The notes under the pieces are model-generated. The model was not told where the DNA came from. It saw only the letters and a list, made by a program, of their open reading frames with translations, and ran no database searches. A stretch of 64,000 nucleotides of DNA from positions 64,065 to 128,064 of the forward strand of contig JACPCV010000006.1 in NCBI GenBank assembly GCA_016184345.1, written 5' to 3'. A program made the position numbers and the translations under genes. The stretch is from Candidatus Woesearchaeota archaeon. GTDB lineage: Archaea > Nanobdellota > Nanobdellia > Woesearchaeales > UBA10216. The first letter of the stretch is position 1. Each line of letters starts with the position of its first letter. This document shows positions 1 through 64,000 of the stretch, one piece after another.

Positions 1-248
1 CATCGGTAGGTTTGACTGATGAAAAATGGGCTCAAATATTCACGAATGGAGAAGAGAATCCGTTTTGGGAAATGCCGTTGAACAGACTATCCGGTTATGC
101 GCGAAGCTTGTATGATGATATGCCTGGAAAGCGTGGCTACAGCAAAAAAGATGTTACGGTTTCTTTCCCTTTAACTGGTCAGGTTGGTAAGGGAACATTT
201 TGGGTAGCCAGCGTTAACAATTTCTGTCCAGGCAGTATCAGAAGTTAA
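1..248 (+). CDS. hypothetical protein, C-terminal fragment (gene probably starts upstream of the window)
   Basis: Frame of ORF 12..248 stays open back to the window edge; no recognisable motif. Confidence 0.3.
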   Translation, partial: SVGLTDEKWAQIFTNGEENPFWEMPLNRLSGYARSLYDDMPGKRGYSKKDVTVSFPLTGQVGKGTFWVASVNNFCPGSIRS

Positions 249-338
249 AACTTTACTTAATCTTATTCCACTGGACACTGGACAACCCTCAGGCAAAACT
301 ATTAATACTACGAAAGCTGATGGCAGTATTGATGTGCT

Positions 339-1529
339 ATGTATAAGGGAAAAGCCAGCTACCTCAACAGGTTGTATTCCAAGATGAGCTTCAAGGCAGT
401 GGAGTATTCTGAGAAGCTGTCCGGCTCTTCTCCCCCGTCTGTATTCATTGGGCGGTTTGGCTATCCCAGGATTGCTGTTGGGCCTTTGCTGACTGTTGAG
501 CAGGGTGACAGTAGCATACTTGACCTGCCTGAGGAGTGGCTTCCACAGAACAAGTCAGCTTCTGACATTGTTGACTTCAGGATGCAGCTGATAAGGGGGA
601 AACAGTCTGTTAACGTAAGGGACCCAAGCTCAAGCAGGGGAATTGTGACTAAACTGCAGGAAATAGCATTGGCGAAAAGCCCGCTTGAGATGGAAGCTGA
701 ATTCAAGAAGAAGCCTACAGGCAGGTTTTTTCATGAGGAGGTGCAGCCTTTTGGTCCAAGCGCTGCATTAAAGGAACTGAACTTGGGGAACAGCAAGTTT
801 AATCCTCAGCTTGAGAAGGCTCATTATGACACTGACCTGAAGGCAAAGGAGGCTGTCATCCGGTTGTATGAGAAGGGTGTGCTTTTCTCATCAATCCAGA
901 AGGCGTTCAGCACAGGCGCTTTTGGCGTTGAAAAGAACCGCAAGCTGGTTCCAACAAGATGGAGCATTACCGCTGTTGACAGCGCCCTTTCCAGCCACTT
1001 GCTTGAGGAAATCAAGGCGTACGAGCCCATTGGCGAGTTCAGGGTGTATGAGTCAACGACATTGAATAACAGGTTCGTCGTAATTCTCATGCCAACCATG
1101 TGGAGGTATGAGTGGGTAGAGGCCTTTTTCCCGAGCATAGTGGGCGATAAGCTTGAGATTTTCGGCGATTATGAACGCTTTGGGAGGAAGACAGGATACT
1201 CGCCTGTTGGCGGATGCTACTACTCGGCAAGGCTGGCTGTGGCAGAAAAGCTCAAGGAAGAGAAGAAGCAGGCTGGCGTGATAATCCTCCGGGAAGCTTA
1301 CCCAGGATATATTCCGCTGGGTGTCTGGAATGTGCGGGAGAACATGCGAATGGCAATGCAGCAGGGCAGCCGCAGCTTTGAATCATTCAACGATGCAGTT
1401 GCGTACGCTTCCTCGCGGCTGAAGCTTAGGCTTGGCACATGGCTGCAGCACAGCACACTGTTCAGGGAGGAGTTCGTGCAAAAGAAGCTGCGGGATTTTG
1501 CCAGCTGCGCGGTTGCGAAAAGCTTATAA
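339..1529 (+). CDS. Nre-family putative DNA repair protein (archaeal DUF650/DUF651 type)
   Basis: 396 aa. Motif SSPPSVFIGRFGYPRIAVGP and overall layout resemble archaeal Nre proteins. The N-terminal Cys cluster usual in the family is missing (in-frame stop at 330-332). Confidence 0.65.
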   Translation: MYKGKASYLNRLYSKMSFKAVEYSEKLSGSSPPSVFIGRFGYPRIAVGPLLTVEQGDSSILDLPEEWLPQNKSASDIVDFRMQLIRGKQSVNVRDPSSSRGIVTKLQEIALAKSPLEMEAEFKKKPTGRFFHEEVQPFGPSAALKELNLGNSKFNPQLEKAHYDTDLKAKEAVIRLYEKGVLFSSIQKAFSTGAFGVEKNRKLVPTRWSITAVDSALSSHLLEEIKAYEPIGEFRVYESTTLNNRFVVILMPTMWRYEWVEAFFPSIVGDKLEIFGDYERFGRKTGYSPVGGCYYSARLAVAEKLKEEKKQAGVIILREAYPGYIPLGVWNVRENMRMAMQQGSRSFESFNDAVAYASSRLKLRLGTWLQHSTLFREEFVQKKLRDFASCAVAKSL

Positions 1530-1556
1530 GGCAGGAATCAAAAAGAGTGTGTTTAG

Positions 1557-4500
1557 GTGTGCAGTTTGGGTAAAAGAGGGAGACTAGTCTGCTTAGCGGT
1601 TTTTTCCCTGCTGCTGCTATCTGTTTTTTCAGCAGGCGCTTATGCTGTGGATTATGTTGCAAAGGTCCAGCTTTCGCTTGAAAAGTCCTTTTACGGCCCT
1701 AATGAGGAAGTTCACCTTACTGGCAGCGTCTTTCTCAGCAACTTGTCAGCGAATGATACCAGCTTTGTTGCCGTTTCCGGCGCCTCGGTTAATGTTTCCA
1801 TAAGCAACTCCTCCACCAACGGCTCTGTGCTGCAGTCAAACTACACGCTTAACACAAGCGCTGACGGCTCGTTCAAGTCGAGAAGCGACCTTGTCCCTTC
1901 AGGCATAATCGTGTCCGCTCCGGCTGGCGACGGCTACTATAACATCAGCGCATCCTACCGCGACCCCAACAATGTCGAGTGGAAATCCACTGGTGTGATA
2001 AGGGTTTTCGCCAATTCTGTTGACCAGATTTCCATAAGCCCTGCTGAAGCAAGGTATTATTCAGGAGAGACCGCCTTAGTTACCCTCAGGGCGCTCAGGG
2101 AAGTCGGCGACAAGAAGGTTGCCCTCGCCAATATAACCATAAACGGCTCTATGAGGTATACGAACCGCACAACAATCTCAACGTTTTTCTGCACAACCGC
2201 AAATGACGGCCTCTGCACTGTCTCTGTGTCTGTGCCGTCTGCGGTCGGCACTTACCTGCTTGAAGCGAACAATTTCCTGAGCATTTCCTATTTCACTGTT
2301 GTTCCGTTTGAGGCGTTCGTGTACATCAGGGACTCCACTGGCGAGAGCTTTAAGGAGATTCTCAAGGCCAATGAGCAGGCCTCGGTTGAGGTCAATGTAA
2401 AGTCAAACGGCAGCAATCCCACTGGTGATTTTGTCTTCAACGGCACAGTAACAGATTCCAGCAACAACGTCGTGGCAAACATTACATCAACAGCGCTGAA
2501 CAGCAACAATTCCTACACTAACAGGTTTTCCTTTACAATCACCAATTCTTTCGTAAATGGCGTCTATTACGCTTCTGTGACCGTCTACAAGACAGGCACG
2601 AGCAGCAGGGTAAGCACCTCAACATCTTTCCAGGTCAGGTCGTGGAGCCTGACTGCAAACAAGGGCTCCAGAAACTCAGGCTTTGAATATGAGTACACGA
2701 CTTTCCCCGAGAAGAACGTCTCGTTTGAGATTTTCCCGAAAGAATACGAAAATGGCACAGTAATAACAGGGCTTAACAGCACCCAGTTCAACATCACGCT
2801 CACAAGCAAGACAGGCGCTGTCCTTGCAGTAGGCAACGCTACATACAATGCTTCGTGCAGCAGCTCAGGCTGCTACGAGTTTACCATTGCAGCACCTTCT
2901 GCATCGGGAAGGTACCTGCTGTCTGTTTCGCTCAACTACAGCAGCGAAACTCAGACTGCGCACAGGCTCGTGAGCGTCACAACTACTTCAGTGTCGGCAA
3001 CGCCAAGCAACCAGGAGGGCCAGCTCAAGGAGCTCTTCAGCACATCAGAGGCAGTTTACATATCGCTGTCTGCAAAGAACCTGACTTCCAGCGTGAACAT
3101 CACTGACGTGCTGCTGGAATCGGTAATTTACCAGAACGGCACAAAGTTCAACTTTACTGAGGTTGCACTCTGGGATAATGTCAGCTCTAACAATTCTGCC
3201 CTCGAGTGGGCATGGAACGGTTCAGCGCAAAGGCTGAAGCTTGACGCTCCCAAGACTGGTGGGAACTACCTTATTAACTTCTTTGTCAACAACCGCTCGG
3301 CTGCCGCAAGCGCCACGTTTACCATTAACCCGTATGCGGTTTGCGGTGCTGCGAAGAGCACAGCCGGCTCAGTTGACAGCTCAAGCAGCTTTTATGTGTG
3401 GCAGTACAAGACAACAGACACGGTTTACCTTGAGCTCAAGGTAACCCAAGCGCAAAATGGTGTGGGAAAGGCGGCTGCGTCGAATGGGACATTCAGCAGT
3501 TCGTATTACGGCATGGGAATGGCGTGCTATGTTGACACGACAAAGACCCAGGCGATAACAAACGCCACTATAGTAGTTGAGGAAGTTGCCAATCTCCAGA
3601 CAGGGACAAAGGCAACGCTGAACACATCTGCCTCAACATGCTCTGCTGATGACAACTCAGGCACATACACCTGCACTGTGAAGCCTGAAACAAAATGGGA
3701 TGGTGGAAGGTATTCTGTGAAGCTGAAGATAACAGGTGCTGATGGCGCTACAATTGACAAGGCGGAAAGCGTATTTGAGGCCAGGGCATTTTACCTTTGG
3801 GCTTACAGCAACTCCTGGACCAACAAGCCGACAAGCAACATAACCTTCAACGTTCAGATGTACGAGGCCGGGACAAACTGGTGGAGCAATTACGGCAGCA
3901 CTGGCGGCATCACTGGTGAGGTAGCTATCCAGAAGGTTGAGTACAACGGCAAGGATGGTGAATGGCTCTGGCCGCCAATTGACATCGGCTACAATACTAC
4001 AGGGCTTAATGCCTCCAACATCTCAAACGGCAGGGGCAGCTTCACCTTGTCAACTGACAGGCTGCCGAGGGGAGGGTGGGAACCAGGCTACTATGTGGTT
4101 ACGGTAAAGGGCACAAACACGGCATCTGGTGAAATCGACTATGGCCAGGCATGGCTGGGCATCAAGCAGTGGGAAACATACGCAAGCCCGGTTGACACCT
4201 CAGGCAGCGGCACTGGCATACAATACAAGGACTCCTTTGGAACTAAGGAAAACGTGACGCTCTTTGTCAGGATAACAAATGCCGGGGATTGGAGCGACAG
4301 CGGCAACACCAACCTCGCTGGGGGGAGTAATGTGAGTGTTGGCGTCAAGAAGCTGCAGTACTACAAGGGCGGAGCCCTGTCTGAGCTTAACAAGTCGGCA
4401 TACAGTTTCACATACGTCAACGTTACGGCTTCAAGCCCGTGGTATTCAAGCGGCAACTCAGGCACTCACAACAAGTACTTCCTTAACATTACTCCAGCAA

Positions 4501-7397
4501 GCAAATGGGACGGCGGATGGTATACTGTCATCCTTGACGTTAACGGCACTGAAACAGGCTACGGCTGGTTTAACATAATATCCTTCGGGGTTGACACGCA
4601 GCCCACAGATTCCAGCGGCGTGTACACTTACTCTTCGAGGAGCGCCGGGCCTAGGTATTTCAATGTTACAGCCACTAAGAGCAAGAAAACCTCTTACAGT
4701 TTCTACAAGGCAAACGATTACATAAACACCACTGTTAAGGACATAGTGTTAAGTGTCTGGAGGGAGGATACCTGGGAGTCAGAGAAGCTCGAGTATCCTG
4801 AAGACCTCAACGTCTCGCCGTTGTGGGTCAACGGTAGTGCCATGGTTTCAGTCAACAAGTCCGGCAGCTGGGTTGGAGGCTATTATTGGGGCGAGATAAC
4901 CCTGCAGGATTCCGAGAACTCCACGGCAACCGGTTACCTGTGGTTCAGCGTCAGGTCATTCAGGGTTGACACGTCAGTGCGCAACTATACTGTTGACACC
5001 GATGCCAATGTTTCTGTGAGCCTTGACACTAGGCAGCCGGACTGGGGCAATAACAGCGTTGTTTCCGGCAATTACACCATCACGAGCATCTATGAGGACG
5101 TCTGGTCTGGCTCTGGGAGGAGCAGGACAACGTATACTGACTACAGGCCGAACAGCACCGACACGTTTAATGGCACAACAATCCTGAACGTCACTCCAAA
5201 CTCAGGCAGCTGGGGCTCGGGCAGCTACGGCGGCTACCACTACCTTACCGCTGTTGTGCGGGACAATGCTGACAACACCACCCAGACAGGATGGATATCA
5301 TTCAGGGCAGTGCCTTTTTCAATATCCGTGGCCGCTATTCCGAACCAGTACTCATTCAGCCAGACAAGCAATGTGACAGTGAACGTGACAGTCACGAAGT
5401 CGGCAACAGGCGCAGTCGCAACAGCCAACCTGTCAAGGGCGTTTGAGTCCACCTGGCCAACCCAGACCGAGTACGGCTTTGCTGTAGGCAGCTGCACTTC
5501 CGCTTCCAACGGAAACGCTTGCCAGGTAACCGGGACGCAAAACATAACCTTGATTGCACCTTCAGGAGGGTGGCCTGCAGGATGGCACTACATCAATCTT
5601 GAATTCTTCCCTGCAGCAGGCGGAAGCAAGACACAGGCTGACGGCAGCGCATGGTTCAATGCCGTGCAGGCATACGATGGCAACTTCAACAACGTTGACG
5701 ATGGTGGTCTCAACTACAAGTACTACTTCGGCTTAAGCGAGAACATCACAATCAGGCTTATCGTGCGCAACTCAAACTATGTGCCGCAGCAGGTCAATAT
5801 AACAGCGGTTGAGATGTCCGAAGACGGCGACAGCTGCTGGTACGAATCCTGCAAGGCATACGGCAACTACTCATACAACGTGCTTAACGGCTCTGGCGGC
5901 AATGAGATAAAAGGCAATGGCACCATAAGGATTCTGCTAAACAGTTCCCAGTGGAAGAGGGGCCAGCACTCTATCAGGGCCACTATACAGGGCTCTGCCG
6001 GTAATGCGGTAATAAAGACAGGCTATGTGCACGTGAAAGACACCTCTGCCCCGAACGTCACGATAGTCTCGCCGCAGCTTGGGCAGGTGATTAACGCAAC
6101 ATCTTTGCTCTTTAACGCCACTAGCAACGAAAACGTGATATGCAGTTTAACAGTGCTTAATTATGACACGTTCTCACAGTGGTACTGTGGAGGCGCAGGG
6201 GGAAGTGGTAACGGCACTAACTCAACTGAGCCGTCCTGCAACAGCACCAGGTTCAACGGAAGCACCTACTACTACCAGAACATTAACTACCCACCTTGGG
6301 GTCCGATGAATACAGGCGGCCTTGTGCACCATTACAACATAAGCACGGCAGGCTGGGCCAACCAGGACTATGGTATAGCAGCATGGTGCAACGATGCAGA
6401 CTGGAATTGGATTAATCCCAAAACTGCGTTCAAGTTCAATGGCTCAACAACTGCAGTGCCGTTAAGGGTAAACCTCACAAGCCCTGCAAACCCCTCAATA
6501 GCAAACGCCAGCACTGTAACGTTCAGGTACAACGTTTCAGGCCCTTCAAACTCTGTTGCGAACTGCAGCGTTTACATAAACGTAAGCAACGCGTGGGCAG
6601 CCAATTTAAGCGGCGTTATGGCAAACATCACCAACACCACCAATATCACGGCCGTGAATGTTGCAGGATTTAATAACGGCGCATACGTCTGGAACACGTA
6701 CTGCTATCAGACTACGAATGCCTCAAACGCTGCCTGGGCAGCTTCAAACTTCACGTTCAACGTCGTGAACAACGTAACTTCTCTGCCTGTGGCAGTCAAC
6801 CTTACAAGCCCCGCCAACAATTCAGTGCAAACGTCCTCGCCTGTTGTGCTCGCCTATAACGTTTCGGGCCCGACAGGCATGAGCTGCGCTTTGTGGAGCA
6901 ACTCCACAGGTGTCTGGAAGGCGAACATCACAAACACCTCGGCAGGGCCAGGGCAGCATAACGGCAGCCACTCCTTTGCGAACGGCAACTATACCTGGAA
7001 CGCGAGGTGCGAGGAGAACACCAACAGCAGCAACTACGCCTGGGGGCTGAACCGCACGTTAGCCGTGGAGGGTGCCAATAACATAACAGTCAGCTTAACA
7101 AGCCCTGGAAACAACTCAAACGCTAACGCCAGCACAATCAACTTCATGTACAACGTGAGCACAACCGCTGTTTCGACAGTCAACTGCACTATCTGGGGCA
7201 ACTTCAGCGGCTCATGGGCAGCGAACTTCACAAATACCTCCCTGAGCCCTGGCAGCATTAGCGCCCCTGTCGCCGCGACCTATCTGAACCTCAGCACAAG
7301 CGATTACCTGTGGAACACAAGGTGCATTGACGCAGCAGACAGCTCAGTATTCGCCTTTGCAAGATACAACTGGACATTTAAGAGAAATTCATCGTAA
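1557..7397 (+). CDS. giant secreted surface protein (1946 aa), heavily N-glycosylation-sequon-rich, S-layer/adhesin-like
   Basis: 5.8-kb ORF with GTG start and signal peptide LVCLAVFSLLLLSVFSAGAYA. No later TM segment. Very dense N-x-S/T sequons, beta-rich Ig-like texture, tandem C-terminal domains. Confidence 0.85.
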   Translation: MCSLGKRGRLVCLAVFSLLLLSVFSAGAYAVDYVAKVQLSLEKSFYGPNEEVHLTGSVFLSNLSANDTSFVAVSGASVNVSISNSSTNGSVLQSNYTLNTSADGSFKSRSDLVPSGIIVSAPAGDGYYNISASYRDPNNVEWKSTGVIRVFANSVDQISISPAEARYYSGETALVTLRALREVGDKKVALANITINGSMRYTNRTTISTFFCTTANDGLCTVSVSVPSAVGTYLLEANNFLSISYFTVVPFEAFVYIRDSTGESFKEILKANEQASVEVNVKSNGSNPTGDFVFNGTVTDSSNNVVANITSTALNSNNSYTNRFSFTITNSFVNGVYYASVTVYKTGTSSRVSTSTSFQVRSWSLTANKGSRNSGFEYEYTTFPEKNVSFEIFPKEYENGTVITGLNSTQFNITLTSKTGAVLAVGNATYNASCSSSGCYEFTIAAPSASGRYLLSVSLNYSSETQTAHRLVSVTTTSVSATPSNQEGQLKELFSTSEAVYISLSAKNLTSSVNITDVLLESVIYQNGTKFNFTEVALWDNVSSNNSALEWAWNGSAQRLKLDAPKTGGNYLINFFVNNRSAAASATFTINPYAVCGAAKSTAGSVDSSSSFYVWQYKTTDTVYLELKVTQAQNGVGKAAASNGTFSSSYYGMGMACYVDTTKTQAITNATIVVEEVANLQTGTKATLNTSASTCSADDNSGTYTCTVKPETKWDGGRYSVKLKITGADGATIDKAESVFEARAFYLWAYSNSWTNKPTSNITFNVQMYEAGTNWWSNYGSTGGITGEVAIQKVEYNGKDGEWLWPPIDIGYNTTGLNASNISNGRGSFTLSTDRLPRGGWEPGYYVVTVKGTNTASGEIDYGQAWLGIKQWETYASPVDTSGSGTGIQYKDSFGTKENVTLFVRITNAGDWSDSGNTNLAGGSNVSVGVKKLQYYKGGALSELNKSAYSFTYVNVTASSPWYSSGNSGTHNKYFLNITPASKWDGGWYTVILDVNGTETGYGWFNIISFGVDTQPTDSSGVYTYSSRSAGPRYFNVTATKSKKTSYSFYKANDYINTTVKDIVLSVWREDTWESEKLEYPEDLNVSPLWVNGSAMVSVNKSGSWVGGYYWGEITLQDSENSTATGYLWFSVRSFRVDTSVRNYTVDTDANVSVSLDTRQPDWGNNSVVSGNYTITSIYEDVWSGSGRSRTTYTDYRPNSTDTFNGTTILNVTPNSGSWGSGSYGGYHYLTAVVRDNADNTTQTGWISFRAVPFSISVAAIPNQYSFSQTSNVTVNVTVTKSATGAVATANLSRAFESTWPTQTEYGFAVGSCTSASNGNACQVTGTQNITLIAPSGGWPAGWHYINLEFFPAAGGSKTQADGSAWFNAVQAYDGNFNNVDDGGLNYKYYFGLSENITIRLIVRNSNYVPQQVNITAVEMSEDGDSCWYESCKAYGNYSYNVLNGSGGNEIKGNGTIRILLNSSQWKRGQHSIRATIQGSAGNAVIKTGYVHVKDTSAPNVTIVSPQLGQVINATSLLFNATSNENVICSLTVLNYDTFSQWYCGGAGGSGNGTNSTEPSCNSTRFNGSTYYYQNINYPPWGPMNTGGLVHHYNISTAGWANQDYGIAAWCNDADWNWINPKTAFKFNGSTTAVPLRVNLTSPANPSIANASTVTFRYNVSGPSNSVANCSVYINVSNAWAANLSGVMANITNTTNITAVNVAGFNNGAYVWNTYCYQTTNASNAAWAASNFTFNVVNNVTSLPVAVNLTSPANNSVQTSSPVVLAYNVSGPTGMSCALWSNSTGVWKANITNTSAGPGQHNGSHSFANGNYTWNARCEENTNSSNYAWGLNRTLAVEGANNITVSLTSPGNNSNANASTINFMYNVSTTAVSTVNCTIWGNFSGSWAANFTNTSLSPGSISAPVAATYLNLSTSDYLWNTRCIDAADSSVFAFARYNWTFKRNSS
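6468..7394 (+). repeat. three tandem ~100-aa domain repeats at the C-terminus of the giant surface protein
   Basis: Units begin near 6468, 6792 and 7085: VNLTSPANPSIANASTVTFRYNVSG / VNLTSPANNSVQTSSPVVLAYNVSG / VSLTSPGNNSNANASTINFMYNVS. Each has a conserved Cys and a W-N-T-R/Y-C motif. A looser fourth unit starts near 6054. Confidence 0.6.
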
Positions 7398-7412
7398 GCG
7401 AGGCAATGGAAA

Positions 7413-8975
7413 ATGAAACATGGCTATTTGACATCAAAAGTTTTGGCTGCAGCTGCAGCAATTGTTTTAGCTCTGCTGCTGGTTCCGCAAGCCTTGGCAG
7501 CCCTGCAGGTAACCGCCTTCTCGTGCAATGGCGAATCAGGAACTATTAACGTCCCAAATAGCCTGCCGTTCACATGCATAGCCACAATCAACAACCCCGA
7601 CTCTTCAACTGCATCCCTTGGCTCTGTGAAGCTTTACATTGACGGAACCTGGGCAACGCAGGCTTATGATGCTTCGGGCTTTACAACTTCACTAGGCACA
7701 GGCGCCTCAACAACAGCTGTGTTTATCGACATCACACCCACCACTCCTGGAAGCCATAAGTTCTCCTACTTGCTTCTTGACGGAGTTTCAGATACGCTTG
7801 TGGCAGACGCTGTTGTCAATGTCATGGACATAAGGATATCAAAAGTGACTGCAAACATTTCCTCTGCAGCCCAGAACGCTAACTTCACTGTAACTGCTGA
7901 GCTCTCGATTGGCGGGGCCATGTCCGTAACAGTTACCATAGACCCGTCTGACTGCGCACTGGCTACAGGCGAAACTGCCTCCAAGACAATCGGCTCGCTC
8001 ACTGAAGGAAGCCAGAGCAGCGTTTCCTGGATGCTGAAGATGGGCGCAAATGACTGCAGCTTTACGGTTAGCGTTACCGGAACAGGCTCTGGAAGGGTGA
8101 CTGATGACGTCTCAGGCAGCGTGTCCTCAATCAGCAGCGGCAGCAGCCCTGAAAGCACAAGCAGCAGTAGCAGTGGCGGCGGGGGCGGGGGCGGCGGGGG
8201 AGGCGGAGGGGCAGCGCTTGTTGATGAAAGCGTGCTGTTAAGTTCAATACCTGCAGGAAGCGTTGGCACTTTCGGGTTCAAAAAATTCACTGACATCGCA
8301 GTTTATGAGGTTGCCCTCACCGCAAATGTCAACCTTGAAAATGCCAAGCTGACTGTGAAGGAAGCAAGGCTTGCAACCGGTACACAGCCCGCTTCAGAAA
8401 AGCCGTCAGAGGCTGTTTACAAGTATTTTTCAGTGAACAGGGAGAAGGTCAGCAATGAGCAGATAAGCGATGTTAAGATAAGGTTCAGGGTGCCTGAGAG
8501 CTACTTCAGGAAGGAGCAGGTTATCCCCGAAAGCGTTGTGCTGAAGAAACTGGTTAACAGCAGCTGGGTTTCCAATCCGACCACTATGCTTGGGAAGTCC
8601 GGCAGTTTCGTTAGCTATGAAGCAAGCGTTCCAGGGCTTTCCACATTCGCAGTCGTGGGCGAGAAAAAGGCAGGGGCTGTTGCCCAGAAGGCAGAGCCTG
8701 AAGGGGAGGAAACAGCAACTGAGAAAGCGGCTGCCGAAAGGGCTGCTGAGGAAGCTGCCAGGAAAGCTGCTGAGCAGCAGGCGCTGGCAGAAGGGAAGGG
8801 CGCCGGCGGTCTTGCTGAAAAAATCGGAGGGCTCAGTTCTTCAGTAAATATAGTAGGGACGCTTGTCTTAATAGTGGCGGCCATACTTATCGTGGTCGAG
8901 CTTATGCATTTCATGCACAGGAAGATGCCTCCTTTGAAGCTGCCAAGGATTCCCCCGCCTCCAACACAAGAGTAA
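7413..8975 (+). CDS. PGF-pre-PGF domain surface protein with C-terminal TM anchor
   Basis: Signal peptide. The segment AVYKYFSVNREKVSNEQISDVKIRFRVPESYF...SWVSNPTT...YEASVPGLSTFAVVG matches the archaeal PGF-pre-PGF domain pattern. Followed by an Ala/Glu-rich linker, a TM helix (VGTLVLIVAAILIVVEL) and a Pro-rich tail. Contains a Ser/Gly12 linker. Confidence 0.8.
   Translation: MKHGYLTSKVLAAAAAIVLALLLVPQALAALQVTAFSCNGESGTINVPNSLPFTCIATINNPDSSTASLGSVKLYIDGTWATQAYDASGFTTSLGTGASTTAVFIDITPTTPGSHKFSYLLLDGVSDTLVADAVVNVMDIRISKVTANISSAAQNANFTVTAELSIGGAMSVTVTIDPSDCALATGETASKTIGSLTEGSQSSVSWMLKMGANDCSFTVSVTGTGSGRVTDDVSGSVSSISSGSSPESTSSSSSGGGGGGGGGGGGAALVDESVLLSSIPAGSVGTFGFKKFTDIAVYEVALTANVNLENAKLTVKEARLATGTQPASEKPSEAVYKYFSVNREKVSNEQISDVKIRFRVPESYFRKEQVIPESVVLKKLVNSSWVSNPTTMLGKSGSFVSYEASVPGLSTFAVVGEKKAGAVAQKAEPEGEETATEKAAAERAAEEAARKAAEQQALAEGKGAGGLAEKIGGLSSSVNIVGTLVLIVAAILIVVELMHFMHRKMPPLKLPRIPPPPTQE
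8181..8211 (+). repeat. G-run tract (GGGGG C GGGGG CGGC GGGGG AGGCGGA GGGG) encoding poly-Gly; G-quadruplex-type motif
   Basis: Four runs of at least 4 G separated by 1-7 nt, read directly from the sequence on the coding strand. Confidence 0.6.
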
Positions 8976-9023
8976 GAAAAAAGTAAAGCATTCAAAGAAA
9001 AAGAACAAAGGGAGTTGAGAGAG

Positions 9024-9797
9024 TCACTCCCCTTTCTCCCTTGCTATGTCCACAACGTCCTTCTGGGTGAGCAGGGCTACTCCGGCTTCCTTGCCGATTA
9101 TCTCTACCTGCACAATCTTGTCAGGGTTGTCGAGGTCAACGTTCTTCCTGTCCACTACCTCGGTCAGCTTTATGATGAGCTGCCCTCCTTCAAGCTTGTC
9201 CCAATGCCTTTTGTTTAGGCCGAGCTTCCACTTTTCATTCTGCCCGATGCCTGCTGAGGCTGACCTTATCAGCTTCTGCATTGCTGAAACTTCAGACTGG
9301 CACCAGCTGTCAATTGGCGTGTAGTGGTGCGTTACTGAAAACAGGTTGGGATTGCTGTGGCAAAGGTTCCGTATCTTTGCAGCTGTTGCCCTTGCGTTTG
9401 AGACAGCCACCTTGAACAGGCCTTCAACCTCGGTCTGGCCAATCTGCGGCTTTTCGCCAGCCTGCCTTAGTACCTCGCGAAGCTCAAGCTCGGCTGTCCC
9501 CCTGTGGTTTGGGTCAAACGTCACAATCATGTTGGCCTGCCCCTTGAGCGGTGTTGAGCCAAGCGGCATAGGTTTGGCTGCAGCTTTAGTGGTTTTTCTC
9601 CCTTTCATTGCCTTGGCGGCTGCCTTCGGCTTTGCTTTTGCCTTTCTAGAAACAGTTCGTTTAACAGCCCCCACGTCGTTGCGACGACGGGGCCCAGTCG
9701 AGCGTCCTCGACTTGGGTTTCGTGATGGCTTCTTCGCTGCCTTTCTTGATTTTGCAGATTTGCCTTTGGCCCTGGCTTTTGCCCTTCTTTTTGCCAT
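9024..9797 (-). CDS. THUMP-domain protein with ~85-aa Lys/Arg/Ala-rich N-terminal tail
   Basis: The C-terminal ~170 aa (MIVTFDPNHRGTAELELREVL...LIIKLTEVVDRKNVDLDNPDKIVQVEIIG) resemble stand-alone archaeal THUMP proteins. The ATG at 9797 has GGGGGTGA 6 nt upstream; the ORF could also start at 9803. Confidence 0.6.
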   Translation of the reverse strand: MAKRRAKARAKGKSAKSRKAAKKPSRNPSRGRSTGPRRRNDVGAVKRTVSRKAKAKPKAAAKAMKGRKTTKAAAKPMPLGSTPLKGQANMIVTFDPNHRGTAELELREVLRQAGEKPQIGQTEVEGLFKVAVSNARATAAKIRNLCHSNPNLFSVTHHYTPIDSWCQSEVSAMQKLIRSASAGIGQNEKWKLGLNKRHWDKLEGGQLIIKLTEVVDRKNVDLDNPDKIVQVEIIGKEAGVALLTQKDVVDIAREKGE

Positions 9798-9961
9798 GAA
9801 CATTCACCCCCTGTTTGAGCCTGGCCAGAGGGGTTCAATTATATTAACTTTTCGCTTTGTCGACTGGAACAAGCACGGCATTGGCTTTTCTTTGCCGTAC
9901 ACATGCGTCTGAAGTATATTCACAAAAGATTTTAATAATACCGAACAGGTGTATATGTAAC

Positions 9962-10510
9962 ATGGCTAGTGGCACAGGCAAGGTAGAACCAAGTGAGATA
10001 ACAATTGAAAAGCTGGAGGATAAACATGACCTCAGCAGTTTTCAGTCATATGAGAAAGAGCTTGTTGATTTCCTTGTTGAAGACGCTTTGAATAATCAGA
10101 GGCAAAAGCTTTCAGTTACATTTCTGTGGTTTTATGATAACAAACTGGTAAGCTATGTGACTTTATTGAACGACAAGATTAACCTGGAAGGCGACCTTAA
10201 GGCGTTTTTCAGGGAGAAAGATATTCATTATAAATCATTGCCTGCCTTGAAAATAGGAAGGCTCTGTGCGCACGACAATTTTCAAAGAAGGGGTCTTGGA
10301 AAACTGATGGTTTTATTCGCTATAACGCAAGCTAATGAAATATGCGATCGAAGGTCTGGCTGCCGGTTTATAACGTTAGACGCTAAGAGAAACGAAAAGC
10401 GCGAGTTGGATTCCATCCACTTTTATAAGAGATTGGGGTTCAAAATATTAAAACAGAGGCTAAAAGGCACCACGCCGATGTACTTGGACTTGAAAGCGCC
10501 TCAACAGTAA
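9962..10510 (+). CDS. GNAT acetyltransferase, TacT/AtaT toxin-like architecture
   Basis: Acetyl-CoA motif QRRGLGKLMV. N-terminal F..(E)LVDFL and LPALKIGRLCAHDN parallel GNAT toxins of DUF1778-GNAT modules. The ATG at 9962 is preferred over the long ORF start at 9857. Lies in an AT-rich islet. Confidence 0.7.
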   Translation: MASGTGKVEPSEITIEKLEDKHDLSSFQSYEKELVDFLVEDALNNQRQKLSVTFLWFYDNKLVSYVTLLNDKINLEGDLKAFFREKDIHYKSLPALKIGRLCAHDNFQRRGLGKLMVLFAITQANEICDRRSGCRFITLDAKRNEKRELDSIHFYKRLGFKILKQRLKGTTPMYLDLKAPQQ

Positions 10511-10650
10511 TTGAATTTTGTTATCGCCGCTTCTTTTATCAGGCTTATCCTTGCTTTGGACGGCCTTTTTTCTTCTTTAATCACTTCTTTTATGAAGTTT
10601 ACCGCTTCTATTCCCTTAAGTGTTGGTGTTGCCCTTATCGGTTTTGCCAT
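10501..10650 (-). CDS. possible 49-aa small protein (MAKPIRATPTLKGIEAVNFIKEVIKEEKRPSKARISLIKEAAITKFNYC)
   Basis: Translated by hand; below the ORF-track cutoff. ATG start; convergent with the GNAT gene and overlapping its 3' end by 10 nt. Better-looking composition than the plus-strand ORF 10511..10750. Confidence 0.3.
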   Translation of the reverse strand: MAKPIRATPTLKGIEAVNFIKEVIKEEKRPSKARISLIKEAAITKFNYC

Positions 10651-10764
10651 AATCCCGTGTTTACTTCTGATTTATTTAAACCTAATGGTTTCAATCCACC
10701 AAAACCAAAAGATTTATATATTTCAAAGATTTTCTTTTGTTAAGTATTGATAAACTAATGAAAG

Positions 10765-11190
10765 GTGGTAAAAATTCAAAAGATAAGGTCGGTAATTAAA
10801 AAGGTTGGTGATGCATACGTTATCGGGATACAAGAGCAGTTATTGGATTATCTCGGGCTTAAAGAGGGAGATGAAGTTGAATTTGAGCCGAAAAAAGTAT
10901 TTAAGTTGGCAGAAAGGGTAACTGGTTCTGAAGGCGAGGCGAAAATCAAGCTTACCGATACCTGTTTTAATTACGGTGTGGCCACATTAAGCGTAAACGA
11001 CAGGCACTTGTTCCCTCAGGATCACAACCCTTTCCTGCTTGAAATAGACGGCAGGCTGGAGAGGAAACATGTCGCGTCCCTCAAAATTGCCATGAAGCCA
11101 TTCTTTGATAGACACCCGGGGTTACGGAAAAAAGAACACATCACGATTAAAGTGGTAAAGCCATCAGAGGAATACAAGCTGGTTTATTAA
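10765..11190 (+). CDS. AbrB/SpoVT-like N-terminal domain protein
   Basis: N-terminus VIKKVGDAYVIGIQEQLLDYLGLKEGDEVEFE fits the swapped-hairpin AbrB/SpoVT pattern. The C-terminal ~95 aa are unrecognised. GTG start. Confidence 0.5.
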   Translation: MVKIQKIRSVIKKVGDAYVIGIQEQLLDYLGLKEGDEVEFEPKKVFKLAERVTGSEGEAKIKLTDTCFNYGVATLSVNDRHLFPQDHNPFLLEIDGRLERKHVASLKIAMKPFFDRHPGLRKKEHITIKVVKPSEEYKLVY

Positions 11191-11234
11191 CAAAGTAAGC
11201 TGGAGAAATTGAGTTAGTTGGGAGATGAATAGAA

Positions 11235-11480
11235 ATGAACCAAGATGTTTTGTTTTTGGATTCTATGAGCTTAATGAGTTCGCTTTGTAAGATTGATAAT
11301 GCAGATAATTATCACTTGTTTCTTAATGACGTGGAGAGGAACAGGACTTTGGAATTGGTGCTTTCAAGGAGCTTGCTCTTTGACATTCAAACACTATTTT
11401 CTAAGCGTAGAAGTAACAGACACAAACTGAAAAGGCACAGGTTAGTTTTTGTTAAAAAGGACAAGGCCAATATAAGCTGA
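11235..11480 (+). CDS. hypothetical protein (81 aa)
   Basis: ATG ORF in the AT-rich islet; basic C-terminus; no motif recognised. Confidence 0.3.
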   Translation: MNQDVLFLDSMSLMSSLCKIDNADNYHLFLNDVERNRTLELVLSRSLLFDIQTLFSKRRSNRHKLKRHRLVFVKKDKANIS

Positions 11481-11535
11481 GAGAACATGACCGGTGGGAG
11501 AATCACGTCAAATACACGAAGAGCTGGGTGGTGTT

Positions 11536-14070
11536 TTAATCCTTAATATTCCCGCTGGTTGCCGTCTTAAGTTCGGCAAGGAATCTCATTATTGTTTTCG
11601 TCACGTTCTCAGGCTGCGTCCTGAGCACTTCAACAACCTTTGCGAGGGCATCGCCTTCGTAGGCTGCCGTTGAAGTCAGCTTGGCATCAACCTGCTTTCC
11701 CTTCTTGACTGCAGCTTTCCACTTTTCAAACAGCTCTTCAACCCTTCCGGGCACCTGGTTTGGCTCGCAGTCCAGCAGCTTCGCAACCTCTTCCACAATT
11801 TTTTCTTTCGCTGCAACTGCAGAAGACTCAGCTTTCCCGGCAACGTATTCCAATCTTACGATGCCATCCTGTATCTTGCTGCTCCTAAGCAACTTAATCC
11901 TGCCTACTTCTGCTGTATGGTTGAGGTGGGTTCCTCCGCATGCCTCAACATCAAGCCCCTCAACATCAACTATTCGCAGCAACTTGCCTGGCACGATTCC
12001 TCCCTGGTATATTGAGAAACCGTACTTTTGTTCGGCTTCTGTCCTTGGCACGAACGACTTGTGCACTGCAACATCAGCATCAATTATCTTGTTTGCTTCG
12101 CTTTCGATTTGCCGCAGCTGCTGCTCAGTAAGCTGTTCGTAATGCGTGATGTCAAGCCTTGCCTTGTCAACGAACTTGGCTGCGCCTGCCTGCCATATAT
12201 GGCTGCCGAGAAGCTTCCTGCAGACGCCATTGAGGATGTGCGTTGCAGTATGGTGTTGGGCAAGCTGCTGCCTCCTCTCCCAGTTGATTTTGCAGTCAAC
12301 CTTCTGGCCTGCTTTCAGGCCTCGGCTGTTGCTTTCCAGAACGTGGACTACGACATTGCCCTGCTTGAACACGTCAGCAACAGCGCAGCCCGCCATTTCT
12401 CCAACGTCATGCTCCTGCCCGCCGGATGTCGGGTAGAAGTATGTCTGATCAAGCACAACGTATTTGTCGTCAATGATTTTCAGTATGGCCGCTGGGAACT
12501 CCACAACAGTATAGTCGCTGTAGTACAGGACTTTTGTTGCTGGCACATCAGACAAATCCAGCTTCACGTCTCTTTTTGTGGCTGTGGTTGCAGTGGCGGG
12601 CTTTTCATTCTCGTGCTTCCCAGCAACCAGGGCATAGAAGTTATCAGGCACAGCAACAGCCTTGCCAAGCTTTTTGGCTTCCTCTTTAATCAGGTCAGGG
12701 CTTATTCCGTTGCTGTCGTACAGCTCAACAAGCTTTTCAGGGCTGATTTCTTCACTCCTGCCCATCAGGTGCTGCACTATCTGGCTGCTGCGTTTTTTCG
12801 TTTCAGCGAATTTCAATTTCTCAACAGCCAGTATTTCAGCCACATCATTCAGATTTTCGCTGAGCTCAGGAAATTGCGGCTTCAGGTATGCTGCGTGCAG
12901 CTCACATAGATCCGGAAGCTCAACCTGCCAACCGTAGCTGTCAATGAACGAAAGTGCCCTCCTGAGGACTACCCTCAGGTTGTAGCCTCCAGCGACATTG
13001 CTTGGCAGCACCCCATCGCTAAGCGCAACAAGAAGGCTCCTTGAATGCTCGGCCACAGAGTATAGTGCCGACAACGGCAATATCTTGCTTTTCAACTCGG
13101 CTGCTGGCACTCCAACTTTCGCAGCCACATTTTCCCACGCTTTGTCTATATTCTCCACCTCATCAACATTGAGGTAGCTGCTGTAAGGCAGAAACTTTTG
13201 CAATAGCTGCGGTTCAACCTTTACCCCTGTTATTTCCTGAAGCTTCTTCACAACAGTTGGGAACGTTGTCTCATAGCTTGTTGGCGCAGCCCCTGTAAAC
13301 CACGCGTTTCTCTCCTGCCCCATTCCCATGTCAAGGACCTTGAGCTTTAGCTCCTTGCTTCCCTGGGGAGTTACCTCATACATCATGTATACCTGGTTTC
13401 CCAGCTCCAAGCCTCTGCTGAAGTATTCCATGCAGGGCCCGAAGTTCCCACCCCCTGCCCATGCGTCTTCGTGGTATGTTATTTCCTCGTTAGGCAGCCC
13501 AAGGCCGTCGCTGAGCCACGAATGAATATCCCTGAAGTAGTCTGCCTGCTTCCATTTTTCTGGTGGCATGAACGCGTGCTGGCCTATCATCACAAAGCCG
13601 GTGTAGTGGGCTCCGGTAATGCCAACATTATCAATGTCATTGAATCTCAGGCAGAACTGCGGCACGACCAATGGGTTTGCTGGCGGCTCAACCTCGCCTG
13701 AAACAACATACGGCTGGAAGTCGTAGATTGAGGCTGCCACGAAGTCGCTAGTTGGATTCCATCTTGACGCAACAGGGTAGCGTCTTATTGGTGTGTATCC
13801 AAACTTCTTAAAGTGATTTGCAAATTGTTGCCAAACTTCTATATAACTTAATTTCTTTTTAGCAGGCGATTTATCTATAAAGCGGAAACCGCCAGAGCAT
13901 TCCGGATTTCCACAAACTTCCGAATTAACTGCTGTCCAAAAAAAAGTCTTGCAATTAGTGCAGCACTTTCTCTCAAATCCCATCTCCTTTAACACGGCAA
14001 AAGGGTAATACTTTTCGGGATTCTTTTGGGCTTCCTTCTTGAACCAGCTTTTGGTCTCTTTGTCGCTCAT
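11536..14070 (-). CDS. alaS: alanine--tRNA ligase (archaeal type)
   Basis: 844 aa. Archaeal N-terminal Zn motif CCTNCKTFFW..CGNPEC; editing-domain motifs HHTATHIL and CGGTHL. Confidence 0.95.
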   Translation of the reverse strand: MSDKETKSWFKKEAQKNPEKYYPFAVLKEMGFERKCCTNCKTFFWTAVNSEVCGNPECSGGFRFIDKSPAKKKLSYIEVWQQFANHFKKFGYTPIRRYPVASRWNPTSDFVAASIYDFQPYVVSGEVEPPANPLVVPQFCLRFNDIDNVGITGAHYTGFVMIGQHAFMPPEKWKQADYFRDIHSWLSDGLGLPNEEITYHEDAWAGGGNFGPCMEYFSRGLELGNQVYMMYEVTPQGSKELKLKVLDMGMGQERNAWFTGAAPTSYETTFPTVVKKLQEITGVKVEPQLLQKFLPYSSYLNVDEVENIDKAWENVAAKVGVPAAELKSKILPLSALYSVAEHSRSLLVALSDGVLPSNVAGGYNLRVVLRRALSFIDSYGWQVELPDLCELHAAYLKPQFPELSENLNDVAEILAVEKLKFAETKKRSSQIVQHLMGRSEEISPEKLVELYDSNGISPDLIKEEAKKLGKAVAVPDNFYALVAGKHENEKPATATTATKRDVKLDLSDVPATKVLYYSDYTVVEFPAAILKIIDDKYVVLDQTYFYPTSGGQEHDVGEMAGCAVADVFKQGNVVVHVLESNSRGLKAGQKVDCKINWERRQQLAQHHTATHILNGVCRKLLGSHIWQAGAAKFVDKARLDITHYEQLTEQQLRQIESEANKIIDADVAVHKSFVPRTEAEQKYGFSIYQGGIVPGKLLRIVDVEGLDVEACGGTHLNHTAEVGRIKLLRSSKIQDGIVRLEYVAGKAESSAVAAKEKIVEEVAKLLDCEPNQVPGRVEELFEKWKAAVKKGKQVDAKLTSTAAYEGDALAKVVEVLRTQPENVTKTIMRFLAELKTATSGNIKD

Positions 14071-14286
14071 TTTCTTGCAATCCCTGAATAGCTAGCAATA
14101 ATTCTTCCTTATTTTTTGCTATAACTATGCCGTTCTTTTTAAAAACGTTTACTATTCTTTCGGCAGCATTAGGCACATAAAAAATCACACTTTTAGAATC
14201 CTCTCGACTTCTTTTAAATGTTATGGATAAGACAGGCAAATACCGATAAATAAATTTATAAGCGTGCTTTGCGGAAGCAGGGATGC

Positions 14287-15306
14287 ATGAATTACGTTGA
14301 TTTCAGAAAAGAGGTCATTGATGCTGGCCTGCTCAACAGGCAGTATGGCTATTACGCATTCAAGATTATCTCTTCCCTGCTAACGGTTATTGTACCTGGT
14401 TTTCTTTTTCTTACAGTTTCGAACTTTTGGATTCAGCTGCTGCTCATAGTTGGCATCACTGTCGCGATTTTGCAGTTCGCTTTCCTGGGTCACGACGCGG
14501 GCCATATGGCAATATTCAAGAGCGACAGGTGGAACAACTTTTTCGGGCACATTTTCTTTGAGCTTTTCGGAGGGGTTGGCTACAATTATTGGGTCACCAG
14601 GCATAATGAGCACCACGCAAACCCGAACCACGAAGATGAGGATCCTGACATGATTTTTGTCCAGTCAGAAGGCATGATGGCCAGCAAGAAAGGCATCGGC
14701 CTGTTCCTTGCAAGGAGGCAGCACTGGCTTTATTTCCCCGCACTGAGCATGTACGCAATTGTTTTTCAGGTCAGGAGCGCAGTCCACAACATAAGGCTGA
14801 AGAACTCTGCGGGAAAGTGGTTTGAGCTTGTCTTGTTGCTTGCGCACCTTGGTATTTTCTGGGTTCTGCCATTTTTCTTTATGGCGTGGTGGAAGGCGCT
14901 TATTTTTGTTCCGTTGCTGCGGCTTCTTGAAGGCTTATACTTTGGCTCTGTCTCTGCAACTAACCACAAGGGCATGAGGGTCATAAAAAAGGGGGAGCGG
15001 CTCAATTTCGTTGAGAAACAGGTCCTTACAACAAGAAACGTCAGGAACGGCATTATTGTCGACTTTGTTTACGGTGGGCTTAACTACCAGATTGAGCACC
15101 ACCTTTTTCCGACAATGCCCCGCAGCAATTTCAAGAAATGCAAAGAGCTTGCAATGCGGTTTTGCAGGGAAAACAGCTTGCCGTACGTTGAAACAGGCGT
15201 TTTCAGGTCTTACAGGATAATACTTGGTGAGTTGAGAAAGATTGCCATGTCAGGAAGGCAAGCAAATATTCAGCCAGTAGAGTTGCGCACGTCAAACACA
15301 GTATAG
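14287..15306 (+). CDS. membrane fatty-acid desaturase, front-end (DesD-like) histidine-box pattern
   Basis: Three boxes: HDAGH, HNEHH and QIEHHLFP (Gln in the third box). TM segments before box 1 and between boxes 2 and 3. The ATG at 14287 is preferred to the TTG at 14269. Confidence 0.85.
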   Translation: MNYVDFRKEVIDAGLLNRQYGYYAFKIISSLLTVIVPGFLFLTVSNFWIQLLLIVGITVAILQFAFLGHDAGHMAIFKSDRWNNFFGHIFFELFGGVGYNYWVTRHNEHHANPNHEDEDPDMIFVQSEGMMASKKGIGLFLARRQHWLYFPALSMYAIVFQVRSAVHNIRLKNSAGKWFELVLLLAHLGIFWVLPFFFMAWWKALIFVPLLRLLEGLYFGSVSATNHKGMRVIKKGERLNFVEKQVLTTRNVRNGIIVDFVYGGLNYQIEHHLFPTMPRSNFKKCKELAMRFCRENSLPYVETGVFRSYRIILGELRKIAMSGRQANIQPVELRTSNTV

Positions 15307-16445
15307 CCCTTCAAATCGGCATGAACAGGGAAGTTTTCCTTAAGGATTTCAATCTCTCCCGTTTCATGAAGCGTTTTTGTTTTAATTTCGCAGTCCTTGC
15401 AGAATATGACATAGGTTGTATTAGTCTGCCGGAGATAGGAAATATATTCCTCTTCGGTCCATTCGTGCTGGTAATACTGGCCTTCAAAGTATGGCGAGAG
15501 TGAAGTAACCATCCCTTTCAGCGGGAATACGTATATCCAGCTCCTGCAGTCATCAACTATCCTGATGTTGCCGGGCAGCTGCGGGATTTCTGAGTATGTT
15601 TTTGTGTAGTAGCAGCTTATCCCCTCTTTCCATCCCATCTCAAAAGGAACGAAGAAGACAGGGTAAATGAACAGTATTCCTGCCAGGGTGGCGTAATAAG
15701 CTGCCCTCAGGCTCATTAGCCTGGACAGGAATTTCGGGGCAGATTCTGCCGCAAGCGGGAACAGCAATACGGCAGAGCGTATCGCCAGGTCAAGGATGTT
15801 ATCAAGCTCAAAATCGACAGTGCCTGACAGGAAAACGAACTTTATCAGCAGGAACTGCACTAAAAGAACAGCCAGGCTGGTTAAAAACAGCCGGAGCCTT
15901 CCGAAGAAAACAGTCACCATGTTGCTTACAGCCACGTATGGGTGGTTCAGGCCTGCCAGTGCAATCGCTATTTCACCAAACATCTCGTTCTTTGACTTCC
16001 TTATGAAGTAAACTCCCAGGTAGAACAGGAAGACTGACAATAGGTAGGGGTAAGAGTCCGGAAGCATGATTTTTATGAAGATGAGCGCGTACCAGAAGAA
16101 AAGGGCATTCCTGTTTTTGAAAGTCTTTAGCGAAACCAGGACTATGCACAGGAACAGCGCAACTTCAAGGATCTTTATGGCCAACTTCCCAAAAGCAAAC
16201 CACGCGATTCCGGCAAGGAAGTGCGAAGGCACTCCTACAGCGTAGAGCGGCTGGTTCCCGCTAAGCATGGAGAAGTCCTTTTCCAGCAGGGCGCCCTGCT
16301 CAACCATGCGGTTGTAAAGCCAGCCCCAGTGTATGTTTGAGTAGATGTCAGAGCCTGGAAGCACTAGAACGGCAGAAACGATTATGACAACAAGCAATAA
16401 CTGCAGCAGTAACAGGTTCTTGCCTTGGCTCTTTGATTCACGCAT
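15270..16445 (-). CDS. polytopic membrane protein with C-terminal soluble domain (function unknown; possibly GT-C-like)
   Basis: 391 aa with about 9-10 hydrophobic segments, then a ~110-aa Cys/Tyr-rich soluble tail. Its 3' end overlaps the desaturase 3' end by 37 nt. Confidence 0.6.
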   Translation of the reverse strand: MRESKSQGKNLLLLQLLLVVIIVSAVLVLPGSDIYSNIHWGWLYNRMVEQGALLEKDFSMLSGNQPLYAVGVPSHFLAGIAWFAFGKLAIKILEVALFLCIVLVSLKTFKNRNALFFWYALIFIKIMLPDSYPYLLSVFLFYLGVYFIRKSKNEMFGEIAIALAGLNHPYVAVSNMVTVFFGRLRLFLTSLAVLLVQFLLIKFVFLSGTVDFELDNILDLAIRSAVLLFPLAAESAPKFLSRLMSLRAAYYATLAGILFIYPVFFVPFEMGWKEGISCYYTKTYSEIPQLPGNIRIVDDCRSWIYVFPLKGMVTSLSPYFEGQYYQHEWTEEEYISYLRQTNTTYVIFCKDCEIKTKTLHETGEIEILKENFPVHADLKGYTVFDVRNSTG

Positions 16446-16568
16446 ATCCTGCAGGTCAAATCCCTCTTATTTAAGCATTATGAATGGTGGGCTGAAGTGG
16501 CGTTTACAGGCTTAATAATCGCGTGCTGCAGTCTTCAGGCAGCTTATTGCCGGATTTGAAAAGATATT

Positions 16569-16614
16569 TATAGACAACTTCGATTATCTATCTTATATAC
16601 CAAAGTTGTCTATA
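16569..16614. repeat. solo hairpin copy related to hairpin 1 of twin-hairpin element C
   Basis: TATAGACAACTT / AAGTTGTCTATA 12-bp inverted repeat with a 22-nt loop. The first 20 nt (TATAGACAACTTCGATTATC) are identical to 52347-52366. Confidence 0.7.
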
Positions 16615-16662
16615 TGCCGCAACTGCTCTTATATACAGGTAAATAAAAAAAGACGGTGCTTT

Positions 16663-17397
16663 ATGGTTGACCTTTCAGGCATTCTGCCGGTTGTTGGAAG
16701 TGCGTTTGCTGACTGGCTGAAGCTCTTTATTGCCCCGCTCAGGAACCTTGACATGCTTTGGATTATTGTCCCGGTATGGGGCGTCTGGCTTTTCTCCGAA
16801 TTTTACCAGGAAAAGAAGGGAACGAGCTTCGGCAACGCTATAGCCAACGGGGCGACTATGCTTTTTGTTGGAGTTGACTGGACGCGGCATGTCATTAGCG
16901 ACGTAACCTCCGGCGAGCTGGCATTTGGATTTAAGTTCGTCACGCTGGCAGCAATTGCTGCGGCTGTACTCATCTATGGTGTGGCAATAATCATTCTCGG
17001 AATAAAGGCGAACCGGCTTGTCAGGGTTATTGGCAGGGTGAGGGAGACCACCTATTTCATGGTCATGCTGAGCCCGGTAATTTACGGGGTGGAGGAGTTT
17101 AGCCTGAGGAGCGCGCTGGTTATGCTCACCTTTTTCCCTGTATTTTACGTGCTCGTTGAGGCCATAGACCGGCTGCTGCCTACCCCAAGAATCTTTGAGG
17201 AAGAGGAAGGAGCCGGCTTTGACAAGGAGCTGGGAATTGGCAATACTAGTGAGCCTGCACTAGGCAGCGACTTCGGCCAGGATGTTTTTGGCAGGCAACA
17301 GCAACCTCCACAGCAGCAGTGGCGGCAGCAGGCATATCCTGCCTATCCTAGCGGGTTTCAGCAGTTCAAGCCGCAGCAGCCGCAAAGGAAATTGTAG
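16663..17397 (+). CDS. membrane protein with Gln/Pro-rich C-terminal tail
   Basis: Several TM segments, then the tail QQQPPQQQWRQQAYPAYPSGFQQFKPQQPQRKL. The ATG at 16663 is preferred over the TTG at 16606, which lies inside the hairpin repeat. Confidence 0.55.
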   Translation: MVDLSGILPVVGSAFADWLKLFIAPLRNLDMLWIIVPVWGVWLFSEFYQEKKGTSFGNAIANGATMLFVGVDWTRHVISDVTSGELAFGFKFVTLAAIAAAVLIYGVAIIILGIKANRLVRVIGRVRETTYFMVMLSPVIYGVEEFSLRSALVMLTFFPVFYVLVEAIDRLLPTPRIFEEEEGAGFDKELGIGNTSEPALGSDFGQDVFGRQQQPPQQQWRQQAYPAYPSGFQQFKPQQPQRKL

Positions 17398-17409
17398 AAA
17401 TTGTTACTT

Positions 17410-17505
17410 TATAGCATCGGAGCTTGATAATCGGATACGAATAGTCGCTCCGATGCATATAGGAGAGGAACGTATCATTCCGAAAATCTAGTTCCTCACC
17501 TATAG
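17410..17505. repeat. twin-hairpin ~95-nt intergenic element, copy A
   Basis: TATAG, hairpin 1 (GCATCGGAGC/GCTCCGATGC), hairpin 2 (ATAGGAGAGGAAC/GTTCCTCACCTAT), then AG. Aligns end to end with 47492-47585. Confidence 0.8.
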
Positions 17506-18978
17506 CTGGTGTAGCTTCTTGAACTGCCTGAACGGTTCGCTGTTTTGCACCTTCAGCTGCAGTTCTTTGTCAACAAGCCCCGGCTCTGTCATAGCCTTTG
17601 GGTCGAGTATTTTCCTGAGATCCGCATTCTCTACAATTTTGTTCTCAATTATCACATCTGTCAGCGGCTTATCATCCTTCAGCGCAATTTTCACAATCTC
17701 GGCCGCAACCTCATACCCGACATAGGGGTTGAGGGCTGTGACAAGGCTCAGTCCCTTCTCCAGCAGCTGCTTTGCCCTTTCAGCATCAACTGTGATTCCC
17801 CTCACACAAAGCTCATCCAGCATGTTCAGTGCATTTGCCATTATCCTGGCTGACCAGAGCAAGTCAAAAGCTATGAGCGGTGTCATGACATTGAGCTCCA
17901 TCTGGCCTGATTTTGCAGCCTCTGCAACAGCATAGTCATTCCCCAGCACCTGATAGCACACCATTATTGCACATTCAGGGACTGAAGGGTTGACCTTTCC
18001 AGGCATTATTGACGAGCCAGGCTCAACCTCAGGCAGTGTTACTTCCGCGATTGCTGTCTTGGGCCCTGAGTTTAGCAGCATCAGGTCGTTTGAGATTTTT
18101 ATAATCTCAGTGGCAAGCAACCGCAAAGTGCTTGAAGCCTCCAGAAATGCTGAGGCGCTCCAAGTTGTGAGGATTGAGTCTGCAGCAACAGAAAACTTCA
18201 GGTTGGTGTATGTGCCGAGTTTTGCAACAACCTTTTCCTTGAATTGCGGGTGGGTATTAATGCCTGTTCCCACGGCTGTTCCCCCTATTCCAAGCTGGAG
18301 CAGCGAATCCTCAGCCACCATTATCCTCCTTGCACATTCGTCAAGGGCTTTTGCGTAGCTATTAAAAACCTGTTCAAACCTTACCGGGACCGCATCCTCA
18401 AGGTGGGTTCGCCCTGTCTTGACAATCCCGCTGTATTCCTCAGACTTTTTCCTGAACTCAGAAGCCAATTTTCCGATTGCTGCCATAAGCGGCTGAAGCG
18501 AGAACAACACTGCAATCCTTATTGCTGTCGGGATAACATCGTTGGATGACTGCGCCATGTTCACGTGGTTGTTCGGATGCACACGGTTGTAATCCCCTTT
18601 TTTGCCGCCGAGCTTCTCAATGGCAATATTGGCTATTACTTCATTGCAGTTCATGTTAAAGGGTGTGCCTGCGCCTGCCTGGAAAACGTCAAGCGGAAAC
18701 TCACTGCCCCATCTTCCATCAGCCACTTCAGCGGCAGCAGAAATTATTGCTTCCCCAACTTTTTTGTCAAGAAGCCCAAGCTCAACATTCGCTGCTGCTG
18801 CAGCCTTTTTTATTAAAGCAAGAGCCCTGATAAAATCCCTGTCCGCCCTTATTCCTGAAATCCTGAAGTTCTGCCTTGCCCGCTCGGTGAATATGCCATA
18901 GCACGCATCTGCCGGCACTTCGAGGCTGCCCAGCGCGTCTTTTTCAGTTCTGATGGGATTGCTTTTGTATTCAGCCAT
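17500..18978 (-). CDS. class II fumarate hydratase / aspartate ammonia-lyase family enzyme
   Basis: Signature GSSIMPGKVNP plus GRTHLEDAVP and SQSSND-like motifs (fumarase-like). The N-terminus VPADACYG is aspartase-like. I cannot assign the subfamily by eye. Confidence 0.9.
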   Translation of the reverse strand: MAEYKSNPIRTEKDALGSLEVPADACYGIFTERARQNFRISGIRADRDFIRALALIKKAAAAANVELGLLDKKVGEAIISAAAEVADGRWGSEFPLDVFQAGAGTPFNMNCNEVIANIAIEKLGGKKGDYNRVHPNNHVNMAQSSNDVIPTAIRIAVLFSLQPLMAAIGKLASEFRKKSEEYSGIVKTGRTHLEDAVPVRFEQVFNSYAKALDECARRIMVAEDSLLQLGIGGTAVGTGINTHPQFKEKVVAKLGTYTNLKFSVAADSILTTWSASAFLEASSTLRLLATEIIKISNDLMLLNSGPKTAIAEVTLPEVEPGSSIMPGKVNPSVPECAIMVCYQVLGNDYAVAEAAKSGQMELNVMTPLIAFDLLWSARIMANALNMLDELCVRGITVDAERAKQLLEKGLSLVTALNPYVGYEVAAEIVKIALKDDKPLTDVIIENKIVENADLRKILDPKAMTEPGLVDKELQLKVQNSEPFRQFKKLHQL

Positions 18979-18980
18979 GA

Positions 18981-19571
18981 TTATGCTTCTTTCATGTGGT
19001 CGTAGAAAGCGTCAATGCTCACGCATTTTACGCCGAGCTCCTCTGCCGCCTTGACAAGGCCCTGGTCCATTGTCATTATGGTGGCGGCCATTTCCTTGGC
19101 GAGCATGAGGACTTCAAAATCCTCCTCGCTGTCAAGTATGCCTTCCCTCAATGACTCCTTGTACTGCACCCGGAGCTTGTGGAGCTTTTCCTCTAAAGGC
19201 GTCTTCTCGTCCCTGACGAACTTCTCGCTTACCCTGAGCCCGGCATTAACCCTGCTCCTAAGCTCATCAATGAATTTGTACATGATTATGGCAGGTATTT
19301 TCAGCTCGTACAGCGAAGGCGCCTTTATCGTGATTATGTTTTTGAAGCTGGGAAGCTCTTTCTCTGCAAAATACTTCAGCTCTTTTACTACAGACGGCGT
19401 CATGTAGAACTTTATCCCTTTTGCTTTTGCTGCAACCGCAAGGAAGTTCACCACAGCGTCGTGCACAGTATGCCCAAAGTACTTCCTTGCGTCAGGGTTT
19501 ACGAACAGGCTCGTGTCCAGCACGTACGCGCTGCTGCCTGCCTTACCCCCAAATATCCTCCTGAATACCAT
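18981..19571 (-). CDS. HARP-type protein-only RNase P (PIN_5; formerly 'RNA ligase partner, MJ_0950 family')
   Basis: Collinear with my recollection of Aquifex Aq_880: VLDTSLFVNPD, FYMTPSV, FIDELRSRVNAGLRVSE, YKESLREGILDSEEDFEVLMLA. Confidence 0.8.
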   Translation of the reverse strand: MVFRRIFGGKAGSSAYVLDTSLFVNPDARKYFGHTVHDAVVNFLAVAAKAKGIKFYMTPSVVKELKYFAEKELPSFKNIITIKAPSLYELKIPAIIMYKFIDELRSRVNAGLRVSEKFVRDEKTPLEEKLHKLRVQYKESLREGILDSEEDFEVLMLAKEMAATIMTMDQGLVKAAEELGVKCVSIDAFYDHMKEA

Positions 19572-19625
19572 AGCCTGGTTGGGTTTTCAACAGGTTTAAA
19601 AACCTTTGTTACAACATGTGCCATT

Positions 19626-21365
19626 ATGAAAAACCCAGAAGTTGCGCAGCTGCTGTATGACATTGCCGATATGCTGGAGATGCAGAATGTTGCGTTCAAG
19701 CCGGTTGCTTACAGGAAGGCTGCAAGGTCGGTGGAGACGCTTTCTTCTGACATTGATGAGCTTTTCAAAAGCGGCGGCAGGGAAAAGCTGATGGAGCTGC
19801 CAGGGATTGGGGAAGGAATAGCTGAGAAGATTGCAGAGTTCCTTGAAACAGGAAGGCTGGAGTATTATGACGAGCTCAAGAGGAAGTTTCCGCAGCACAT
19901 TACAGAACTTATGAACGTGCCGGGGATTGGGCCCAAGAGGATTAAGCTCCTGCATGACAAGCTCGGCATTAAGACTGTATCGCAGCTTGAGGCTGCTGCC
20001 CGAAGCCACAGGCTGAGCAGGCTGCCTGGCTTTGGCGAGAAGCTTGAGGGTGACATCCTGAAAGGCATAGGTGTTTTCAAGGCAGGGCAGGAAAGGACGC
20101 CGTTAGGGTATGCACTTCCCGTAGCAGAAGAGATTGAGCAGCGTCTTAAAGGCCTAAAAGCAGTTAGGAGGGTTTCCATAGCCGGCTCTATGTGCAGAAA
20201 AAAGGAAACAGTTGGCGACATTGACATACTTGCCAGTTGCAGGGGCACAGCTGCAGCTGAGAGGATTATGGATTTCTTCACAACAATGCCTGAAGTCAGC
20301 AGGGTCTTGGCAAAGGGCAGCACAAAGTCAAGCGTTTTGCTGAAGACAGGCTTGCAGGTTGACCTCAGGGTTGTTGATGATGCAAGCTTTGGCGCGGCTT
20401 TGCAGTATTTCACAGGCAGCAAGGAGCACAACGTCGTCGTCCGTGAGCTGGCTATCAAAAAGGGGCTGAAGCTGAACGAGTACGGCGTGTTCAGGAAAAG
20501 CAGCAATAAGAAAATAGCTGGCAAGACAGAGGAAGAAGTCTACAAGGCAATCGGCCTCCGCTACATGGAACCTGAAATCCGTGAGAATTCCGGCGAAGTT
20601 GAGGCAGCAATTAAGAATAAATTGCCCATGCTGATAAAATACGGCAGCATAAGGGGAGATTTTCATACACATACCGTGAAGAGCGACGGCGCAAACAGGC
20701 TGGAGGACATGGTTGCTGCCGCGAAAAAGCTCGGCTACGAATACATTGCCATCACAGACCACAGCAAGGGCGAGAGGATAGCCCACGGCTTATCAAACGA
20801 AGCAATGGAGAAATGGCTTAAGGAGATAAAAGCCGCAGCTGCAAAAACAAAAGACATCAGGATATTTGCTGGCTCTGAGGTTGACATTTTGCCAAACGGC
20901 GAGCTGGACTTCCCTGACGACCTGCTGAAGAAGATGGACATCGTTGTTGGCACAGTCCATTCAAGGTTCAAGTCCACAAGGGAAGAGATGACGAAGCGCA
21001 TTCTGACAGCCATGGAAAACAGGCACTTGGACATATTGGGGCACCCAACAGGGAGATTGATCGGGAAAAGAGAGCCGTACGAAGTGGATTTGAGAAAAAT
21101 ATTCGCAGCCGCAGCAGAAAAGAAAATTCTGCTTGAAATAAACGCCCACCCGGAAAGGAGCGACCTCAAGGACATCCATGCCAGGGAGGCCAAAAGTTTT
21201 GGCTGCAAGTTCGTAATAGATACAGACTCGCACAGCACAGACGGCCTGAAGTTCATGGATTTGGGCGTTGCGATAGCCAGAAGGGCGTGGCTCTCACCGG
21301 AGGACGTTGTCAATAGGAGGCCGCTTAAGGAGTTGCCGAAATTTTTCAGGAAGTTAAAACTGTAG
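19626..21365 (+). CDS. polX: family X DNA polymerase with C-terminal PHP domain
   Basis: HhH motifs; Pol-beta-like catalytic motif GSMCRKKETVGDIDIL; PHP motif GDFHTHTVKSDG...ITDH. The ATG at 19626 (MKNPEVAQLLYDIADMLE) is preferred to the long ORF start. Confidence 0.9.
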   Translation: MKNPEVAQLLYDIADMLEMQNVAFKPVAYRKAARSVETLSSDIDELFKSGGREKLMELPGIGEGIAEKIAEFLETGRLEYYDELKRKFPQHITELMNVPGIGPKRIKLLHDKLGIKTVSQLEAAARSHRLSRLPGFGEKLEGDILKGIGVFKAGQERTPLGYALPVAEEIEQRLKGLKAVRRVSIAGSMCRKKETVGDIDILASCRGTAAAERIMDFFTTMPEVSRVLAKGSTKSSVLLKTGLQVDLRVVDDASFGAALQYFTGSKEHNVVVRELAIKKGLKLNEYGVFRKSSNKKIAGKTEEEVYKAIGLRYMEPEIRENSGEVEAAIKNKLPMLIKYGSIRGDFHTHTVKSDGANRLEDMVAAAKKLGYEYIAITDHSKGERIAHGLSNEAMEKWLKEIKAAAAKTKDIRIFAGSEVDILPNGELDFPDDLLKKMDIVVGTVHSRFKSTREEMTKRILTAMENRHLDILGHPTGRLIGKREPYEVDLRKIFAAAAEKKILLEINAHPERSDLKDIHAREAKSFGCKFVIDTDSHSTDGLKFMDLGVAIARRAWLSPEDVVNRRPLKELPKFFRKLKL

Positions 21366-21380
21366 TTGAGAGTAGCTACA

Positions 21381-22049
21381 ATGAAAAGAATCGCTATTAC
21401 TGGTGCAAAAGGCACGATTGGCACTATGCTGAGGAAAGGGTTAACCAAGTACGAAATAATTCCAATAGACCTGCCTGAAGTGGATGCAAGGGACTACAGG
21501 AAGCTGTTGGGCGTGTCCAAAGGATGCTCAGCAGTCATACACCTTGCATGGGACGCGAAGGCTGAAAACTTCCGCAGCGGCGGGCTTAATCCTGACAACA
21601 TTCTAATGGCATCCAACGTATACAGGGCAGCTTTGGAAGCAAAAGTCCCAAAGGTCATCATGGCCAGTTCTGTGCATGCGGATAACTTTTACGGTTGGAA
21701 AGGCCCTGGACTGCTTTCGCCTGACAGGATTCCTGTGCCTGACAACCCCTACGGCGCGAGTAAGGTGTTTATGGAAGCATTAGGCAGGTACTATGCTTCC
21801 AAAGGCCTGGAAGTTATATGCATAAGGTTCGGCGGCGTAAATCCAAGTGACTCCCAAAAGGCGAACGAGAGAGATTACGAGAGGATCTGGCTGAGCTACA
21901 GGGACTGCTGCAGCCTGGTTTCTGCCTGCCTTGACGCTCCCAAAATACCGAATAATTTTTTAATAGTGTATGGAATTTCCAACAACAAGGGGAAAGTCCA
22001 CGACAATTCAAACCCAGTTGGATGGCGGCCGGCGGACGGTTCAAAATAG
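21381..22049 (+). CDS. NAD-dependent epimerase/dehydratase (short SDR-like)
   Basis: N-terminal Rossmann motif IAITGAKGTIGT; YGASK catalytic motif. Confidence 0.75.
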   Translation: MKRIAITGAKGTIGTMLRKGLTKYEIIPIDLPEVDARDYRKLLGVSKGCSAVIHLAWDAKAENFRSGGLNPDNILMASNVYRAALEAKVPKVIMASSVHADNFYGWKGPGLLSPDRIPVPDNPYGASKVFMEALGRYYASKGLEVICIRFGGVNPSDSQKANERDYERIWLSYRDCCSLVSACLDAPKIPNNFLIVYGISNNKGKVHDNSNPVGWRPADGSK

Positions 22050-22610
22050 GTGAATGCGGTGAAATTTGACGCAATTATTGTGCTCGGTGCCGGAATTACT
22101 CAGAAGGGCAACCTGACAAAAGTAGCCAAGTCAAGAATGGATAAGGCGCTGGAACTCTTCCGGGATGGCGCAGCGCAGAAAGTTATAGTGACTGGAAAAA
22201 AAGAGGCAGGGGTTATGAAAAAGTACGCAGTCAGGAGGGGTATTGACCCAAAGTGCGTTTTTGTGGAGAACATGGCCATGGACACGATTGGAAATGCTTT
22301 TTTCACTAGGAAAAGGTTCCTTGAGCCGCGCAGCTGGTGGAGTCTAATTATTGTAACTTCACTGTTCCACCTCCGCAGGGCGCAACTGGTGTTTAGGAAG
22401 GTTCTGGGAAAAGCATACAGCCTGAAGTTCGTGCCATCACCGCGGGTTTTGTCAGCCGAATCATTAAGGAAAAAGCTTGAGGCTGAAAATGGGCTTAGGT
22501 TGGCAACTCAGCTTCTTGGTACGCTAGTGGCTGATGGTGATGTTGAAGCTGTAGAAAACTTCCTGAAAAGGGCTCACCCTCTTTATAGGCCAGCAAGCCG
22601 CAGGGGTTAA
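22050..22610 (+). CDS. DUF218 (YdcF/ElyC-like) protein
   Basis: FDAIIVLGAGI...VIVTGK...TIGNA pattern typical of DUF218. GTG start abutting the upstream stop. Confidence 0.6.
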   Translation: MNAVKFDAIIVLGAGITQKGNLTKVAKSRMDKALELFRDGAAQKVIVTGKKEAGVMKKYAVRRGIDPKCVFVENMAMDTIGNAFFTRKRFLEPRSWWSLIIVTSLFHLRRAQLVFRKVLGKAYSLKFVPSPRVLSAESLRKKLEAENGLRLATQLLGTLVADGDVEAVENFLKRAHPLYRPASRRG

Positions 22611-22617
22611 GCTAGCC

Positions 22618-23310
22618 TTAATGCATCGCCTTCTCCATCTCCTCCCTTGCCTTGTCCGCTAATCTGTGCGCCAGGTGCAAGGGCTCCGGCAGCTTGTGCG
22701 GCTGCCGGATTGTTTTTGTTACGACATCTACAGCTGTATGCAGGCTTACCTTGTGGCCAACTGAAACGTATAGGGGCTTTGAGTGCGGCTTTGCCTTTAC
22801 CTCTGCGCCGATTATCTCCTTTCCCACCTTTATGTTCCCTGCCTCGTCTTCCTCGCCGAGCAGTTTTGTTTTTGCAATGCCGACAGTTGCCTGGTCCAGC
22901 TCAACTCCCAGGTGGGAAGCAAGTCCACATCGGAGCGGGTGGAGGACGCCGTTGCCGTCAACCAGCAGGATATCGGGCTTATGCCTCAGCCTGCGGAATG
23001 CCTCTTTTATGGCAGGCCCTTCGCGGAAGTAAAGCATGCCCGCAAGGTAGGGAAAATCTGTCTCTACGGCAGCGGTCTTTCTCTCTATCACGTTGAGCTT
23101 ATCGTCGCAGACAACAACTGCGGCTACCACTGCGTTGTTCGTGTATGCGCAGTCGCAACCGCCAATCGTCTTTACCTCCCCAGCTTCATCGGTCGTGACG
23201 ACCTTTCGGGCTGCTGCCAGCTGCTCCTCTTTTAACTGTTCAATGTTCATCATGAATGGGCCCGGCCAGACTTTCGAAGCCGCTTTCAAGGCTGTTCGAA
23301 CTGGCGACAT
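22618..23310 (-). CDS. nfi: endonuclease V
   Basis: Motifs GGCDCAY, YFREGPAI and LVDGNGVLHPLRCGLASHLGV. The true start may be the internal ATG pair at 23253/23250. Confidence 0.85.
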   Translation of the reverse strand: MSPVRTALKAASKVWPGPFMMNIEQLKEEQLAAARKVVTTDEAGEVKTIGGCDCAYTNNAVVAAVVVCDDKLNVIERKTAAVETDFPYLAGMLYFREGPAIKEAFRRLRHKPDILLVDGNGVLHPLRCGLASHLGVELDQATVGIAKTKLLGEEDEAGNIKVGKEIIGAEVKAKPHSKPLYVSVGHKVSLHTAVDVVTKTIRQPHKLPEPLHLAHRLADKAREEMEKAMH

Positions 23311-23409
23311 CCACCCTGTGAAGGTGGCGTCATAACCACTAGACCACAGGCCCGTAACAGCACTGTGGAAGGTAAAAGTTTAAAAAAGTTATCTGTTGCG
23401 GCAGTTCCA

Positions 23410-24048
23410 ATGATTAAGGGAGTGATTTTTGACTGGAACGGCACTTTGTCTGATGACATTCCCAGGGTTTTTTCCGTTGCAATGAAAACCTCTGAGAGGC
23501 TTGGAGGGCGAGTTCTGTCATTAGCAGAGTATCGCCGCCTGGTAAGAAACCCTTACATGCCTTTTTACCGCGACCTCGGCTGCACTGCCTCCAAGAAAGA
23601 GACTAACAGGTGGTACCAGTACTATTTGAACCGCAGCAAGATACCTGTGCGGCTGTTTCCTGATGCTGTTAAATTGCTTAAGTTCCTAAAAAGCCACGGC
23701 ATAATTGTGGGCATAGTCAGCAGCCACCCGGGCTATGCGCTCAGGGCAGAGGCCAAAACGTATGGCATAAGCAGATACCTGGACTTTATGAAAGGCGATG
23801 CTCATGCCAAGCGCTACCACATAGCCATGTTTTTGAGGCTGTACAAGCTTAAGCCTAAGGAAGTTGTATTCATTGGGGACATGGCAAACGACATCGAAGA
23901 GGGCAGGAAGTGCGGCGTCATCACTGCCGCTTACCTCAGGGGAGTTGACTCAAAGTCCAAGCTGGTGCCGCAAAAGCCGGATATCATTCTGCCAACCCTG
24001 CTGTCACTGAAGAAGCATGTTTCTAAGCAAGAAAAAAATATGCGTTGA
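23410..24048 (+). CDS. HAD-superfamily hydrolase (phosphatase-like)
   Basis: Motif I variant GVIFDWNGTL (Trp replaces the usual second Asp of DxD); later VVFIGDMANDIEEG. ATG at 23410; the ORF opens at a GTG at 23365. Confidence 0.75.
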   Translation: MIKGVIFDWNGTLSDDIPRVFSVAMKTSERLGGRVLSLAEYRRLVRNPYMPFYRDLGCTASKKETNRWYQYYLNRSKIPVRLFPDAVKLLKFLKSHGIIVGIVSSHPGYALRAEAKTYGISRYLDFMKGDAHAKRYHIAMFLRLYKLKPKEVVFIGDMANDIEEGRKCGVITAAYLRGVDSKSKLVPQKPDIILPTLLSLKKHVSKQEKNMR

Positions 24049-24107
24049 TAGCAATATTTTTATATTTCATACCTACTCTCCAGATTCGGTTGGGCTGCTG
24101 AGCAGGA

Positions 24108-24923
24108 ATGGTAACATTGGCTAAAGAAAGTTACAGAAAGACGTCTCTGCTTCTGGTAGGTAATGGTATGGGAACTGAAGAGCTGCGCTCATTTGTCGAG
24201 AGGCCGCCGTACTCAAGCTATTTGCGCTTGGCAGGCGAGGTTTCTGCTCAAAGAGGGGCAAATGAGATTACAAGGCTGTTTAGAGGCGAAAATGTGGATG
24301 TGGCTTGCGTCACGGCGACAATTTATACTGCAAAAAAAGCCAGTGGCTTAATAGCAGCACTGAAACATGAGGTTCCTCATAAGGGGATAGTGGCTGTCTG
24401 CGAACAGCCTGATAAAGAGGAAAGTGAGGCTCTTAAGCGGGCTGGTATTTCTGGGCGTGCTGATTTTGCCGGGCTTTTTTTAGCTTCCGGGGCAAACGCA
24501 TATATAGGCATTACAGACTACTCGCCTCAGGACTTAAGTCGTGGATCACATCAGCTTTTTTCGGCTGTAGAGGCTGTGAAATGGGGCGGTTTTTATTCAA
24601 GCGAGCCTCCTGAGAGGTTTGTGGTGCCGAATTATCTTGCTTTTAACATTGCTGCAGGCCTTAGAAAAACCAAACCACTCTTGAAAGAAGCCATGCTCCT
24701 CACTGGTTTAGAGAGACTCACAGAAAGAGAAAGGGAAGTTGCAATAATGGCCTGTCAGGGTCAAAGAAATAAAACAATTGCCAATAAGTTAGGAATTAGT
24801 CCTAGGACAGTGGAAAGCCACATTCATAAAATTCTTTTAAAATTAGAGGTGCATGGGAAAGGTGAGCTATTGCCCTTTTTTGTTCAGCCGGAACAGCTGC
24901 TGCTTTCGCAGCATCAAAATTAA
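24108..24923 (+). CDS. LuxR/GerE-type HTH regulator with degenerate receiver-like N-terminal domain
   Basis: C-terminal LTEREREVAIMACQGQRNKTIANKLGISPRTVESHIHKILLKLEV. The N-terminal region has a REC-like beta/alpha rhythm (LLLVGNG, VDVACVT, IVAVCEQ) without the acidic pocket or acceptor Asp. Confidence 0.7.
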   Translation: MVTLAKESYRKTSLLLVGNGMGTEELRSFVERPPYSSYLRLAGEVSAQRGANEITRLFRGENVDVACVTATIYTAKKASGLIAALKHEVPHKGIVAVCEQPDKEESEALKRAGISGRADFAGLFLASGANAYIGITDYSPQDLSRGSHQLFSAVEAVKWGGFYSSEPPERFVVPNYLAFNIAAGLRKTKPLLKEAMLLTGLERLTEREREVAIMACQGQRNKTIANKLGISPRTVESHIHKILLKLEVHGKGELLPFFVQPEQLLLSQHQN

Positions 24924-24988
24924 GGCAGCTTCATTACTATCCTGCCTTCCTTGAACACCCTGACTGTTCCGCCGCTTTCCGAGACGAC
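24924..24988. repeat. 65-bp direct repeat, left copy (relic 3' end of the diadenylate cyclase gene)
   Basis: Identical to 27104-27168. Similarity continues imperfectly for ~13 more nt (to 25001 / 27181). On the minus strand it still reads ...VSESGGTVRVFKEGRIVMKLP-stop. Confidence 0.9.
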
Positions 24989-25046
24989 TGCAGAGATTGA
25001 GCAAAACGGAAAACAATAAAAAACGTCAAGGTTCTGGGCTAGACAC

Positions 25047-25649
25047 ATGCTCACGCTCGTACAGCACTTGTCAAAAAGGGTTAAAGACGCCGCAAATAGT
25101 TTGACGAGAAGGTTTACAAAAAAGCAGATAGCTTTCCTCGCTGTAGTTGCTTTAGCGCTTGTCGTAATCTTTCAAGGTTTTATAAGGGCGCTGCTATTGA
25201 TAGCAATCCTGTTCGTGATAGGGGTCTTTTCCACTTATTACAAGAGAAAGCTTGAAGATATGAGCGCAATGGGTTTTGAGCTGGTCACTTCCACCTCAGT
25301 GATTGCGGGCATAGCGTTTGGTCCTCTTTTCGGGGCTGTTTTCGGCTTTGCTACCGCTCTTGTCTCGGTTACGCTGTCAAGGGACGTTGGGGTCACCACT
25401 ATTTTGTTCCTGCTGGCAACAGTCAGTGCTGGCGCTGCCGCCCAACTCCTGAGCTCATTCCTGAGGCTGGTAGCGACAGGCATGGTTCTGCTTACCTTTT
25501 CAATGCTTCTTGTTCAAAGCTACACTTTTTTTCTCCAGCGTGAAAACTTGTATAAGGTCACGGCTGTAATCGGTATTTTAGTTAACTTTGCGGTAAATTA
25601 CCTTTTCCTGTCGCATGCTGCCGGCACGCTTCTGGCGCTCGTGCCTTAA
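25047..25649 (+). CDS. hypothetical polytopic membrane protein (200 aa)
   Basis: ATG ORF with 5-6 hydrophobic segments; no motif recognised. Confidence 0.5.
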   Translation: MLTLVQHLSKRVKDAANSLTRRFTKKQIAFLAVVALALVVIFQGFIRALLLIAILFVIGVFSTYYKRKLEDMSAMGFELVTSTSVIAGIAFGPLFGAVFGFATALVSVTLSRDVGVTTILFLLATVSAGAAAQLLSSFLRLVATGMVLLTFSMLLVQSYTFFLQRENLYKVTAVIGILVNFAVNYLFLSHAAGTLLALVP

Positions 25650-25713
25650 CGAATGCTAAAGCGAATGCCTTCGTTCCGAAAGAAATAAATATGATTTGCT
25701 AAAAGGCACTTTT

Positions 25714-26811
25714 ATGGCACTGAACATTGTATTTGGTTCGCTGAAGTCTGGCATGGACAGCTTTTTGAGCCGGCAGCTTGGCAGCAGCACTGCAGGTGAA
25801 CTGCTTAGCATCTTTCTGGCGTTCCTTGTCTCGTTCGTAATAATGGAGTTAGTCAGGACACTCCTCATAGGCAAGCTGAAAAATCTTGCCAAGAAAAGCA
25901 AGTCTGAGTTTGATGACATGCTTCTGGATGCGGTAGGCAGGATTGGCAGGCCGCTTTACTTCCTAGTGGCTGTTTACATAGCACTGAAGTTCACGCAGCT
26001 TGACGAGACAGTGTCAAAGATTTTAGGCTACGCTCTGCTGGTTGGGGTAACTTACTACACGGTAAGGGTAGCGCAAAGCGTGATAAACTACTTCACGCGG
26101 AAGGAAATAAAGAAAAGGGCAAAGGGTGAGGAAGAGGCCCAAACCGCTTCTGTGGTAAACCTGATAACAAGCGCAGTCAACGCCGCGCTCTGGCTTTTTG
26201 CGATTCTGTTCCTTCTTTCAAACTTCGGCTTTGACATAACATCGCTCGTTGCAGGGCTTGGCATAGGCGGCTTGGCGATTGCACTCGCGCTGCAGAGCGT
26301 GTTCGGCGACATCTTTGCGACGATATCTATCTACTTTGACAAGCCATTCAAGGGAGGGGACTTCGTAATCATAGGCCAAGATATGGGAACAGTCCAGCAC
26401 ATCGGACTGAAGTCAACCAGGATAAAGACGCTGCAGGGGCAGGAGCTCGTAATTCCAAACAGGGAAATCACAAACGCGAGAATAAACAACTACAAGAGGA
26501 TGGACAAGAGAAGGGTCGTCTTCAGCATAGGAGTCGTTTACGGCACGAAGAAAGAAAAGCTGGAGAAAATCCCAGATATGATAAGGAAGGTAATTGCAAA
26601 GAACGCGGGAGCCGAGGTTGACCGCGTGCATTTCAAGGAGTTCGGCCCGTACAGCCTCAACTTTGAAGTGGTTTACTACGTCCTGACAGGCGACTACAAC
26701 AAGTACATGGACACCCAGCAGGAAATAAACCTCGCAATAAAGGACGCTTTTGAGAAAGAGGGGATAGATATGGCTTTCCCGACACAGACTGTTATTCTGA
26801 ATAAGCAGTAG
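25714..26811 (+). CDS. small-conductance mechanosensitive channel (MscS family)
   Basis: TM helices followed by the MscS beta-domain pattern FKGGDFVIIGQDMGTVQHIGLKSTRIKTLQGQELVIPNREITNARINNY. The ATG at 25714 is preferred to the TTG at 25696. Confidence 0.85.
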   Translation: MALNIVFGSLKSGMDSFLSRQLGSSTAGELLSIFLAFLVSFVIMELVRTLLIGKLKNLAKKSKSEFDDMLLDAVGRIGRPLYFLVAVYIALKFTQLDETVSKILGYALLVGVTYYTVRVAQSVINYFTRKEIKKRAKGEEEAQTASVVNLITSAVNAALWLFAILFLLSNFGFDITSLVAGLGIGGLAIALALQSVFGDIFATISIYFDKPFKGGDFVIIGQDMGTVQHIGLKSTRIKTLQGQELVIPNREITNARINNYKRMDKRRVVFSIGVVYGTKKEKLEKIPDMIRKVIAKNAGAEVDRVHFKEFGPYSLNFEVVYYVLTGDYNKYMDTQQEINLAIKDAFEKEGIDMAFPTQTVILNKQ

Positions 26812-26969
26812 CTCCGCCTTCCACGTGCTTCACCCACAACATGCCAATGAGGTGAAACTTGCAACGAAGCCGTTTCTTAAATATCTTCTCAAAAGGCACT
26901 TTTCAATAACCCAAATATTTTTATAAGATTAAGATTATTGGATTTTAACAACTGAAACAGGTGATGTAA

Positions 26970-27077
26970 ATGAAAATGGACGAAGGACAAGGCGGGGAAG
27001 GCGGAAGCGGCGGAGATACCGGTTCCGGCGGCTCCGAAGGCGGGGAAGGTAGCGGCTCAGGAGAAGGTGCCAAATAA
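26970..27077 (+). CDS. possible 35-aa Gly/Ser/Glu-rich peptide (MKMDEGQGGEGGSGGDTGSGGSEGGEGSGSGEGAK)
   Basis: Translated by hand. AGGTGAT Shine-Dalgarno-like motif 5-6 nt upstream of the ATG; TATA-like TTTTTATAAG about 45 nt upstream. Confidence 0.35.
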   Translation: MKMDEGQGGEGGSGGDTGSGGSEGGEGSGSGEGAK

Positions 27078-27099
27078 GCGTTGGCAGCAAATGCCCAAG

Positions 27100-28350
27100 T
27101 CACGGCAGCTTCATTACTATCCTGCCTTCCTTGAACACCCTGACTGTTCCGCCGCTTTCCGAGACGACAACAGCTATTGAGTTTGTCAGCTTGGTGATTG
27201 CGGCGGAATACCTGTGCCTTGTCCCGAATCCCTCAAACCCTTCCAGGTTCGCGTCCGAAAGGTCTATGTTGATGTGCGTGCCCGCTGACAGCACCGTCCC
27301 TTTTTCGTCTATGAAGAACACCCCATCCAGCTGAGAGAACCCTTTTATGGTCTCTTTCATGTCCGGGTCTGTTATCTGCTTCATCTCTGAAGGATAATTC
27401 GCAAAGGGGTTGATGATGAGCTGCCTGGCATATTTTGACATCTCGCCCGCATCCCCGACTATGAATGCGGTTCCTATCTTCCTGCCTTCCCTGCCTTCGT
27501 TTACAATTTCCATTGCAATGTTAAGGATTGCTTCGAGCACGTCGCTGCTTATTTTCTCGGTGAGGTTGTGGATGCTCATGTTGAAGAATATCTTGTCAAC
27601 GTCAAACACAAAGATAAGCCCCTTGTAGCCGGTTCCTATGCTTTCGTCTGCCACGCAGACTATCCTTTCTCCCTTGTTTATGAAGTGCCTGTTGACAGCC
27701 TCCATGAGGATTTCCTTTACAGGGAGCGTTGAGCCTCCTATCTGCTTCCTCATCTTGGTGGTATAGCTGAGCTTTGTGTATACGTTCTTAGCTGTTTTCT
27801 TGAATATTGCCAGCTTGACGTAGATGAGATTGAAGTCCTGCGCCTCTTTCTCGGCTTTTTCGATTGAGACTATGCAGTCTGCGCCGACATCCTTGGATAG
27901 CCTTGTCGCTGCCTTTCCTATTAGTTCCTCTATGCTTGTCTGGCTGTAGGGGTCCTTGACTGCTGTGAGGCTTTCACTTTTTCTGGTGCCAGCGCTTTCC
28001 TTATGCTGGAGCTGCTTCAGCTGCTCTGAAATGAACAAGGTTTGTGACTGAGGAACCGGCTGCACCTTAAGTGTTGGTTCGGCAGCCCGGCTTACTGCGA
28101 TGTTCAGCACAGGCTTTTCTTTTTGCAGTTGCATTGGCTGCGGTTGTGATAACTGCTGAGCAGGTTTTATTTCCTCTGGTGTCTTAAAGAAGGAATTGAG
28201 CTTTTTCTGGTTGTATACACGGTCTATCTCTTCAAGCACGTTTTTCGGGATTGCATCTTTCGGGTTGATTGCCTTTTTCTGGATGACTGTGTAGCGGTAT
28301 CCCTTGAAGTCATCCTCGTCTGCTTTCAGCCTCGCAAGCTTCTTGTCCAT
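27100..28350 (-). CDS. diadenylate cyclase, DacZ/CdaZ-like (PK_C-like domain + DAC domain) with Gln/Pro-rich N-terminal region
   Basis: DAC motifs LDGVFFIDEKG...SAG and GFGTRHRYSAAIT...VVVSESGG. The ATG at 28350 lies 5 nt after the upstream mscS stop; the longer ORF start would overlap mscS. Confidence 0.8.
   Translation of the reverse strand: MDKKLARLKADEDDFKGYRYTVIQKKAINPKDAIPKNVLEEIDRVYNQKKLNSFFKTPEEIKPAQQLSQPQPMQLQKEKPVLNIAVSRAAEPTLKVQPVPQSQTLFISEQLKQLQHKESAGTRKSESLTAVKDPYSQTSIEELIGKAATRLSKDVGADCIVSIEKAEKEAQDFNLIYVKLAIFKKTAKNVYTKLSYTTKMRKQIGGSTLPVKEILMEAVNRHFINKGERIVCVADESIGTGYKGLIFVFDVDKIFFNMSIHNLTEKISSDVLEAILNIAMEIVNEGREGRKIGTAFIVGDAGEMSKYARQLIINPFANYPSEMKQITDPDMKETIKGFSQLDGVFFIDEKGTVLSAGTHINIDLSDANLEGFEGFGTRHRYSAAITKLTNSIAVVVSESGGTVRVFKEGRIVMKLP
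27104..27168. repeat. 65-bp direct repeat, right copy (functional 3' end of the diadenylate cyclase gene)
   Basis: Identical to 24924-24988; offset exactly 2180 bp. Confidence 0.9.
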
Positions 28351-28355
28351 CTTAA

Positions 28356-29231
28356 TCAGGCCTTCCACTCGTTCCTGAATTTTGCAAGCACTTTTTTGGT
28401 GACTTCGCTTTTGACAGACTGGAGCTCTTTCACGTTGCACAGGTACCTCAGCGCAAGCTCAACATACGGCGCGTTTGAGGCCAGGTACTCAATCCTTGCC
28501 CTCACCTCAGGCTTTACTTCAGCGTTCCATTTCTTTGAGGCAGCCTTCATTTCTTTGCCAATCACTTCCTCCGCGCATTCAAGGAGCTTTTTTTCAACCT
28601 TCCTGAGGTTGGCCTGGGGCGGCACCCTTACCTTAAGCTCGTTCCATACAAGGGCTGAGCCTTTGGTATAATTAACGATAGGATGAGTCAGGACCATCTC
28701 GTTAGGTACATACGCCATCCTCCCTGTTTGCTCGTCCTTTTCAATCAGGCTTATGTGCGTGTGCATGAGCGCAATGTCGTGCACATACCCTCCGACATTC
28801 CCTATGTCTACTCTGTCGCCAATCCTGAAAGGCCTCTTGGCTACTATCAGGAACCACCCTACTATGTTGAGTATGGGCCTTTGCAATGCAAGGGTCAGGC
28901 CGGCGGCCAGCAGCCCTATTGAGGTAATGGCAGGCCCTATTACCCCGTAAAGCAGTAACATGGCAACAAGGATAAGGATTATCAAGACGACATACTTGTA
29001 AACAGAGGTCATCTGCTTAAGCTCGCCTTTGTCTTTTGTCTTTGCATATCTCTGCAGCAGCAGCACGCCTATCCTCGTGATAATGCTTGAGGCTATAACT
29101 ACAAGCAGGATTACCAGAAGTTTTGTGAGCGCATTGTAATATGCTGTGAGGCTTTGCTGTTTAGCCAGGTATGCAGCAGCGCCTGTAGCGGCTGTGAGCA
29201 GAAGAAGCAGTAAAGTTCCAATGTGCTTCAT
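28356..29231 (-). CDS. small-conductance mechanosensitive channel (MscS family)
   Basis: Signal/TM N-terminus, three TM segments, then RPFRIGDRVDIGNVGGYVHDIALMHTHI...AYVPNEMVLTHPIVNYT. Confidence 0.85.
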   Translation of the reverse strand: MKHIGTLLLLLLTAATGAAAYLAKQQSLTAYYNALTKLLVILLVVIASSIITRIGVLLLQRYAKTKDKGELKQMTSVYKYVVLIILILVAMLLLYGVIGPAITSIGLLAAGLTLALQRPILNIVGWFLIVAKRPFRIGDRVDIGNVGGYVHDIALMHTHISLIEKDEQTGRMAYVPNEMVLTHPIVNYTKGSALVWNELKVRVPPQANLRKVEKKLLECAEEVIGKEMKAASKKWNAEVKPEVRARIEYLASNAPYVELALRYLCNVKELQSVKSEVTKKVLAKFRNEWKA

Positions 29232-29256
29232 CGCTGCGCCTCATTTTTCGCCCTTT

Positions 29257-29328
29257 AATAAAAAAGTAAGGCTCCCTAACGTGAGTTGGGGGTATGGGAG
29301 AGAAGTCTCTTTAGGGAGCCCCTTTTTT
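29257..29328. terminator. 10-bp hairpin (GGCTCCCTAA/TTAGGGAGCC, 31-nt loop) flanked by A6 and T6: bidirectional terminator-like structure
   Basis: Read directly from the sequence. Lies downstream of vapC and only ~25-40 nt upstream of the mscS start codon. Confidence 0.5.
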
Positions 29329-29486
29329 CAAATATCAGGCAATATGGCATAACCAATATATAAATGTTACGTTTTTGTATACTGGAATAGGAATGTATCT
29401 GTTATGACTACTGCTGAGTGCGGCATGACAAGCGCCCGGACGGGGCATTCTTGTAAAATCCGGATAGGCGAACCAGGGAATGCGAC

Positions 29487-29879
29487 TCAGTAAATTGCTA
29501 TGTCTTTTATCCTCTGAAAGTCGCTTTTGTTAGCTGTTACGATCGTCTGGCAGCCGTTAGTCAGCATTGCACCTGCGATAAGCGTGTCAAGAACATTTAT
29601 CATCATACCTTTGTTCTCAAGCTCCGCAGCTATGGCCGCTGCCTTTTTGGCAGCCCTTGGGTCCATATTTATTACGGGACAGGAATTGAAGAATGCCTCT
29701 GCGACCTCCATTGCTTTATTGTCCTTTCTTCTCAGGAGCCCGTGCATTACTTCGAAAACGTTTATGCTTGTTGTACATGGAAAAGTTTCTCTTGTAACAT
29801 CTGCTATTTGCTCTATCGCTGCCGATTTTCCTCTAAGAAAATCGATGATTAGCGTGCTATCCATGCACACATTTTTCAT
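29487..29879 (-). CDS. vapC: PIN-domain toxin
   Basis: MDSTLIIDFLRG... with conserved acidic residues, and C-terminal TIVTANKSDFQRI. ATGA overlap with the upstream antitoxin gene. Confidence 0.85.
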   Translation of the reverse strand: MKNVCMDSTLIIDFLRGKSAAIEQIADVTRETFPCTTSINVFEVMHGLLRRKDNKAMEVAEAFFNSCPVINMDPRAAKKAAAIAAELENKGMMINVLDTLIAGAMLTNGCQTIVTANKSDFQRIKDIAIY

Positions 29880-30124
29880 TTGAACCTCTCCTTGAAACGT
29901 TCCCTGAACTGCTTGGACGCGCGCGCACGCATCTGCCTGATGCCTGACTTAATCTCTTCCGTTTCCTCATCACTGAGGTAGCTTAAGGCTCCCGCAAACC
30001 GCATGATGTCCTGTTTGCCTCCTGTAATTCGCTTTATCTCCTCGCTGAAGCTTTCCTCTGGCCTCTTGAGGGCTTTCAGCCGCTCATACGCGTCCTTTGT
30101 CACAGTTATCGTTTTAGTCACCAT
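29876..30124 (-). CDS. vapB: VapB-type antitoxin (archaeal ribbon-helix-helix-like, 82 aa)
   Basis: MVTKTITVTKDAYERLKALKRPEESFSEEI resembles archaeal putative antitoxins paired with PIN toxins; 4-nt overlap with vapC. Confidence 0.7.
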   Translation of the reverse strand: MVTKTITVTKDAYERLKALKRPEESFSEEIKRITGGKQDIMRFAGALSYLSDEETEEIKSGIRQMRARASKQFRERFKERFK

Positions 30125-30150
30125 AAACGTATGTTTAAACATACGTGTAT

Positions 30151-30681
30151 TTAACCTTTGCGGTTTTGCTGCTGGTCAGCCGTGGCTGCCTGCTTTCTCT
30201 TTCCGGCTGCTGAATCGTCAAACAGGAACCATGCCGTCTGGGGGTCTGCAAGAAAGCTCTCCTGCTTTACCTCGTCTATGATAAAGTACACTTCCTTTTG
30301 CTTTATCCTGAATTTCCTTTCAAGCTGCTCGATGAACTCCTCCATTTCCCCCATTTGCCTGAATATGACATCCAGAAGGAAGTCATAGCCGTTGTTAATC
30401 CTGTACAGGGAGTTCACGTTCTGGTGCTTTTCGAGGAACTGGCTTATCTCGTGCTTCTGCTCCTTGTCTACCTTCAGGATTATGGTTGCCCTTGAGTTGA
30501 AGCCAATCTCGGTGTTGTTTATGATGCAGGTGTACTTTGCTATGTAGCTGCCCAGGGGGTTTCTGATGCGCTCAAACAGGGTTGAGACAGGGATGTCTGT
30601 CTGTGTGCTTATGTGCTTGAGCTTGGCCCTGCCGTTCTTTCTCAGGTGCGCCAGTAAAACTACGTCCCTCTTTTCCATCAT
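30151..30681 (-). CDS. Lrp/AsnC-family transcriptional regulator
   Basis: N-terminal HTH (DVVLLAHLRKNGRAKLKHISTQTDIPVSTLFERIRN) and a C-terminal RAM-like domain. Start at the ATG pair 30681/30678. Confidence 0.8.
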   Translation of the reverse strand: MMEKRDVVLLAHLRKNGRAKLKHISTQTDIPVSTLFERIRNPLGSYIAKYTCIINNTEIGFNSRATIILKVDKEQKHEISQFLEKHQNVNSLYRINNGYDFLLDVIFRQMGEMEEFIEQLERKFRIKQKEVYFIIDEVKQESFLADPQTAWFLFDDSAAGKRKQAATADQQQNRKG

Positions 30682-30864
30682 GCAAATCACCTCTTTTTTA
30701 TCTCGGCAACAGCGGATTATCCAGGCAGCTGCCAAAACTTCTTCCGTTGAAACCGTATATTGTCCGAGAATTAGTTAAGATTTTTTCATAGGGAGTATAA
30801 GGTGGCTTATAGGTGGGGCAGCTTAGCAAAAACGTTATAAAAGTGAAAGCTTCCCGCAGCCTTC

Positions 30865-32094
30865 ATGAGGTTCGCGCACTTTGCTGACATCCACATCGGC
30901 TCCTGGGCTGATGAGCGGCTCGCTGAGGCAAGCACAAGGGCATTCATGAAAGCTGTTGACGCCTGCGTTGAGAAGGCTGTTGACTTCATACTCATCTCTG
31001 GCGACTTCTTTAACACATCCTTGCCGTCTATAGACCGGCTCAAGGAAGTCACCAGCAAGCTGAAGGAGCTTGCTGACATGAACATTCCTGTTTACATCAT
31101 ACCAGGCAGCCATGATTTCTCGCCAACAGGCAAGACCATGCTTGACGTCTTGGAGAATGCCGGGCTTTTAACCAATGTAATGCGGGGCAGCAGTGGCGAA
31201 GATGGGAAGCTCAGCCTGAAATTCACGACTGATAGGAAGACGGGCGCCAAAATCACTGGAATTGGCGGCAAGAAGGGAATGCTGGACAAGCATTATTACG
31301 GGCAGCTGGTGCTTGAGAGCCTGGAAAAGGAAGCCGGCTTCAGGATTTTCATGTTCCACACTGCCCTTGAGGAGTTCAAGCCAAAGGGCATGGAGCAGAT
31401 GGACGCTGTTCCGCTGGCAATGCTGCCGAAAGGGTTCAGTTATTATGCAGGCGGCCACATACACAGGGTGTTTGAAAGGTCTGTCCCGGGCTACGGCCTC
31501 ATAACGATGCCAGGCCCGCTCTTCCCGAATAATTTTGACGAGCTTGAGCTGGTTGGCAATGGCGGATTCTACATAATTGAGTCTTCGTCAGATGGCAAGG
31601 TAAAGGCAACACATCACCCTGTTATTATCCATAACGTCTACACGATAAATGTTGATGCTGAGAAGAAAACCCCTGAGGAAGTTACTGATGCGCTTATGGC
31701 CGCAATTGGGCAAAAGGAGTTTTACAATACGATAGTCCTTGTCAGGGTTGCCGGAAAGCTCCGCTCTGGGAAAACCAGTGACATTGGCTTCAGGCAGTTT
31801 TTGGAGGCAGTCTATGAAAAGCGGGCAGTATATGTTGCCAGGAACACCTCCAAGCTGGTTGGGAAGGACTTTGAGGAGATTAAGGTTGACTACCACAGCG
31901 TTGAGGACATTGAACAAAAGCTGATAGTTGAGCACGCCGGCCAGTCAAAGGCATTCCCTGTTGACAGGGAGAAGGACCTTGCCCACAAGCTTCTCCACAT
32001 ACTTGCAAAGGAGAAGGAGGAGGGCGAGACAACGGCTGATTTTGAGAAGCGCGTAAAGGAGGATTTTGCAAAGGTTGTTGGGATAAAGCTATGA
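30865..32094 (+). CDS. mre11: Mre11/SbcD-type metallophosphoesterase nuclease
   Basis: Phosphoesterase motifs FAHFADIHIG, SGDFFN, IIPGSHD, MFHT and GGHIH. No rad50 follows. Confidence 0.8.
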   Translation: MRFAHFADIHIGSWADERLAEASTRAFMKAVDACVEKAVDFILISGDFFNTSLPSIDRLKEVTSKLKELADMNIPVYIIPGSHDFSPTGKTMLDVLENAGLLTNVMRGSSGEDGKLSLKFTTDRKTGAKITGIGGKKGMLDKHYYGQLVLESLEKEAGFRIFMFHTALEEFKPKGMEQMDAVPLAMLPKGFSYYAGGHIHRVFERSVPGYGLITMPGPLFPNNFDELELVGNGGFYIIESSSDGKVKATHHPVIIHNVYTINVDAEKKTPEEVTDALMAAIGQKEFYNTIVLVRVAGKLRSGKTSDIGFRQFLEAVYEKRAVYVARNTSKLVGKDFEEIKVDYHSVEDIEQKLIVEHAGQSKAFPVDREKDLAHKLLHILAKEKEEGETTADFEKRVKEDFAKVVGIKL

Positions 32095-32163
32095 TGTGCC
32101 TTAATTATCTGGTCTTCTTTTTGACAAAAACCTTTTAAATAGTATGTCTCAGCTATACCATTT

Positions 32164-32709
32164 ATGGCTAGCCCGAGCAAGGAGGAAAGCATACTGCAGC
32201 TCATTTTGGAGAGCAGCCCGCTGAAAGAATGGCACTTTGGAGAGATAGTGGCCGAATCTAAAGTCTCTAGGGCAGTGGCAAACAAATGGCTGAAAAAATA
32301 TGTTAAGGAAGGATTGCTTAAAAGGGTTAAAACTCAGGGCAGGTTTCCATATATAACAGCCGGAGGCAATAATCCTGTTTACCAATCCAGGAAGCGGCTG
32401 TACGCTTTGGAAATGCTTCATAAGAGCAGGTTGATGCAACAGCTGATTTCATTAAAAAGTGCAAAAACAGTGGTGATTTTTGGAAGCATTGCCAGGGGAG
32501 ACTGGTATAAAAGCTCAGACATAGACATATTCATATACGGCAGGGCTGAGGGGCTGAACAAAGGCCTTTATGAGTCTAGGTTAAAGAGAAGCATTGAGAT
32601 TCACGAGTTTGAAAGCCGGAAAGAGCTTAAGGAAGTAAAAACCGGCTTGCTGACAAACGTGCTCAACGGCTATCTGGTCAAAGGGCAAATGCAGGACATT
32701 ACCGGATGA
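32164..32709 (+). CDS. wHTH + minimal nucleotidyltransferase (MNT-like)
   Basis: NTase motif VVIFGSIARGDWYKSSDIDIFIYG (G-S ... D-x-D). N-terminal winged-helix-like segment. TATA-like TTTTAAATA about 28 nt upstream. Confidence 0.75.
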   Translation: MASPSKEESILQLILESSPLKEWHFGEIVAESKVSRAVANKWLKKYVKEGLLKRVKTQGRFPYITAGGNNPVYQSRKRLYALEMLHKSRLMQQLISLKSAKTVVIFGSIARGDWYKSSDIDIFIYGRAEGLNKGLYESRLKRSIEIHEFESRKELKEVKTGLLTNVLNGYLVKGQMQDITG

Positions 32710-32721
32710 TGTGGAGTAGAG

Positions 32722-33225
32722 TCACTTTACGCGCCTGCTTTCTTCTTCTTTCATTTTCTCTCCTATGACGTTTTTAAGAGCATTGATATGAAGCTCAAAA
32801 TTCAGCCTGAACTGTTTCCAGTCATCATATTTCAAAAGCTGCCCGCGGTAATTTATCGCGTTTCTTTTAAGCCTTACCGTTTCGAGGAATTCCCAGTTCA
32901 GCTCAAGCTCGGCATGCTTAAAGCAGATGTAGGCGTTCTTGCACTGGTGGCTGTCTGCTTCAATTCCATCAAACAAGAGAAAAGCTTCAATCAGCCCACG
33001 CAAGGATTCATAGTAGTCCCTGAAGACAAAAGTCCAGTCAGTGCTGTTCTTTGGGATGTCTTTTGACATGCCATTGATAAAGTCCAGCCCCTTCTCAGCA
33101 ACTGTTTTCAGTGATTTGATTAGTTCTAAGTCAATTGCCTTCTCTTTGAATTTGCCTGAGCTCATGCAAAGAGCGAATGTGCTTTTCAAATCGTCTATCC
33201 TGACCTTCATTATGCCTCTTCTCAT
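32722..33225 (-). CDS. HEPN-like domain protein
   Basis: All-helical, with the motif ETVRLKRNAINYRG (R-x4-Y type seen in PF05168-like HEPN). Last gene of the S8 / 97-aa / HEPN operon. Paralogous fragment at 52037..52351. Confidence 0.55.
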   Translation of the reverse strand: MRRGIMKVRIDDLKSTFALCMSSGKFKEKAIDLELIKSLKTVAEKGLDFINGMSKDIPKNSTDWTFVFRDYYESLRGLIEAFLLFDGIEADSHQCKNAYICFKHAELELNWEFLETVRLKRNAINYRGQLLKYDDWKQFRLNFELHINALKNVIGEKMKEEESRRVK

Positions 33226-33230
33226 TCAAT

Positions 33231-33524
33231 TTATGGTTTTGGCTGCTCAATGCCTTGCGCTCTCATGATTCCCTGCTCTTTCACAACATAGCCGTCCTTA
33301 ACCAACATGTCAATTATTTCCTTTTCTTTTATGACTGCAGCAATTGCCTTAACATACTCAAACTTTCTGAAGCCGAACTTCCCGCTGCCGTACTGCTGCA
33401 GCAGCTCATCCGCTTTCTGAAGAAGGTTGTCATAGCGTTGCTGCCGCTCAGCAGCATCAAGCCCCTTGGTTTCGGCATACACTATGTAAGCGTCCTTTAC
33501 AGTATTTTCCAGGTCATTGCTCAT
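33231..33524 (-). CDS. hypothetical protein (97 aa), translationally coupled to the subtilase
   Basis: ATGA overlap with the upstream S8 gene and a 5-nt gap to the downstream HEPN-like gene. Helical; no motif recognised. Confidence 0.5.
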   Translation of the reverse strand: MSNDLENTVKDAYIVYAETKGLDAAERQQRYDNLLQKADELLQQYGSGKFGFRKFEYVKAIAAVIKEKEIIDMLVKDGYVVKEQGIMRAQGIEQPKP

Positions 33525-34852
33525 GAGAACATCCTCCTCAGCTCAGCAACAGCATCATCTGCAAACCCTTTAAGGGCAGCGTCTGCCTTTTTTTCAAGCC
33601 GCAAATATCCTTTCAGCAGCGGCAGTAATGCCTTTTTGCCTGCATAATGGCTGTTTTCAGACAGGTAGCTTGCTATGTTGTCAACCCTCACCAATCCTGC
33701 GCCAAAGGTGTCGGCTTCGCCAAGCTTTTCAGCCTCTTTCTTCATCACATCCTCCAGACTGCTGCCCTCATGCGAAATTGAAAGTGCCAGTGCAAGGCTG
33801 CCTGCAACATGGGGCGAGGCCATTGATGTTCCGGTGAGTGTGGCATAACGCTCGTCCAAATAAGTTGATAATATGCCAACCCCGGGAGCTGCTATGTCGT
33901 TTGTTTCGTAGATGCTGCTGAAGTCAGGATGCCCAAGCTCTTCGTCAACAGCAGCAACGGCGATAACCGACTCCCCGAAAGCGGCGGGATAGTTTGCGCC
34001 GTAACCGTTGTTGCCCGCAGCCGCAACAAGGAGTATTCCCTGCTGCCATGCGTAGCTGCACACTTCTTCAAGGGCTTGCGATGCAACAGGGCTGCCAAAG
34101 CTCATGTTGGCAACATCAACCTTGTTTTTTATGCACCATTCTATTCCTGCTATGGCGTCTGCCTCGCTTCCTGAGCCGTTTTCATCCAGCACCCTAACGG
34201 CATACAATCCTGAGCCTGGCGCAACGCCGTAACCGACAGATGCTACTATTCCCGCGACGTGAGTGCCGTGGCCGTTCTCGTCCATCGGCTCTTCAGTGTT
34301 ATTTACAAAGTCATAGCCCTTGTCGCTGCCAAACCTGCCTCTAAGCTGGCTGTGGCTGTAGTCAATGCCGGTGTCTATGACTGCAACCTTAACACCATCG
34401 CCAGAGGCATATTGCTGCGCCTTGTACGCTCCTATTGCTTCAAGGTTCCACAGCGAGGATTTTGTTCTTGGCCTTTCAATAACCACTGCTGCTGTTGCTT
34501 TTCTGGCTTTTATCTTCGGGATGGAAAAGTTGTTTGAAACATCAATCCCTGATATTGCCGGAATAATATGCCTGAATGCCTTTTCAAACACGCTGTCGCT
34601 GACATTGCCTGATGACGCCTTCTGCAGTATGTCTGCATAGTCTGCATCACATTTTAAGCTGAGGTAAGGGACAAACTCATAGACATGCCTTACCTGCCCT
34701 ATCCTTTCAAGCTGCCGTGCAACCTCTTCCTTCCTTGCTGCCTCTGTCCCGATTATCAGCTCAAGCTCGCTCTTGCTGCCTTTGGCAGCTGTGATGGCAT
34801 CAGTTAAGGCGCGCTTTCTCCTCGCTGACAATGAAGCCGTGTTGCGCTGCAT
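33521..34852 (-). CDS. subtilisin-like serine protease (S8) without signal peptide, with I9-like propeptide
   Basis: Catalytic triad motifs VAVIDTGIDYSH, HGTHVAG and GTSMASPHVAG. N-terminus hydrophilic; extra ~60-aa helical C-terminal tail. Confidence 0.9.
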   Translation of the reverse strand: MQRNTASLSARRKRALTDAITAAKGSKSELELIIGTEAARKEEVARQLERIGQVRHVYEFVPYLSLKCDADYADILQKASSGNVSDSVFEKAFRHIIPAISGIDVSNNFSIPKIKARKATAAVVIERPRTKSSLWNLEAIGAYKAQQYASGDGVKVAVIDTGIDYSHSQLRGRFGSDKGYDFVNNTEEPMDENGHGTHVAGIVASVGYGVAPGSGLYAVRVLDENGSGSEADAIAGIEWCIKNKVDVANMSFGSPVASQALEEVCSYAWQQGILLVAAAGNNGYGANYPAAFGESVIAVAAVDEELGHPDFSSIYETNDIAAPGVGILSTYLDERYATLTGTSMASPHVAGSLALALSISHEGSSLEDVMKKEAEKLGEADTFGAGLVRVDNIASYLSENSHYAGKKALLPLLKGYLRLEKKADAALKGFADDAVAELRRMFS

Positions 34853-35008
34853 GTACTACAGCGTCATTTGAAGTTTAAAGTGCTTTGCGGTGGAAAAGCC
34901 GAAAATACGGCGGAGAATTCGCAAAATATCCGTTGCTGCCGGGAAAATTTTCGGAAAAAAGCTGTTTTTGTGAAAATTATCCGCTTTTCCTGAATTTTCC
35001 ACGAGGGA

Positions 35009-35617
35009 TTACTTTCTGAACTTCCCTTCCATTATTATGTCCTTCAGCGGCTTTCTGGCGCTTGGGGCTTCCATCTCCTGAATTTCCTTTGGCAGGTCCT
35101 CTTTTCTGCCCTTCTTGCCAATGGCAATCATGCACTCAACATCATAATCCGCAGGGATTTCAAGCGCTATTCTCGCTTTTTCGTAGTCAAACCCTTCCAT
35201 GCCGTGCACTGCCAGCCCTCTCCTTGTTCCCTCAATGGCAAGGTTCTCCCAGGCTGCTCCTGTGTCAAAGTTGTGCGTCCTGGATGGCTTGCCGTTGTGC
35301 TCAAAGTCTTTTGAGGATACAACAACTACCAGCACTGCAGCGTTTTTCGCCCATCCCTTGTTGAAGTCTCCCATCAGCTCAAGGAATTTCTGCCAGTCTG
35401 CACTGTTCCTTTTGGCGTAGATAAACCTCCACGGCTGGTTGTTGTACGATGACGGCGCCCATCTTGCTGCCTCAAACAGGGGCATGAGCTCCTCGTCTGA
35501 AATTTCCTCTCCAGCCATTGCCCTTGGCGACCACCTGCCAAGTATCAACGGGTGGATTTCATGCTCCGTCTTCCTTTTTTCACTGACTTCCTTGGGTAGC
35601 TTTTCCATAACTATCAC
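35009..35617 (-). CDS. nitroreductase-family oxidoreductase
   Basis: RWSPRAM...LFEAARWAPSSYNNQPWRF pattern. Confidence 0.8.
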   Translation of the reverse strand: MIVMEKLPKEVSEKRKTEHEIHPLILGRWSPRAMAGEEISDEELMPLFEAARWAPSSYNNQPWRFIYAKRNSADWQKFLELMGDFNKGWAKNAAVLVVVVSSKDFEHNGKPSRTHNFDTGAAWENLAIEGTRRGLAVHGMEGFDYEKARIALEIPADYDVECMIAIGKKGRKEDLPKEIQEMEAPSARKPLKDIIMEGKFRK

Positions 35618-35635
35618 CTTGCCAATTGGCGCTTT

Positions 35636-35697
35636 ATATCGAGTGTCCGATACATAATGCTGTGCCCATATTTAAACATATCGGTTGTGCGACATAT
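35636..35697. promoter_or_regulatory. two copies of an operator-like motif ATATCG-N6/7-CGA(T/C)A in the nitroreductase/padR divergent promoter
   Basis: ATATCGAGTGTCCGATACAT (35636-35655) and ATATCGGTTGTGCGACATAT (35678-35697), 42 bp apart, interleaved with TATA-like boxes. Confidence 0.35.
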
Positions 35698-35751
35698 AAA
35701 TCTGGGCAGCTTTGATAAAAACTTAAATACTAGGCAGCTGTAGAAGCTGTC

Positions 35752-36078
35752 ATGGGAAACTGCTGCGACATGAGGGGGTTCCTGACTTTCACTGCGCTAA
35801 GGCTTATAGGCAAGAGGCCTATGTCCGGCGGGGAGCTTAGGCAGGAACTGGAAAGCAGGAAGGGCTCCAGGCCAAGCCCCGGCACTATTTACCCTGTCCT
35901 TAAAGCGATGAGAAAGTCAGGCTGGATTGAAGAGCTAAAATCCGGAAGCAAGGGCAGCAGCAAGGAAAAGAAATACAGGATCACGCCAAAGGGGAGGAAG
36001 GAGCTTGCTTCCGCAACGAAAAGGTTTGTGGCAATCTTCTCAGATATGAAGGGCGAGTTCAGGAAAATCAGGGCTTAG
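35752..36078 (+). CDS. PadR-family transcriptional regulator
   Basis: Winged-helix pattern MSGGELRQELESRKGSRPSPGTIYPVLKAMRKSGWIE. Confidence 0.8.
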   Translation: MGNCCDMRGFLTFTALRLIGKRPMSGGELRQELESRKGSRPSPGTIYPVLKAMRKSGWIEELKSGSKGSSKEKKYRITPKGRKELASATKRFVAIFSDMKGEFRKIRA

Positions 36079-36622
36079 CTATAACGGATTCAATGTCGTT
36101 GAGCATCTTGGGGAACTTCTTGAAATGGAAGTGTCCCGCGTTTTCCACTATTATGGCATCTGTCCCGAGGTTCTTTGCCAGCTCCTCGCCTTTCTGCATT
36201 GATACGATAAGATCATTGTCAGCGTTGTAAACAAGGAACTTTTTGCAGTTTGCTTTTATCCTGCTCCATTTGAAAGGTTTGTCAACAAATGTCTTTATCA
36301 GCGGCCTGAATTCATGGATGCCGAGGTCAGAGCAGAACCCTGCAACAAGAAAAGCAGCTTTTACCTTTGCCTTTGATTTTTCCAGCAGCCGCAGAATAAA
36401 TGCGGGGCCGATGCTCCTGCCGACAAATACTGATTCTTCATTGACGTATTGCCAGTACGGCTCAAATTCCCTGAGCCAATTGTCAAGCGTCTGCCCTAAT
36501 GGTGTTGGGAAGAAAGGTGCATAAGCCTTATGCCCTCTTTTCTCAAGCTCCTTCCTTAGCCACGGGTAGAAGCATTCGTCAGGGTTGCCTCCTGTGCTGT
36601 GGATGAAGATGAAGTTTGCCAC
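36068..36622 (-). CDS. alpha/beta hydrolase (YdeN/RBBP9-like serine hydrolase)
   Basis: 184 aa with FIFIHSTGGNPDECFYPWL; the nucleophile elbow looks like GRSIG; C-terminal AGHF. The 3' end overlaps padR by 11 nt. Confidence 0.55.
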   Translation of the reverse strand: MANFIFIHSTGGNPDECFYPWLRKELEKRGHKAYAPFFPTPLGQTLDNWLREFEPYWQYVNEESVFVGRSIGPAFILRLLEKSKAKVKAAFLVAGFCSDLGIHEFRPLIKTFVDKPFKWSRIKANCKKFLVYNADNDLIVSMQKGEELAKNLGTDAIIVENAGHFHFKKFPKMLNDIESVIAKP

Positions 36623-36628
36623 GACAAG

Positions 36629-37996
36629 TCACTTTATCAGCCGCTTAAGTATCTCAGTGACTTGCTGCGGAGTGGCTTTTCCCTTTGATTTCTTCATGAC
36701 AGCCCCAACGAGGAAGTTGAGCGCTTTTTCCTTGCCGCTCTTGTAGTCTGCAACCGCTGCCGGACTCTCAACTAGGGCCTCCTCGCAGTATTTTTCCAGC
36801 ACACCGGCTTCAGCAACCGCAAAGAGGTTGTTCCTCTTCACATATTCCTCGATGTCAAAGGGCTTTTCAACCAGCTTTTCAATTATGCCCTTGGCTGTTT
36901 CATCAGTTATCTTCCTGTTTTCAACAAGCTTTAGCAGCTGTATGATGTGCTTCTCGTCAATTTTTACTTCCTCCAGCTCTTTTTTGTTGTAGTTTAAGAC
37001 GCGCAGCAGCTCTCTCCTCAGCCACTTTGCTGCTAGTATCGGGTTCACTGCTGCAGCCACTTTTTCAAACAGCTCAGCCAGCAGGATTTCTGAACTTAAC
37101 ACCTCGGCATCAACATGGTCTATCTTCCACTTCTCTACATACCTCCTGATTTTGGCGGATGGCTTTTCCGGCAGCTTCTCTGCAATTTTTTTTATCTCTG
37201 CGGCGGTTACCTTTATGGCTGGCAGGTCCGGGTCCGGGATGAACATGTAGTCAACTGCTGTTTCCTTCTGCCGCATGAATACACTCATTCCTTCTGAATC
37301 GCGCCATGCCCTTGTCTCCATGGCAATCTTCCTGCCTTCCTTTGCCTCGCGCTGCTGCCTCGCTGTCTCATACTCTATCGCCCTTACTATGCTCCTGAAC
37401 GAGTTCACGTTTTTTATCTCAACCCTTTCAAACTCTGGGGCTACTGAAACGTTTACATCAGACTTTATTCCCAGGTCGGGGTTGACTGCCTTGATGTAGC
37501 TTAGTGTCGTAACCAGGCGGTGCAGCCACTGCCTTACCTCTTCTGCAGAGTTAAAGTCAGGCTTTGTGACAATTTCAACAAGCGGGTAGCCGCTCCTGTT
37601 GTAGTCAACCTTGCCAGTTTCTGGGTCCCACCTTGCAGGGTCTTCCTCGAGGTGTACTTCCTCAATTCCTATGCCGAGAAAGTTTCCTTCCTGCCCGACA
37701 GGGACAGAGTAGCTTCCTGACATGGTTCTCTGGTAGCCTGTTGGCATGTCCGGCCAGTCGTAATGTTTCCTTTGGAATATGAGCCGTTCATTTATGCGGC
37801 AGTCAAGAATGGCAGCAATGGCAATTATTTTGTCAATCGCTTCCCTGTTTGGCAGCATGGGCTTGCTTCCGGGCTGGCCGGTGCATACCGGGCAGATTGT
37901 GGTGTTTGGCTCTGCATCCGGCTCAATGGCGCAGTTGCAGAACAGCTTTACCTTGTTGTCCATGTTGAGGTAGCCGTGGATCTCCAGCCCTGCCAT
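36629..37996 (-). CDS. gatB: Asp/Glu-tRNA(Asn/Gln) amidotransferase subunit B
   Basis: N-terminal GLEIHGYLN...KLFCNC...CPVCTGQPGSKP and a C-terminal YqeY-like tail. The ATG at 37996 is preferred over the long ORF start. Confidence 0.9.
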   Translation of the reverse strand: MAGLEIHGYLNMDNKVKLFCNCAIEPDAEPNTTICPVCTGQPGSKPMLPNREAIDKIIAIAAILDCRINERLIFQRKHYDWPDMPTGYQRTMSGSYSVPVGQEGNFLGIGIEEVHLEEDPARWDPETGKVDYNRSGYPLVEIVTKPDFNSAEEVRQWLHRLVTTLSYIKAVNPDLGIKSDVNVSVAPEFERVEIKNVNSFRSIVRAIEYETARQQREAKEGRKIAMETRAWRDSEGMSVFMRQKETAVDYMFIPDPDLPAIKVTAAEIKKIAEKLPEKPSAKIRRYVEKWKIDHVDAEVLSSEILLAELFEKVAAAVNPILAAKWLRRELLRVLNYNKKELEEVKIDEKHIIQLLKLVENRKITDETAKGIIEKLVEKPFDIEEYVKRNNLFAVAEAGVLEKYCEEALVESPAAVADYKSGKEKALNFLVGAVMKKSKGKATPQQVTEILKRLIK

Positions 37997-38101
37997 TATT
38001 TTGCGGCTCGTTTTCCCCTTCCCGGCAGCTGCTGATAACTGTTGCATAGGCAAAGCCGTGTTGCGAACGTTTTTATACTTTTCCTAAACAGCATTTGAAC
38101 T

Positions 38102-39109
38102 ATGGTAAACTGTTGCAGCCGCATGACCTTTTTGGGAAACCAAATCGCTGTTGCGATTGGTCCCGTCGTCCTAGACGACGTGGAAAGGTCAATCAAAAAA
38201 CGTTGCAGTGAGCCAGCCGTAATCAGCGTTAGGCAGCCGCTTTGCAAGAGCCACTTTATCAGAGATTTTGAGTCAAGGGTGGCAGCGACAATAAAGAAAT
38301 ATAAATTAATCAGCAAAAAAGACAGGATTGTTGTTGCCTGCAGCGGCGGAAAGGATTCTACCGCCATCCTTTACCTGCTGAATAAGTGGTTTGGCAACGT
38401 CACAGCACTGGCGATTGATGAGGGCATCCCTGGCTACCGCAATCTCACACTGGAAGACCTCCGCAACTTTTGCGGCCGCAGCGATATTCCGCTAAAAGTT
38501 TTATCATACAAGAAAGCATTTGGCTTTTCGCTGCACGAGGCGCTCAGGAAGGTTACAGTCCTGCCGTGCAACATCTGCGGCACTTTGCGAAGATACCTTC
38601 TCAATTCCGGGGCAAGGGGCTTCACAAAAATCGCTACCGGCCACAACCTTGATGACGAGGCCCAGTCAATCATGATGAACTTTTTCAAGGGCAATCTTGG
38701 GCTTGCTGCACGCCTGGGCCCAATTTCAGGCGTTGTTGAGGACGAAAAGTTTGTTCCGAGGATAAAACCGTTGTATTTCTGCTATGAAAAGGAAGTGGCT
38801 GCCTACGCCTTTCTAAAGAAATTCGGCATCCGCTTCAACGAGTGCCCCCACGCGAGTGTTTCTTTCAGGGCTTCTGTGAGGGACTTCCTCAACGGTTTGG
38901 AGCAGGAGCAGCCAGGGACAAAGCAGAATATTGTCAGTAACTTCCTTCGGCTGCTGCCCAAGCTGAAAAAGAGATACGCCGCATCAGCCAGCATCAGCCA
39001 CTGCAGCACCTGCGGCGAGCCTGCAAGCAACGGGCTGTGCAAGGCATGCAGTTACGTCAATTCGCTGAGGGAGTCGCTGCAGGTTAAATCATTTAGAAAA
39101 TCGTTTTAA
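38102..39109 (+). CDS. tRNA 2-thiolation ATP-pyrophosphatase (TtuA/Ncs6/TtcA-like)
   Basis: PP-loop VACSGGKDS, GHNLDDEAQS and a C-terminal zinc ribbon CSTCGEPASNGLCKAC. Confidence 0.8.
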   Translation: MVNCCSRMTFLGNQIAVAIGPVVLDDVERSIKKRCSEPAVISVRQPLCKSHFIRDFESRVAATIKKYKLISKKDRIVVACSGGKDSTAILYLLNKWFGNVTALAIDEGIPGYRNLTLEDLRNFCGRSDIPLKVLSYKKAFGFSLHEALRKVTVLPCNICGTLRRYLLNSGARGFTKIATGHNLDDEAQSIMMNFFKGNLGLAARLGPISGVVEDEKFVPRIKPLYFCYEKEVAAYAFLKKFGIRFNECPHASVSFRASVRDFLNGLEQEQPGTKQNIVSNFLRLLPKLKKRYAASASISHCSTCGEPASNGLCKACSYVNSLRESLQVKSFRKSF

Positions 39110-39499
39110 TTCCTGCTCAAGTTTCTCAGCAAGGTCATCAAAATTTTCATATCGGATTACCTTTCGCAAATTAGGAATCCCAAGGACCATGGCTGAAACA
39201 TCAGCTCCCTCTTTGGCTAATGCGATAATAGGGATTTTGTTCTCGTAACCCATCTGGAGTTCCATGCCAACGCCATGTGAAGGGCTGGAAACTTCAGCTA
39301 TGAACAGGCTGCATTTTGAGATGGTTTGGATTGTCCTGTCATAAAAGTCTTTCGGGCTTTCTTTGGAACCCCAGAAGTCTGGATAAGTGCCGATGACCCT
39401 GTCGAAGAATTTGGAGCAAATCTTCATTAAGAGCTTGTAAACCGGAAGGTAATCCTGGCCGTGTACGGTAATCGGGCCGAATACGTAAACGCTCTTCAT
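39089..39499 (-). CDS. nucleoside 2-deoxyribosyltransferase-like protein
   Basis: 136 aa; VYVFGPI...SLFIAEVSSPSHGVGMELQMG pattern of the PF05014-like fold. The 3' end overlaps the TtuA-like gene by 21 nt. Confidence 0.5.
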   Translation of the reverse strand: MKSVYVFGPITVHGQDYLPVYKLLMKICSKFFDRVIGTYPDFWGSKESPKDFYDRTIQTISKCSLFIAEVSSPSHGVGMELQMGYENKIPIIALAKEGADVSAMVLGIPNLRKVIRYENFDDLAEKLEQELKRFSK

Positions 39500-39566
39500 A
39501 AGTTATTTGTTTTCTGCATAATATAAAAATGCTTCCTATCCTGCGGCAATCTTCAAAGGCGGGAGC

Positions 39567-40028
39567 ATGCAAAAATTTAAAAAGAAAGTTGATTCTCCAT
39601 CCATCATGAATCTCCTCAGCAGGCTGCAAGCGGAAAGAAGTAAATTTATTCGGAATAACCATGGCAGTGGTCTTGGATTTCACTGCGGCGATTATATTGC
39701 CTCTCTTCCTTCGCCAGAAAAAGACCTTTCGCCAAGAGAAAAGCGTTATCTTACGAAAAATGTTAAGCAGATTTTAACGAACGCAGGAGCAACAGATGAA
39801 CAGCACGCAATAACTGTTAGTGACATTGCAGACAAACTTGGACCGGTAAGTATCGGAACCCAAGTTTCCCTTAGGCCTAGGTTCTTTCCAGGCGAAGGCC
39901 TTTCTTATTTCAGGCCGTTTGATCTGGCATATCATGGCGCCATGGATTTGGTTATTGAAGGGAAAGCAACCATGATTCAGCAAGAAGGCTTTTCTTACTA
40001 CCTGACAGCTTCTCCTGTCAAGTCTTAA
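39567..40028 (+). CDS. hypothetical protein (153 aa)
   Basis: ATG ORF preceded by TATA-like AATATAAAAA; no motif recognised. Confidence 0.45.
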   Translation: MQKFKKKVDSPSIMNLLSRLQAERSKFIRNNHGSGLGFHCGDYIASLPSPEKDLSPREKRYLTKNVKQILTNAGATDEQHAITVSDIADKLGPVSIGTQVSLRPRFFPGEGLSYFRPFDLAYHGAMDLVIEGKATMIQQEGFSYYLTASPVKS

Positions 40029-40080
40029 TGAAGTTGATGGCAAAGTTTTATATACTAAAAAACGCGGTTTCTGCCGCAGT

Positions 40081-42486
40081 ATGAAAAAGAGGCATCTTAG
40101 GCTGTTTTTAGCTGCGGCTTTTGTTTTAGTGGCCCTGTCGTTTTTCGCTGCCGCTGCTGCGGCAACAGTTACCATAACTGAGCCGAAATTCGGGGTTGCG
40201 AACCAGTCAATGTTCAACGTTACTGTAACCAGCTCTGCTGCCGCAACGTGCAGGTACAGCACGCCTTTCGAGAAGCCGTTTGCAGAGATGTCTCCTTTCA
40301 CTGAGACAGGCGCAGCAACTCATAAGCTGAAGGACTTCAATCCGCAAATCAGCGGCGTGTTCAAGTTCTTTGTGGAATGCTCAAATGCTGAGAAGGGGAA
40401 TTTTGAGCTCTCGGTTGACACTTCCCCTCCCCTTATCACGCGCGCTGTGGCCATTCCTTCAACAGTCATAGAGTTCCCGCTGGAAGCAACGCTTGTTGTT
40501 GAAACCAATGAGAACGCAACGTGCAAGTATAATGGCCTGGACTCTGCCACATATGACTCCATGCTCACGTTCTTCAAGGCACCTAACGCTGACCAGCTCA
40601 AGGACAACTACGAGAACTACCACGAAAGCAAGGTCACAGGGCTTTCTGACAAAACATCTTACACATACAACATCACCTGCCGCAACCTGGCGCAGCTGGC
40701 GTCACCAGTTTCCAAAATTACATTCAACGCTGATACCACCGTAGCACCTGTTATCGCAGAAATAAAGCCTGCAAGCGGCTTTGCCACAACCTCAAAGGAA
40801 GTTAACTTATCAGTTACCACCAACAAGAAGTCTGTCTGCAGCTATGGCAACACCACTGAGTATAGGGAAAGCACTGGGAATTTCTCGCTGCTTACAGTGA
40901 ACCACCAGGCTACTCTCACGCTTGAGCCGCGCCAGCACAAGTATTATGTCAAGTGCCTGTTTGAGGGCCCAAGGGAAGTCCTTGGTGAAACCTCTTTTGC
41001 TGTGGATGATACCGCTCCTTCAGCCCTGTCAATAAACGACTTACAGGGCCTTAGCGGCGTTGATGAAGGCTACACCTATTACCTTGACCGCCTGAATGTA
41101 AAATTCGTGTCTGAGGACAAAGAAAGCGGGATTGACTTTTATAACTACACGATAATTGAGGACTCAACCGGCAAGGCAGTCCAGGGCTGGACAATCGCCA
41201 AGGACAGCATTATAACCGCGAAGGAACTCAAATTGAAGGACGGCGAGCGATACTATGTGCAGGCCTACGCGCAGAACAGGGCAGGCCTTAGGACAGAAAC
41301 AGTGCGCAGTTCCGGAGTTATTGTGAACGTGCTGCTTAACACGGCATACGCCTGCAGCGACAAGTTGAAGGACGGTGATGAAAGCGATGTTGACTGCGGA
41401 GGGAGCTGCAGCAGTAAATGCCCGAACGGCAAAGCCTGCACTTCCGGTCCTGACTGCAAAAGCGCTTATTGCGTTAGCGGCGCTTGCAAGGCAGGCAGCT
41501 GCACTGACAGCTACATGAACCAGGACGAGAGCGATGTTGATTGTGGCGGAAGCTGCAGCGCTAAATGCGACATAGGCAGCAGTTGCAAAAAGAACAGCGA
41601 CTGCGGAACATCATTGTGCACTGAGGGAATATGCGTTGCTGAGGGGCCGTGCTCAAACAGCCGCCTTGACGAAGGCGAGACTGACATTGATTGCGGGGGA
41701 TTGTGCGTTGATGTTAAAGGCAAAAAGTGCTCACTCGGCCAGAAGTGCATTGAGAATTCCGACTGCATGATGGGGATTTGCGGCCCGGTTGGCAAGTGCG
41801 CTAACCAGAACGACCTGGACACTGATGGCGTGCTCAATGACCGGGACAACTGCCCTGAAGCTCCAAATAAGGACCAGAAGGATACTGACGAGGACAAGGC
41901 AGGGGATGCCTGCGACAAGGACAATGACAATGACGGCATGCCTGATGAGTGGGAAATCAAGTATGGCCTTAACCCGCTTGACAGCAGCGACGCGCTTGTT
42001 GACCTTGACGGGGATGGCCTGAGCAACCTTGAAGAGTTCAAGGCAGGCGCCAGCCCTAAGAAAAAGGACACTGACAATGACGGTGCTGACGATGGGAAGG
42101 AAGTCAAGGCCGGCTCTGACCCCAAGGATCCGAAGTCAAAGCCGAGAGGCAGCTTTGTCGCAAAGGCAACATTCTTCCTCGTTATAATAGCGCTGGTAAT
42201 GTTCGCTGCCATGGCCCTTCTTTCATTCCTTAGGAACATGAAAGGCAAAGGTGAAGACAACCTTCCGCCATTAAGGCACTCTCCAGGCAGGAAAACACCA
42301 CCTCCCCAGCTTCAACAGAGAACTCAAGAAGCCGCTCCCACTCATCACCCGCTGCAGGATCAGCCTGAGCAGCCAGCCCATCACCGCTCCCCGCACACTG
42401 TCTTTGATGACCTTGAGCGGACATACTCACAGCTTAGCGGCGAAGAGCTGTTTGAGCATTTAAGGAGAAAAACAGGAAGAAAGTAA
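40081..42486 (+). CDS. secreted, membrane-anchored surface protein with Ig-like modules, Cys-rich repeats and thrombospondin type-3-like Ca-binding repeats
   Basis: Signal peptide. Three modules with conserved Cys (ATCRYS, ATCKYN, SVCSYG). Three ~48-aa repeats E(S/T)D(V/I)DCGG.C. D-x-D-x-D-G runs (DTDGVLNDRDNCPE...DKDNDNDGMPDEWE...DLDGDGLSNLEE...DTDNDGADDG). C-terminal TM helix and Pro/Gln-rich tail. Confidence 0.85.
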   Translation: MKKRHLRLFLAAAFVLVALSFFAAAAAATVTITEPKFGVANQSMFNVTVTSSAAATCRYSTPFEKPFAEMSPFTETGAATHKLKDFNPQISGVFKFFVECSNAEKGNFELSVDTSPPLITRAVAIPSTVIEFPLEATLVVETNENATCKYNGLDSATYDSMLTFFKAPNADQLKDNYENYHESKVTGLSDKTSYTYNITCRNLAQLASPVSKITFNADTTVAPVIAEIKPASGFATTSKEVNLSVTTNKKSVCSYGNTTEYRESTGNFSLLTVNHQATLTLEPRQHKYYVKCLFEGPREVLGETSFAVDDTAPSALSINDLQGLSGVDEGYTYYLDRLNVKFVSEDKESGIDFYNYTIIEDSTGKAVQGWTIAKDSIITAKELKLKDGERYYVQAYAQNRAGLRTETVRSSGVIVNVLLNTAYACSDKLKDGDESDVDCGGSCSSKCPNGKACTSGPDCKSAYCVSGACKAGSCTDSYMNQDESDVDCGGSCSAKCDIGSSCKKNSDCGTSLCTEGICVAEGPCSNSRLDEGETDIDCGGLCVDVKGKKCSLGQKCIENSDCMMGICGPVGKCANQNDLDTDGVLNDRDNCPEAPNKDQKDTDEDKAGDACDKDNDNDGMPDEWEIKYGLNPLDSSDALVDLDGDGLSNLEEFKAGASPKKKDTDNDGADDGKEVKAGSDPKDPKSKPRGSFVAKATFFLVIIALVMFAAMALLSFLRNMKGKGEDNLPPLRHSPGRKTPPPQLQQRTQEAAPTHHPLQDQPEQPAHHRSPHTVFDDLERTYSQLSGEELFEHLRRKTGRK

Positions 42487-42492
42487 TTTTTC

Positions 42493-42837
42493 TTAAGCGC
42501 ATCTTCCGCCAACGCATCCTGCTGGGCAGTCGTAGAACTCAACCTGGGGCTCGCTTCCTACGCAGTAATATTCTATGAGCGTGCTTCCCTGGCATACATC
42601 ATCCTTTGGCTGCTCGCCATTGGCAGCGAAAAGCTGGGCATAAGTTGTGCCCTGGACGCCGTAGTCCCTGTTGTCTGAGTCAAAGCAGCTGACATCCTGC
42701 TGCGAGAGTTTCTGTTCAGAAACAACAAGGCCTGTTACGCTGTTGGCTGAGAACGCGCCCTGGCTCAGGCCATCAAAGGCATACAATGCCCCGATTGCAA
42801 TCATGATGAAGGTAAGAACCTTCAGTTTCTCTTCCAT
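42493..42837 (-). CDS. small secreted Cys-containing protein (114 aa)
   Basis: N-terminal hydrophobic signal/anchor (VLTFIMIAIGALYAF) and a C-terminal Cys pattern C..(x)..YYC...YDCPAGCVGGRC. Confidence 0.5.
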   Translation of the reverse strand: MEEKLKVLTFIMIAIGALYAFDGLSQGAFSANSVTGLVVSEQKLSQQDVSCFDSDNRDYGVQGTTYAQLFAANGEQPKDDVCQGSTLIEYYCVGSEPQVEFYDCPAGCVGGRCA

Positions 42838-42913
42838 GCGGTAACAATTGCCCCTGCTCCTTTTAAGAATTATTATTCTGCAGAATATAGATGACTTTGA
42901 CGAAGAAGACCAA

Positions 42914-42933
42914 GATAATCAAAGTTGTCTATA
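42914..42933. repeat. half-site copy of the hairpin-1 arm motif (GATAATCAAAGTTGTCTATA)
   Basis: Matches the reverse complement of 16569-16588 / 52347-52366 (GATAATCGAAGTTGTCTATA) with one mismatch. Sits 10 nt downstream of the UPF0175 gene stop. Confidence 0.5.
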
Positions 42934-42942
42934 GGTGAGCTG

Positions 42943-43245
42943 TCACTTCTTCAGCCGTTCAGCTGTTCTTCTGCTTGTTTCGTACGCCTGTTCAGTATGC
43001 GACGCTTTTGCTTTGCGCTTTTGCGCAAGCATCAGGACATCATGCACGCTTTTATTAAGCGCCTCAGCCGCCTTTCCAAGCGATATTCTTCCCTCTCCGT
43101 AAAGTTTCAAGACATAATCTTCCACTCCCTGATAGAGGAGTTGCCTGGCGGCTGTGCTCTTGTCTACATAGTCCTCCCTCGCCTTAAATTCTATTATGGG
43201 AAATACGTTCTCGTCTATCCTTAACGGGTAAGCTTTGGTTGTCAT
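42943..43245 (-). CDS. UPF0175-like antitoxin
   Basis: 100 aa; ...LLYQGVEDYVLKLYGEGRISLGKAAEALNKSVHDVLMLAQKR resembles UPF0175 proteins paired with PIN/DUF3368 genes. Confidence 0.6.
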   Translation of the reverse strand: MTTKAYPLRIDENVFPIIEFKAREDYVDKSTAARQLLYQGVEDYVLKLYGEGRISLGKAAEALNKSVHDVLMLAQKRKAKASHTEQAYETSRRTAERLKK

Positions 43246-43251
43246 CTTTTT

Positions 43252-43746
43252 CTACGCCTCCAGTTCTTTGCCAGCTCTTGCATATTGCCCATCATCAATG
43301 AATGGCTTAAGATTTTCAAGCATTTTCTTCGCTGCATCCTTGCTTAACTCCTTTGACTTCGCCAGCAAAACAATAAAATCCGCCGGCAGCAAAAAAGGGG
43401 TGCCCTCCTGCAGCATTAAAGCAATGAACTGCTTATCATCGCTAAGTACGGCTGCCGCCCTGAGCTCTGTAAAGGCCTGTTTTGCCGCAAGCTCCCCCTT
43501 GCCAAGCCGCTCATCCACGCCAGTACCGCTCTTTTGCTTCTCATTGCCGTATAGGGCCACAATGTTTTCCTTGACAAGCTTCTCTGCCGTGAACGCATCC
43601 TGGTGCATGCCTTTCTTGCCTTCTGTGACGACTTCTTCAAAGACCTCCTGTGGTATTACGAGCTTGAAGCCTCGCAGCGCCCCAAACAGGATTTTAGCTT
43701 TTACGAGCTTTATAAACCCGTCTGAATCCAAGACGATTTTATACAT
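43252..43746 (-). CDS. PIN-like (DUF3368-type) putative toxin
   Basis: 164 aa starting MYKIVLDSDGFIKL; 6-nt gap to the UPF0175-like gene downstream in the same operon. Confidence 0.55.
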   Translation of the reverse strand: MYKIVLDSDGFIKLVKAKILFGALRGFKLVIPQEVFEEVVTEGKKGMHQDAFTAEKLVKENIVALYGNEKQKSGTGVDERLGKGELAAKQAFTELRAAAVLSDDKQFIALMLQEGTPFLLPADFIVLLAKSKELSKDAAKKMLENLKPFIDDGQYARAGKELEA

Positions 43747-43965
43747 TTTGATACAAAAAGATACAGAAGTATTTAAATTTTACTGCTGCGCCCTGGCGCA
43801 GGAGCAATGAACAGGCAGTTCGGCGTAAGCCCGCATCATCATAAAATTTATATACCTGCTTGCAGAGTGATAGCAGACAGCAAACAATGCATGCCCAGGA
43901 GGCAGGAAACTCAGGAGTATGCATTTTTTATTTTTTGGACTAAAGTCAAGAGAGGTGTGCACAGT

Positions 43966-44259
43966 ATGTTATCAACCAAGAAAGCCCAGGGCATGTCATT
44001 AAACACAGTAATCATAGCCATAATCGTCCTTGTCGTGCTCGTTGTGCTCGTTATGATTTTCACAGGATACTTCGGGAAGGTGTTCACTCCAACGGTTGCG
44101 AGTTGCCAGTCAGCTGGTGGAACGTGCGCTGATAGCTGCGGTAATGACGAGTCAGGAAGACCAATTGGTGTAGTTAGCGGGGCAAAGTGTTTAGATGATA
44201 AAGGTAAGGTGACCACTCAGAAATGCTGCCAGCGCCCAGAGTCAGGATTATTTACCTAA
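43966..44259 (+). CDS. small Cys-rich protein with class III (archaeal pilin-type) signal peptide
   Basis: MLSTKKAQGMSLNTVIIAIIVLVVLVVLVMIF then a Cys-rich ~55-aa domain. GAGGTG 8 nt upstream of the ATG at 43966. Confidence 0.6.
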   Translation: MLSTKKAQGMSLNTVIIAIIVLVVLVVLVMIFTGYFGKVFTPTVASCQSAGGTCADSCGNDESGRPIGVVSGAKCLDDKGKVTTQKCCQRPESGLFT

Positions 44260-44269
44260 AAGGCTGAAG

Positions 44270-44638
44270 ATGCCATCCAAAGCCCAGGGCTTGTCCCTAA
44301 ACACAATAGTAATTGCGGCCATTGTTCTCATTGTTCTTTTGATTCTTGTTGGGCTGCTGACTGGGTTTTTTGGCAAGAAGTTTGGACCTGACTTTAGGAG
44401 GCTGTCAGACACTAGCTGCAACGGCAGGATAGTTGATGAGAGCCAGGAGTGCGATTCTGCCACCGAGCAGGCCAATTATGCTGCCGAGGTTCCAACAGGA
44501 AAGAAGTGCTGTGCTAAGCTGCCGCCAAAAACTTGCGAACAGCTTGGCGGAAGCTGTTGCAGTGGCGACACCATAATAAGGAGCAATGACGAGGGCTGCA
44601 TTGCAAAGAACCGAAACGCGCCAAACTGCTGCAGCTAA
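44270..44638 (+). CDS. small Cys-rich protein with class III (archaeal pilin-type) signal peptide (paralog)
   Basis: MPSKAQGLSLNTIVIAAIVLIVLLILVGLL then a Cys-rich domain; 10 nt after the previous gene. Confidence 0.6.
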   Translation: MPSKAQGLSLNTIVIAAIVLIVLLILVGLLTGFFGKKFGPDFRRLSDTSCNGRIVDESQECDSATEQANYAAEVPTGKKCCAKLPPKTCEQLGGSCCSGDTIIRSNDEGCIAKNRNAPNCCS

Positions 44639-44788
44639 GGCTATCTTTTCTCTATGCATGTTTATTTGACCTATATTCTCCACCACAACAATCTTTTTAA
44701 AGGGTTTAAACTACCACAGAGTAGTGAAAATAGTGGTTGCGGGAGGGGTTTAACACCAGTGCCGGCAGCCGCACAGAAAATTGGGGGT

Positions 44789-44977
44789 ATGAATTATATG
44801 CCGAAAGCAGTTTTTGACGAGGAAACAGACCTCCTTGGCCAGTTTGAGAGCCAGGAGGAGGATGAGGAAGTGCTGGAGGAGCTGGCAGCCAAGCGAAGGG
44901 AGAGGCAGAAGTCTTTCCTTGCTGTCGTCAACAAGAAGAAGCTCAGCAGGCACGAGTTAGATGAGGTTATGCTGTAA
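44789..44977 (+). CDS. possible small acidic protein (62 aa)
   Basis: Internal ATG with GGGGGT upstream; highly acidic coiled segment (QEEDEEVLEELAAKRRERQ). Confidence 0.3.
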   Translation: MNYMPKAVFDEETDLLGQFESQEEDEEVLEELAAKRRERQKSFLAVVNKKKLSRHELDEVML

Positions 44978-45036
44978 GCGTTTTCATTACAGCTTTGGCA
45001 ACAGCTTTTTAAACCTCCGTAGTTTTCTTTTTCTCC

Positions 45037-45297
45037 ATGCAAACCTCCCAGTACGACCTTGAAATTGAAAAGGCCATTGCCAAGATTAAGGAAGAGAACG
45101 CCAAGCTCGTTTGTATCCAGCTTCCTGACGGCCTGAAGCCTTACGCTGCAGAAATCCAGGAGCAGCTGGAAAAGAGCACTTCTGCAAAGGTTGTGATTTG
45201 GGCTGGCAGCTGCTATGGGGCTTGTGATGCTGCGATAGAAGCGCAGCGTTTGGGTGTTGACCTTCTTGTCCAGTGGGGCCACTCTGAGTGGAGATGA
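45037..45297 (+). pseudogene. dph2: truncated dph2 (diphthamide synthesis, 2-(3-amino-3-carboxypropyl)histidine synthase), N-terminal ~86 aa only
   Basis: YDLEIEKAIAKIKEENAKLVCIQLPDGLKPYAAEIQEQLE...YGACD...LGVDLLVQWGHS is collinear with the N-terminus of archaeal Dph2 (~330-340 aa). Stop after GHSEWR, and no continuation in any frame. Confidence 0.7.
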
Positions 45298-45303
45298 GCT
45301 GAT

Positions 45304-46206
45304 TTGTCTTGGGTGTTCTTTGCAATTGCCGGAACTTTTCTTTGGGCGTGGGGTAACATCTTTGACAAGCGTCTTATGACAAGGCACCTGAAGGACCCGG
45401 TTATCCTGACTGCGCTGTTCAGCTTTCCAAGCCTGGTCTTTTCAGGTTTGCTGCTTGCTTTTATAGGAATTCCTTCTGTCAGTGGCTGGGTTGCATTTGC
45501 AGCTTTTTCTGCAGGAGTTGTTCTCACTTTCGCTCTCATCCCTTATTTCAGGGCTTTGGCTTCCGAAGAGGCCTCTAGGGTTGTTCCGCTGTGGCATTTC
45601 TCGCCGTTATTCACGCTTGTCCTGGCAGTTGTTTTTCTTGGTGAGGTTCTTACGTGGTCAGGTTACGTGGCTTTTGCGCTGATTCTTGCAGGCGGCTTCT
45701 TGGTGTCAACCAGGCGCATTGGGGATGCTTTTCACCTTAGCCATGCGATGGTTCTCATGCTTCTTTCAAGCTTTTTGTTTGCGGTCTCGGATGTTCTTCT
45801 GAAATTTGCCTATTCCAATAATGATGGCTTCTGGGGAGTTTTCCTCCTGACTTCCTTCGGCGCCACTTTAGGCCATTTTTCCCTGTTCGTTATGCCAGGC
45901 GTCAGGGGAAGCTTTTCAAAAGCGGTTTCAAATGGTGGCGCAGCTTTTTTTTCTCTCTTGGCTTTAAGCTCGGTGACAGGGATTTTTGGCAACCTTTTAT
46001 GGAATCTGGCGCTTTTATCCGGGCCTGTCACGCTCGTGAGCGCTTTCATAAGTTTTCACAGCTTTTTTGTCCTGGCATTGACTACCGGGATATCCGTAAG
46101 GTTCCCATCTTTCCTGAAGGAAAGTATAGAGCCGAGAACCATCGGCGTAAAGGCTGTTGCTATTGCTCTTATGGCTTCGGGGTTGTGGATGCTTTCTGCC
46201 AGGTGA
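45304..46206 (+). CDS. EamA/DMT-family transporter
   Basis: 300 aa, about 10 TM segments, two EamA-like halves. TTG (45304) or GTG (45313) start. Confidence 0.8.
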   Translation: MSWVFFAIAGTFLWAWGNIFDKRLMTRHLKDPVILTALFSFPSLVFSGLLLAFIGIPSVSGWVAFAAFSAGVVLTFALIPYFRALASEEASRVVPLWHFSPLFTLVLAVVFLGEVLTWSGYVAFALILAGGFLVSTRRIGDAFHLSHAMVLMLLSSFLFAVSDVLLKFAYSNNDGFWGVFLLTSFGATLGHFSLFVMPGVRGSFSKAVSNGGAAFFSLLALSSVTGIFGNLLWNLALLSGPVTLVSAFISFHSFFVLALTTGISVRFPSFLKESIEPRTIGVKAVAIALMASGLWMLSAR

Positions 46207-46292
46207 CAGGAAAACTTTATTAACAAAGGGAATAGCGATTTTGATGATTATAGCGGGAGTCTTCGCAATAAATTTTTGAGGTGTAACAATTA

Positions 46293-46778
46293 ATGAACGC
46301 CAAACCTAAAGTCGTCATTGGCGCCGACCACGGCGGCTACAAGCTAAAAGAGGAGTTAAAGCAATTCTTGCAGCAGCTCGGATATGCTGTTGAAGATGTC
46401 GGAACAAACAGCGAGGAGAGCTGCGACTATCCAGACTACGCGTTTAAAGTGGCTGAAGCAGTAGGCAAGAACAGCAGCAGTTTGGATAAATTTCCTTCTG
46501 TTTTTGGAATCCTCCTGTGCCGCTCGGCTGCTGGCATGATGATTGCCGCCAACAAGGTCAAGGGCGTGAGGGCAGTTGCTGCCCTTGATGAAACGGCTGC
46601 GAAGCATTCAAGGGAGCATAACGCTGCCAATGTCCTTGGCTTGTCCGGTGACTGGACTTCGCTAGAGGACGCAAGGATAATAACGGAGGCTTGGCTTGAG
46701 ACGCCGTTTACCGGCGAGGAGCGCCATGCCCGCCGCCTCCAGAAGATAGCTGAGTTTGAAAAGAAGGTGTTCAGGTAG
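46293..46778 (+). CDS. rpiB: ribose-5-phosphate isomerase B (RpiB/LacAB family)
   Basis: KVVIGADHGGYKLKEELKQFL...GILLCRSAAGMMIAANKVKGVRA...HNAANVL. Confidence 0.9.
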   Translation: MNAKPKVVIGADHGGYKLKEELKQFLQQLGYAVEDVGTNSEESCDYPDYAFKVAEAVGKNSSSLDKFPSVFGILLCRSAAGMMIAANKVKGVRAVAALDETAAKHSREHNAANVLGLSGDWTSLEDARIITEAWLETPFTGEERHARRLQKIAEFEKKVFR

Positions 46779-46780
46779 CA

Positions 46781-47254
46781 ATGCAGCTCTGGCAATTCTC
46801 GGCAGCAGTTATGGTGTCTTACCTCGGTTTGGTTGCCGGCTTCTTCCTTGCTTCAATGACGAGGGAGGAGCTGCCAACGGCAAAAAAATACCTGCCTTGG
46901 CTTGAGAAGCTCGTTGTTTTGGCTATTGCTGCGGTAATGATGAATCTCTTTGGCCTCAATGTAGCTGCTAAAGCCGCAGTCTATGTCCTGCTGCTGCTTT
47001 TTTTCGTTTACGGTTATAATTTGAAACTTGTTTACGCAGCTTTTGGCGCTGTTATCTTCGCAGTATCAAAGGACAGCGCAATTTTTCTGGCCACAGCGGC
47101 TTTGATTTTCATTTTCGGGCTATTGTCAGGCAGCAGCAATTTCAGCATGAAAATAAGGAAAGGAGAGATTGTAAAAGCGGCTGCAAAGGCGCTTCTGCGA
47201 AATTCATTTTATCCTGCGGTTGCCGTGATGCTGTTTTTGGCCTTCAGCAGATAG
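46781..47254 (+). CDS. hypothetical membrane protein (157 aa)
   Basis: Four or five hydrophobic segments; starts 2 nt after the rpiB stop. Confidence 0.5.
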   Translation: MQLWQFSAAVMVSYLGLVAGFFLASMTREELPTAKKYLPWLEKLVVLAIAAVMMNLFGLNVAAKAAVYVLLLLFFVYGYNLKLVYAAFGAVIFAVSKDSAIFLATAALIFIFGLLSGSSNFSMKIRKGEIVKAAAKALLRNSFYPAVAVMLFLAFSR

Positions 47255-47296
47255 CCGCAGAAGATTTTTTATAGTAAAAACTGTGGTAAGACCTTT

Positions 47297-47485
47297 ATGG
47301 AAGCGCAGGGCGGGCAGGAGAAAAATTTCAGCCGGTGCGAGATTTGCAGGGCAGAGCTGGGCAGCCTGAATCTTGACACGCCCCTCTACTGCGTCCCATG
47401 CATAGAAGAGATGGAGAAGTTGAGCATGAGCCCGAAGCGGTACAGGAGGCATAGGGAACTCAGCGAAGCCTTGTCTGGGAAATAA
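47297..47485 (+). CDS. small zinc-ribbon protein (62 aa)
   Basis: CEIC...(15)...CVPC pattern. Confidence 0.4.
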   Translation: MEAQGGQEKNFSRCEICRAELGSLNLDTPLYCVPCIEEMEKLSMSPKRYRRHRELSEALSGK

Positions 47486-47491
47486 GTTTAT

Positions 47492-47585
47492 TATAGCAAC
47501 GGAACTTAATAATCGGAACAATAGTCGCTCCGTTGCATATAGGAGAGGAAAATAGATTTCCGAAAATTAAGTTCCTCTCCTATAG
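47492..47585. repeat. twin-hairpin ~95-nt intergenic element, copy B
   Basis: TATAG, hairpin 1 (GCAACGGAAC/GCTCCGTTGC), hairpin 2 (ATAGGAGAGGAA/TTCCTCTCCTAT), then AG. Fills the convergent spacer between 47485 and 47589. Confidence 0.8.
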
Positions 47586-47588
47586 TTT

Positions 47589-48077
47589 TTATTTCTGCTG
47601 CGGCTGCTGTTGTGGTTTGGACAGGTATTTTCTCGCATACGCTGGATGACCGTGGTAAATCAGCTGCACTTGCAGGCCGTAAAGCTCGGCAAAGTGCTCA
47701 GCTTCCTTAACTGCAAATTCTACTAACTCCTCAGGCCGCATGGTCACATGCATAAAGTCAGGTGGCAACAGAACTTCAGAATACTGCGCTATCAATCCCT
47801 TGTTTTGCAGCCAAAGAAATTTCACAATGCCAAATGCTTTGTACCTTATTATCATGCCCCAGACAGAATTTGCAAACGCAGATGTTTCTCCAAATGCGGT
47901 GTCCCTCGCCTTGGCCAGCCCCTGCCCAAGCTCGAACTCTATTACTATGCTTTCAAGGGCGCCTTCAAATTTCCTCTCGCCGAAGATTTCCTTGAAATGC
48001 CCTGAATTTCTTTTAGGAAGTACTCCAATTGTGTCGTTGCTATGCACAAACCTATAGGGTAACTGCTTGTTTGTCAT
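47589..48077 (-). CDS. hypothetical protein (162 aa), last gene of an uncharacterised operon
   Basis: ATG at 48077 (TTG alternative at 48089) overlaps the upstream gene's 3' end. Gln/Pro-rich C-terminus; no motif recognised. Confidence 0.5.
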   Translation of the reverse strand: MTNKQLPYRFVHSNDTIGVLPKRNSGHFKEIFGERKFEGALESIVIEFELGQGLAKARDTAFGETSAFANSVWGMIIRYKAFGIVKFLWLQNKGLIAQYSEVLLPPDFMHVTMRPEELVEFAVKEAEHFAELYGLQVQLIYHGHPAYARKYLSKPQQQPQQK

Positions 48078-49851
48078 TTGCCTGCCCAATTTCTGCGTTA
48101 GCTCCTTGTAATTTCAGCTCCAAATCTTTGCGCCTTTCAATGACCGGCTTGACAAAGGCGAATTCTCCCCCGAATAATTTCACTATTTCAGCTGCCGCTT
48201 CAGCCACTATAGAGTCATTCCAACTGGCGGTGGCTTCGATGTCTACGCCGAAACGTGCCTGCAGTTCTTCTGGAATCTTCTCAGCTCTTGTAATCATGGA
48301 ATTATATCTGTCTACAAGCCTCCTCTGCTTCATGGCAAGCGGGTTGTACTTTTCAAAACCGGTTTTATATTGTTTTCTCTGAGGCTCACTCATAGCGCCG
48401 CTTGCTTTTGAAAGTGATTCTTCTATTTGGGTAAGTTGTTCGTGAAGTGAGCTGAGTTCAGCGTCAAGCTTTTCAATCTGCGGACCGAGCACTGGCAACA
48501 TTCTTCCTATGCCTCCAAGCTCGTAAATAGGCATTGGAACAACCGGCATTAGGTTGTCCAGTAGCGAGACCAGGGCATCCAAGCTTCGCTTATTGAGCAT
48601 ACCGTCCATCCCTAACTTTTTTGCTGCCAGCCCTGCCATGAGCCCTGTTTTGAAGGCCTCGGCTGTGCGCTCGCTTATCTGCTTGCTTAATTCTGGCTGG
48701 CCTTGGACTGCTACTGCCTCCGGCGGGTAAAGCTTCCGGATTGCCGGGTTTTCCGGCAAAAGAGCGCTAAGAAGCAGGCTTGAGCGCACATCGGCAGCTT
48801 TGTAGCTCTGTTGCTCGTCAGAAATGAAGTAGGCAACAACTATGGTGTCTAATGTGCGTATGAGCGCAGACGCCATGTGCGCTAATCTCTGCGGCTGCAA
48901 GTAAGGCGCCTGCACATCGTCAGGACCGTTGATAGCGTCTGCCAGTTCGTAGGGCGCAAGCGCTTTTTTGTTGCTTCCACCGGCAAGCGTTTCAGCCACT
49001 TTTGCAAGGAAATGCGACCCGTACCTTGCCCCAAGGATTTTTTGGATTTCCTGCTCAACTTGTATTCTTACGCCAACTATCTCCACTTCTTCAGGAACAA
49101 CCTGGCCTTGCTTCATGGCAAACAATGCATGCGTAAGGGCAGCCAGACCAGCTTCGTCATTGCTGGCTTGTCCGCTTTCAAGCCTTTTAAGCGTGCTGGC
49201 TGTTTCCTGGATTTTTGAGTTCAGGCTAGCTATCCTTGCCGTAAGGGTGTCGTATTCTGGCGGCCGCGAAAACTGCGGCATCATTTCGGAAAGGAGCTTC
49301 AGCACTTGCTCATCCACCTTTCTTGTGCGTATGTAATCTCTTATTTCTTCTTTTAGACGCGCAGTGGCTCCTTTCTCTTTTCTGAGCATATCATAAACGG
49401 CTCCAACGAGAGCATTGATGTCTGCCTTCGTCAAATCTTCCTCCTGGCTGATCCTTGAGCTTATACGATACAGAGATGCGCCATTTTGAGCTGCATAGTC
49501 AGCGAAGGGCTTCGCTCGTGTGGCTTGTGAGGAGCCGGCAGCAATGAGTTCCGTGAAATCTGGCTTGAGCGAATCGCGCGCATCACGTGCTTGGCGCACC
49601 GCATCTTCAAGGCTGATCATCTCAAATTCAAGGCCTTCTTTAACGCTAGAAATGAGCAGAGGCATAACAGCAGCAGCTGCAACCTTGGAGTTTCCAATGT
49701 CGGTTAATATTTGGTAGCCCTGCCTCACTTGACCGCCGTAAGTCGCAGTCAAAACCAGGGCTTTCGCTTTAGGCACAGCTATCGCTGCCATGTAATTCGC
49801 ATCGGCCTTTTCAGTGGTTAGCTGCCCTATCCTGTGATAGACATTCCCCAT
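48052..49851 (-). CDS. hypothetical protein (599 aa), largely alpha-helical/coiled
   Basis: Long ATG ORF with coding-like composition; no catalytic or nucleotide-binding motif recognised. Confidence 0.6.
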   Translation of the reverse strand: MGNVYHRIGQLTTEKADANYMAAIAVPKAKALVLTATYGGQVRQGYQILTDIGNSKVAAAAVMPLLISSVKEGLEFEMISLEDAVRQARDARDSLKPDFTELIAAGSSQATRAKPFADYAAQNGASLYRISSRISQEEDLTKADINALVGAVYDMLRKEKGATARLKEEIRDYIRTRKVDEQVLKLLSEMMPQFSRPPEYDTLTARIASLNSKIQETASTLKRLESGQASNDEAGLAALTHALFAMKQGQVVPEEVEIVGVRIQVEQEIQKILGARYGSHFLAKVAETLAGGSNKKALAPYELADAINGPDDVQAPYLQPQRLAHMASALIRTLDTIVVAYFISDEQQSYKAADVRSSLLLSALLPENPAIRKLYPPEAVAVQGQPELSKQISERTAEAFKTGLMAGLAAKKLGMDGMLNKRSLDALVSLLDNLMPVVPMPIYELGGIGRMLPVLGPQIEKLDAELSSLHEQLTQIEESLSKASGAMSEPQRKQYKTGFEKYNPLAMKQRRLVDRYNSMITRAEKIPEELQARFGVDIEATASWNDSIVAEAAAEIVKLFGGEFAFVKPVIERRKDLELKLQGANAEIGQANDKQAVTL

Positions 49852-49875
49852 GAGAAACAGCGAATCCGGCAGGTT

Positions 49876-50499
49876 TTAAATAGGTTTCTCCGCGCTCTTT
49901 GGCATTGGCTGCTCCGGCGGAATGAGCGGCATCAGCCCATACCCTTCCATTATGGCTTGCCTGACTTGGGCATGCAGGTAAGCGTTGAGGCACGCTGCCC
50001 TAACGACTTTTGGGGGTATTTCCCTTCGGCGCAGGCCCTCTATGACATTGCCAACTGTTGCATAGTTGAACTCGTCAAGCATTCTGCGGTAGAACTTCTC
50101 AGCGTGCTGGATGTGCATACTGTCTTCTTCTGTTACATGCGCAAGCCCGAGAACTTGGTAAATATCATGCAATGCCTCAAGCCTTTCCCTGTCTATTGGA
50201 AGCTCCATGAGCTGCTCAAGGCTGGCTTTTCCCTCCTGCCTTGTAATCTCAACAATGCCATCCAAGGACCTTATGAGATAAGTTAGCATGCCCCTGAAAG
50301 CAGCTAGGTTCCACTGCTCCAATGGGCCGCTTAGCTGCTGCCTTGCATTCCTCAATTTGGCAAGGTTGTCACGTGTTAAGTCAGCCGCTGTCAAAGCCCT
50401 TCCAGCCATAGAACTCGGCAGTAAGACTTCCGCATTTATGAATTTATCCGCTAACTTGTTTAGGTTTCCTTCACAAGCTGCGTCCCATATTCGGGGCAA
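49876..50499 (-). CDS. hypothetical protein (207 aa)
   Basis: TTG start as given by the ORF track; 24-nt gap to the 599-aa gene; helical; no motif recognised. Confidence 0.45.
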   Translation of the reverse strand: MPRIWDAACEGNLNKLADKFINAEVLLPSSMAGRALTAADLTRDNLAKLRNARQQLSGPLEQWNLAAFRGMLTYLIRSLDGIVEITRQEGKASLEQLMELPIDRERLEALHDIYQVLGLAHVTEEDSMHIQHAEKFYRRMLDEFNYATVGNVIEGLRRREIPPKVVRAACLNAYLHAQVRQAIMEGYGLMPLIPPEQPMPKSAEKPI

Positions 50500-50588
50500 C
50501 CCTTAGTCGCGCACTTGTTCTTGCCTTCCAAAAACTCTTCCTCGCTCACAGAGCCGCCGCATGTTCCTGTGCAAACGTATTTTACCAT
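50460..50588 (-). CDS. possible 42-aa zinc-ribbon protein (MVKYVCTGTCGGSVSEEEFLEGKNKCATKGCPEYGTQLVKET)
   Basis: Translated by hand. ATG 5 nt downstream of the lipoprotein gene stop. Four Cys arranged C-x3-C ... C-x4-C. Overlaps the start of the 207-aa ORF by 40 nt. Confidence 0.45.
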   Translation of the reverse strand: MVKYVCTGTCGGSVSEEEFLEGKNKCATKGCPEYGTQLVKET

Positions 50589-50593
50589 GCGCA

Positions 50594-51979
50594 TCACCTT
50601 TCATAAATCATCGCAGATGCCGTGAATCCTGCAACTTCAGCAGCTTTCTTGTCAGGGAAGAATTCTGCTTTTAGTTTTCCGTCGGGGAGAAGCTGGAACA
50701 GCGCCACGCCCCTTATGTCATCGGTGTTTTCTGCATTTAGGCCCTTTGCGAATCCTACCTTATCCCATTTTTCTCCCGAACTCACGTAGTATTCGAATGT
50801 TGCAAGCTCGTACTTTACCACACCAGTTTCAATTCCAACACTGGCCGGGTCTGGGCTGTTGCCTGTTACTCCGTAAACCAGAGACCACCCTCCAATGTTT
50901 CCAACTCCTATCCTTATCTGTGAAGGGTCAATCGAATCGTAGACTATGCTTAAGTGATTTTTCCAGTACTCGCCGGGACCGCCACTATACTTCCCTGTGC
51001 CTTCCTTGAACCAGTTGCCCACAAGCCTGCCGTCTACATCATAGTCGATCTTGCCGCCAAGCGGGGTTGTTGTCCTGAGGTTTTTGGCGATAAGCTGGCT
51101 TCTTAGCGGCTCCTCATAATAATCAAACGTGTCAACGGTGTGTATCTTCCAGACTTCCCCTTCATAGCTCTCCGGGATGGCAAAGCCTTTCAACGTGACA
51201 GACTCATCAACAACGGAAAAGTCAAGCTTTCCCACGCCAATGCTCCCTATCACCTGGCCTTCCTTTACCGGAATGCGCGGCCAGACTTGCTCGCCTGGCT
51301 TGCGTTGAAGTCCGGCAGTTGCCATGATTTCATCGGTCAGTTTGTCAACGTGGATGAAGATTGTGTAGAAGTTGCATGTGTGCTCAATTATGACTCGATA
51401 ATCGCCGTCCATAAAGCCTATTTCCACGATGTTTCCATCACCTGGTGCATGAACTTTAAACCGGTCAAGATTTACCTTGTCATCTACGATGTTATTGCCG
51501 AGCGTGTCCCAGTACTGGTGGTCTGTTGGTGTGATGTGAACGCTTGACAACCCTCCCATTGGGCGTATTTTTTCTATGTCCTCAAGCGCCAATGGCGAAG
51601 CGCCCAGCATGAATGAGCCAGTGCCGTTGCAGCCCCGGGGGCTGAGCAGTCCTTTTTTTATCTCTGCAGTTGCAGGAGTGGATTGCTTTTCTTCCTCGTG
51701 AGTCTTAGCCTCAGGACTTGGGCGCTGAATCATTTGCCCTTTATCCTGCTCTTCAGTTTCAGGCTTAAGGCGCTGAATCTTTTGCCTTACCCTTTCAAGG
51801 TCTTCGCTTGGAATATCGGAAGCTTCAAACTCCCTGAATTTTTCCACAGCAGGGTCGTAAACATCATATCCAACATTCTGCGCGCTTGCTTTACTGGCTT
51901 CGTAGGGGTTTTTTTCCTGGGTGCAGCCGGCAAAGGCCGCAATAACGAGTATCAGAAGGACCAGCACCGCCTTTTTCAT
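50594..51979 (-). CDS. lipoprotein with M23/LytM-like domain (catalytic His pair apparently degenerate)
   Basis: MKKAVLVLLILVIAAFAGC lipobox-like signal. VIIEHTCNFYTIFIHVDKL and VKEGQVIGSIG match the M23 core pattern, but the terminal H-x-H is replaced (KLDF). Confidence 0.55.
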   Translation of the reverse strand: MKKAVLVLLILVIAAFAGCTQEKNPYEASKASAQNVGYDVYDPAVEKFREFEASDIPSEDLERVRQKIQRLKPETEEQDKGQMIQRPSPEAKTHEEEKQSTPATAEIKKGLLSPRGCNGTGSFMLGASPLALEDIEKIRPMGGLSSVHITPTDHQYWDTLGNNIVDDKVNLDRFKVHAPGDGNIVEIGFMDGDYRVIIEHTCNFYTIFIHVDKLTDEIMATAGLQRKPGEQVWPRIPVKEGQVIGSIGVGKLDFSVVDESVTLKGFAIPESYEGEVWKIHTVDTFDYYEEPLRSQLIAKNLRTTTPLGGKIDYDVDGRLVGNWFKEGTGKYSGGPGEYWKNHLSIVYDSIDPSQIRIGVGNIGGWSLVYGVTGNSPDPASVGIETGVVKYELATFEYYVSSGEKWDKVGFAKGLNAENTDDIRGVALFQLLPDGKLKAEFFPDKKAAEVAGFTASAMIYER

Positions 51980-52036
51980 GCTGCATATACTGCTACTGTG
52001 GTTTAAAAAACTATCCACAAAAGAAAAAAGCGCCGT

Positions 52037-52351
52037 GTGGAAGATTCCGACGTGGATTCAGCAAACATTCTCAGGAAAAACCTTCAAAAGAGCAGCAGCC
52101 AGTGGAATAGCGTTTATAAGCTGTATTACGACGCGTTGCACGAATTGGCAGAGTCCTTCTTGCAGTTTGAAAAGGCAAAAATCGACAACCACCAGTGCTT
52201 ATTTTCATATCTTTGTGAAAAACACCCGCAACTGGAGTTCAGCTGGGACTTCTTTGAGAAGGTGAGGACAAAGAGGAACGGGATTAACTATTATGGCACG
52301 CCAGTAGATTCAGACGACTGGAAAGATGCGGAACTTCAGTTTAATTTATAG
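52037..52351 (+). pseudogene. truncated paralog of the HEPN-like gene at 32722..33225
   Basis: ...DNHQCLFSYLCEKHPQLEFSWDFFEKVRTKRNGINYYG...DDWK aligns with ...DSHQCKNAYICFKHAELELNWEFLETVRLKRNAINYRG...DDWK. It lacks ~55 N-terminal and ~25 C-terminal residues. Its stop codon lies inside element C. Confidence 0.55.
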
Positions 52352-52441
52352 ACAACTTCGATTATCCCTCATTATTATATCAAAGTTGTCTTAGAGGACT
52401 TTGAACAAAAGTAACAAATAAGAGTTATTCAAAGTCCTCTA
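52347..52441. repeat. twin-hairpin ~95-nt intergenic element, copy C (divergent sequence, same architecture)
   Basis: TATAG, hairpin 1 (AGACAACTT/AAGTTGTCT, 24-nt loop), hairpin 2 (TAGAGGACTTTGAA/TTCAAAGTCCTCTA, 14 bp, 22-nt loop). Confidence 0.75.
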
Positions 52442-52513
52442 TACATTAAAAAATTAAGGGAAGAGATTAAGAAGAAGCTTGGTAAATGAGTGCCAATAAT
52501 AAAAGCGCCGCGG

Positions 52514-53533
52514 TTAAAGCTTTGGCGCAAAACCCGGATTCCACTCATAAAATCCGCGCTCCAGCTGGTATGCAGCAAATTGCAGCATATCAACAATTGC
52601 CCTTGAGCTGATACCATGAGTGACTAAATTGGATTCGCCTTGTAATCGGACGGCTCCCAAAATGATTCCGGCCAGTTCACCATGCTTCGTAATTATAGGT
52701 CCACCACTCATGCCTGGCGCAGCTTCAGCAGTGATTTGAAAATCTTGGAGTTGCACAGACATAACTTTGTCATCACGCAGGCTTCCTGTAAAAGATCGAG
52801 AGATTATTTGTCCATGATGCAAAATCATGCTTAAGCCTTTATATCCCGCCGCAACCACAGGCTCGTCTAAGTTATGCGTTCGCGCAAATCTGATGCCTGT
52901 AGGCATATGACTTCCCGGTATTACTGCTTTTAGCAGAACAAAGTCCTGCATATCTTGCGCACCCAAAGAATAAACTTTTGGTTCTGGCGAACCAATAAAG
53001 AAGTTGAGGTCTAGGGGATACCGTTGTCCTTTGCGGTACATTGCCGCGTAACCGCGCATTGCATCCAACATTTCTTCTATGGGAGAGTCCTTTTTGAAAA
53101 GCCCGCTTGTGACTTCACTCCATGTAGTGAGCTCCTCCTGAACAACGTGCATGGCCGTAAGAATAAAGCCATCATCTGTGAGCCGGATGCCTGTTCCTCG
53201 TTTTTTGCGAGTTCCGGTTTCCTTGTCCAGTATTTCAATCAGGACGGTGTTATCCAGTATTTTTGCCTGCCCTTCTTCAGGAGACCCTGATGGCAAGTCA
53301 TTGTCTGCGACTGCTTCCTGCAATGCCTTTATGCTTGCCAATCGCTCATCAAGGGTATCGTAAATGACCATACCAGAAGGTAATCGGCTTTCATTTATAA
53401 AGATTATAACGCCGCGGGAGGGACTTTCAACGCCCCTGCGTTGAAATGCTCCGAACGCAGTGAGGCTGTTTGAACCCTCAAGCCCTTTCAGGCAGTGAAT
53501 CCTTGTGTGGTATCGTAGGTATCTAAAGGACAC
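52514..53533 (-). CDS. trypsin-like (S1/PA-clan) serine protease without signal peptide
   Basis: Catalytic motifs LTAMHVV (His), DFVLLK (Asp) and GMSGGPI (Ser). The start is uncertain: GTG at 53533 or ATG at 53371. Confidence 0.7.
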   Translation of the reverse strand: MSFRYLRYHTRIHCLKGLEGSNSLTAFGAFQRRGVESPSRGVIIFINESRLPSGMVIYDTLDERLASIKALQEAVADNDLPSGSPEEGQAKILDNTVLIEILDKETGTRKKRGTGIRLTDDGFILTAMHVVQEELTTWSEVTSGLFKKDSPIEEMLDAMRGYAAMYRKGQRYPLDLNFFIGSPEPKVYSLGAQDMQDFVLLKAVIPGSHMPTGIRFARTHNLDEPVVAAGYKGLSMILHHGQIISRSFTGSLRDDKVMSVQLQDFQITAEAAPGMSGGPIITKHGELAGIILGAVRLQGESNLVTHGISSRAIVDMLQFAAYQLERGFYEWNPGFAPKL

Positions 53534-53713
53534 CTAAATGCCCTTAGCAATCTTCCGGTCCGCAAGCCTTCTGGACTTGTCGAATCACCGCGATACCAGG
53601 TTACGCGACCGCGGCATGACCCCTTTTGCGAAAAGCGGTCAATCGGAAAACCGAAGACTGCTGCAAAAAAGGTCAATTTAGAAGAAGTAATGGCATCTTT
53701 TAAATGTTTTTGG

Positions 53714-54574
53714 TTAAACAACTGATAGAAGTGCTGCCCCGGCAACTATCGCTGCTGTTCCAAGAATGACGTTTCTGGTTATTCTCTCCTGCTGCCTCAG
53801 CAGTACGAATGACAGGATTAGCGCAAACAGCGGCTGGGTGCTCAGCAACGGAAACACAACGCTCACTTTGCCTAACCCTATGGCGAGGAACATCAGCGTG
53901 AAGGCCGCAGCAGCAAACATCCCTGCAATTACAAACCATTTTGCAGCTTTCAAGCTTAAGGGCACTTCCTTCCACTTGCCAAGCCAGGCAATCACAATTA
54001 ACTGGAAGAGCAGTGCTGAAGTGAAGGCTGATGCCATTCCGCTTACTGGCGTGTTTGAGATGTTAAGTGCGAGCTTGGTTGCGACAGCCGCTGCCCCTAT
54101 CGCTGCTGAGCCAGCAACAGCCATAAGCACGTATTTCAGGCTGCTGGTAACCTTGCCCTGCTTCAAAGTGAGAAGCACTACGCCTGCTATTATCAGGAGC
54201 GTGCCTGAGATTATGGCAGTTGTAAGCGATTCATTGAGGAAAATTACCGAGAGCGTTGTTGAAACAAAAGGGGATGCCGCTATTATTGGCACTGTTACCG
54301 CAACTCCGATTCTGCGCAGCGCTATGAATATGAGAAGGGCTGAGATTCCTGGGTCAAGTATTCCCCTAATGGCAAAGAGCGCCAATGCTGGTGCTGTTGA
54401 AGGAATTTCTAGGCCTTGTAGCAGCACAACCAGCCACAAGACAACCATTGCTGAAGATACGGTCAGCAATGCGGTGAAAGGCGAGCTGAACTTTCTTAGC
54501 GCGTTCCTCACTGTCACATTTGTTAGCGCGAATGCAATGGCGCTTCCTATTGCGAACAGCTCTGCCGGGGGCAT
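53714..54574 (-). CDS. EamA/DMT-family transporter
   Basis: 286 aa, 10 TM segments, EamA-like repeats. The plus-strand 275-aa ORF is its antisense shadow. Confidence 0.8.
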   Translation of the reverse strand: MPPAELFAIGSAIAFALTNVTVRNALRKFSSPFTALLTVSSAMVVLWLVVLLQGLEIPSTAPALALFAIRGILDPGISALLIFIALRRIGVAVTVPIIAASPFVSTTLSVIFLNESLTTAIISGTLLIIAGVVLLTLKQGKVTSSLKYVLMAVAGSAAIGAAAVATKLALNISNTPVSGMASAFTSALLFQLIVIAWLGKWKEVPLSLKAAKWFVIAGMFAAAAFTLMFLAIGLGKVSVVFPLLSTQPLFALILSFVLLRQQERITRNVILGTAAIVAGAALLSVV

Positions 54575-54596
54575 GCGCAGTCGTGCTTCCTAAACC

Positions 54597-54604
54597 TTTA
54601 TAAA
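54597..54604 (+). promoter_or_regulatory. TATA box (TTTATAAA) for the tRNA gene
   Basis: Centred about 30 nt upstream of tRNA position 1. Confidence 0.5.
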
Positions 54605-54630
54605 CGTTTGGACAAAACCTTCAAAGCATA

Positions 54631-54759
54631 AGCGGGGTAGGGCAGACTTCGGCAACGAAGCGGTGCCGGAAGCCTAACCAGGAGTGCCCGGTGGGCTCAT
54701 AACCCACAGGTCGTTGGAAGTTCCAAAAGAACTGACGGATTCAAATCCAGCCCCCGCTA
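54631..54759 (+). tRNA. initiator tRNA-Met (CAU) carrying two intron-like insertions (D-loop ~30 nt; between T-stem and T-loop 22 nt)
   Basis: Acceptor AGCGGGG/CCCCGCT (A1:U72), U8, D-stem GGGC/GCCC. Anticodon arm GTGGG-CTCATAA-CCCAC (G29-31:C39-41). Variable loop AGGTC, T-stem GTTGG/CCAGC, T-loop TTCAAAT, discriminator A. 129 nt in total, against about 75 expected. Confidence 0.75.
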
Positions 54760-54760
54760 G

Positions 54761-54796
54761 GGGCTGAGGCGATATTCGCTTCAGCCTCAATTTTCT
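54761..54796 (+). terminator. hairpin (GGGCTGAGGCG-ATATT-CGCTTCAGCCT) followed by T-rich tract
   Basis: Starts 2 nt after the tRNA 3' end, followed by CAATTTTCT. Overlaps the stop of the convergent LAGLIDADG gene. Confidence 0.5.
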
Positions 54797-55593
54797 AATT
54801 TTGTAGCAGCCACTAAAGCTATTTTAACTTTTAATCTATCACTATTTACATTACGAGCTTGCCAAAGCTGAAATTTATTAAGATGCTTTGGACTGGCAAA
54901 GCCAATCATCTTCATCCACGAAATCAATTGCGTTGGACCGTAAATATGAATTCTGTGAATAATACTAAAGCCTCTTTTAAATCTGATATCCTTTTGAACT
55001 ATATCGAAGGAACGAGAGACTTTGAGACCAAGTAATTCCAATGCAGATGCAATTTCTTCCATATAAGCCCTACTTTTAGAAGCGCCTGTAATCACAGGAT
55101 AATAGGGCAGTGATTTGTAGCGCTTTTTTAATGTTAGGCAAAAATCAGTATCAGCCAAGCCACGGATGTAGGACTTCAGGAAAGGTTGATTTTCTTTAAT
55201 CCAAAAAGGGATTTTAAGCTGGTTATATTTATTATTTGAAGGCAGACCTAGAATTTGAGTCAGATAAGTTGCTATCCACTTTGAGCCAAACTCGAAACCG
55301 AAAGTTCCTGAGTGAAAGTCTTTGACCTTTACTTCTAAGTTGAATAGCTTCTTGAGTAAAGGTAAGAGCACATCGAAATAAAGGGGCTTCTCATCAAGGG
55401 GGTTGCCTGAACAATGAATCCCATACCGCTGCTTATCAAGATTAAGTTCTATATGCCCATCACCTGCAAGAATCCCACAGAAATACGCCAAATCGTCCGA
55501 GTATTCTGTAGGCAATCGTATGCCTTTTTTTATGTCAACATGTGAAGGCTTAACTTCAAACTCATCAAATCGTATCAAATTGCTCATTTTCAT
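54787..55593 (-). CDS. free-standing LAGLIDADG homing endonuclease (double-motif)
   Basis: Motifs FCGILAGDGH and YIRGLADTDF about 105 aa apart. AT-rich. The ATG at 55593 with GGAG upstream is preferred to the TTG at 55617. Confidence 0.85.
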   Translation of the reverse strand: MKMSNLIRFDEFEVKPSHVDIKKGIRLPTEYSDDLAYFCGILAGDGHIELNLDKQRYGIHCSGNPLDEKPLYFDVLLPLLKKLFNLEVKVKDFHSGTFGFEFGSKWIATYLTQILGLPSNNKYNQLKIPFWIKENQPFLKSYIRGLADTDFCLTLKKRYKSLPYYPVITGASKSRAYMEEIASALELLGLKVSRSFDIVQKDIRFKRGFSIIHRIHIYGPTQLISWMKMIGFASPKHLNKFQLWQARNVNSDRLKVKIALVAATKLEN

Positions 55594-55668
55594 CTTCTTC
55601 ACACTCCAAAACCTCAATCAAGCGTTGAGGTTTCTTCCGTTAGGAAAGAAACTTCCGCAGTTTGGAAA

Positions 55669-55762
55669 GGAGGACGCTGAGCGGAGCTGCCTAATTGCTT
55701 TTAGCGATTAGCGACCCTGCATAGCAGGGGAAAAGCATAATTTGGCAGCTCTGCGGTCCTCC
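55669..55762. other. 94-nt rod-like imperfect inverted repeat (candidate structured RNA)
   Basis: GGAGGAC/GTCCTCC and AGCTGCC/GGCAGCT outer helices enclose a CCCTGC-ATA-GCAGGG hairpin. A separate 9-bp hairpin lies at 55609-55633. Confidence 0.3.
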
Positions 55763-55905
55763 GAGCCCCTCATAAGAAGTCATTTATATACCTTAGCCGG
55801 GCACTTGTCCAGTGTCCAGTGAGAAACTACGAGAATTCTGGAAAATTTTCGGGTTAAGTGCACAAAACCATCAACATTAAAAACAGGGTAAAATATGACT
55901 TAAGT

Positions 55906-56733
55906 ATGACCGAAGAGTCAGAATATTACGTGTATGTTTATATTGATCCAAGGAATTATGAGGAATTCTATTATGGAAAGGGTAAAGGGGATAGAAAAGA
56001 AGCTCATTTATTTGATGAAGGCGACTCAGAAAAATCAAAAAGGATAAAGGACATAAAAAATGAGGGGCTTAATCCAATAATAAGGGTAATTGCAAAAGGC
56101 CTTTCAGAAAGTGATGCGTTTTTAATTGAAAAAACATTGATTTGGAAATTAGGTCGCACACTTACAAACAAGTCGTCTGGACATTTTGCCGAGAAATTCA
56201 GGCCGCATAACACCTTTCATGTATCCCTTCCATTGTTCGACTATAAAAATGGAGTTTATTATGTCAACGTGGGGGAAGGAAGCACACGCTGCTGGGAAGA
56301 TTGCCAAAAGTATTGTTTTATTTCAGCGGGTCAAGGGAAAAAATGGAGCGACCAAATCAAATCCTTGGAAATTGGTGATGTTGTGGTTGCGTATCTTAAA
56401 AAGCACGGCTTTGTTGGAATAGGTAGGGTTAAAGAAAAAGCTGTGCCCGTACTTGACTTCAGGTTTAACGGCGGTTTACTCTCTGATTTTGAACTTAAAA
56501 GCAAGGAGATTTTCAAAAATTGCAAAAACGAAAACGGAGAATTTTTAGTAAAAATAGATTGGATTAAAACAGTTGACAGAAGGCGTGCAAGATTCCAAAG
56601 GAATGCGGGTCTTTTCACAACCCAACTCGTAAAGGCTTCGCTGGATAAGCAGATCAAAACTTTAGAATTTTTAGAACAGGGATTCGGATTAAAGTTCAGC
56701 GACATATTATTAAAAGATATAAAACGAAGTTAA
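55906..56733 (+). CDS. GIY-YIG nuclease-domain protein with unassigned C-terminal domain
   Basis: N-terminal YYVYVYIDPRNYEEFYYGKGKGDRKEAH...IEKTLI fits GIY-YIG. The C-terminal ~170 aa (KKWSDQIKSLEIGDVVVAYLKKHGFVGIGRV) may be a PUA/EVE-like fold (guess). TATA-like TCATTTATATACC at 55781-55793. Confidence 0.75.
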   Translation: MTEESEYYVYVYIDPRNYEEFYYGKGKGDRKEAHLFDEGDSEKSKRIKDIKNEGLNPIIRVIAKGLSESDAFLIEKTLIWKLGRTLTNKSSGHFAEKFRPHNTFHVSLPLFDYKNGVYYVNVGEGSTRCWEDCQKYCFISAGQGKKWSDQIKSLEIGDVVVAYLKKHGFVGIGRVKEKAVPVLDFRFNGGLLSDFELKSKEIFKNCKNENGEFLVKIDWIKTVDRRRARFQRNAGLFTTQLVKASLDKQIKTLEFLEQGFGLKFSDILLKDIKRS

Positions 56734-56742
56734 AGGCAAAAA

Positions 56743-57408
56743 ATGGTTCTAATCTGCGGTATTGACGAAGCCGGTCGCGGTCCCATCATAGGCCCGATGG
56801 TAATGGCTGGAGTGCTGACTGACGAGGCTGGTGCGACCGAGCTCAAAAAGATTGGTGCAAAGGATTCCAAGCTGCTCAGTCCAAGGCAGCGGGAGCAGCT
56901 TTTCAGCAAGATAGTCAAGATTGTCAAAGATTACAAAGTCGTTGTAATCAGCCCTGCCGAGATTGACGCTTCTGTGAAGTCGGATGATGGGATGAACCTC
57001 AACTGGCTTGAGGCGCACAAGTCAGCAGAAATAATCAACGCGCTCAATCCTGAGAAGGTAATTATTGACAGCCCCAGCAACAATGTTGAAAACTATAAGA
57101 ATTACCTGATGAAGCTACTGAAAAACAAGAAAATTGAGGCTGTTGTGGAGCACAAGGCTGACGTGAACCACGTTGAGTGCTCTGCTGCTTCTATCCTTGC
57201 GAAAGTAACCAGGGACGAGGAGATAGAAAAAATCAAGAAAGTTGTCGTGGAAGACTTCGGCAGCGGCTACCTCGCTGACCCGAAAACAATAGAGTTCTTT
57301 GACAAGTACTTCGAAACATACCCTGACATTTTCAGGAAAAGCTGGGCTCCTTACGGGAAGAAGCTGGAAGGTAAGTGGCAGAGGAAGCTGGGCGATTTTG
57401 AGGACTAG
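56743..57408 (+). CDS. rnhB: ribonuclease HII
   Basis: ICGIDEAGRGPIIGPMV, DSK, IIDSP and SAASILAK motifs. Confidence 0.9.
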   Translation: MVLICGIDEAGRGPIIGPMVMAGVLTDEAGATELKKIGAKDSKLLSPRQREQLFSKIVKIVKDYKVVVISPAEIDASVKSDDGMNLNWLEAHKSAEIINALNPEKVIIDSPSNNVENYKNYLMKLLKNKKIEAVVEHKADVNHVECSAASILAKVTRDEEIEKIKKVVVEDFGSGYLADPKTIEFFDKYFETYPDIFRKSWAPYGKKLEGKWQRKLGDFED

Positions 57409-57409
57409 C

Positions 57410-57853
57410 TCATGGCCTTATCTGCGAGTTCTTTATTGTGTTAAGTATTAGCACGGTGTTGGTTGACTCCACAAAGTCGTAGGTCTGTATTTTTTTCAGG
57501 AAGGTGTCAAGCGCCCTCCTATTTTTGAATTTTGCTATTATGGTACTGTCAAAGTCGCCTGTTATGTCAAAGACCGCGGCAACAGCGGGGTTGCCGGCTA
57601 TTTTGCTCTCCACCTCAAACAATTTCCCCTTGGATATTTTCATATTTATTATGGCATCAATGTCATAGCCGAGTTTTTCATAGTCAAGTATGGCAGTGTA
57701 GCCCTTTACAATGCCCTCCTTCTCCAGCCGCTTTATCCTGTTCATTACGGTGGCCACCGAAACCCCGATTTTTGAGGCAATCCGCCTGTACGAAAGCCGT
57801 GAGTCAGAGAGGAGAACGTCAAGGAGCCTGCGGTCGGTTTCGTCGATTGCCAT
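57410..57853 (-). CDS. Lrp/AsnC-family transcriptional regulator
   Basis: DETDRRLLDVLLSDSRLSYRRIASKIGVSVATVMNRIKRLEKEGIV plus a RAM domain. The ATG at 57853 is preferred over the long ORF start. Confidence 0.85.
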   Translation of the reverse strand: MAIDETDRRLLDVLLSDSRLSYRRIASKIGVSVATVMNRIKRLEKEGIVKGYTAILDYEKLGYDIDAIINMKISKGKLFEVESKIAGNPAVAAVFDITGDFDSTIIAKFKNRRALDTFLKKIQTYDFVESTNTVLILNTIKNSQIRP

Positions 57854-57901
57854 CTTGCCAAAGGTTAAGTTAATTGTGCTTTTGACCAAATTTAATTGGC
57901 T

Positions 57902-57945
57902 ATTATATAAATTTTTTGTCAAAAAGTAAACATATGTTTATATAA
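57902..57945. promoter_or_regulatory. AT-rich divergent promoter region with two TATA-like boxes
   Basis: ATTATATAAAT (57902-57912, serves the minus-strand lrp) and TTTATATAA (57937-57945, serves the plus-strand micro-ORF transcript). Confidence 0.4.
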
Positions 57946-58016
57946 GTGCCACAAAATTATTAATAAGTCCAAAAGTTACTACAAGTTGCGTTGCAGTTAA
58001 GCACGAGGTGACGAAA

Positions 58017-58103
58017 ATGGAAGGCCTGAAGGAGTTTGAGTACGACGAGGACGGCGTCAAGGACTTCTACGATGCCTTTGAGGTCTCGCTCGAGAACGAC
58101 TAA
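58017..58103 (+). CDS. possible 28-aa acidic micro-protein (MEGLKEFEYDEDGVKDFYDAFEVSLEND)
   Basis: Translated by hand. ATG preceded by GAGGTGA 7 nt upstream. GC-rich codon usage contrasts with the AT-rich promoter. Confidence 0.35.
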   Translation: MEGLKEFEYDEDGVKDFYDAFEVSLEND

Positions 58104-58106
58104 AAA

Positions 58107-58236
58107 ATGTTGCCGGAGAGGCAATGTCAGCGGAGAGCTGACACAAATCGGCTTTGCCGATTGTGCAGTCGGCCACTGCCGACTTGCATGCTTCGTCTTA
58201 TGACGAAGCAACATCCTTATTGCCTAGGGCAAGAAG
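58107..58236 (+). ncRNA. array of six consecutive hairpins (candidate structured RNA / UTR)
   Basis: H1 58110-58124 (TTGCC-GGAGA-GGCAA). H2 58126-58142 (GTCAGC-GGAGA-GCTGAC). H3 58146-58162 (7 bp). H4 58165-58187 (9 bp with a bulge). H5 58190-58209 (8 bp). H6 58216-58236 (5+3 bp). Spacers are 1-6 nt. Confidence 0.4.
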
Positions 58237-58312
58237 TAAGCGCTGGGGAAGAGGGCTTCATGGTTGGATTCATGGAAGTGGAAGATTAGGAAAATTAAAG
58301 GAGGCAGCTTCT

Positions 58313-58624
58313 GTGGGTTATAGCAATACAAACGGGCATGACAAGGATAATAACGGTTCAGGCAGGATTTCTTTGAATGATGCCAGGGTAGTGTTTGCTC
58401 ATATGCGGCCAACTGTCACAAGGAATTATCTCCTCAGGAAAGGAGCGGTGCTGTACAGCAGCCCTGGTTCGCAGCAGCCCTTAAATGGCGAAGCAAAGGA
58501 TTTTAACCCTTTGCAGCTTTGGGTTGACATAAGTGATGTTGAAAGGGCTATACTGTCAATTACAACTCCATCAATCAGGCACGCTGCGCAATATCGATTG
58601 GAAGAAATTGTAGACAAATCCTAG
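58313..58624 (+). CDS. hypothetical protein (103 aa)
   Basis: GTG start with AAGGAGG 7 nt upstream. The longer TTG-initiated ORF (58154) would run through the hairpin array. Its stop overlaps the HerA-like gene stop (CTAG). Confidence 0.4.
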
Positions 58625-60174
58625 CTTTTCAGCTCAGGGAACGCTATCCTTGCATGGCCTGGCTTGTTCTTTGCAGCGGCTGCAGCTGCCACTTCGCTGA
58701 AAAGTGGAATCATTATTGGGATTGCGAACCTGGTGAATGCGCTTGTTATGATGGCTTCGCCCTTGTCAAGCGATGCTATGTTCCTGTCGTCTGTTGCAAG
58801 GTCCTGCGCAGCTGATTCAATGAGTGCAGCCCTTTCTGGTGCCATTTCCATGCCGAGGATTACCTTGGTGTTCATGTTTGCCAGTATTTCCTTTGGTATG
58901 AGGGAGGGCAGCTGGGTTATGGCTATCAGCCCGACCTTGAACTTCCTGCCTTCCCTTGCTATCCTGAGGAAGACATTTCCCCCTTTTTCAATGACTTCCT
59001 TGCCGAGCACCCTTGGTGCTTCCTCAACAACAATTGATATAACCGGCTTGCTGTCAAGCTTGCCTTCGCGCTTGTAGTTCTGGTATTTTCTGAGTGCTTC
59101 GCTTGCGAACAGGCTTCCGATGAGCAGCTCAACCTGGCCTGAGAAGCTGGACGTGTCCATGATTACGCACCTGCCGCTTTCAAGGTGTTCAAGCACGTCG
59201 CTGATTGTTGACTGGCCTGCCTCTATGTCAAACACGCCTCTTGGGTATATTTCGTTGTCTTTCACTTCCAGGTCAAGGAGTGACTGCAGCCTGCGCCTTA
59301 GCACGCTGATTGTGCCTTCCTGGAAGTTTGGCGGGAGCTCACCAGTCAATATCTCTTCTATCCATTTGCTGCCGTATTTTTTGCTGTAGTAGCCGAGCGC
59401 TTCCCTTTGTGCGTCAGACCAGTTGACAACCCCTGTGAAGTGTGAAGGCCTGATGTGCCTGATGTTAACTTTTAGCGTCCTTGCCCCCTGTGGCGGGCTG
59501 TTTGGTGTGTAATAGATAATTTTGCCTTTATCGGGAAAGTCCTTCAGCCCTGCCCTGTTCCTGCCGTAATATTCATCGTGCGGGTCAAGCACCAGCACTC
59601 CTGCGTAATCATTTGATGCGAGGTCCCACAGCATGCAGGATGTCAGGTTGGACTTTCCCTTGCCTGTCTGTGCAGCTATCAGGATGTGGTGCGACAGGGC
59701 TTTTTCGCCGTCAATCCTTATGTCAAAGTCTATGGCGTTTGAGCCTGAGCGTATCATTCCAAGCGAGAGCGGCGTGGCTGGCGTTGAAAGGAATGACAGG
59801 TCTTCAGCCATTATCCTTCTGGCCTGTGAAAAGAATGCCGGAAGAGACTTGCATATCCTTGCCTCCCTGCCATTGATGAGCAGCAGCGGCTTCAGAGATG
59901 CGAGCGTGTAGCTCCTAAGCTCTTTGTCAAGCAGCTCAAGGTCGTTCTCGCCTTCAAGTTTCACTCCCGAAATTAGCTCAAGGCTTTGCTGCGAGAGCTG
60001 TGAGCCGTAAGCAAGGTCAAACAGCTGCAGCAGTATTTTGCCTTCAGGAAATTGCGTTACGAGGAGCTCGCCTATCTCAAGCTTCGTGCCTGATTTCTGC
60101 CTGAGGATGACCCTGTCAAACTCCCCTGAGATGACCTGCCCTACTGCCTGCCCGCTTTCCCATTCCCCATCCAT
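58621..60174 (-). CDS. HerA-like (DUF87, FtsK-HerA superfamily) ATPase
   Basis: Walker [12 protein letters not shown] and Walker [12 protein letters not shown]; N-terminal barrel-like segment [16 protein letters not shown]. The ATG at 60174 avoids overlap with the divergent gene. Confidence 0.85.
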
Positions 60175-60226
60175 GAGATGTGAGGAATAAAAAACGTTTA
60201 AAAAGATTGCCATCTTTCTGCGCAGC

Positions 60227-60700
60227 ATGGCATCTGGTGAGGCTTTTGGGGGGCTTAAGGAGTGGGCACTAAGGTATGTGAAGCACAGGGACATTTCTGT
60301 GAAGAAAATTACTGCAGTCAAAGACACTGATTATGGCTTTAGAGTGGCCAACAGTGATGGTACGTCAACAGATTGCATTATTCAGCCATCGCTTAAGGGC
60401 TTAAGCAGCCGGTTTGTTTCAGCAGCAGTGGGAAACACGCTTGTAGTGACTTTAAGCAATGACGAGAACATAAGGGCTGTTTACAGCATGTGGGATGCTC
60501 TTGCTGCAAATCAGGGCCTGCTTATTGTTTTTGTAAGCCCTTTTTCCGGGCAGGAGGACAAGTGGGTGCTGAGGCCTTATCTTCACAACAAGGTGTGCGA
60601 CCGGTCATCATTGTTGCAGGGGTTGAGGGCGATGGCTGAGCTGGTTGAGCCTGTTGACGCAGAAACTCTGGCTGTAAGGGTGCGGGAGCAGGGCTTCTAG
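60227..60700 (+). CDS. hypothetical protein (157 aa)
   Basis: ATG ORF divergent from the HerA-like gene; no motif recognised. Confidence 0.5.
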
Positions 60701-60752
60701 CTTGCTGCGCCAAAAGATAAGAATAAATATCCAAAAAAAGAGGGTTTGACTC

Positions 60753-62324
60753 ATGGAAGGCAAAAAGAGGCTGCTAATTGCAATTCTCCTTGCCGCTGCC
60801 GTATTGTTGGCTGCGCTGCCTGTTTCCGAGGCAGCATCAGAAGCTGTAACAATATTTGACGGCCCTGTCCTTGCTGGCTACAAGTACATCACAACAACAG
60901 GCAGCCAGTTTTCGCTTGTTTCTGTTTCTCCATTAAGCAAGGTTGCCATAGATTTCCCGGGTGAAAGCCTGATAGTTGAGAACAAGTCGTGCTCTGCCGG
61001 GAGGATTTTTCAGGCGTGCTACAGCGGGGCAGCTTTCAAGTGGTATAATTACTCGCTGGCTGACAGAGAAGTATACGAATTCAGCATAAAGGTCAGCCTC
61101 GTTGCGGCTGAGTTTACGGTTGCCAAAAGCGTGGAAAAAGCCCAGATTGACGTTGGAGAGTCAACTGTTGTCCATGTAAATATCACCAATGCAGGCTCTG
61201 CGCTGGGCACTGCGCGCTTTAGCGAGGCTGTTCCTGCCCAGTTTAAAATCGCTGAGCTTCCGGGCCAGCCGTGCGGGCTTTCATTGAACAACACGCTCAC
61301 AATGGCGGCTGACATGAAAGGAGGGGAGGCCGTGCATTGCGATTACAAAATCATCGCGCTGAGCCCTGGAACTTACACCCTGGCCTCGGCTGTTTCGTAC
61401 GATTTGATTAAAACTGAAACAGCGAAAGCCACTGCTGCAGTGGCTGTGAACGCACTGCCCTTTTCTGTGGTTGAGAACATCAGCAGCAGCCTTTTTCTTG
61501 GCGAGCTGCTGAACATCAGCCTGCTGCTGAAGCCAGGCGCAAACCTGAGCTTGTTTGTTTTCAGTGCCTTTGTTCCAGTTCAGGTTAAAGTTTTTTCTGT
61601 GAGCAGGGAAGCAGTTCTGGCGAGGCAGGCTGGCGGTGCAAATGTTGCGTATGGCGACAAAACAGAGGTTTTCCGCAGCGATTCACTCATCAGCATCAGC
61701 TCTCAGCTGGCTTATGCCGGAACTTCTGTCATCAACACAAACTCAAGCTGGGTTTATAACGGGCTTGAACAAAGTTTAGTTAAGGATATCCTTATCAATG
61801 CAACCCTTGCCCGGCCTTATCTTAGGGCTACGAAGTACGACAGCGAAGCTGGAAAGCTGTCTATGGATGTGGTAAACCCTGCGCATCTCTCAATCTACAA
61901 TGTAACAGTAACCAGTTCAGGAGGAATGGCTGCTTTTTCTGCCGTCGAGATAGGAAGCCTGGGCCATGCCAGCTTTTCCGGCACTGCTCTCACGCCAAGC
62001 TACACAGGAGCCATAACGTATAGCACCGCTTACGGCCAGGAGCTGTCAGAGCCGTTCAACCTCTCTGTCAACGCGTCCAACACAATTGCAACAACTTCAG
62101 TTGAAGCAAATTACACCAACAGGACAGTGGAACTGCCGGTAAATTCAACTCAGGGGGAAATCGTTAAGAAGCCAAAGCCGCAGCCAAAAGACCTGATGCC
62201 TGCCGAAATGAGGACGGCAATAATCATGGTAGGAATAATAATCTCGATAATTATTATTTTCTTTGCCATAAGGGGCCGTGAGAGGGGCTTTGCAGAAGAA
62301 AACGACTCGGATAAGCTAAAATAA
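60753..62324 (+). CDS. secreted surface protein with C-terminal TM anchor (CARDB/Ig-like texture)
   Basis: Signal peptide LLIAILLAAAVLLAALPVSEA, beta-rich body with N-x-S/T sequons, C-terminal TM helix (AIIMVGIIISIIIIFFAI). Confidence 0.7.
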   Translation: MEGKKRLLIAILLAAAVLLAALPVSEAASEAVTIFDGPVLAGYKYITTTGSQFSLVSVSPLSKVAIDFPGESLIVENKSCSAGRIFQACYSGAAFKWYNYSLADREVYEFSIKVSLVAAEFTVAKSVEKAQIDVGESTVVHVNITNAGSALGTARFSEAVPAQFKIAELPGQPCGLSLNNTLTMAADMKGGEAVHCDYKIIALSPGTYTLASAVSYDLIKTETAKATAAVAVNALPFSVVENISSSLFLGELLNISLLLKPGANLSLFVFSAFVPVQVKVFSVSREAVLARQAGGANVAYGDKTEVFRSDSLISISSQLAYAGTSVINTNSSWVYNGLEQSLVKDILINATLARPYLRATKYDSEAGKLSMDVVNPAHLSIYNVTVTSSGGMAAFSAVEIGSLGHASFSGTALTPSYTGAITYSTAYGQELSEPFNLSVNASNTIATTSVEANYTNRTVELPVNSTQGEIVKKPKPQPKDLMPAEMRTAIIMVGIIISIIIIFFAIRGRERGFAEENDSDKLK

Positions 62325-62325
62325 T

Positions 62326-63063
62326 TCACCCTTTTTTGCCTTCGCTTTCTGCACCTTTCTTTTTGGCCTTCTCAATCATCCTTTGCAGGAGCCCTTTTCT
62401 TTTTTCCCTGGTCAGCCTGTCAATGTCCTGCGCGGCTTGCTTAACGTAATTTATCCCCCTTTGCGCTACTCTGAAGTTGCTCATCTCAAAGTCAAAGTCA
62501 GCGTGCCTTCCTGGGGAATAGCCGTGGACGTATGCAAGGCCTGCGTCTGTTTCAAGATAGGAGAAATTCTCAAGCCTGTACCTCAGCGGCATTTTGGGAG
62601 CTTCAGCAGCATACCCTACGGTTATTATGCCCATTGGCCTTGCCCCTCCCCGCATAAGGATTATCTCGCCAACCTTCTCTTCCTGCAGGGCGCTCACGAA
62701 GCATGTACCAAGGCCCAAGGAATGAGCTGCAAGCATCATTTGCATTGCTGCCATGGCGCAGTCCTGAATCACGTAAAGGTCCTTCCCTCTCTGCCCGAAG
62801 AAACGCTCGTGCTTGTTGAAAACCCCGACGATGACAATGAATACAGGCGCCTGCTCCATCCAGTACTGTTGCCCTGCTGCCTCGGCAAGCTGTTTCCTTT
62901 TGTTCAAATCGCGGACCACGACGAATTTCCATGCCTGCAGGTTGCCTGCTGAAGGCGCCAGCCTTCCCGCCTCGAGGATGCTGCCCACCTTGTCCCACTC
63001 AACAGGCAGGTCAAGGTACTTTCTTATGCTCCTCCTGTTCCTTATGGCTTCAAAAACATCCAT
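62326..63063 (-). CDS. nitroreductase-family protein with basic C-terminal extension
   Basis: MDVFEAIRNRRSIRKY...AGRLAPSAGNLQAWKFVVV. Confidence 0.8.
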   Translation of the reverse strand: MDVFEAIRNRRSIRKYLDLPVEWDKVGSILEAGRLAPSAGNLQAWKFVVVRDLNKRKQLAEAAGQQYWMEQAPVFIVIVGVFNKHERFFGQRGKDLYVIQDCAMAAMQMMLAAHSLGLGTCFVSALQEEKVGEIILMRGGARPMGIITVGYAAEAPKMPLRYRLENFSYLETDAGLAYVHGYSPGRHADFDFEMSNFRVAQRGINYVKQAAQDIDRLTREKRKGLLQRMIEKAKKKGAESEGKKG

Positions 63064-63103
63064 GTCAAATGCGCTTTTTGGCTGGCAGCGTTTATTAATT
63101 TAT

Positions 63104-64000
63104 TCATTCTTTGCGGCTGCTGCGAAGCTTCCTGAGCTGGCTTCTTTTCCTGCCGATTATGCTTGTTATCATGTATTCACCTGCCATCTGGTCAGGCAGC
63201 ACAACATAGTCGGCTCCTTTTTTGTAGAGTTCAGACGCCTCTTCCTCAGAGTATGCTGCCACGACTATTGGCGATTTCGAGCCTGATGCCCTTATCCTTC
63301 CTATGAGCGCGAGATTGTTGTCCTTGTCCCTTACTGTTGAGATTATGGCCTTTGCAGCCCCGTACTCAAGCATTTTGTCAATGTCCCAGTTGCCCATGTC
63401 AGAGCATACGCAGCTGACTCCTTCTTCAATCAGCCCCCTTATCTTTTCCGGGTTGTAGTCAACGACAACTATCTTCTGTTTCTTTTTCCTCAGCAGCTTT
63501 ATCACCTTGGCGCCAATTTTGTAAACGCCAAACACGATGATATGCCCTTTTGGCTTTTCGGCAATGTTGTTGAGGTGCTTTTCCTTGGAGGATAGCCTTT
63601 CAAATACCTGCACAAAGGGGCTGATTGCGCTGTATATTGCATTGTCAAATTTTATGGCATAAGCTGTCAGGGCGAATGTTGCCATCGTGAGCAGAGCTGT
63701 TATGGTAAAGAACTGGTTGCTTATGTGGCCAAGGGCTACCCCTGAAGCTACTATTATGAGGGAGAACTCACTTACCTGGCCCAGCTGGAGCGATGACAGC
63801 ACTGCAGTGCGGTTGCCAAACCTAAACGCTTTGGTTATTATGAATGTGATTACAGGCTTGAGCACCACGACCATCAGGGCTGCGGCTGCTGTTTTTACAA
63901 GTAATCCTTGGGAGTTGCTGAAGGTGAGCTGCATTCCAAGGCTGACAAAGAATAAGGTAAGGAAGAAGTCCCTTAGCGGCTTGACCTTTCCTGCCACTTC
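63104..64000 (-). CDS. cation:proton antiporter (Kef/CPA2-like) C-terminal part with RCK/TrkA-N domain; N-terminus beyond window
   Basis: TM segments followed by the Rossmann-like HIIVFGVYKIGAKVIKLL...VVVDYNPEKIRGL. The ORF is open to the window end. Confidence 0.8.
   Translation of the reverse strand, partial: EVAGKVKPLRDFFLTLFFVSLGMQLTFSNSQGLLVKTAAAALMVVVLKPVITFIITKAFRFGNRTAVLSSLQLGQVSEFSLIIVASGVALGHISNQFFTITALLTMATFALTAYAIKFDNAIYSAISPFVQVFERLSSKEKHLNNIAEKPKGHIIVFGVYKIGAKVIKLLRKKKQKIVVVDYNPEKIRGLIEEGVSCVCSDMGNWDIDKMLEYGAAKAIISTVRDKDNNLALIGRIRASGSKSPIVVAAYSEEEASELYKKGADYVVLPDQMAGEYMITSIIGRKRSQLRKLRSSRKE

What the first reader, a model, noticed from the sequence alone, without database searches (positions are those of the whole stretch)
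52347..52441. Copy C: same two-hairpin architecture, different stems, apparently truncating a HEPN-like gene
52347-52441 is also ~95 nt and starts TATAG. It has hairpin 1 (AGACAACTT/AAGTTGTCT, 24-nt loop) directly followed by hairpin 2 (TAGAGGACTTTGAA/TTCAAAGTCCTCTA, 14 bp perfect, 22-nt loop) and ends CTCTATA. Stem sequences differ from A and B, but lengths, loop sizes and termini match. The hairpin-1 loop contains CGATTAT, the reverse complement of ATAATCG in the A/B hairpin-1 loops. The stop codon of the HEPN-like fragment 52037..52351 (TAG at 52349-52351) lies inside the element's first arm. The fragment ends ~25 residues short of its paralog at 32722..33225. That pattern fits insertion of a mobile element into a gene.
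Basis: partly seen in the sequence, partly recalled or inferred. Interest (0 to 1): 0.65.

Follow-up and report, generated by a model that had tools for sequence, protein, structure and literature searches.

The report
Mobile hairpin pair splitting HEPN relic
A 93-base, two-hairpin piece of mobile DNA has inserted precisely at a TATA inside a decayed toxin (HEPN) gene of a Woesearchaeota archaeon; it belongs to a family of tiny TATA-flanked hairpin modules that stack into mosaic arrays, much like bacterial REP/BIME or Correia repeats, and I found no published description of such a family in archaea.

Summary
The two abutted hairpins at 52347-52443 are real (fold z = -7.4). They are a precise 93-nt insertion at a TATA inside a HEPN-fold gene relic. 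All 13 aligned 155-aa orthologues read ...LQFNL|YIKKLREEIKKKL. One gives a DNA-level empty site identical to the window's flanks. The 15 missing codons lie in frame directly after the element.

The insert is a fused T1|T2 module of a family of small hairpin units: a G...C core of 34-48 nt, a 10-16 bp stem and a 17-24 nt loop, bracketed by TATA. The window holds five loci. Copies A and B are another fused pair (T8|T7), and two are solo T1 units.

Related Woesearchaeota contigs carry at least 12 stem types. They abut at TATA into mosaic arrays, occur in either orientation, nest in each other's loops, and differ between strains at one locus. This is non-autonomous, structure-defined mobile DNA. 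It is closest to bacterial REP/BIME and Correia-type MITEs, and I found no archaeal description.

No transposase was found, so the enzyme and the duplication question stay open. The intron reading fails a BHB test that has a positive control. The gene is also 5'-truncated and lacks its MNT partner, so the insertion probably has little functional consequence.

The parts
52347..52350 (.). Left TATA bracketing copy C. This is one of two copies of the target tetranucleotide; the empty site has a single TATA.
   Evidence: Empty site AATT-TATA-CATT in L006 against TATA-[89 nt]-TATA in the window.
52351..52390 (+). Unit T1 core (hairpin 1), GACAACTT...AAGTTGTC. The in-frame TAG stop at 52349-52351 overlaps its first base.
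   Evidence: Fold. 87.5% identical to the solo unit at 16569. Aligned with 7 metagenomic T1 copies.
52391..52393 (.). Imperfect internal junction TTA that fuses T1 to T2. It is TAA in all 7 metagenomic T1|T2 copies.
52394..52439 (+). Unit T2 core (hairpin 2), GAGGACTTTGAA...TTCAAAGTCCTC.
   Evidence: Fold. There is a compensatory G-C against A-U pair relative to the metagenomic copies.
52440..52443 (.). Right TATA bracketing copy C. Its last two bases start the Tyr codon TAC of the gene remnant.
52037..52348 (+). HEPN-fold gene relic, the part upstream of the insertion (about residues 43-140 of a 155-aa protein). The N-terminal ~40 residues and the MNT partner gene are missing.
   Evidence: Fold assignment.
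52442..52489 (+). 3' remnant of the same gene, YIKKLREEIKKKLGK plus TGA, in the same frame as the upstream part.
17410..17504 (+). Copy A, a fused T8|T7 module (TATA-GCATCGGAGC..-ATATA-GGAGAGGAAC..-TATA). The TAG of its terminal TATAG, read on the minus strand, is the stop codon of the fumarase gene.
   Evidence: All Logan contigs break 32 nt past the gene, inside T7.
47492..47584 (+). Copy B, a second T8|T7 module. It is 85% identical to A and its flanks are unrelated to A's.
16569..16614 (+). Solo T1 unit with both TATAs. It lies at a gene-order breakpoint relative to the sister genome.
42886..42933 (-). Solo T1-like unit (GATGACTTTGA...TCAAAGTTGTC, with two G-T wobbles). It lies exactly where synteny with two relatives breaks, next to an inserted TA cassette.

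Best explanation
Copy C is one copy of a two-hairpin module (T1|T2, 93 nt including one TATA). It belongs to a family of non-autonomous, structure-defined mobile DNA units in Woesearchaeota. The module inserted at the TATA formed by codons TTA-TAC (Leu140/Tyr141) of a HEPN-fold toxin gene. Because every unit begins TA|TAG, the reading frame meets TAG at once and the last 15 codons are stranded downstream.

Shown:
- The insertion is precise against a DNA-level empty site.
- Every unit is a G...C palindrome bracketed by TATA.
- At least 12 unrelated stem types share only this geometry and these termini.
- Modules abut at TATA into mosaic arrays, occur in both orientations, sit inside each other's loops, and differ between strains at one locus.
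- Pairs with a mutated internal junction (T1|T2, T8|T7, T3|T4, T5|T6) travel as fused two-hairpin modules.

Inferred:
- The units are mobilised in trans by an enzyme that reads a hairpin or cruciform plus the terminal TATAG, rather than a specific inverted-repeat sequence.
- The enzyme is most likely an HUH/Y1 single-strand transposase acting as on IS200/IS605 PATEs or REPs, with TATA as the flank motif and CTATA as the element-encoded end. I put this at about 0.4.
- The alternative is a DDE enzyme making a 4-bp staggered cut at TATA, at about 0.35.

The insertion probably had little functional consequence, because the gene also lacks its 5' end and its antitoxin partner.
For: - Precise insertion.
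- Family significance.
- A and B are 85% identical with unrelated flanks, so the pair moved as a unit.
- Catalogue of 57 cores in 12 types, all TATA-bracketed. T2 is next to T1 in 8 of 8 cases and T8 next to T7 in 5 of 5.
- Similarity among 8 T1|T2 copies starts and stops exactly at TATA.
- Mosaic arrays.
- One locus carries 2, 7 or 8 units in different strains, with T8 split by T5|T6. T5 sits inside a T4 loop.
- Sister genomes lack the units at orthologous sites.
- The same junction appears in an independent assembly (L001).
- IS200/IS605 is the commonest IS family in archaea and uses hairpin ends, a flank motif and scarless joints (PMC13343696, PMC10055086).
Against: - No transposase of any kind lies next to a unit in the window (about 40 ORFs) or in the related contigs.
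- No IS200-type DH[VI]H...Y[IV]ENQ signature appears in the 617 kb fetched.
- The two-fold symmetry (TATA on both sides, both strands equivalent) is unlike the asymmetric ends of IS200/IS605.
- TA bookkeeping at two diverged array sites does not fit any single duplication model cleanly.
- Ten samples of one strain group show no presence/absence polymorphism at five sites, so current activity is not shown.
- The metagenomic loci were selected by a T7 pattern, so unit density there is biased upward.
Confidence: 0.85

Rival explanations
1. It is a classical MITE. A DDE transposase (for example IS5-like) makes a 4-bp staggered cut at TATA, the hairpin arms are simply terminal inverted repeats, and the flanking TATAs are a target-site duplication.
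For: - Copy C fits a 4-bp TATA duplication exactly: TATA + 89 nt + TATA against a single TATA.
- The outer ends of T1|T2 form a 10/11 inverted repeat, GACAACTTTGA against GAGAACTTTGA.
- A DDE_Tnp_1 relic lies next to one T1|T2 copy.
Against: - Twelve unrelated stem or 'TIR' sequences share only TATAG, so a sequence-reading DDE enzyme would need many cognates.
- The outer ends of T8|T7 match at only 5/10 positions.
- The DDE relic and its relatives are decayed fragments with no unit-like termini.
- The site that holds the extra T8'|T7' module in L068 is not TATA in the other strains.
Confidence: 0.35
2. It is an archaeal bulge-helix-bulge intron. The 93 nt (31 codons) would be removed from the mRNA by the tRNA splicing endonuclease, so the gene is intact at the RNA level.
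For: - The length is a multiple of three, and removal restores the orthologous protein exactly.
- The organism does splice non-canonical introns: tRNA-Val in the window has a 24-nt T-loop intron.
Against: - No BHB with flanking helices exists at the 93-nt spacing. The same scan finds a canonical hBHBh' at exactly 24 nt in the tRNA control.
- Identical modules lie in intergenic arrays, in both orientations and inside each other's loops.
- The gene also lacks its 5' end.
Confidence: 0.02
3. The units are host-functional structured elements, such as 3'-end RNA stabilisers or terminators, protein-binding sites or promoter modules, maintained by selection. Their spread is secondary.
For: - Units are almost always extragenic and often abut stop codons of convergent genes, as at A, B and the metagenomic arrays.
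- Pairing is kept across copies, with one compensatory pair and 3-4 G-U wobbles against one C-A mismatch.
- Arrays are stable across ten samples.
- REPs and Correia elements have acquired such roles (PMC3733652, PMC2649163).
Against: - Function does not explain the precise insertion into a gene relic, the nesting, or the strain-specific arrays.
- No oligo-T tract follows the hairpins.
- Sister genomes do without the units at the same sites.

This reading is compatible with, rather than opposed to, the mobile-element explanation.
Confidence: 0.15
4. The hairpins are integron-type attC recombination sites marking gene-cassette boundaries.
For: - Unit 42886 borders an inserted toxin-antitoxin cassette.
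- Copy C lies in a toxin-antitoxin relic.
- attC sites are recognised as folded single strands (my knowledge).
Against: - There are no R-box (GTTRRRY) termini, extrahelical bases or intI gene.
- Arrays hold hairpins back to back with no ORFs between them.
- Stems are perfect.
Confidence: 0.03
5. It is a chance hairpin pair or an assembly artefact.
For: None beyond the AT-richness of the surroundings.
Against: - z = -7.4.
- The family statistics.
- An identical junction in an independent Logan assembly.
- Eight homologous T1|T2 copies in other assemblies.
Confidence: 0.01

Closest known systems
REP / BIME elements with RAYT (TnpA_REP) transposases; REPINs
   Same: - Short palindromic units with a conserved terminal tag.
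- Several stem families in one genome.
- Singletons, fixed homo- or heterodimers, and mosaic clusters in mixed orientation.
- Mostly extragenic, occasionally intragenic.
- Recognised by structure plus tag (PMC3733652, PMC2817692, PMC6006769).
   Different: - The tag here is TATAG on both sides, a palindromic bracket, not GTAG or CGTC at one end.
- Stems are AT-richer and loops are long (17-24 nt).
- Units abut directly at TATA.
- The host is a DPANN archaeon, whereas RAYT classes are reported only in bacteria and archaea have only classical IS200 TnpA (PMC6006769).
- No RAYT-like gene was found.
IS200/IS605 family and its gene-less derivatives (PATEs)
   Same: - A hairpin at each end.
- No classical inverted repeats are needed.
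- Insertion occurs next to a short motif (TAM), and a similar motif (TEM) sits at the element's other end.
- Joints are scarless.
- It is the commonest IS family in archaea (PMC10055086, PMC13343696).
   Different: - Known members are asymmetric, with cleavage sites some distance from the hairpins and guide sequences at the hairpin foot.
- Here the motif is part of the stem base on both sides.
- A single hairpin can be a complete unit.
- No TnpA or TnpB was found nearby.
Correia repeat-enclosed elements (Neisseria MITEs)
   Same: - Termini read TATAG... (consensus TATAG[CT]GGATTA..., PMC2649163).
- The elements are palindromic, non-coding and multi-copy.
- They interrupt genes.
- The mobilising enzyme is still unknown.
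- The target is TA-based (TA duplication, from my knowledge).
   Different: - Correia elements are 100-155 bp, with one 26-bp inverted-repeat sequence family and a conserved core.
- A TA-only duplication predicts +95 nt at copy C, whereas +93 nt is observed.
- There are no multi-type mosaic arrays.
Rickettsia palindromic elements (RPE)
   Same: Small palindromic repeats inserted inside protein-coding genes with a length that keeps the frame (PMC3733652).
   Different: RPEs are translated as part of the protein. Copy C starts with an in-frame TAG and holds a second stop, TAA, so it cannot be read through.
Archaeal BHB introns in protein-coding genes (e.g. cbf5; my knowledge)
   Same: An intervening sequence in an archaeal gene whose removal restores the frame.
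   Different: There is no BHB motif at the junctions. The same sequence is a dispersed DNA repeat.

Membership tests
MITE (DDE-mobilised) | Small, non-coding, multi-copy | tested here: met
   93-97 nt with stops in frame. There are 5 loci in the window and 57 cores overall.
MITE (DDE-mobilised) | Terminal inverted repeats shared by family members | tested here: inconclusive
   The arms of each unit are inverted repeats, but 12 types share only TATAG. The outer ends match 10/11 for T1|T2 and only 5/10 for T8|T7.
MITE (DDE-mobilised) | Target-site duplication of fixed length | tested here: inconclusive
   Copy C has TATA on both sides against one TATA in the empty site. This also fits insertion in the middle of TATA without duplication. 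Other sites are ambiguous.
MITE (DDE-mobilised) | A cognate autonomous IS with the same ends | tested here: not met
   None in the window or the related loci. The DDE_Tnp_1 relic has no unit-like ends.
REP/BIME-RAYT | 20-40 nt palindromes with a conserved tetranucleotide tag | tested here: inconclusive
   The palindromes are tagged, but the tag is TATA(G) on both sides rather than GTAG or CGTC at one end (PMC3733652).
REP/BIME-RAYT | Clusters or mosaics of units in mixed orientation, with dimers | tested here: met
REP/BIME-RAYT | A single-copy RAYT gene flanked by its REPs | tested here: not met
   No Y1/HUH signature in the 617 kb fetched. The whole genome was not available, and RAYTs are unknown in archaea (PMC6006769).
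IS200/IS605 PATE | Hairpins at both ends, no inverted repeats required | tested here: met
IS200/IS605 PATE | Insertion 3' of a fixed motif with no duplication, and scarless excision | tested here: inconclusive
   The left flank is WTATA and the element end is CTATA in all modules. This cannot be told apart from a 4-bp duplication.
IS200/IS605 PATE | TnpA (Y1) in the genome with matching ends; strand bias relative to replication | not testable with these tools
   Only 64 kb plus about 18 kb of the source genome could be read. None was found there.
Archaeal BHB intron | Bulge-helix-bulge motif placing both junctions in 3-nt bulges 4 bp apart | tested here: not met
   There is no candidate with flanking helices at the 93-nt spacing. 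The positive control, the tRNA-Val intron, was found at 24 nt.
Archaeal BHB intron | Removal at the RNA level | not testable with these tools
   No transcript data were available.
Correia / IS630-type TA-duplicating elements | Duplication of a TA dinucleotide flanking a TAG...CTA element | tested here: not met
   This predicts +95 nt and a single TA in the empty site. Observed are +93 nt and TATA in the empty site.
Integron attC | R'' / R' boxes, extrahelical bases, cassette ORFs, intI | tested here: not met
   Stems are perfect, there is no GTTRRRY, and hairpins sit back to back without ORFs.
HEPN domain (the interrupted gene) | HEPN fold plus an adjacent MNT nucleotidyltransferase | tested here: met
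   The AF2 model has pLDDT 87.7. Its best PDB match is the HEPN protein 2hsb (probability 1.0, TM 0.61/0.73), followed by MNT-HEPN toxins. Orthologues sit directly after NTP_transf_2 genes. There is no Pfam or PDB sequence hit. The catalytic Rx4-6H motif reads RNGINY.

The most novel reading that the evidence does not exclude
This is the first REP/BIME-like system seen in Archaea. It is a set of about 40-nt hairpin modules recognised by shape plus a palindromic TATAG bracket, and it is mobilised by an enzyme that is not a RAYT: either a classical IS200 TnpA acting in trans on many stem types or an undescribed structure-specific nuclease/ligase. Its obligate target, TATA, is the core of archaeal promoters. 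Insertions would therefore regenerate a TATA box on both sides and could move or create promoters in small DPANN genomes.
Probability: 0.35. Interest if true: 0.7.

Novelty: new variant of a known kind. Interest (0 to 1): 0.6.

Why it matters
DPANN archaea have small genomes, which by general expectation hold little repetitive DNA. A family of structure-defined mobile hairpins that reaches 13 units in a 19-kb contig (a contig recovered through a gene adjacent to a module, so this density is biased upward) would matter in four ways:
- It would extend the REP/BIME and MITE phenomenon to Archaea.
- It points to an unidentified mobilising enzyme that tolerates many stem sequences.
- It explains recurrent assembly breaks in Woesearchaeota MAGs.
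- It gives a clean natural example of TATA-targeted insertion.

For annotation, the units create false gene ends. The stop codons of the fumarase gene and of the HEPN relic both lie in an element terminus.

Tried and rejected
1. A genome-contig scan with TAGACAACTTCGATTAT gave 29 single hits in unrelated bacteria, which is chance level (about 70 expected). The source genome is not in that collection.
2. Two viral-contig scans returned only generic AT-rich palindromes or nothing.
3. The 391-aa ORF beside unit 16569 was tested as a multi-copy transposase. It is not paralogous to the other 391-aa ORF.
4. The DDE_Tnp_1 relic beside a T1|T2 copy was tested as the mobiliser. Its relatives are also fragments and have no unit-like ends.
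5. A motif scan for archaeal IS200 TnpA over all fetched DNA found nothing.
6. Rfam gave no hit at gathering threshold and only sub-threshold miRNA-like noise at the E-value threshold.
7. The 75-nt difference between L001 and the window is a coding indel, not a unit.
8. TA-count bookkeeping at nested sites, meant to separate 0-, 2- and 4-bp duplication models, was inconsistent. The likely causes are TA-run slippage and flank divergence.
9. A search for strain polymorphism across ten samples of one region found none.
10. Covariation within T1|T2 is thin, with one compensatory pair, so it cannot settle RNA-level against DNA-level selection.

Full report
OBSERVATION. The sequence at 52347-52443 reads TATA-GACAACTT[24-nt loop]AAGTTGTC-TTA-GAGGACTTTGAA[22-nt loop]TTCAAAGTCCTC-TATA. 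With DNA parameters the energy is -18.9 kcal/mol. ORF 52037..52351 stops at the TAG formed by the element's first bases. The only correction is that CTCTATA ends at 52443, not 52441.

IT IS A PRECISE INSERTION.
- Reading on in the same frame gives ...LQFNL*[31 codons, with a second stop]YIKKLREEIKKKLGK*.
- A search with the joined protein found 534 relatives. Most of the 120 listed are 155 aa and cover 88-100% of the query.
- In the alignment, all 13 intact proteins read ...ELQFNL YIKKLREEIKKKL.., so the break lies between residues 140 and 141.
- One orthologous contig (L006, 90% nucleotide identity) has AATTTATACATTAAAAAATTAAGGGAAGAG. This is the window's left flank joined to its right flank with 93 nt fewer.
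- The empty site has one TATA and the filled site has TATA-[89 nt G...C]-TATA. This fits a 4-bp duplication or an insertion into the centre of TATA without duplication. It does not fit a TA-only duplication, which would add 95 nt.
- An independent Logan assembly of the same organism carries the identical junction.

THE GENE.
- Neither the fragment nor its paralogue matches Pfam, and a profile of the family matches no PDB sequence.
- An AlphaFold model of an intact orthologue (pLDDT 87.7) is most similar to the HEPN protein AF_0298 (2hsb, probability 1.0, TM 0.61/0.73). MNT-HEPN toxins follow.
- The orthologues lie directly after NTP_transf_2 genes. 'HEPN-like' is therefore reasonable.
- The window copy also lacks about 40 N-terminal residues and has no partner gene. 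Similarity to L006 begins only at 52049. It is a relic, and the order of truncation and insertion cannot be told.

A FAMILY IN THE WINDOW. TATAG...CTATA spans occur four times against 0.36 expected. Strict TA-G[>=8 perfect bp]C-TA hairpins occur 3 times against 0.02 expected. Generic hairpins are not enriched. The members are:
- a solo unit at 16569-16614, 87.5% identical to hairpin 1 of C;
- a solo variant at 42886-42933;
- copy A at 17410-17504;
- copy B at 47492-47584;
- copy C.

A and B are 85% identical over both hairpins and their flanks are unrelated (53%), so the pair moved as one piece. In A, the fumarase stop codon is the TAG of the terminal TATAG. Removing the element plus one TATA leaves CAG CTA TAA, so the protein is unchanged, and the sister genome has no element there. 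All five Logan contigs with this gene end 32 nt past it, inside the unit, as expected for a repeat. Unit 42886 lies exactly where two relatives read gcagaaTATActtgcc. In the window, the unit there is followed by an inserted UPF0175-type toxin-antitoxin cassette.

HOST AND RELATIVES. The window is archaeal (Nre, PolX-PHP, AlaRS, GatB). GatB is 82-90% identical to its closest homologues, and those that carry a name are Woesearchaeota proteins. A further 18 kb of the same genome holds no unit. Neither do 21 kb of one sister genome and 21 kb of another relative. A third relative has one unit with a new stem.

THE WIDER FAMILY. The single metagenome scan, using the hairpin-2 type of A/B, returned 13 loci. 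The contigs with 46-51% G+C carry the same unit types as the window, packed head to tail.

A catalogue of 57 cores defines 12 stem types. Each core runs from G to C, is 34-48 nt long, and has a 10-16 bp stem and a 17-24 nt loop. It is bracketed by TATA or a one-base variant. Junctions between different modules are TATA. Four pairs recur with a fixed, imperfect internal junction:
- T1|T2, joined by TAA (TTA in the window), with T2 next to T1 in 8 of 8 cases;
- T8|T7, joined by ATATA, with T8 next to T7 in 5 of 5 cases;
- T3|T4, joined by TAATA;
- T5|T6, joined by TATTTA.

Copy C is T1|T2 and copies A and B are T8|T7. This explains the 'same architecture, different stems'. An alignment of eight T1|T2 copies is 88% identical, and the similarity starts and stops exactly at the two TATAs. 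One stem pair differs by a compensatory change (G-C in the window, A-U elsewhere), and one-sided changes are mostly G-U. Another T1|T2 copy (L065) is again 93 nt and lies beside the 3' relic of a DDE transposase gene.

TURNOVER. Between two conserved anchors, one locus differs among strains:
- Two strains have TATA[T7]TATAT[T8]TATA.
- A third has seven units, with a T5|T6 module inside the loop of T8, splitting it.
- A fourth has a different set of eight.

A solo T5 sits inside the loop of a T4 unit elsewhere. Modules occur in both orientations relative to their neighbours. In contrast, ten samples of one strain group have identical content at five sites. The arrays are therefore stable over short times.

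MECHANISM. The units are copies, not locally generated palindromes, because the same sequences occur at unrelated sites. They carry no gene, so they must be moved in trans. The only features shared by all types are the hairpin geometry and the TATAG/CTATA ends. This argues for recognition of structure plus a short tag, as in REPs with RAYTs or IS200/IS605 ends with TnpA. In that framework the left flank (WTATA) is the adjacent motif and CTATA is the element-encoded motif (PMC10055086). A DDE enzyme cutting TATA with a 4-bp stagger would give the same picture at copy C.

I could not find the enzyme. There is no transposase among about 40 window ORFs. None appears among the 25 families shown for 67 ORFs of the module-rich contigs, nor among 10 small ORFs beside the arrays, apart from the DDE relic. 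That relic has no unit-like ends. No IS200 TnpA signature occurs in the 617 kb fetched.

REJECTED READINGS. An intron was worth testing, because 93 nt is 31 codons and this organism does splice. The window's tRNA-Val(CAC), on the minus strand at 23353-23257, has a 24-nt insert in its T-loop that the sister genome lacks. My BHB scan finds a canonical motif at exactly that spacing. For copy C there is no motif with flanking helices at 93 nt. Rfam has nothing. The attC features are absent.

COMPARISON AND NOVELTY. The closest known systems are REP/BIME elements (tagged palindromes, dimers, mosaics), IS200/IS605 PATEs, and Correia elements, whose ends also read TATAG (PMC3733652, PMC10055086, PMC2649163). 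According to PMC6006769, REP-associated transposases are bacterial and archaea have only classical IS200 TnpA. The 2026 survey of archaeal insertion sequences does not mention such units (PMC13343696), and my literature searches found no description. I rate it a new variant of a known kind.

Noticed in passing
window 23257-23353 (minus strand); intron 23271-23294: A tRNA-Val(CAC) gene missed by ARAGORN and by Rfam at gathering threshold. It carries a 24-nt insert in the T-loop with a canonical bulge-helix-bulge motif. The sister genome (L049:3457-3530) has the intron-less gene. The mechanical ORF 22618..23310 (endonuclease V) overlaps it, and the real start of that gene is probably the ATG at 23253.
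   Followed up: partly
window 42890-43838: A two-gene cassette (100-aa UPF0175-type antitoxin at 42943-43245 and a 164-aa partner at 43252-43746, both on the minus strand) replaces 31 nt found in two relatives. It starts right after hairpin unit 42886.
   Followed up: partly
window 51874/51875 against L001:340-414: Another sample of the same organism has a 75-nt (25-codon) in-frame insertion in the M23-like lipoprotein gene 50594..52018. It is not a hairpin unit.
   Followed up: partly
window 14269-17397 against L049:11486-16000: Gene order differs from the sister genome next to solo unit 16569. The fatty-acid desaturase gene and the 391-aa gene are swapped without inversion, and two sister-genome genes (188 and 113 aa) are absent. 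L049:12232-12270 has a weak hairpin, TATAGGACAACAC..GCTGTTGTATATA, at the corresponding place.
   Followed up: partly
window 54787-55617 and 55858-56733: Free-standing LAGLIDADG-like and LEM-3-type GIY-YIG nuclease genes lie next to each other, 2.3 kb from copy C. Both are weak Pfam matches, and no link to the hairpin units was found.
   Followed up: no
window 16510-16530: GCTTAATAATCG, resembling the start of the T8 loop, lies 54 nt upstream of solo unit 16569. It may be a decayed T8 unit.
   Followed up: no
L061:1208-1275, L069:2284-2400, L067:7804-7848, L070:465-509: Contigs with 37-41% G+C from other metagenomes carry TATAGGTGAGGAA..TTCCTCACCTATA palindromes. In L061 this one is nested inside further TATA-ended palindromes, and the whole 190 nt folds at -155 kcal/mol. 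The organisms were not identified, so this may be a wider family or convergence.
   Followed up: partly
L060:3910-3960, L066:1078-1130 and 1560-1608: The variable array locus is flanked by a different class of hairpins with G+C-rich stems and 3-4 nt loops (GCAATTCCGCC-CAT-GGCGGAATTGC, ACAATCCTAC-CCTG-TAGGATTTGT, CCGCTGGTG-AGAA-CACCAGCGG). They are conserved between strains.
   Followed up: no
window 52049-52513 against L006, L002: The HEPN relic is 90% identical in DNA to a contig of unknown origin, and 75-92% identical in protein to many Woesearchaeota/Nanoarchaeota MAG proteins. It is only 40% identical to the paralogue in its own genome. This suggests the MNT-HEPN module spreads horizontally among DPANN archaea.
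   Followed up: partly
L074:1-8500: Upstream of the module-rich region lies a run of about ten same-strand ORFs without Pfam matches, plus an HTH_17 (excisionase-like) gene and a DnaJ gene. This may be an integrated element.
   Followed up: no

What the first reader, a model, noticed from the sequence alone, without database searches (positions are those of the whole stretch)
54631..54759. Initiator tRNA-Met with two non-canonical intron-like insertions and none at 37/38
All canonical parts are present. These include the 7-bp acceptor with A1:U72 and the anticodon stem with three G:C pairs next to the CAU loop, both hallmarks of archaeal initiator tRNA. The D-stem, T-stem and a perfect TTCAAAT T-loop are also there. 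The gene is nevertheless 129 nt long. The excess is ~30 nt inside the D-loop (around 54646-54677) and 22 nt between T-stem position 53 and the T-loop (54718-54739). Each insertion has a 4-bp helix (CTTC/GAAG; GTTC/GAAC) flanked by unpaired triplets, which is BHB-like. Multiple introns at non-canonical positions are known mainly from Thermoproteales. In an essential single-copy initiator tRNA this would make the splicing endonuclease indispensable.
Basis: partly seen in the sequence, partly recalled or inferred. Interest (0 to 1): 0.65.

Follow-up and report, generated by a model that had tools for sequence, protein, structure and literature searches.

The report
Initiator tRNA gene with two introns
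This is a genuine archaeal initiator tRNA-Met gene, probably from a Woesearchaeota (DPANN) genome, interrupted by two short protein-spliced introns at unusual sites; this kind of gene is already known but standard tRNA finders miss it.

Summary
Removing 54646-54677 (32 nt, between tRNA positions 15/16) and 54718-54739 (22 nt, between 53/54) leaves a 75-nt perfect cloverleaf. It has a CAU anticodon, A1:U72 and three G:C pairs next to the anticodon loop. It matches intron-less initiator tRNA genes of Woesearchaeota/Nanoarchaeia at about 95%.

Each insertion forms a relaxed bulge-helix-bulge motif (HBh'). A 4-bp exon-intron helix places both cut sites two bases 3' of the helix, next to an inner intron hairpin. 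The outer helix is missing.

Relatives carry neither, one or both insertions at the same two sites. Their intron sequences differ and show compensatory base changes. The nearest relative has identical exons but a rewritten D-loop intron.

ARAGORN and Rfam find no tRNA in the raw window. My own scan found two more hidden genes: tRNA-Ser(GCU) with three introns and tRNA-Val(CAC) with one.

Introns at non-canonical sites, including 53/54 and 59/60, are already published for DPANN (ARMAN-2) and Thermoproteales. This is therefore a new member of a known kind. Splicing itself, the EndA type and single-copy status were not testable.

The parts
54597..54604 (+). TTTATAAA, an archaeal TATA-box-like element about 27-34 nt upstream of tRNA position 1
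   Evidence: Read. The same 'aaacctttataaacgtt' block lies upstream of the orthologous genes in L014 and L057. A TTTATAAA-type motif sits at a similar distance in most related loci. That it acts as a promoter is inferred.
54631..54645 (+). Exon 1: acceptor 5' strand AGCGGGG, U8 A9, D-stem 5' strand GGGC, A14 G15
   Evidence: Identical to the intron-less relatives (alignment A3).
54646..54677 (+). Intron 1 (32 nt), between tRNA positions 15/16 in the D-loop. It has a relaxed HBh' motif. Central helix H: 54640-54643 with 54672-54675. The 5' splice site lies in AG|A (54644-54646). Inner helix h': 54648-54654 with 54664-54670, closed by a C.A mismatch. The 3' splice site lies in AA|C (54676-54678).
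   Evidence: H and h' are both in the unconstrained MFE fold. Six independent introns at this site all start with A and end with GCC[T/C]AA. H pairs in 100% of cells, and 4 of 5 h' pairs show double changes. The intron is absent from about 28 related genes.
54678..54717 (+). Exon 2: rest of the D-loop (CCAGGAGT), D-stem 3' strand, anticodon arm with CAT at 54698-54700, variable loop AGGTC, T-stem 5' strand GTTGG
   Evidence: The covariance model aligns this block without gaps.
54718..54739 (+). Intron 2 (22 nt), between tRNA positions 53/54. It has a relaxed HBh' motif. Central helix H: 54712-54715 (C48, G49, U50, U51) with 54734-54737 (GACG). The 5' splice site lies in the 3-nt bulge GG|A (54716-54718). 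Inner helix h': 54719-54723 with 54729-54733. The 3' splice site lies in GA|T (54738-54740).
   Evidence: Eight distinct introns at this site were compared. 95.8% of cells pair and 8 of 9 pairs show changes on both sides. Sliding the partner strand drops pairing to 19-51%. The intron bases at -4 to -6 covary with T-stem bases 49-51. The intron is identical in L057.
54740..54759 (+). Exon 3: T-loop TTCAAAT, T-stem 3' strand CCAGC, acceptor 3' strand CCCCGCT, discriminator A. No CCA is encoded.
54762..54794 (+). 11-bp hairpin (54762-54772 with 54776-54786) followed by a T-run (54791-54794). Probably a 3' trailer or terminator.
   Evidence: Read. It is conserved with about two substitutions in L057. 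Its function is inferred.
53410..53615 (-). Second hidden gene: tRNA-Ser(GCU), 206 nt, with three introns. They lie at 29/30 (53585..53553, 33 nt), 37/38 (53544..53501, 44 nt) and 59/60 (53468..53424, 45 nt).
   Evidence: The region is 86-91% conserved at the nucleotide level with L019 and L014. A three-way alignment shows lineage-specific insertions. The spliced product is called tRNA-Ser(gct) by ARAGORN. Relatives range from intron-less to three introns at the same sites.
23257..23353 (-). Third hidden gene: tRNA-Val(CAC), 97 nt, with one 24-nt intron at 59/60 (23294..23271)
   Evidence: Found by my own acceptor-plus-T-arm scan; sequence. The spliced product is called tRNA-Val(cac) by ARAGORN. 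Model R1 gives a weak hit that spans a 25-nt T-loop insertion.

Best explanation
54631-54759 is a functional initiator tRNA-Met gene of a DPANN archaeon. The organism is most likely a Woesearchaeota/Nanoarchaeia member; the closest named relative is a groundwater Woesearchaeota MAG.

The gene is probably transcribed from the TATA box at 54597-54604 as a 129-nt-plus precursor. In the precursor, the 3' end of each intron pairs with the exon bases just upstream of the 5' splice site. GCCU pairs with D-stem bases G10-C13, and GACG pairs with C48-U51. Each pairing forms the 4-bp central helix of a relaxed bulge-helix-bulge (HBh') motif, backed by an inner intron hairpin.

The tRNA splicing endonuclease (EndA) would cut two nucleotides 3' of that helix on each strand. 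An RtcB-type ligase would then join the three exons. The native D- and T-stems, which the introns mask in the precursor, could then form, and CCA would be added.

Shown here: the exon/intron anatomy, exact restoration of a canonical iMet cloverleaf, presence/absence of the introns among orthologues, and covariation in the splice-site helices. Inferred: transcription, cleavage by EndA, ligation, and that the enzyme is a broad-specificity type.
For: - In-silico splicing gives a perfect tRNA-Met(CAT) cloverleaf.
- 31 archaeal iMet genes share the same anticodon arm. 22 are intron-less 75-mers. Six have only a 53/54 insertion, one only a 15/16 insertion, one has both, and one has a 59/60 insertion.
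- A metagenome scan added three more 15/16 introns. One is in L057, which has 75/75 identical exons and an identical T intron, but a D intron whose interior is rewritten while its helix is preserved.
- Covariation at the T intron: 95.8% of cells paired, 8/9 pairs with double changes, 0/500 shuffles as high, slid controls 19-51%.
- Covariation at the D intron: 88.9% of cells paired, H invariant, 4/5 h' pairs compensatory.
- A covariance model built from intron-less orthologues hits the locus at E = 3e-7. Rfam scores the intron-less orthologues at 61 bits as tRNA.
- A structure with both HBh' motifs, the acceptor stem and the anticodon arm folds to -44.7 kcal/mol, against an MFE of -49.4. The D motif and the T inner helix are already in the MFE.
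- Two other tRNA genes in the window carry introns of the same style.
- The literature describes the same positions and HBh' motifs in DPANN and other archaea (PMC3239211, PMC5829648, PMC4090602).
Against: - There are no expression or splicing data.
- The outer helix of a strict BHB is absent at both introns, so a narrow-specificity EndA would not be expected to cut them.
- In the window, the 5' splice bulge of the D intron is a 4x1 internal loop (C.A mismatch) rather than a clean 3-nt bulge.
- The T-intron central helix is not in the unconstrained MFE.
- No EndA or RtcB gene lies in the window.
- The covariation alignments were hand-anchored at the proposed splice sites, which favours the proposed structure. 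The slid controls argue against an artefact.
Confidence: 0.9

Rival explanations
1. It is a pseudogene: an initiator tRNA gene inactivated by two insertions, with the functional copy elsewhere in the genome.
For: ARAGORN and Rfam do not recognise it. Only 64 kb of the genome is visible.
Against: The exons are 75/75 identical to L057, while the D-intron interior has diverged with compensatory changes. The promoter block and 3' hairpin are conserved. The insertions sit at the same two sites in many lineages and always keep splice-site complementarity. A decaying gene would not keep these features. No second iMet anticodon arm exists in the window.
Confidence: 0.04
2. The insertions are not removed. 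The mature tRNA carries an enlarged D-loop and an extra hairpin in the T-arm.
For: Nothing positive. It is only that splicing has not been observed.
Against: An insertion between 53 and 54 separates the T-stem from the T-loop. The intron also sequesters T-stem bases 49-51 and D-stem bases 10-13. Most orthologues lack the insertions entirely. The intron interiors evolve freely apart from the helices.
Confidence: 0.02
3. There is a single canonical intron, or a different exon/intron parse of the same 129 nt.
For: With lowered thresholds ARAGORN proposes other parses. Examples are tRNA-Trp on the opposite strand and truncated tRNA-Met, and tRNA-Gly with a small intron for the D-intron orthologues.
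Against: The anticodon loop CTCATAA is uninterrupted. The alternative parses need sub-threshold scores and do not match any orthologue. The two-intron parse reproduces the intron-less orthologues base for base.
Confidence: 0.01

Closest known systems
ARMAN-2 (Ca. Micrarchaeum, DPANN) pre-tRNA-Pro(GGG) with two introns at 53/54 and 59/60, and pre-tRNA-Cys(GCA) with a 59/60 intron (Fujishima et al. 2011, PMC3239211)
   Same: It is a DPANN host. It has multiple short protein-spliced introns outside the anticodon loop. The sites 53/54 and 59/60 are the same ones seen here: iMet 53/54, and tRNA-Ser and tRNA-Val 59/60.
   Different: The tRNA here is the initiator. The second iMet intron is in the D-loop (15/16). 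The ARMAN-2 tRNA-Pro introns are described as forming a strict hBHBh' motif, whereas both iMet introns here lack the outer helix. ARMAN-2 uses an epsilon2 EndA; the enzyme here is unknown.
Thermoproteales multi-intron tRNA genes (Sugahara et al. 2008, as reviewed in PMC4033280 and PMC4090602; statistics in PMC8450103)
   Same: There are up to three introns per tRNA gene at non-canonical sites. Motifs are relaxed HBh'/hBH. Related introns occur at the same site in different tRNAs. Many genes are missed by ordinary tRNA finders.
   Different: The host is in a different superphylum (TACK, hyperthermophiles), with an (alpha-beta)2 EndA carrying the Crenarchaea-specific loop. The window here is from a roughly 49% GC DPANN genome.
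Methanopyrus kandleri pre-tRNA-Glu(UUC) with a relaxed HBh' intron in the D-loop plus a canonical intron (Kaneta et al. 2018, PMC5829648)
   Same: It has an HBh'-type intron inside the D-loop. That intron was shown biochemically to need a broad-specificity EndA for efficient removal.
   Different: The M. kandleri intron is near 20/21 and is accompanied by a 37/38 intron. The iMet gene here has none at 37/38.
Disrupted initiator tRNA genes in other archaea, for example the circularly permuted tRNA-iMet of Thermofilum pendens (Chan et al. 2011, cited in PMC4090602)
   Same: The essential initiator tRNA is encoded in a form that depends on EndA processing in the T-arm region.
   Different: The T. 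pendens gene is permuted rather than interrupted. The gene order here is collinear.

Membership tests
Archaeal initiator tRNA-Met | CAU anticodon in a 7-nt loop on a 5-bp stem with three consecutive G:C pairs (29-31:39-41) | tested here: met
   GTGGG CTCATAA CCCAC at 54691-54707; cloverleaf.
Archaeal initiator tRNA-Met | A1:U72 at the end of the acceptor stem | tested here: met
   A at 54631 pairs with T at 54758. The same pair is present in all 31 related archaeal genes.
Archaeal initiator tRNA-Met | Complete cloverleaf recognised by a tRNA model after intron removal, and orthology to recognised iMet genes | tested here: met
   ARAGORN calls the spliced sequence tRNA-Met. It is 71/75 identical to the intron-less gene in L041. 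The intron-less genes in L011 and L053 score 61 bits with Rfam tRNA. Model R1, built from intron-less relatives, hits the raw locus at E = 3e-7. tRNAscan-SE's isotype-specific iMet model could not be run.
Archaeal initiator tRNA-Met | Used for translation initiation (aminoacylated with Met, bound by a/eIF2) | not testable with these tools
   This needs biochemistry.
Archaeal protein-spliced (BHB-type) tRNA intron | A 4-bp central helix, with each splice site two nucleotides 3' of its strand of that helix | tested here: met
   D intron: G10-C13 with GCCU, cuts at AG|A and AA|C. T intron: C48-U51 with GACG, cuts at GG|A and GA|U. Across relatives, H pairs in 100% of cells for D and 90.6% for T, with compensatory changes in T.
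Archaeal protein-spliced (BHB-type) tRNA intron | Inner helix h' closing the 3-nt bulge that holds the 5' splice site | tested here: met
   T intron: 5-bp AGUUC/GAACU directly after the bulge GG|A, paired in 100% of cells in 8 relatives. D intron: a 7-bp helix preceded by a C.A mismatch, so the bulge is a 4x1 loop in the window and L057 but a clean bulge in L014, L019, L056 and L058.
Archaeal protein-spliced (BHB-type) tRNA intron | Outer helix h closing the second 3-nt bulge (the strict hBHBh' form) | tested here: not met
   No pairing is available between the bases 5' of H and the bases 3' of the 3' splice site at either intron (sequence inspection). Both are therefore the relaxed HBh' form, a recognised subclass (PMC5829648, PMC4090602).
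Archaeal protein-spliced (BHB-type) tRNA intron | Exact excision restores a canonical tRNA, and orthologues exist without the intron | tested here: met
Archaeal protein-spliced (BHB-type) tRNA intron | Cleaved by EndA and ligated by RtcB in vivo, with a broad-specificity EndA in the genome | not testable with these tools
   No tRNA_int_endo or RtcB domain appears among the window ORFs scanned with Pfam. The rest of the genome is not available.

The most novel reading that the evidence does not exclude
This Woesearchaeal lineage may carry a tRNA-intron load as high as, or higher than, Thermoproteales. All three tRNA genes found in 64 kb are disrupted, with six introns, about two per gene.

The introns sit at a few recurrent hot-spots: 15/16, 29/30, 37/38, 53/54 and 59/60. 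They appear to turn over quickly. The D intron is rewritten between genes whose exons are identical. The 59/60 introns of tRNA-Ser and tRNA-Val look alike (CAGCC...GAAAG).

That would imply active intron gain or mobility in DPANN, handled by a still uncharacterised broad-specificity EndA. It would also imply systematic under-counting of tRNAs in DPANN MAGs.
Probability: 0.4. Interest if true: 0.55.

Novelty: new member of a known kind. Interest (0 to 1): 0.37.

Why it matters
There are two reasons, one practical and one biological.

Practical: ARAGORN and the Rfam tRNA model see none of the three tRNA genes in this window. With intron search turned on, ARAGORN mis-calls the D-intron iMet orthologues as tRNA-Gly. 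tRNA counts feed MAG quality standards and inferences about translational capacity, so DPANN genomes like this one will look poorer in tRNAs than they are.

Biological: the initiator tRNA, tRNA-Ser(GCU) and tRNA-Val(CAC) all depend on cutting at relaxed HBh' motifs. This predicts a broad-specificity splicing endonuclease in this lineage.

The set of orthologues with 0, 1, 2 or 3 introns at fixed sites is a clean natural series for studying how archaeal tRNA introns are gained, lost and replaced. It does not reveal a new mechanism.

Tried and rejected
- ARAGORN was run on the raw window and on the region with intron options and lowered thresholds. It gave nothing, or spurious parses: tRNA-Trp on the opposite strand, and a 'tRNA-Leu(cag) with a 114-nt intron' that is really the three-intron tRNA-Ser.
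- Rfam at gathering and at E <= 10 found nothing at the locus. The only weak hit near tRNA-Ser was a Tetrahymena snoRNA model at E = 5.7, treated as chance.
- An exact look-up of the neighbouring EamA protein returned only sub-1-kb Logan contigs that end just before the tRNA. They gave no context.
- I searched the window for a second iMet anticodon arm, and for att-like repeats of tRNA or intron pieces that would mark an integrated element. None was found.
- A single-canonical-intron parse was rejected because the anticodon loop is intact.
- My acceptor-plus-T-arm scan also flagged 58588..58469(-) and 60919..61070(+). Neither has a cloverleaf, so both were rejected as false positives.
- The first version of that scan timed out.
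- I looked for EndA or RtcB among 63 of the 64 non-overlapping window ORFs of 90 aa or more, using Pfam. The exception is the 1946-aa ORF at 1557-7397, which was not scanned. None was seen. The two batch scans list only the top 25 families each, so a weak hit could have been hidden.
- I could not confirm from the papers available whether position 15/16 has been reported before. The review list I read names 20/21, 22/23, 25/26, 29/30, 30/31, 45/46, 53/54, 56/57 and 59/60 'etc.' (PMC4090602).

Full report
**1. The observation**

- Acceptor AGCGGGG/CCCCGCT with A1:U72, and a discriminator A.
- D-stem GGGC/GCCC.
- Anticodon arm GTGGG-CTCATAA-CCCAC, with three G:C pairs next to the loop and CAT at 54698-54700.
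- Variable loop AGGTC.
- T-stem GTTGG/CCAGC and T-loop TTCAAAT.

The excess sequence is 32 nt inside the D-loop (54646-54677) and 22 nt between T-stem base 53 and the T-loop (54718-54739).

Standard tools do not see a tRNA. ARAGORN finds no gene in the whole 64-kb window. Rfam finds nothing at gathering score, and nothing at E <= 10 in 54500-54900. ARAGORN with intron options gives only sub-threshold alternative parses.

When the two stretches are deleted in silico, the 75-nt product is drawn by ARAGORN as a perfect tRNA-Met(CAT) cloverleaf.

**2. Splice-site anatomy**

Below, precursor numbering sets position 1 at 54631.

In the canonical archaeal motif each strand runs helix, then 4-bp central helix H, then a 3-nt bulge cut after its second base, then helix. 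This is established knowledge and is summarised in PMC5829648.

Both insertions fit this geometry at exactly the cuts that restore the tRNA.

D intron:
- H is G10-C13 with G42-U45 (window 54640-54643 with 54672-54675).
- The 5' cut lies in A14 G15|A16.
- The inner helix h' is U18-A24 with U34-A40, after a C17.A41 mismatch.
- The 3' cut lies in A46 A47|C48.

T intron:
- H is C82-U85 (tRNA bases C48, G49, U50, U51) with G104-G107.
- The 5' cut lies in the bulge G86 G87|A88.
- h' is A89-C93 with G99-U103.
- The 3' cut lies in G108 A109|U110.

Neither intron has an outer helix closing the 3' splice site. Both are therefore the relaxed HBh' form.

The D motif and the T inner hairpin appear in the unconstrained MFE. 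A fold forced to contain both motifs, the acceptor stem and the anticodon arm reaches -44.7 kcal/mol, against an MFE of -49.4.

**3. Relatives**

I scanned one genome per species for the anticodon arm GTGGGCTCATAACCCACAGRTC. This gave 49 loci. Thirty-one are archaeal iMet genes. They are mostly labelled Woesearchaeota or Nanoarchaeia; the rest of the 49 are mostly bacterial tRNA-fMet genes.

Among the 31 archaeal genes:
- 22 are intron-less 75-mers.
- Six have an insertion only at 53/54: L008, L023, L028, L031, L042, L054.
- One has an insertion only at 15/16: L014.
- One has both: L019.
- One has an insertion at 59/60: L010.

The spliced window sequence differs from the intron-less gene in L041 at only four T-stem positions (71/75 identical).

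L014 is a groundwater Woesearchaeota MAG. It shares the promoter block and is syntenic with the window, with 79% DNA identity over the RNase HII gene. This is the basis for the taxonomic assignment.

A metagenome scan aimed at 15/16 insertions added L056, L057 and L058. L057 is the closest relative. Its exons are 75/75 identical, and its T intron and 3' hairpin are also conserved. Its D-intron interior is a different sequence that keeps the same helix, including the C.A mismatch.

Rfam and ARAGORN detect the intron-less genes (61 bits). ARAGORN misses every insertion-bearing gene tested; Rfam misses them too, apart from a borderline 29.8-bit hit on the D-intron gene of L014.

**4. Covariation**

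I built equal-length constructs anchored at the proposed splice sites and counted pairs.

T intron, 8 distinct sequences:
- 95.8% of cells pair.
- 8 of 9 pairs show changes on both sides.
- No shuffle of 500 reaches the observed score.
- Sliding the partner strand by 1-3 columns drops pairing to 19-51%.
- T-stem bases 49-51 covary with intron bases -4 to -6.

D intron, 6 sequences:
- H is invariant and 100% paired.
- 4 of 5 h' pairs show double changes.
- 88.9% of cells pair, against 35-46% when slid.

Caveat: the structure was derived from these same sequences, and the constructs were hand-anchored.

**5. Covariance model**

I built model R1 from 19 intron-less relatives. With filters off, it hits 54668-54753 at 33.7 bits, E = 3e-7, and bridges the T insertion.

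**6. Context**

- A TTTATAAA box lies at 54597-54604. It is conserved in L014 and L057.
- A conserved hairpin plus T-run follows the gene.
- No CCA is encoded.
- No second iMet anticodon arm and no att-like repeat of the tRNA occur in the window.
- No EndA or RtcB domain was seen among the window ORFs scanned with Pfam.

The EndA type and the single-copy claim therefore remain untested.

**7. Other hidden tRNA genes**

High nucleotide conservation of 53469-53616 with L019 and L014 led to a second gene. It is tRNA-Ser(GCU) on the minus strand, 53615..53410. It has introns at 29/30, 37/38 and 59/60. The spliced product is called tRNA-Ser by ARAGORN.

My own acceptor-plus-T-arm scan recovered both genes and found a third. 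It is tRNA-Val(CAC), 23353..23257, with a 24-nt intron at 59/60.

The H helix of the 59/60 introns pairs T-loop bases 54-57 with intron bases UGAA (Ser) or CGAA (Val). This tracks the A57/G57 difference between the two tRNAs.

Across 33 DPANN loci, iMet and tRNA-Ser(GCU) are frequent neighbours. The Ser gene ranges from intron-less to three introns at the same three sites. L031 holds a tRNA-Phe(GAA) with a 53/54 intron.

**8. Comparison with what is known**

- Non-canonical sites including 29/30, 53/54 and 59/60 are listed in reviews (PMC4090602).
- ARMAN-2, a DPANN archaeon, has a tRNA-Pro with introns at 53/54 and 59/60, and an epsilon2 EndA of broad specificity (PMC3239211).
- Kaneta et al. 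2018 surveyed DPANN genomes including a Woesearchaeota genome. They linked alpha4 EndAs carrying an extra loop (L3) to increased tRNA gene disruption. They also noted that incomplete tRNA sets point to undetected disrupted genes (PMC5829648).
- Up to three introns per gene, and 0.84 introns per gene on average, are reported for Thermoproteales (PMC8450103).

The locus passes every testable feature of 'archaeal initiator tRNA' and of 'relaxed HBh' protein-spliced intron'. It fails only the strict-BHB outer helix.

**9. Verdict**

It is a new member of a known kind.

What is mildly new:
- The combination of 15/16 and 53/54 introns in an initiator tRNA.
- The apparent density of introns in this genome.
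- The clear presence/absence series among Woesearchaeota.

I could not verify whether 15/16 has been reported before.

Noticed in passing
window 53410-53615 (-): A hidden tRNA-Ser(GCU) gene with three introns: 29/30 at 53585..53553, 37/38 at 53544..53501 and 59/60 at 53468..53424. Rfam misses it and default ARAGORN finds nothing; at a lowered threshold ARAGORN mis-parses it as tRNA-Leu(cag). The 37/38 intron sequence is conserved in L014 and L019. L014 has a further insertion of about 43 nt inside it.
   Followed up: yes
window 23257-23353 (-): A hidden tRNA-Val(CAC) gene with a 24-nt intron at 59/60 (23294..23271). The intron starts CAGCC and ends GAAAG, like the 59/60 intron of tRNA-Ser in the same window. 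The two introns may be related.
   Followed up: partly
window 52514-53533 (-): The mechanical 339-aa ORF (trypsin-like peptidase) overlaps the tRNA-Ser gene. Its real start is probably the ATG near 53392, just after a TTTATAAA box that follows the tRNA.
   Followed up: no
window 54787-55617 (-) and 55858-56733 (+): Directly downstream of the iMet gene lie an ORF with a weak LAGLIDADG_3 match (E = 2.8e-4, below the Pfam cutoff) and an ORF with a LEM-3-like GIY-YIG nuclease domain. The region has lower GC (0.42-0.44). No att-like repeat of the tRNA was found, so a mobile-element origin is unproven.
   Followed up: partly
L001-L006 (Logan contigs carrying the EamA gene, window 53714-54574): All six public contigs with the identical neighbouring protein are under 1 kb. 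They end about 30-45 nt upstream of the gene, just short of the tRNA. This suggests that assemblies break at the tRNA.
   Followed up: no
L014 2341-2447, L056 6816-6924, L058 577-675: With intron search on, ARAGORN mis-calls the iMet genes that carry the 15/16 intron as tRNA-Gly with a 5-9-nt intron. This is a concrete mis-annotation risk for such genomes.
   Followed up: partly
L031 3422-3526 (-): A tRNA-Phe(GAA) gene with a 31-nt insertion at 53/54. It starts with A and ends GGAA, the same style as the iMet T introns. The 53/54 site is therefore used in more than one tRNA species.
   Followed up: no
L008, L011, L014, L019-L022, L026, L028, L030, L032, L041, L042, L047, L055, L056, L058: iMet and tRNA-Ser(GCU) are neighbours, usually within about 2 kb, in many Woesearchaeota/Nanoarchaeia genomes. 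The Ser gene has 0 to 3 introns at 29/30, 37/38 and 59/60, depending on the genome.
   Followed up: partly
window 1557-7397 (+): A 1946-aa ORF that I did not examine. The adjacent 520-aa ORF (7413-8975) has no Pfam match.
   Followed up: no
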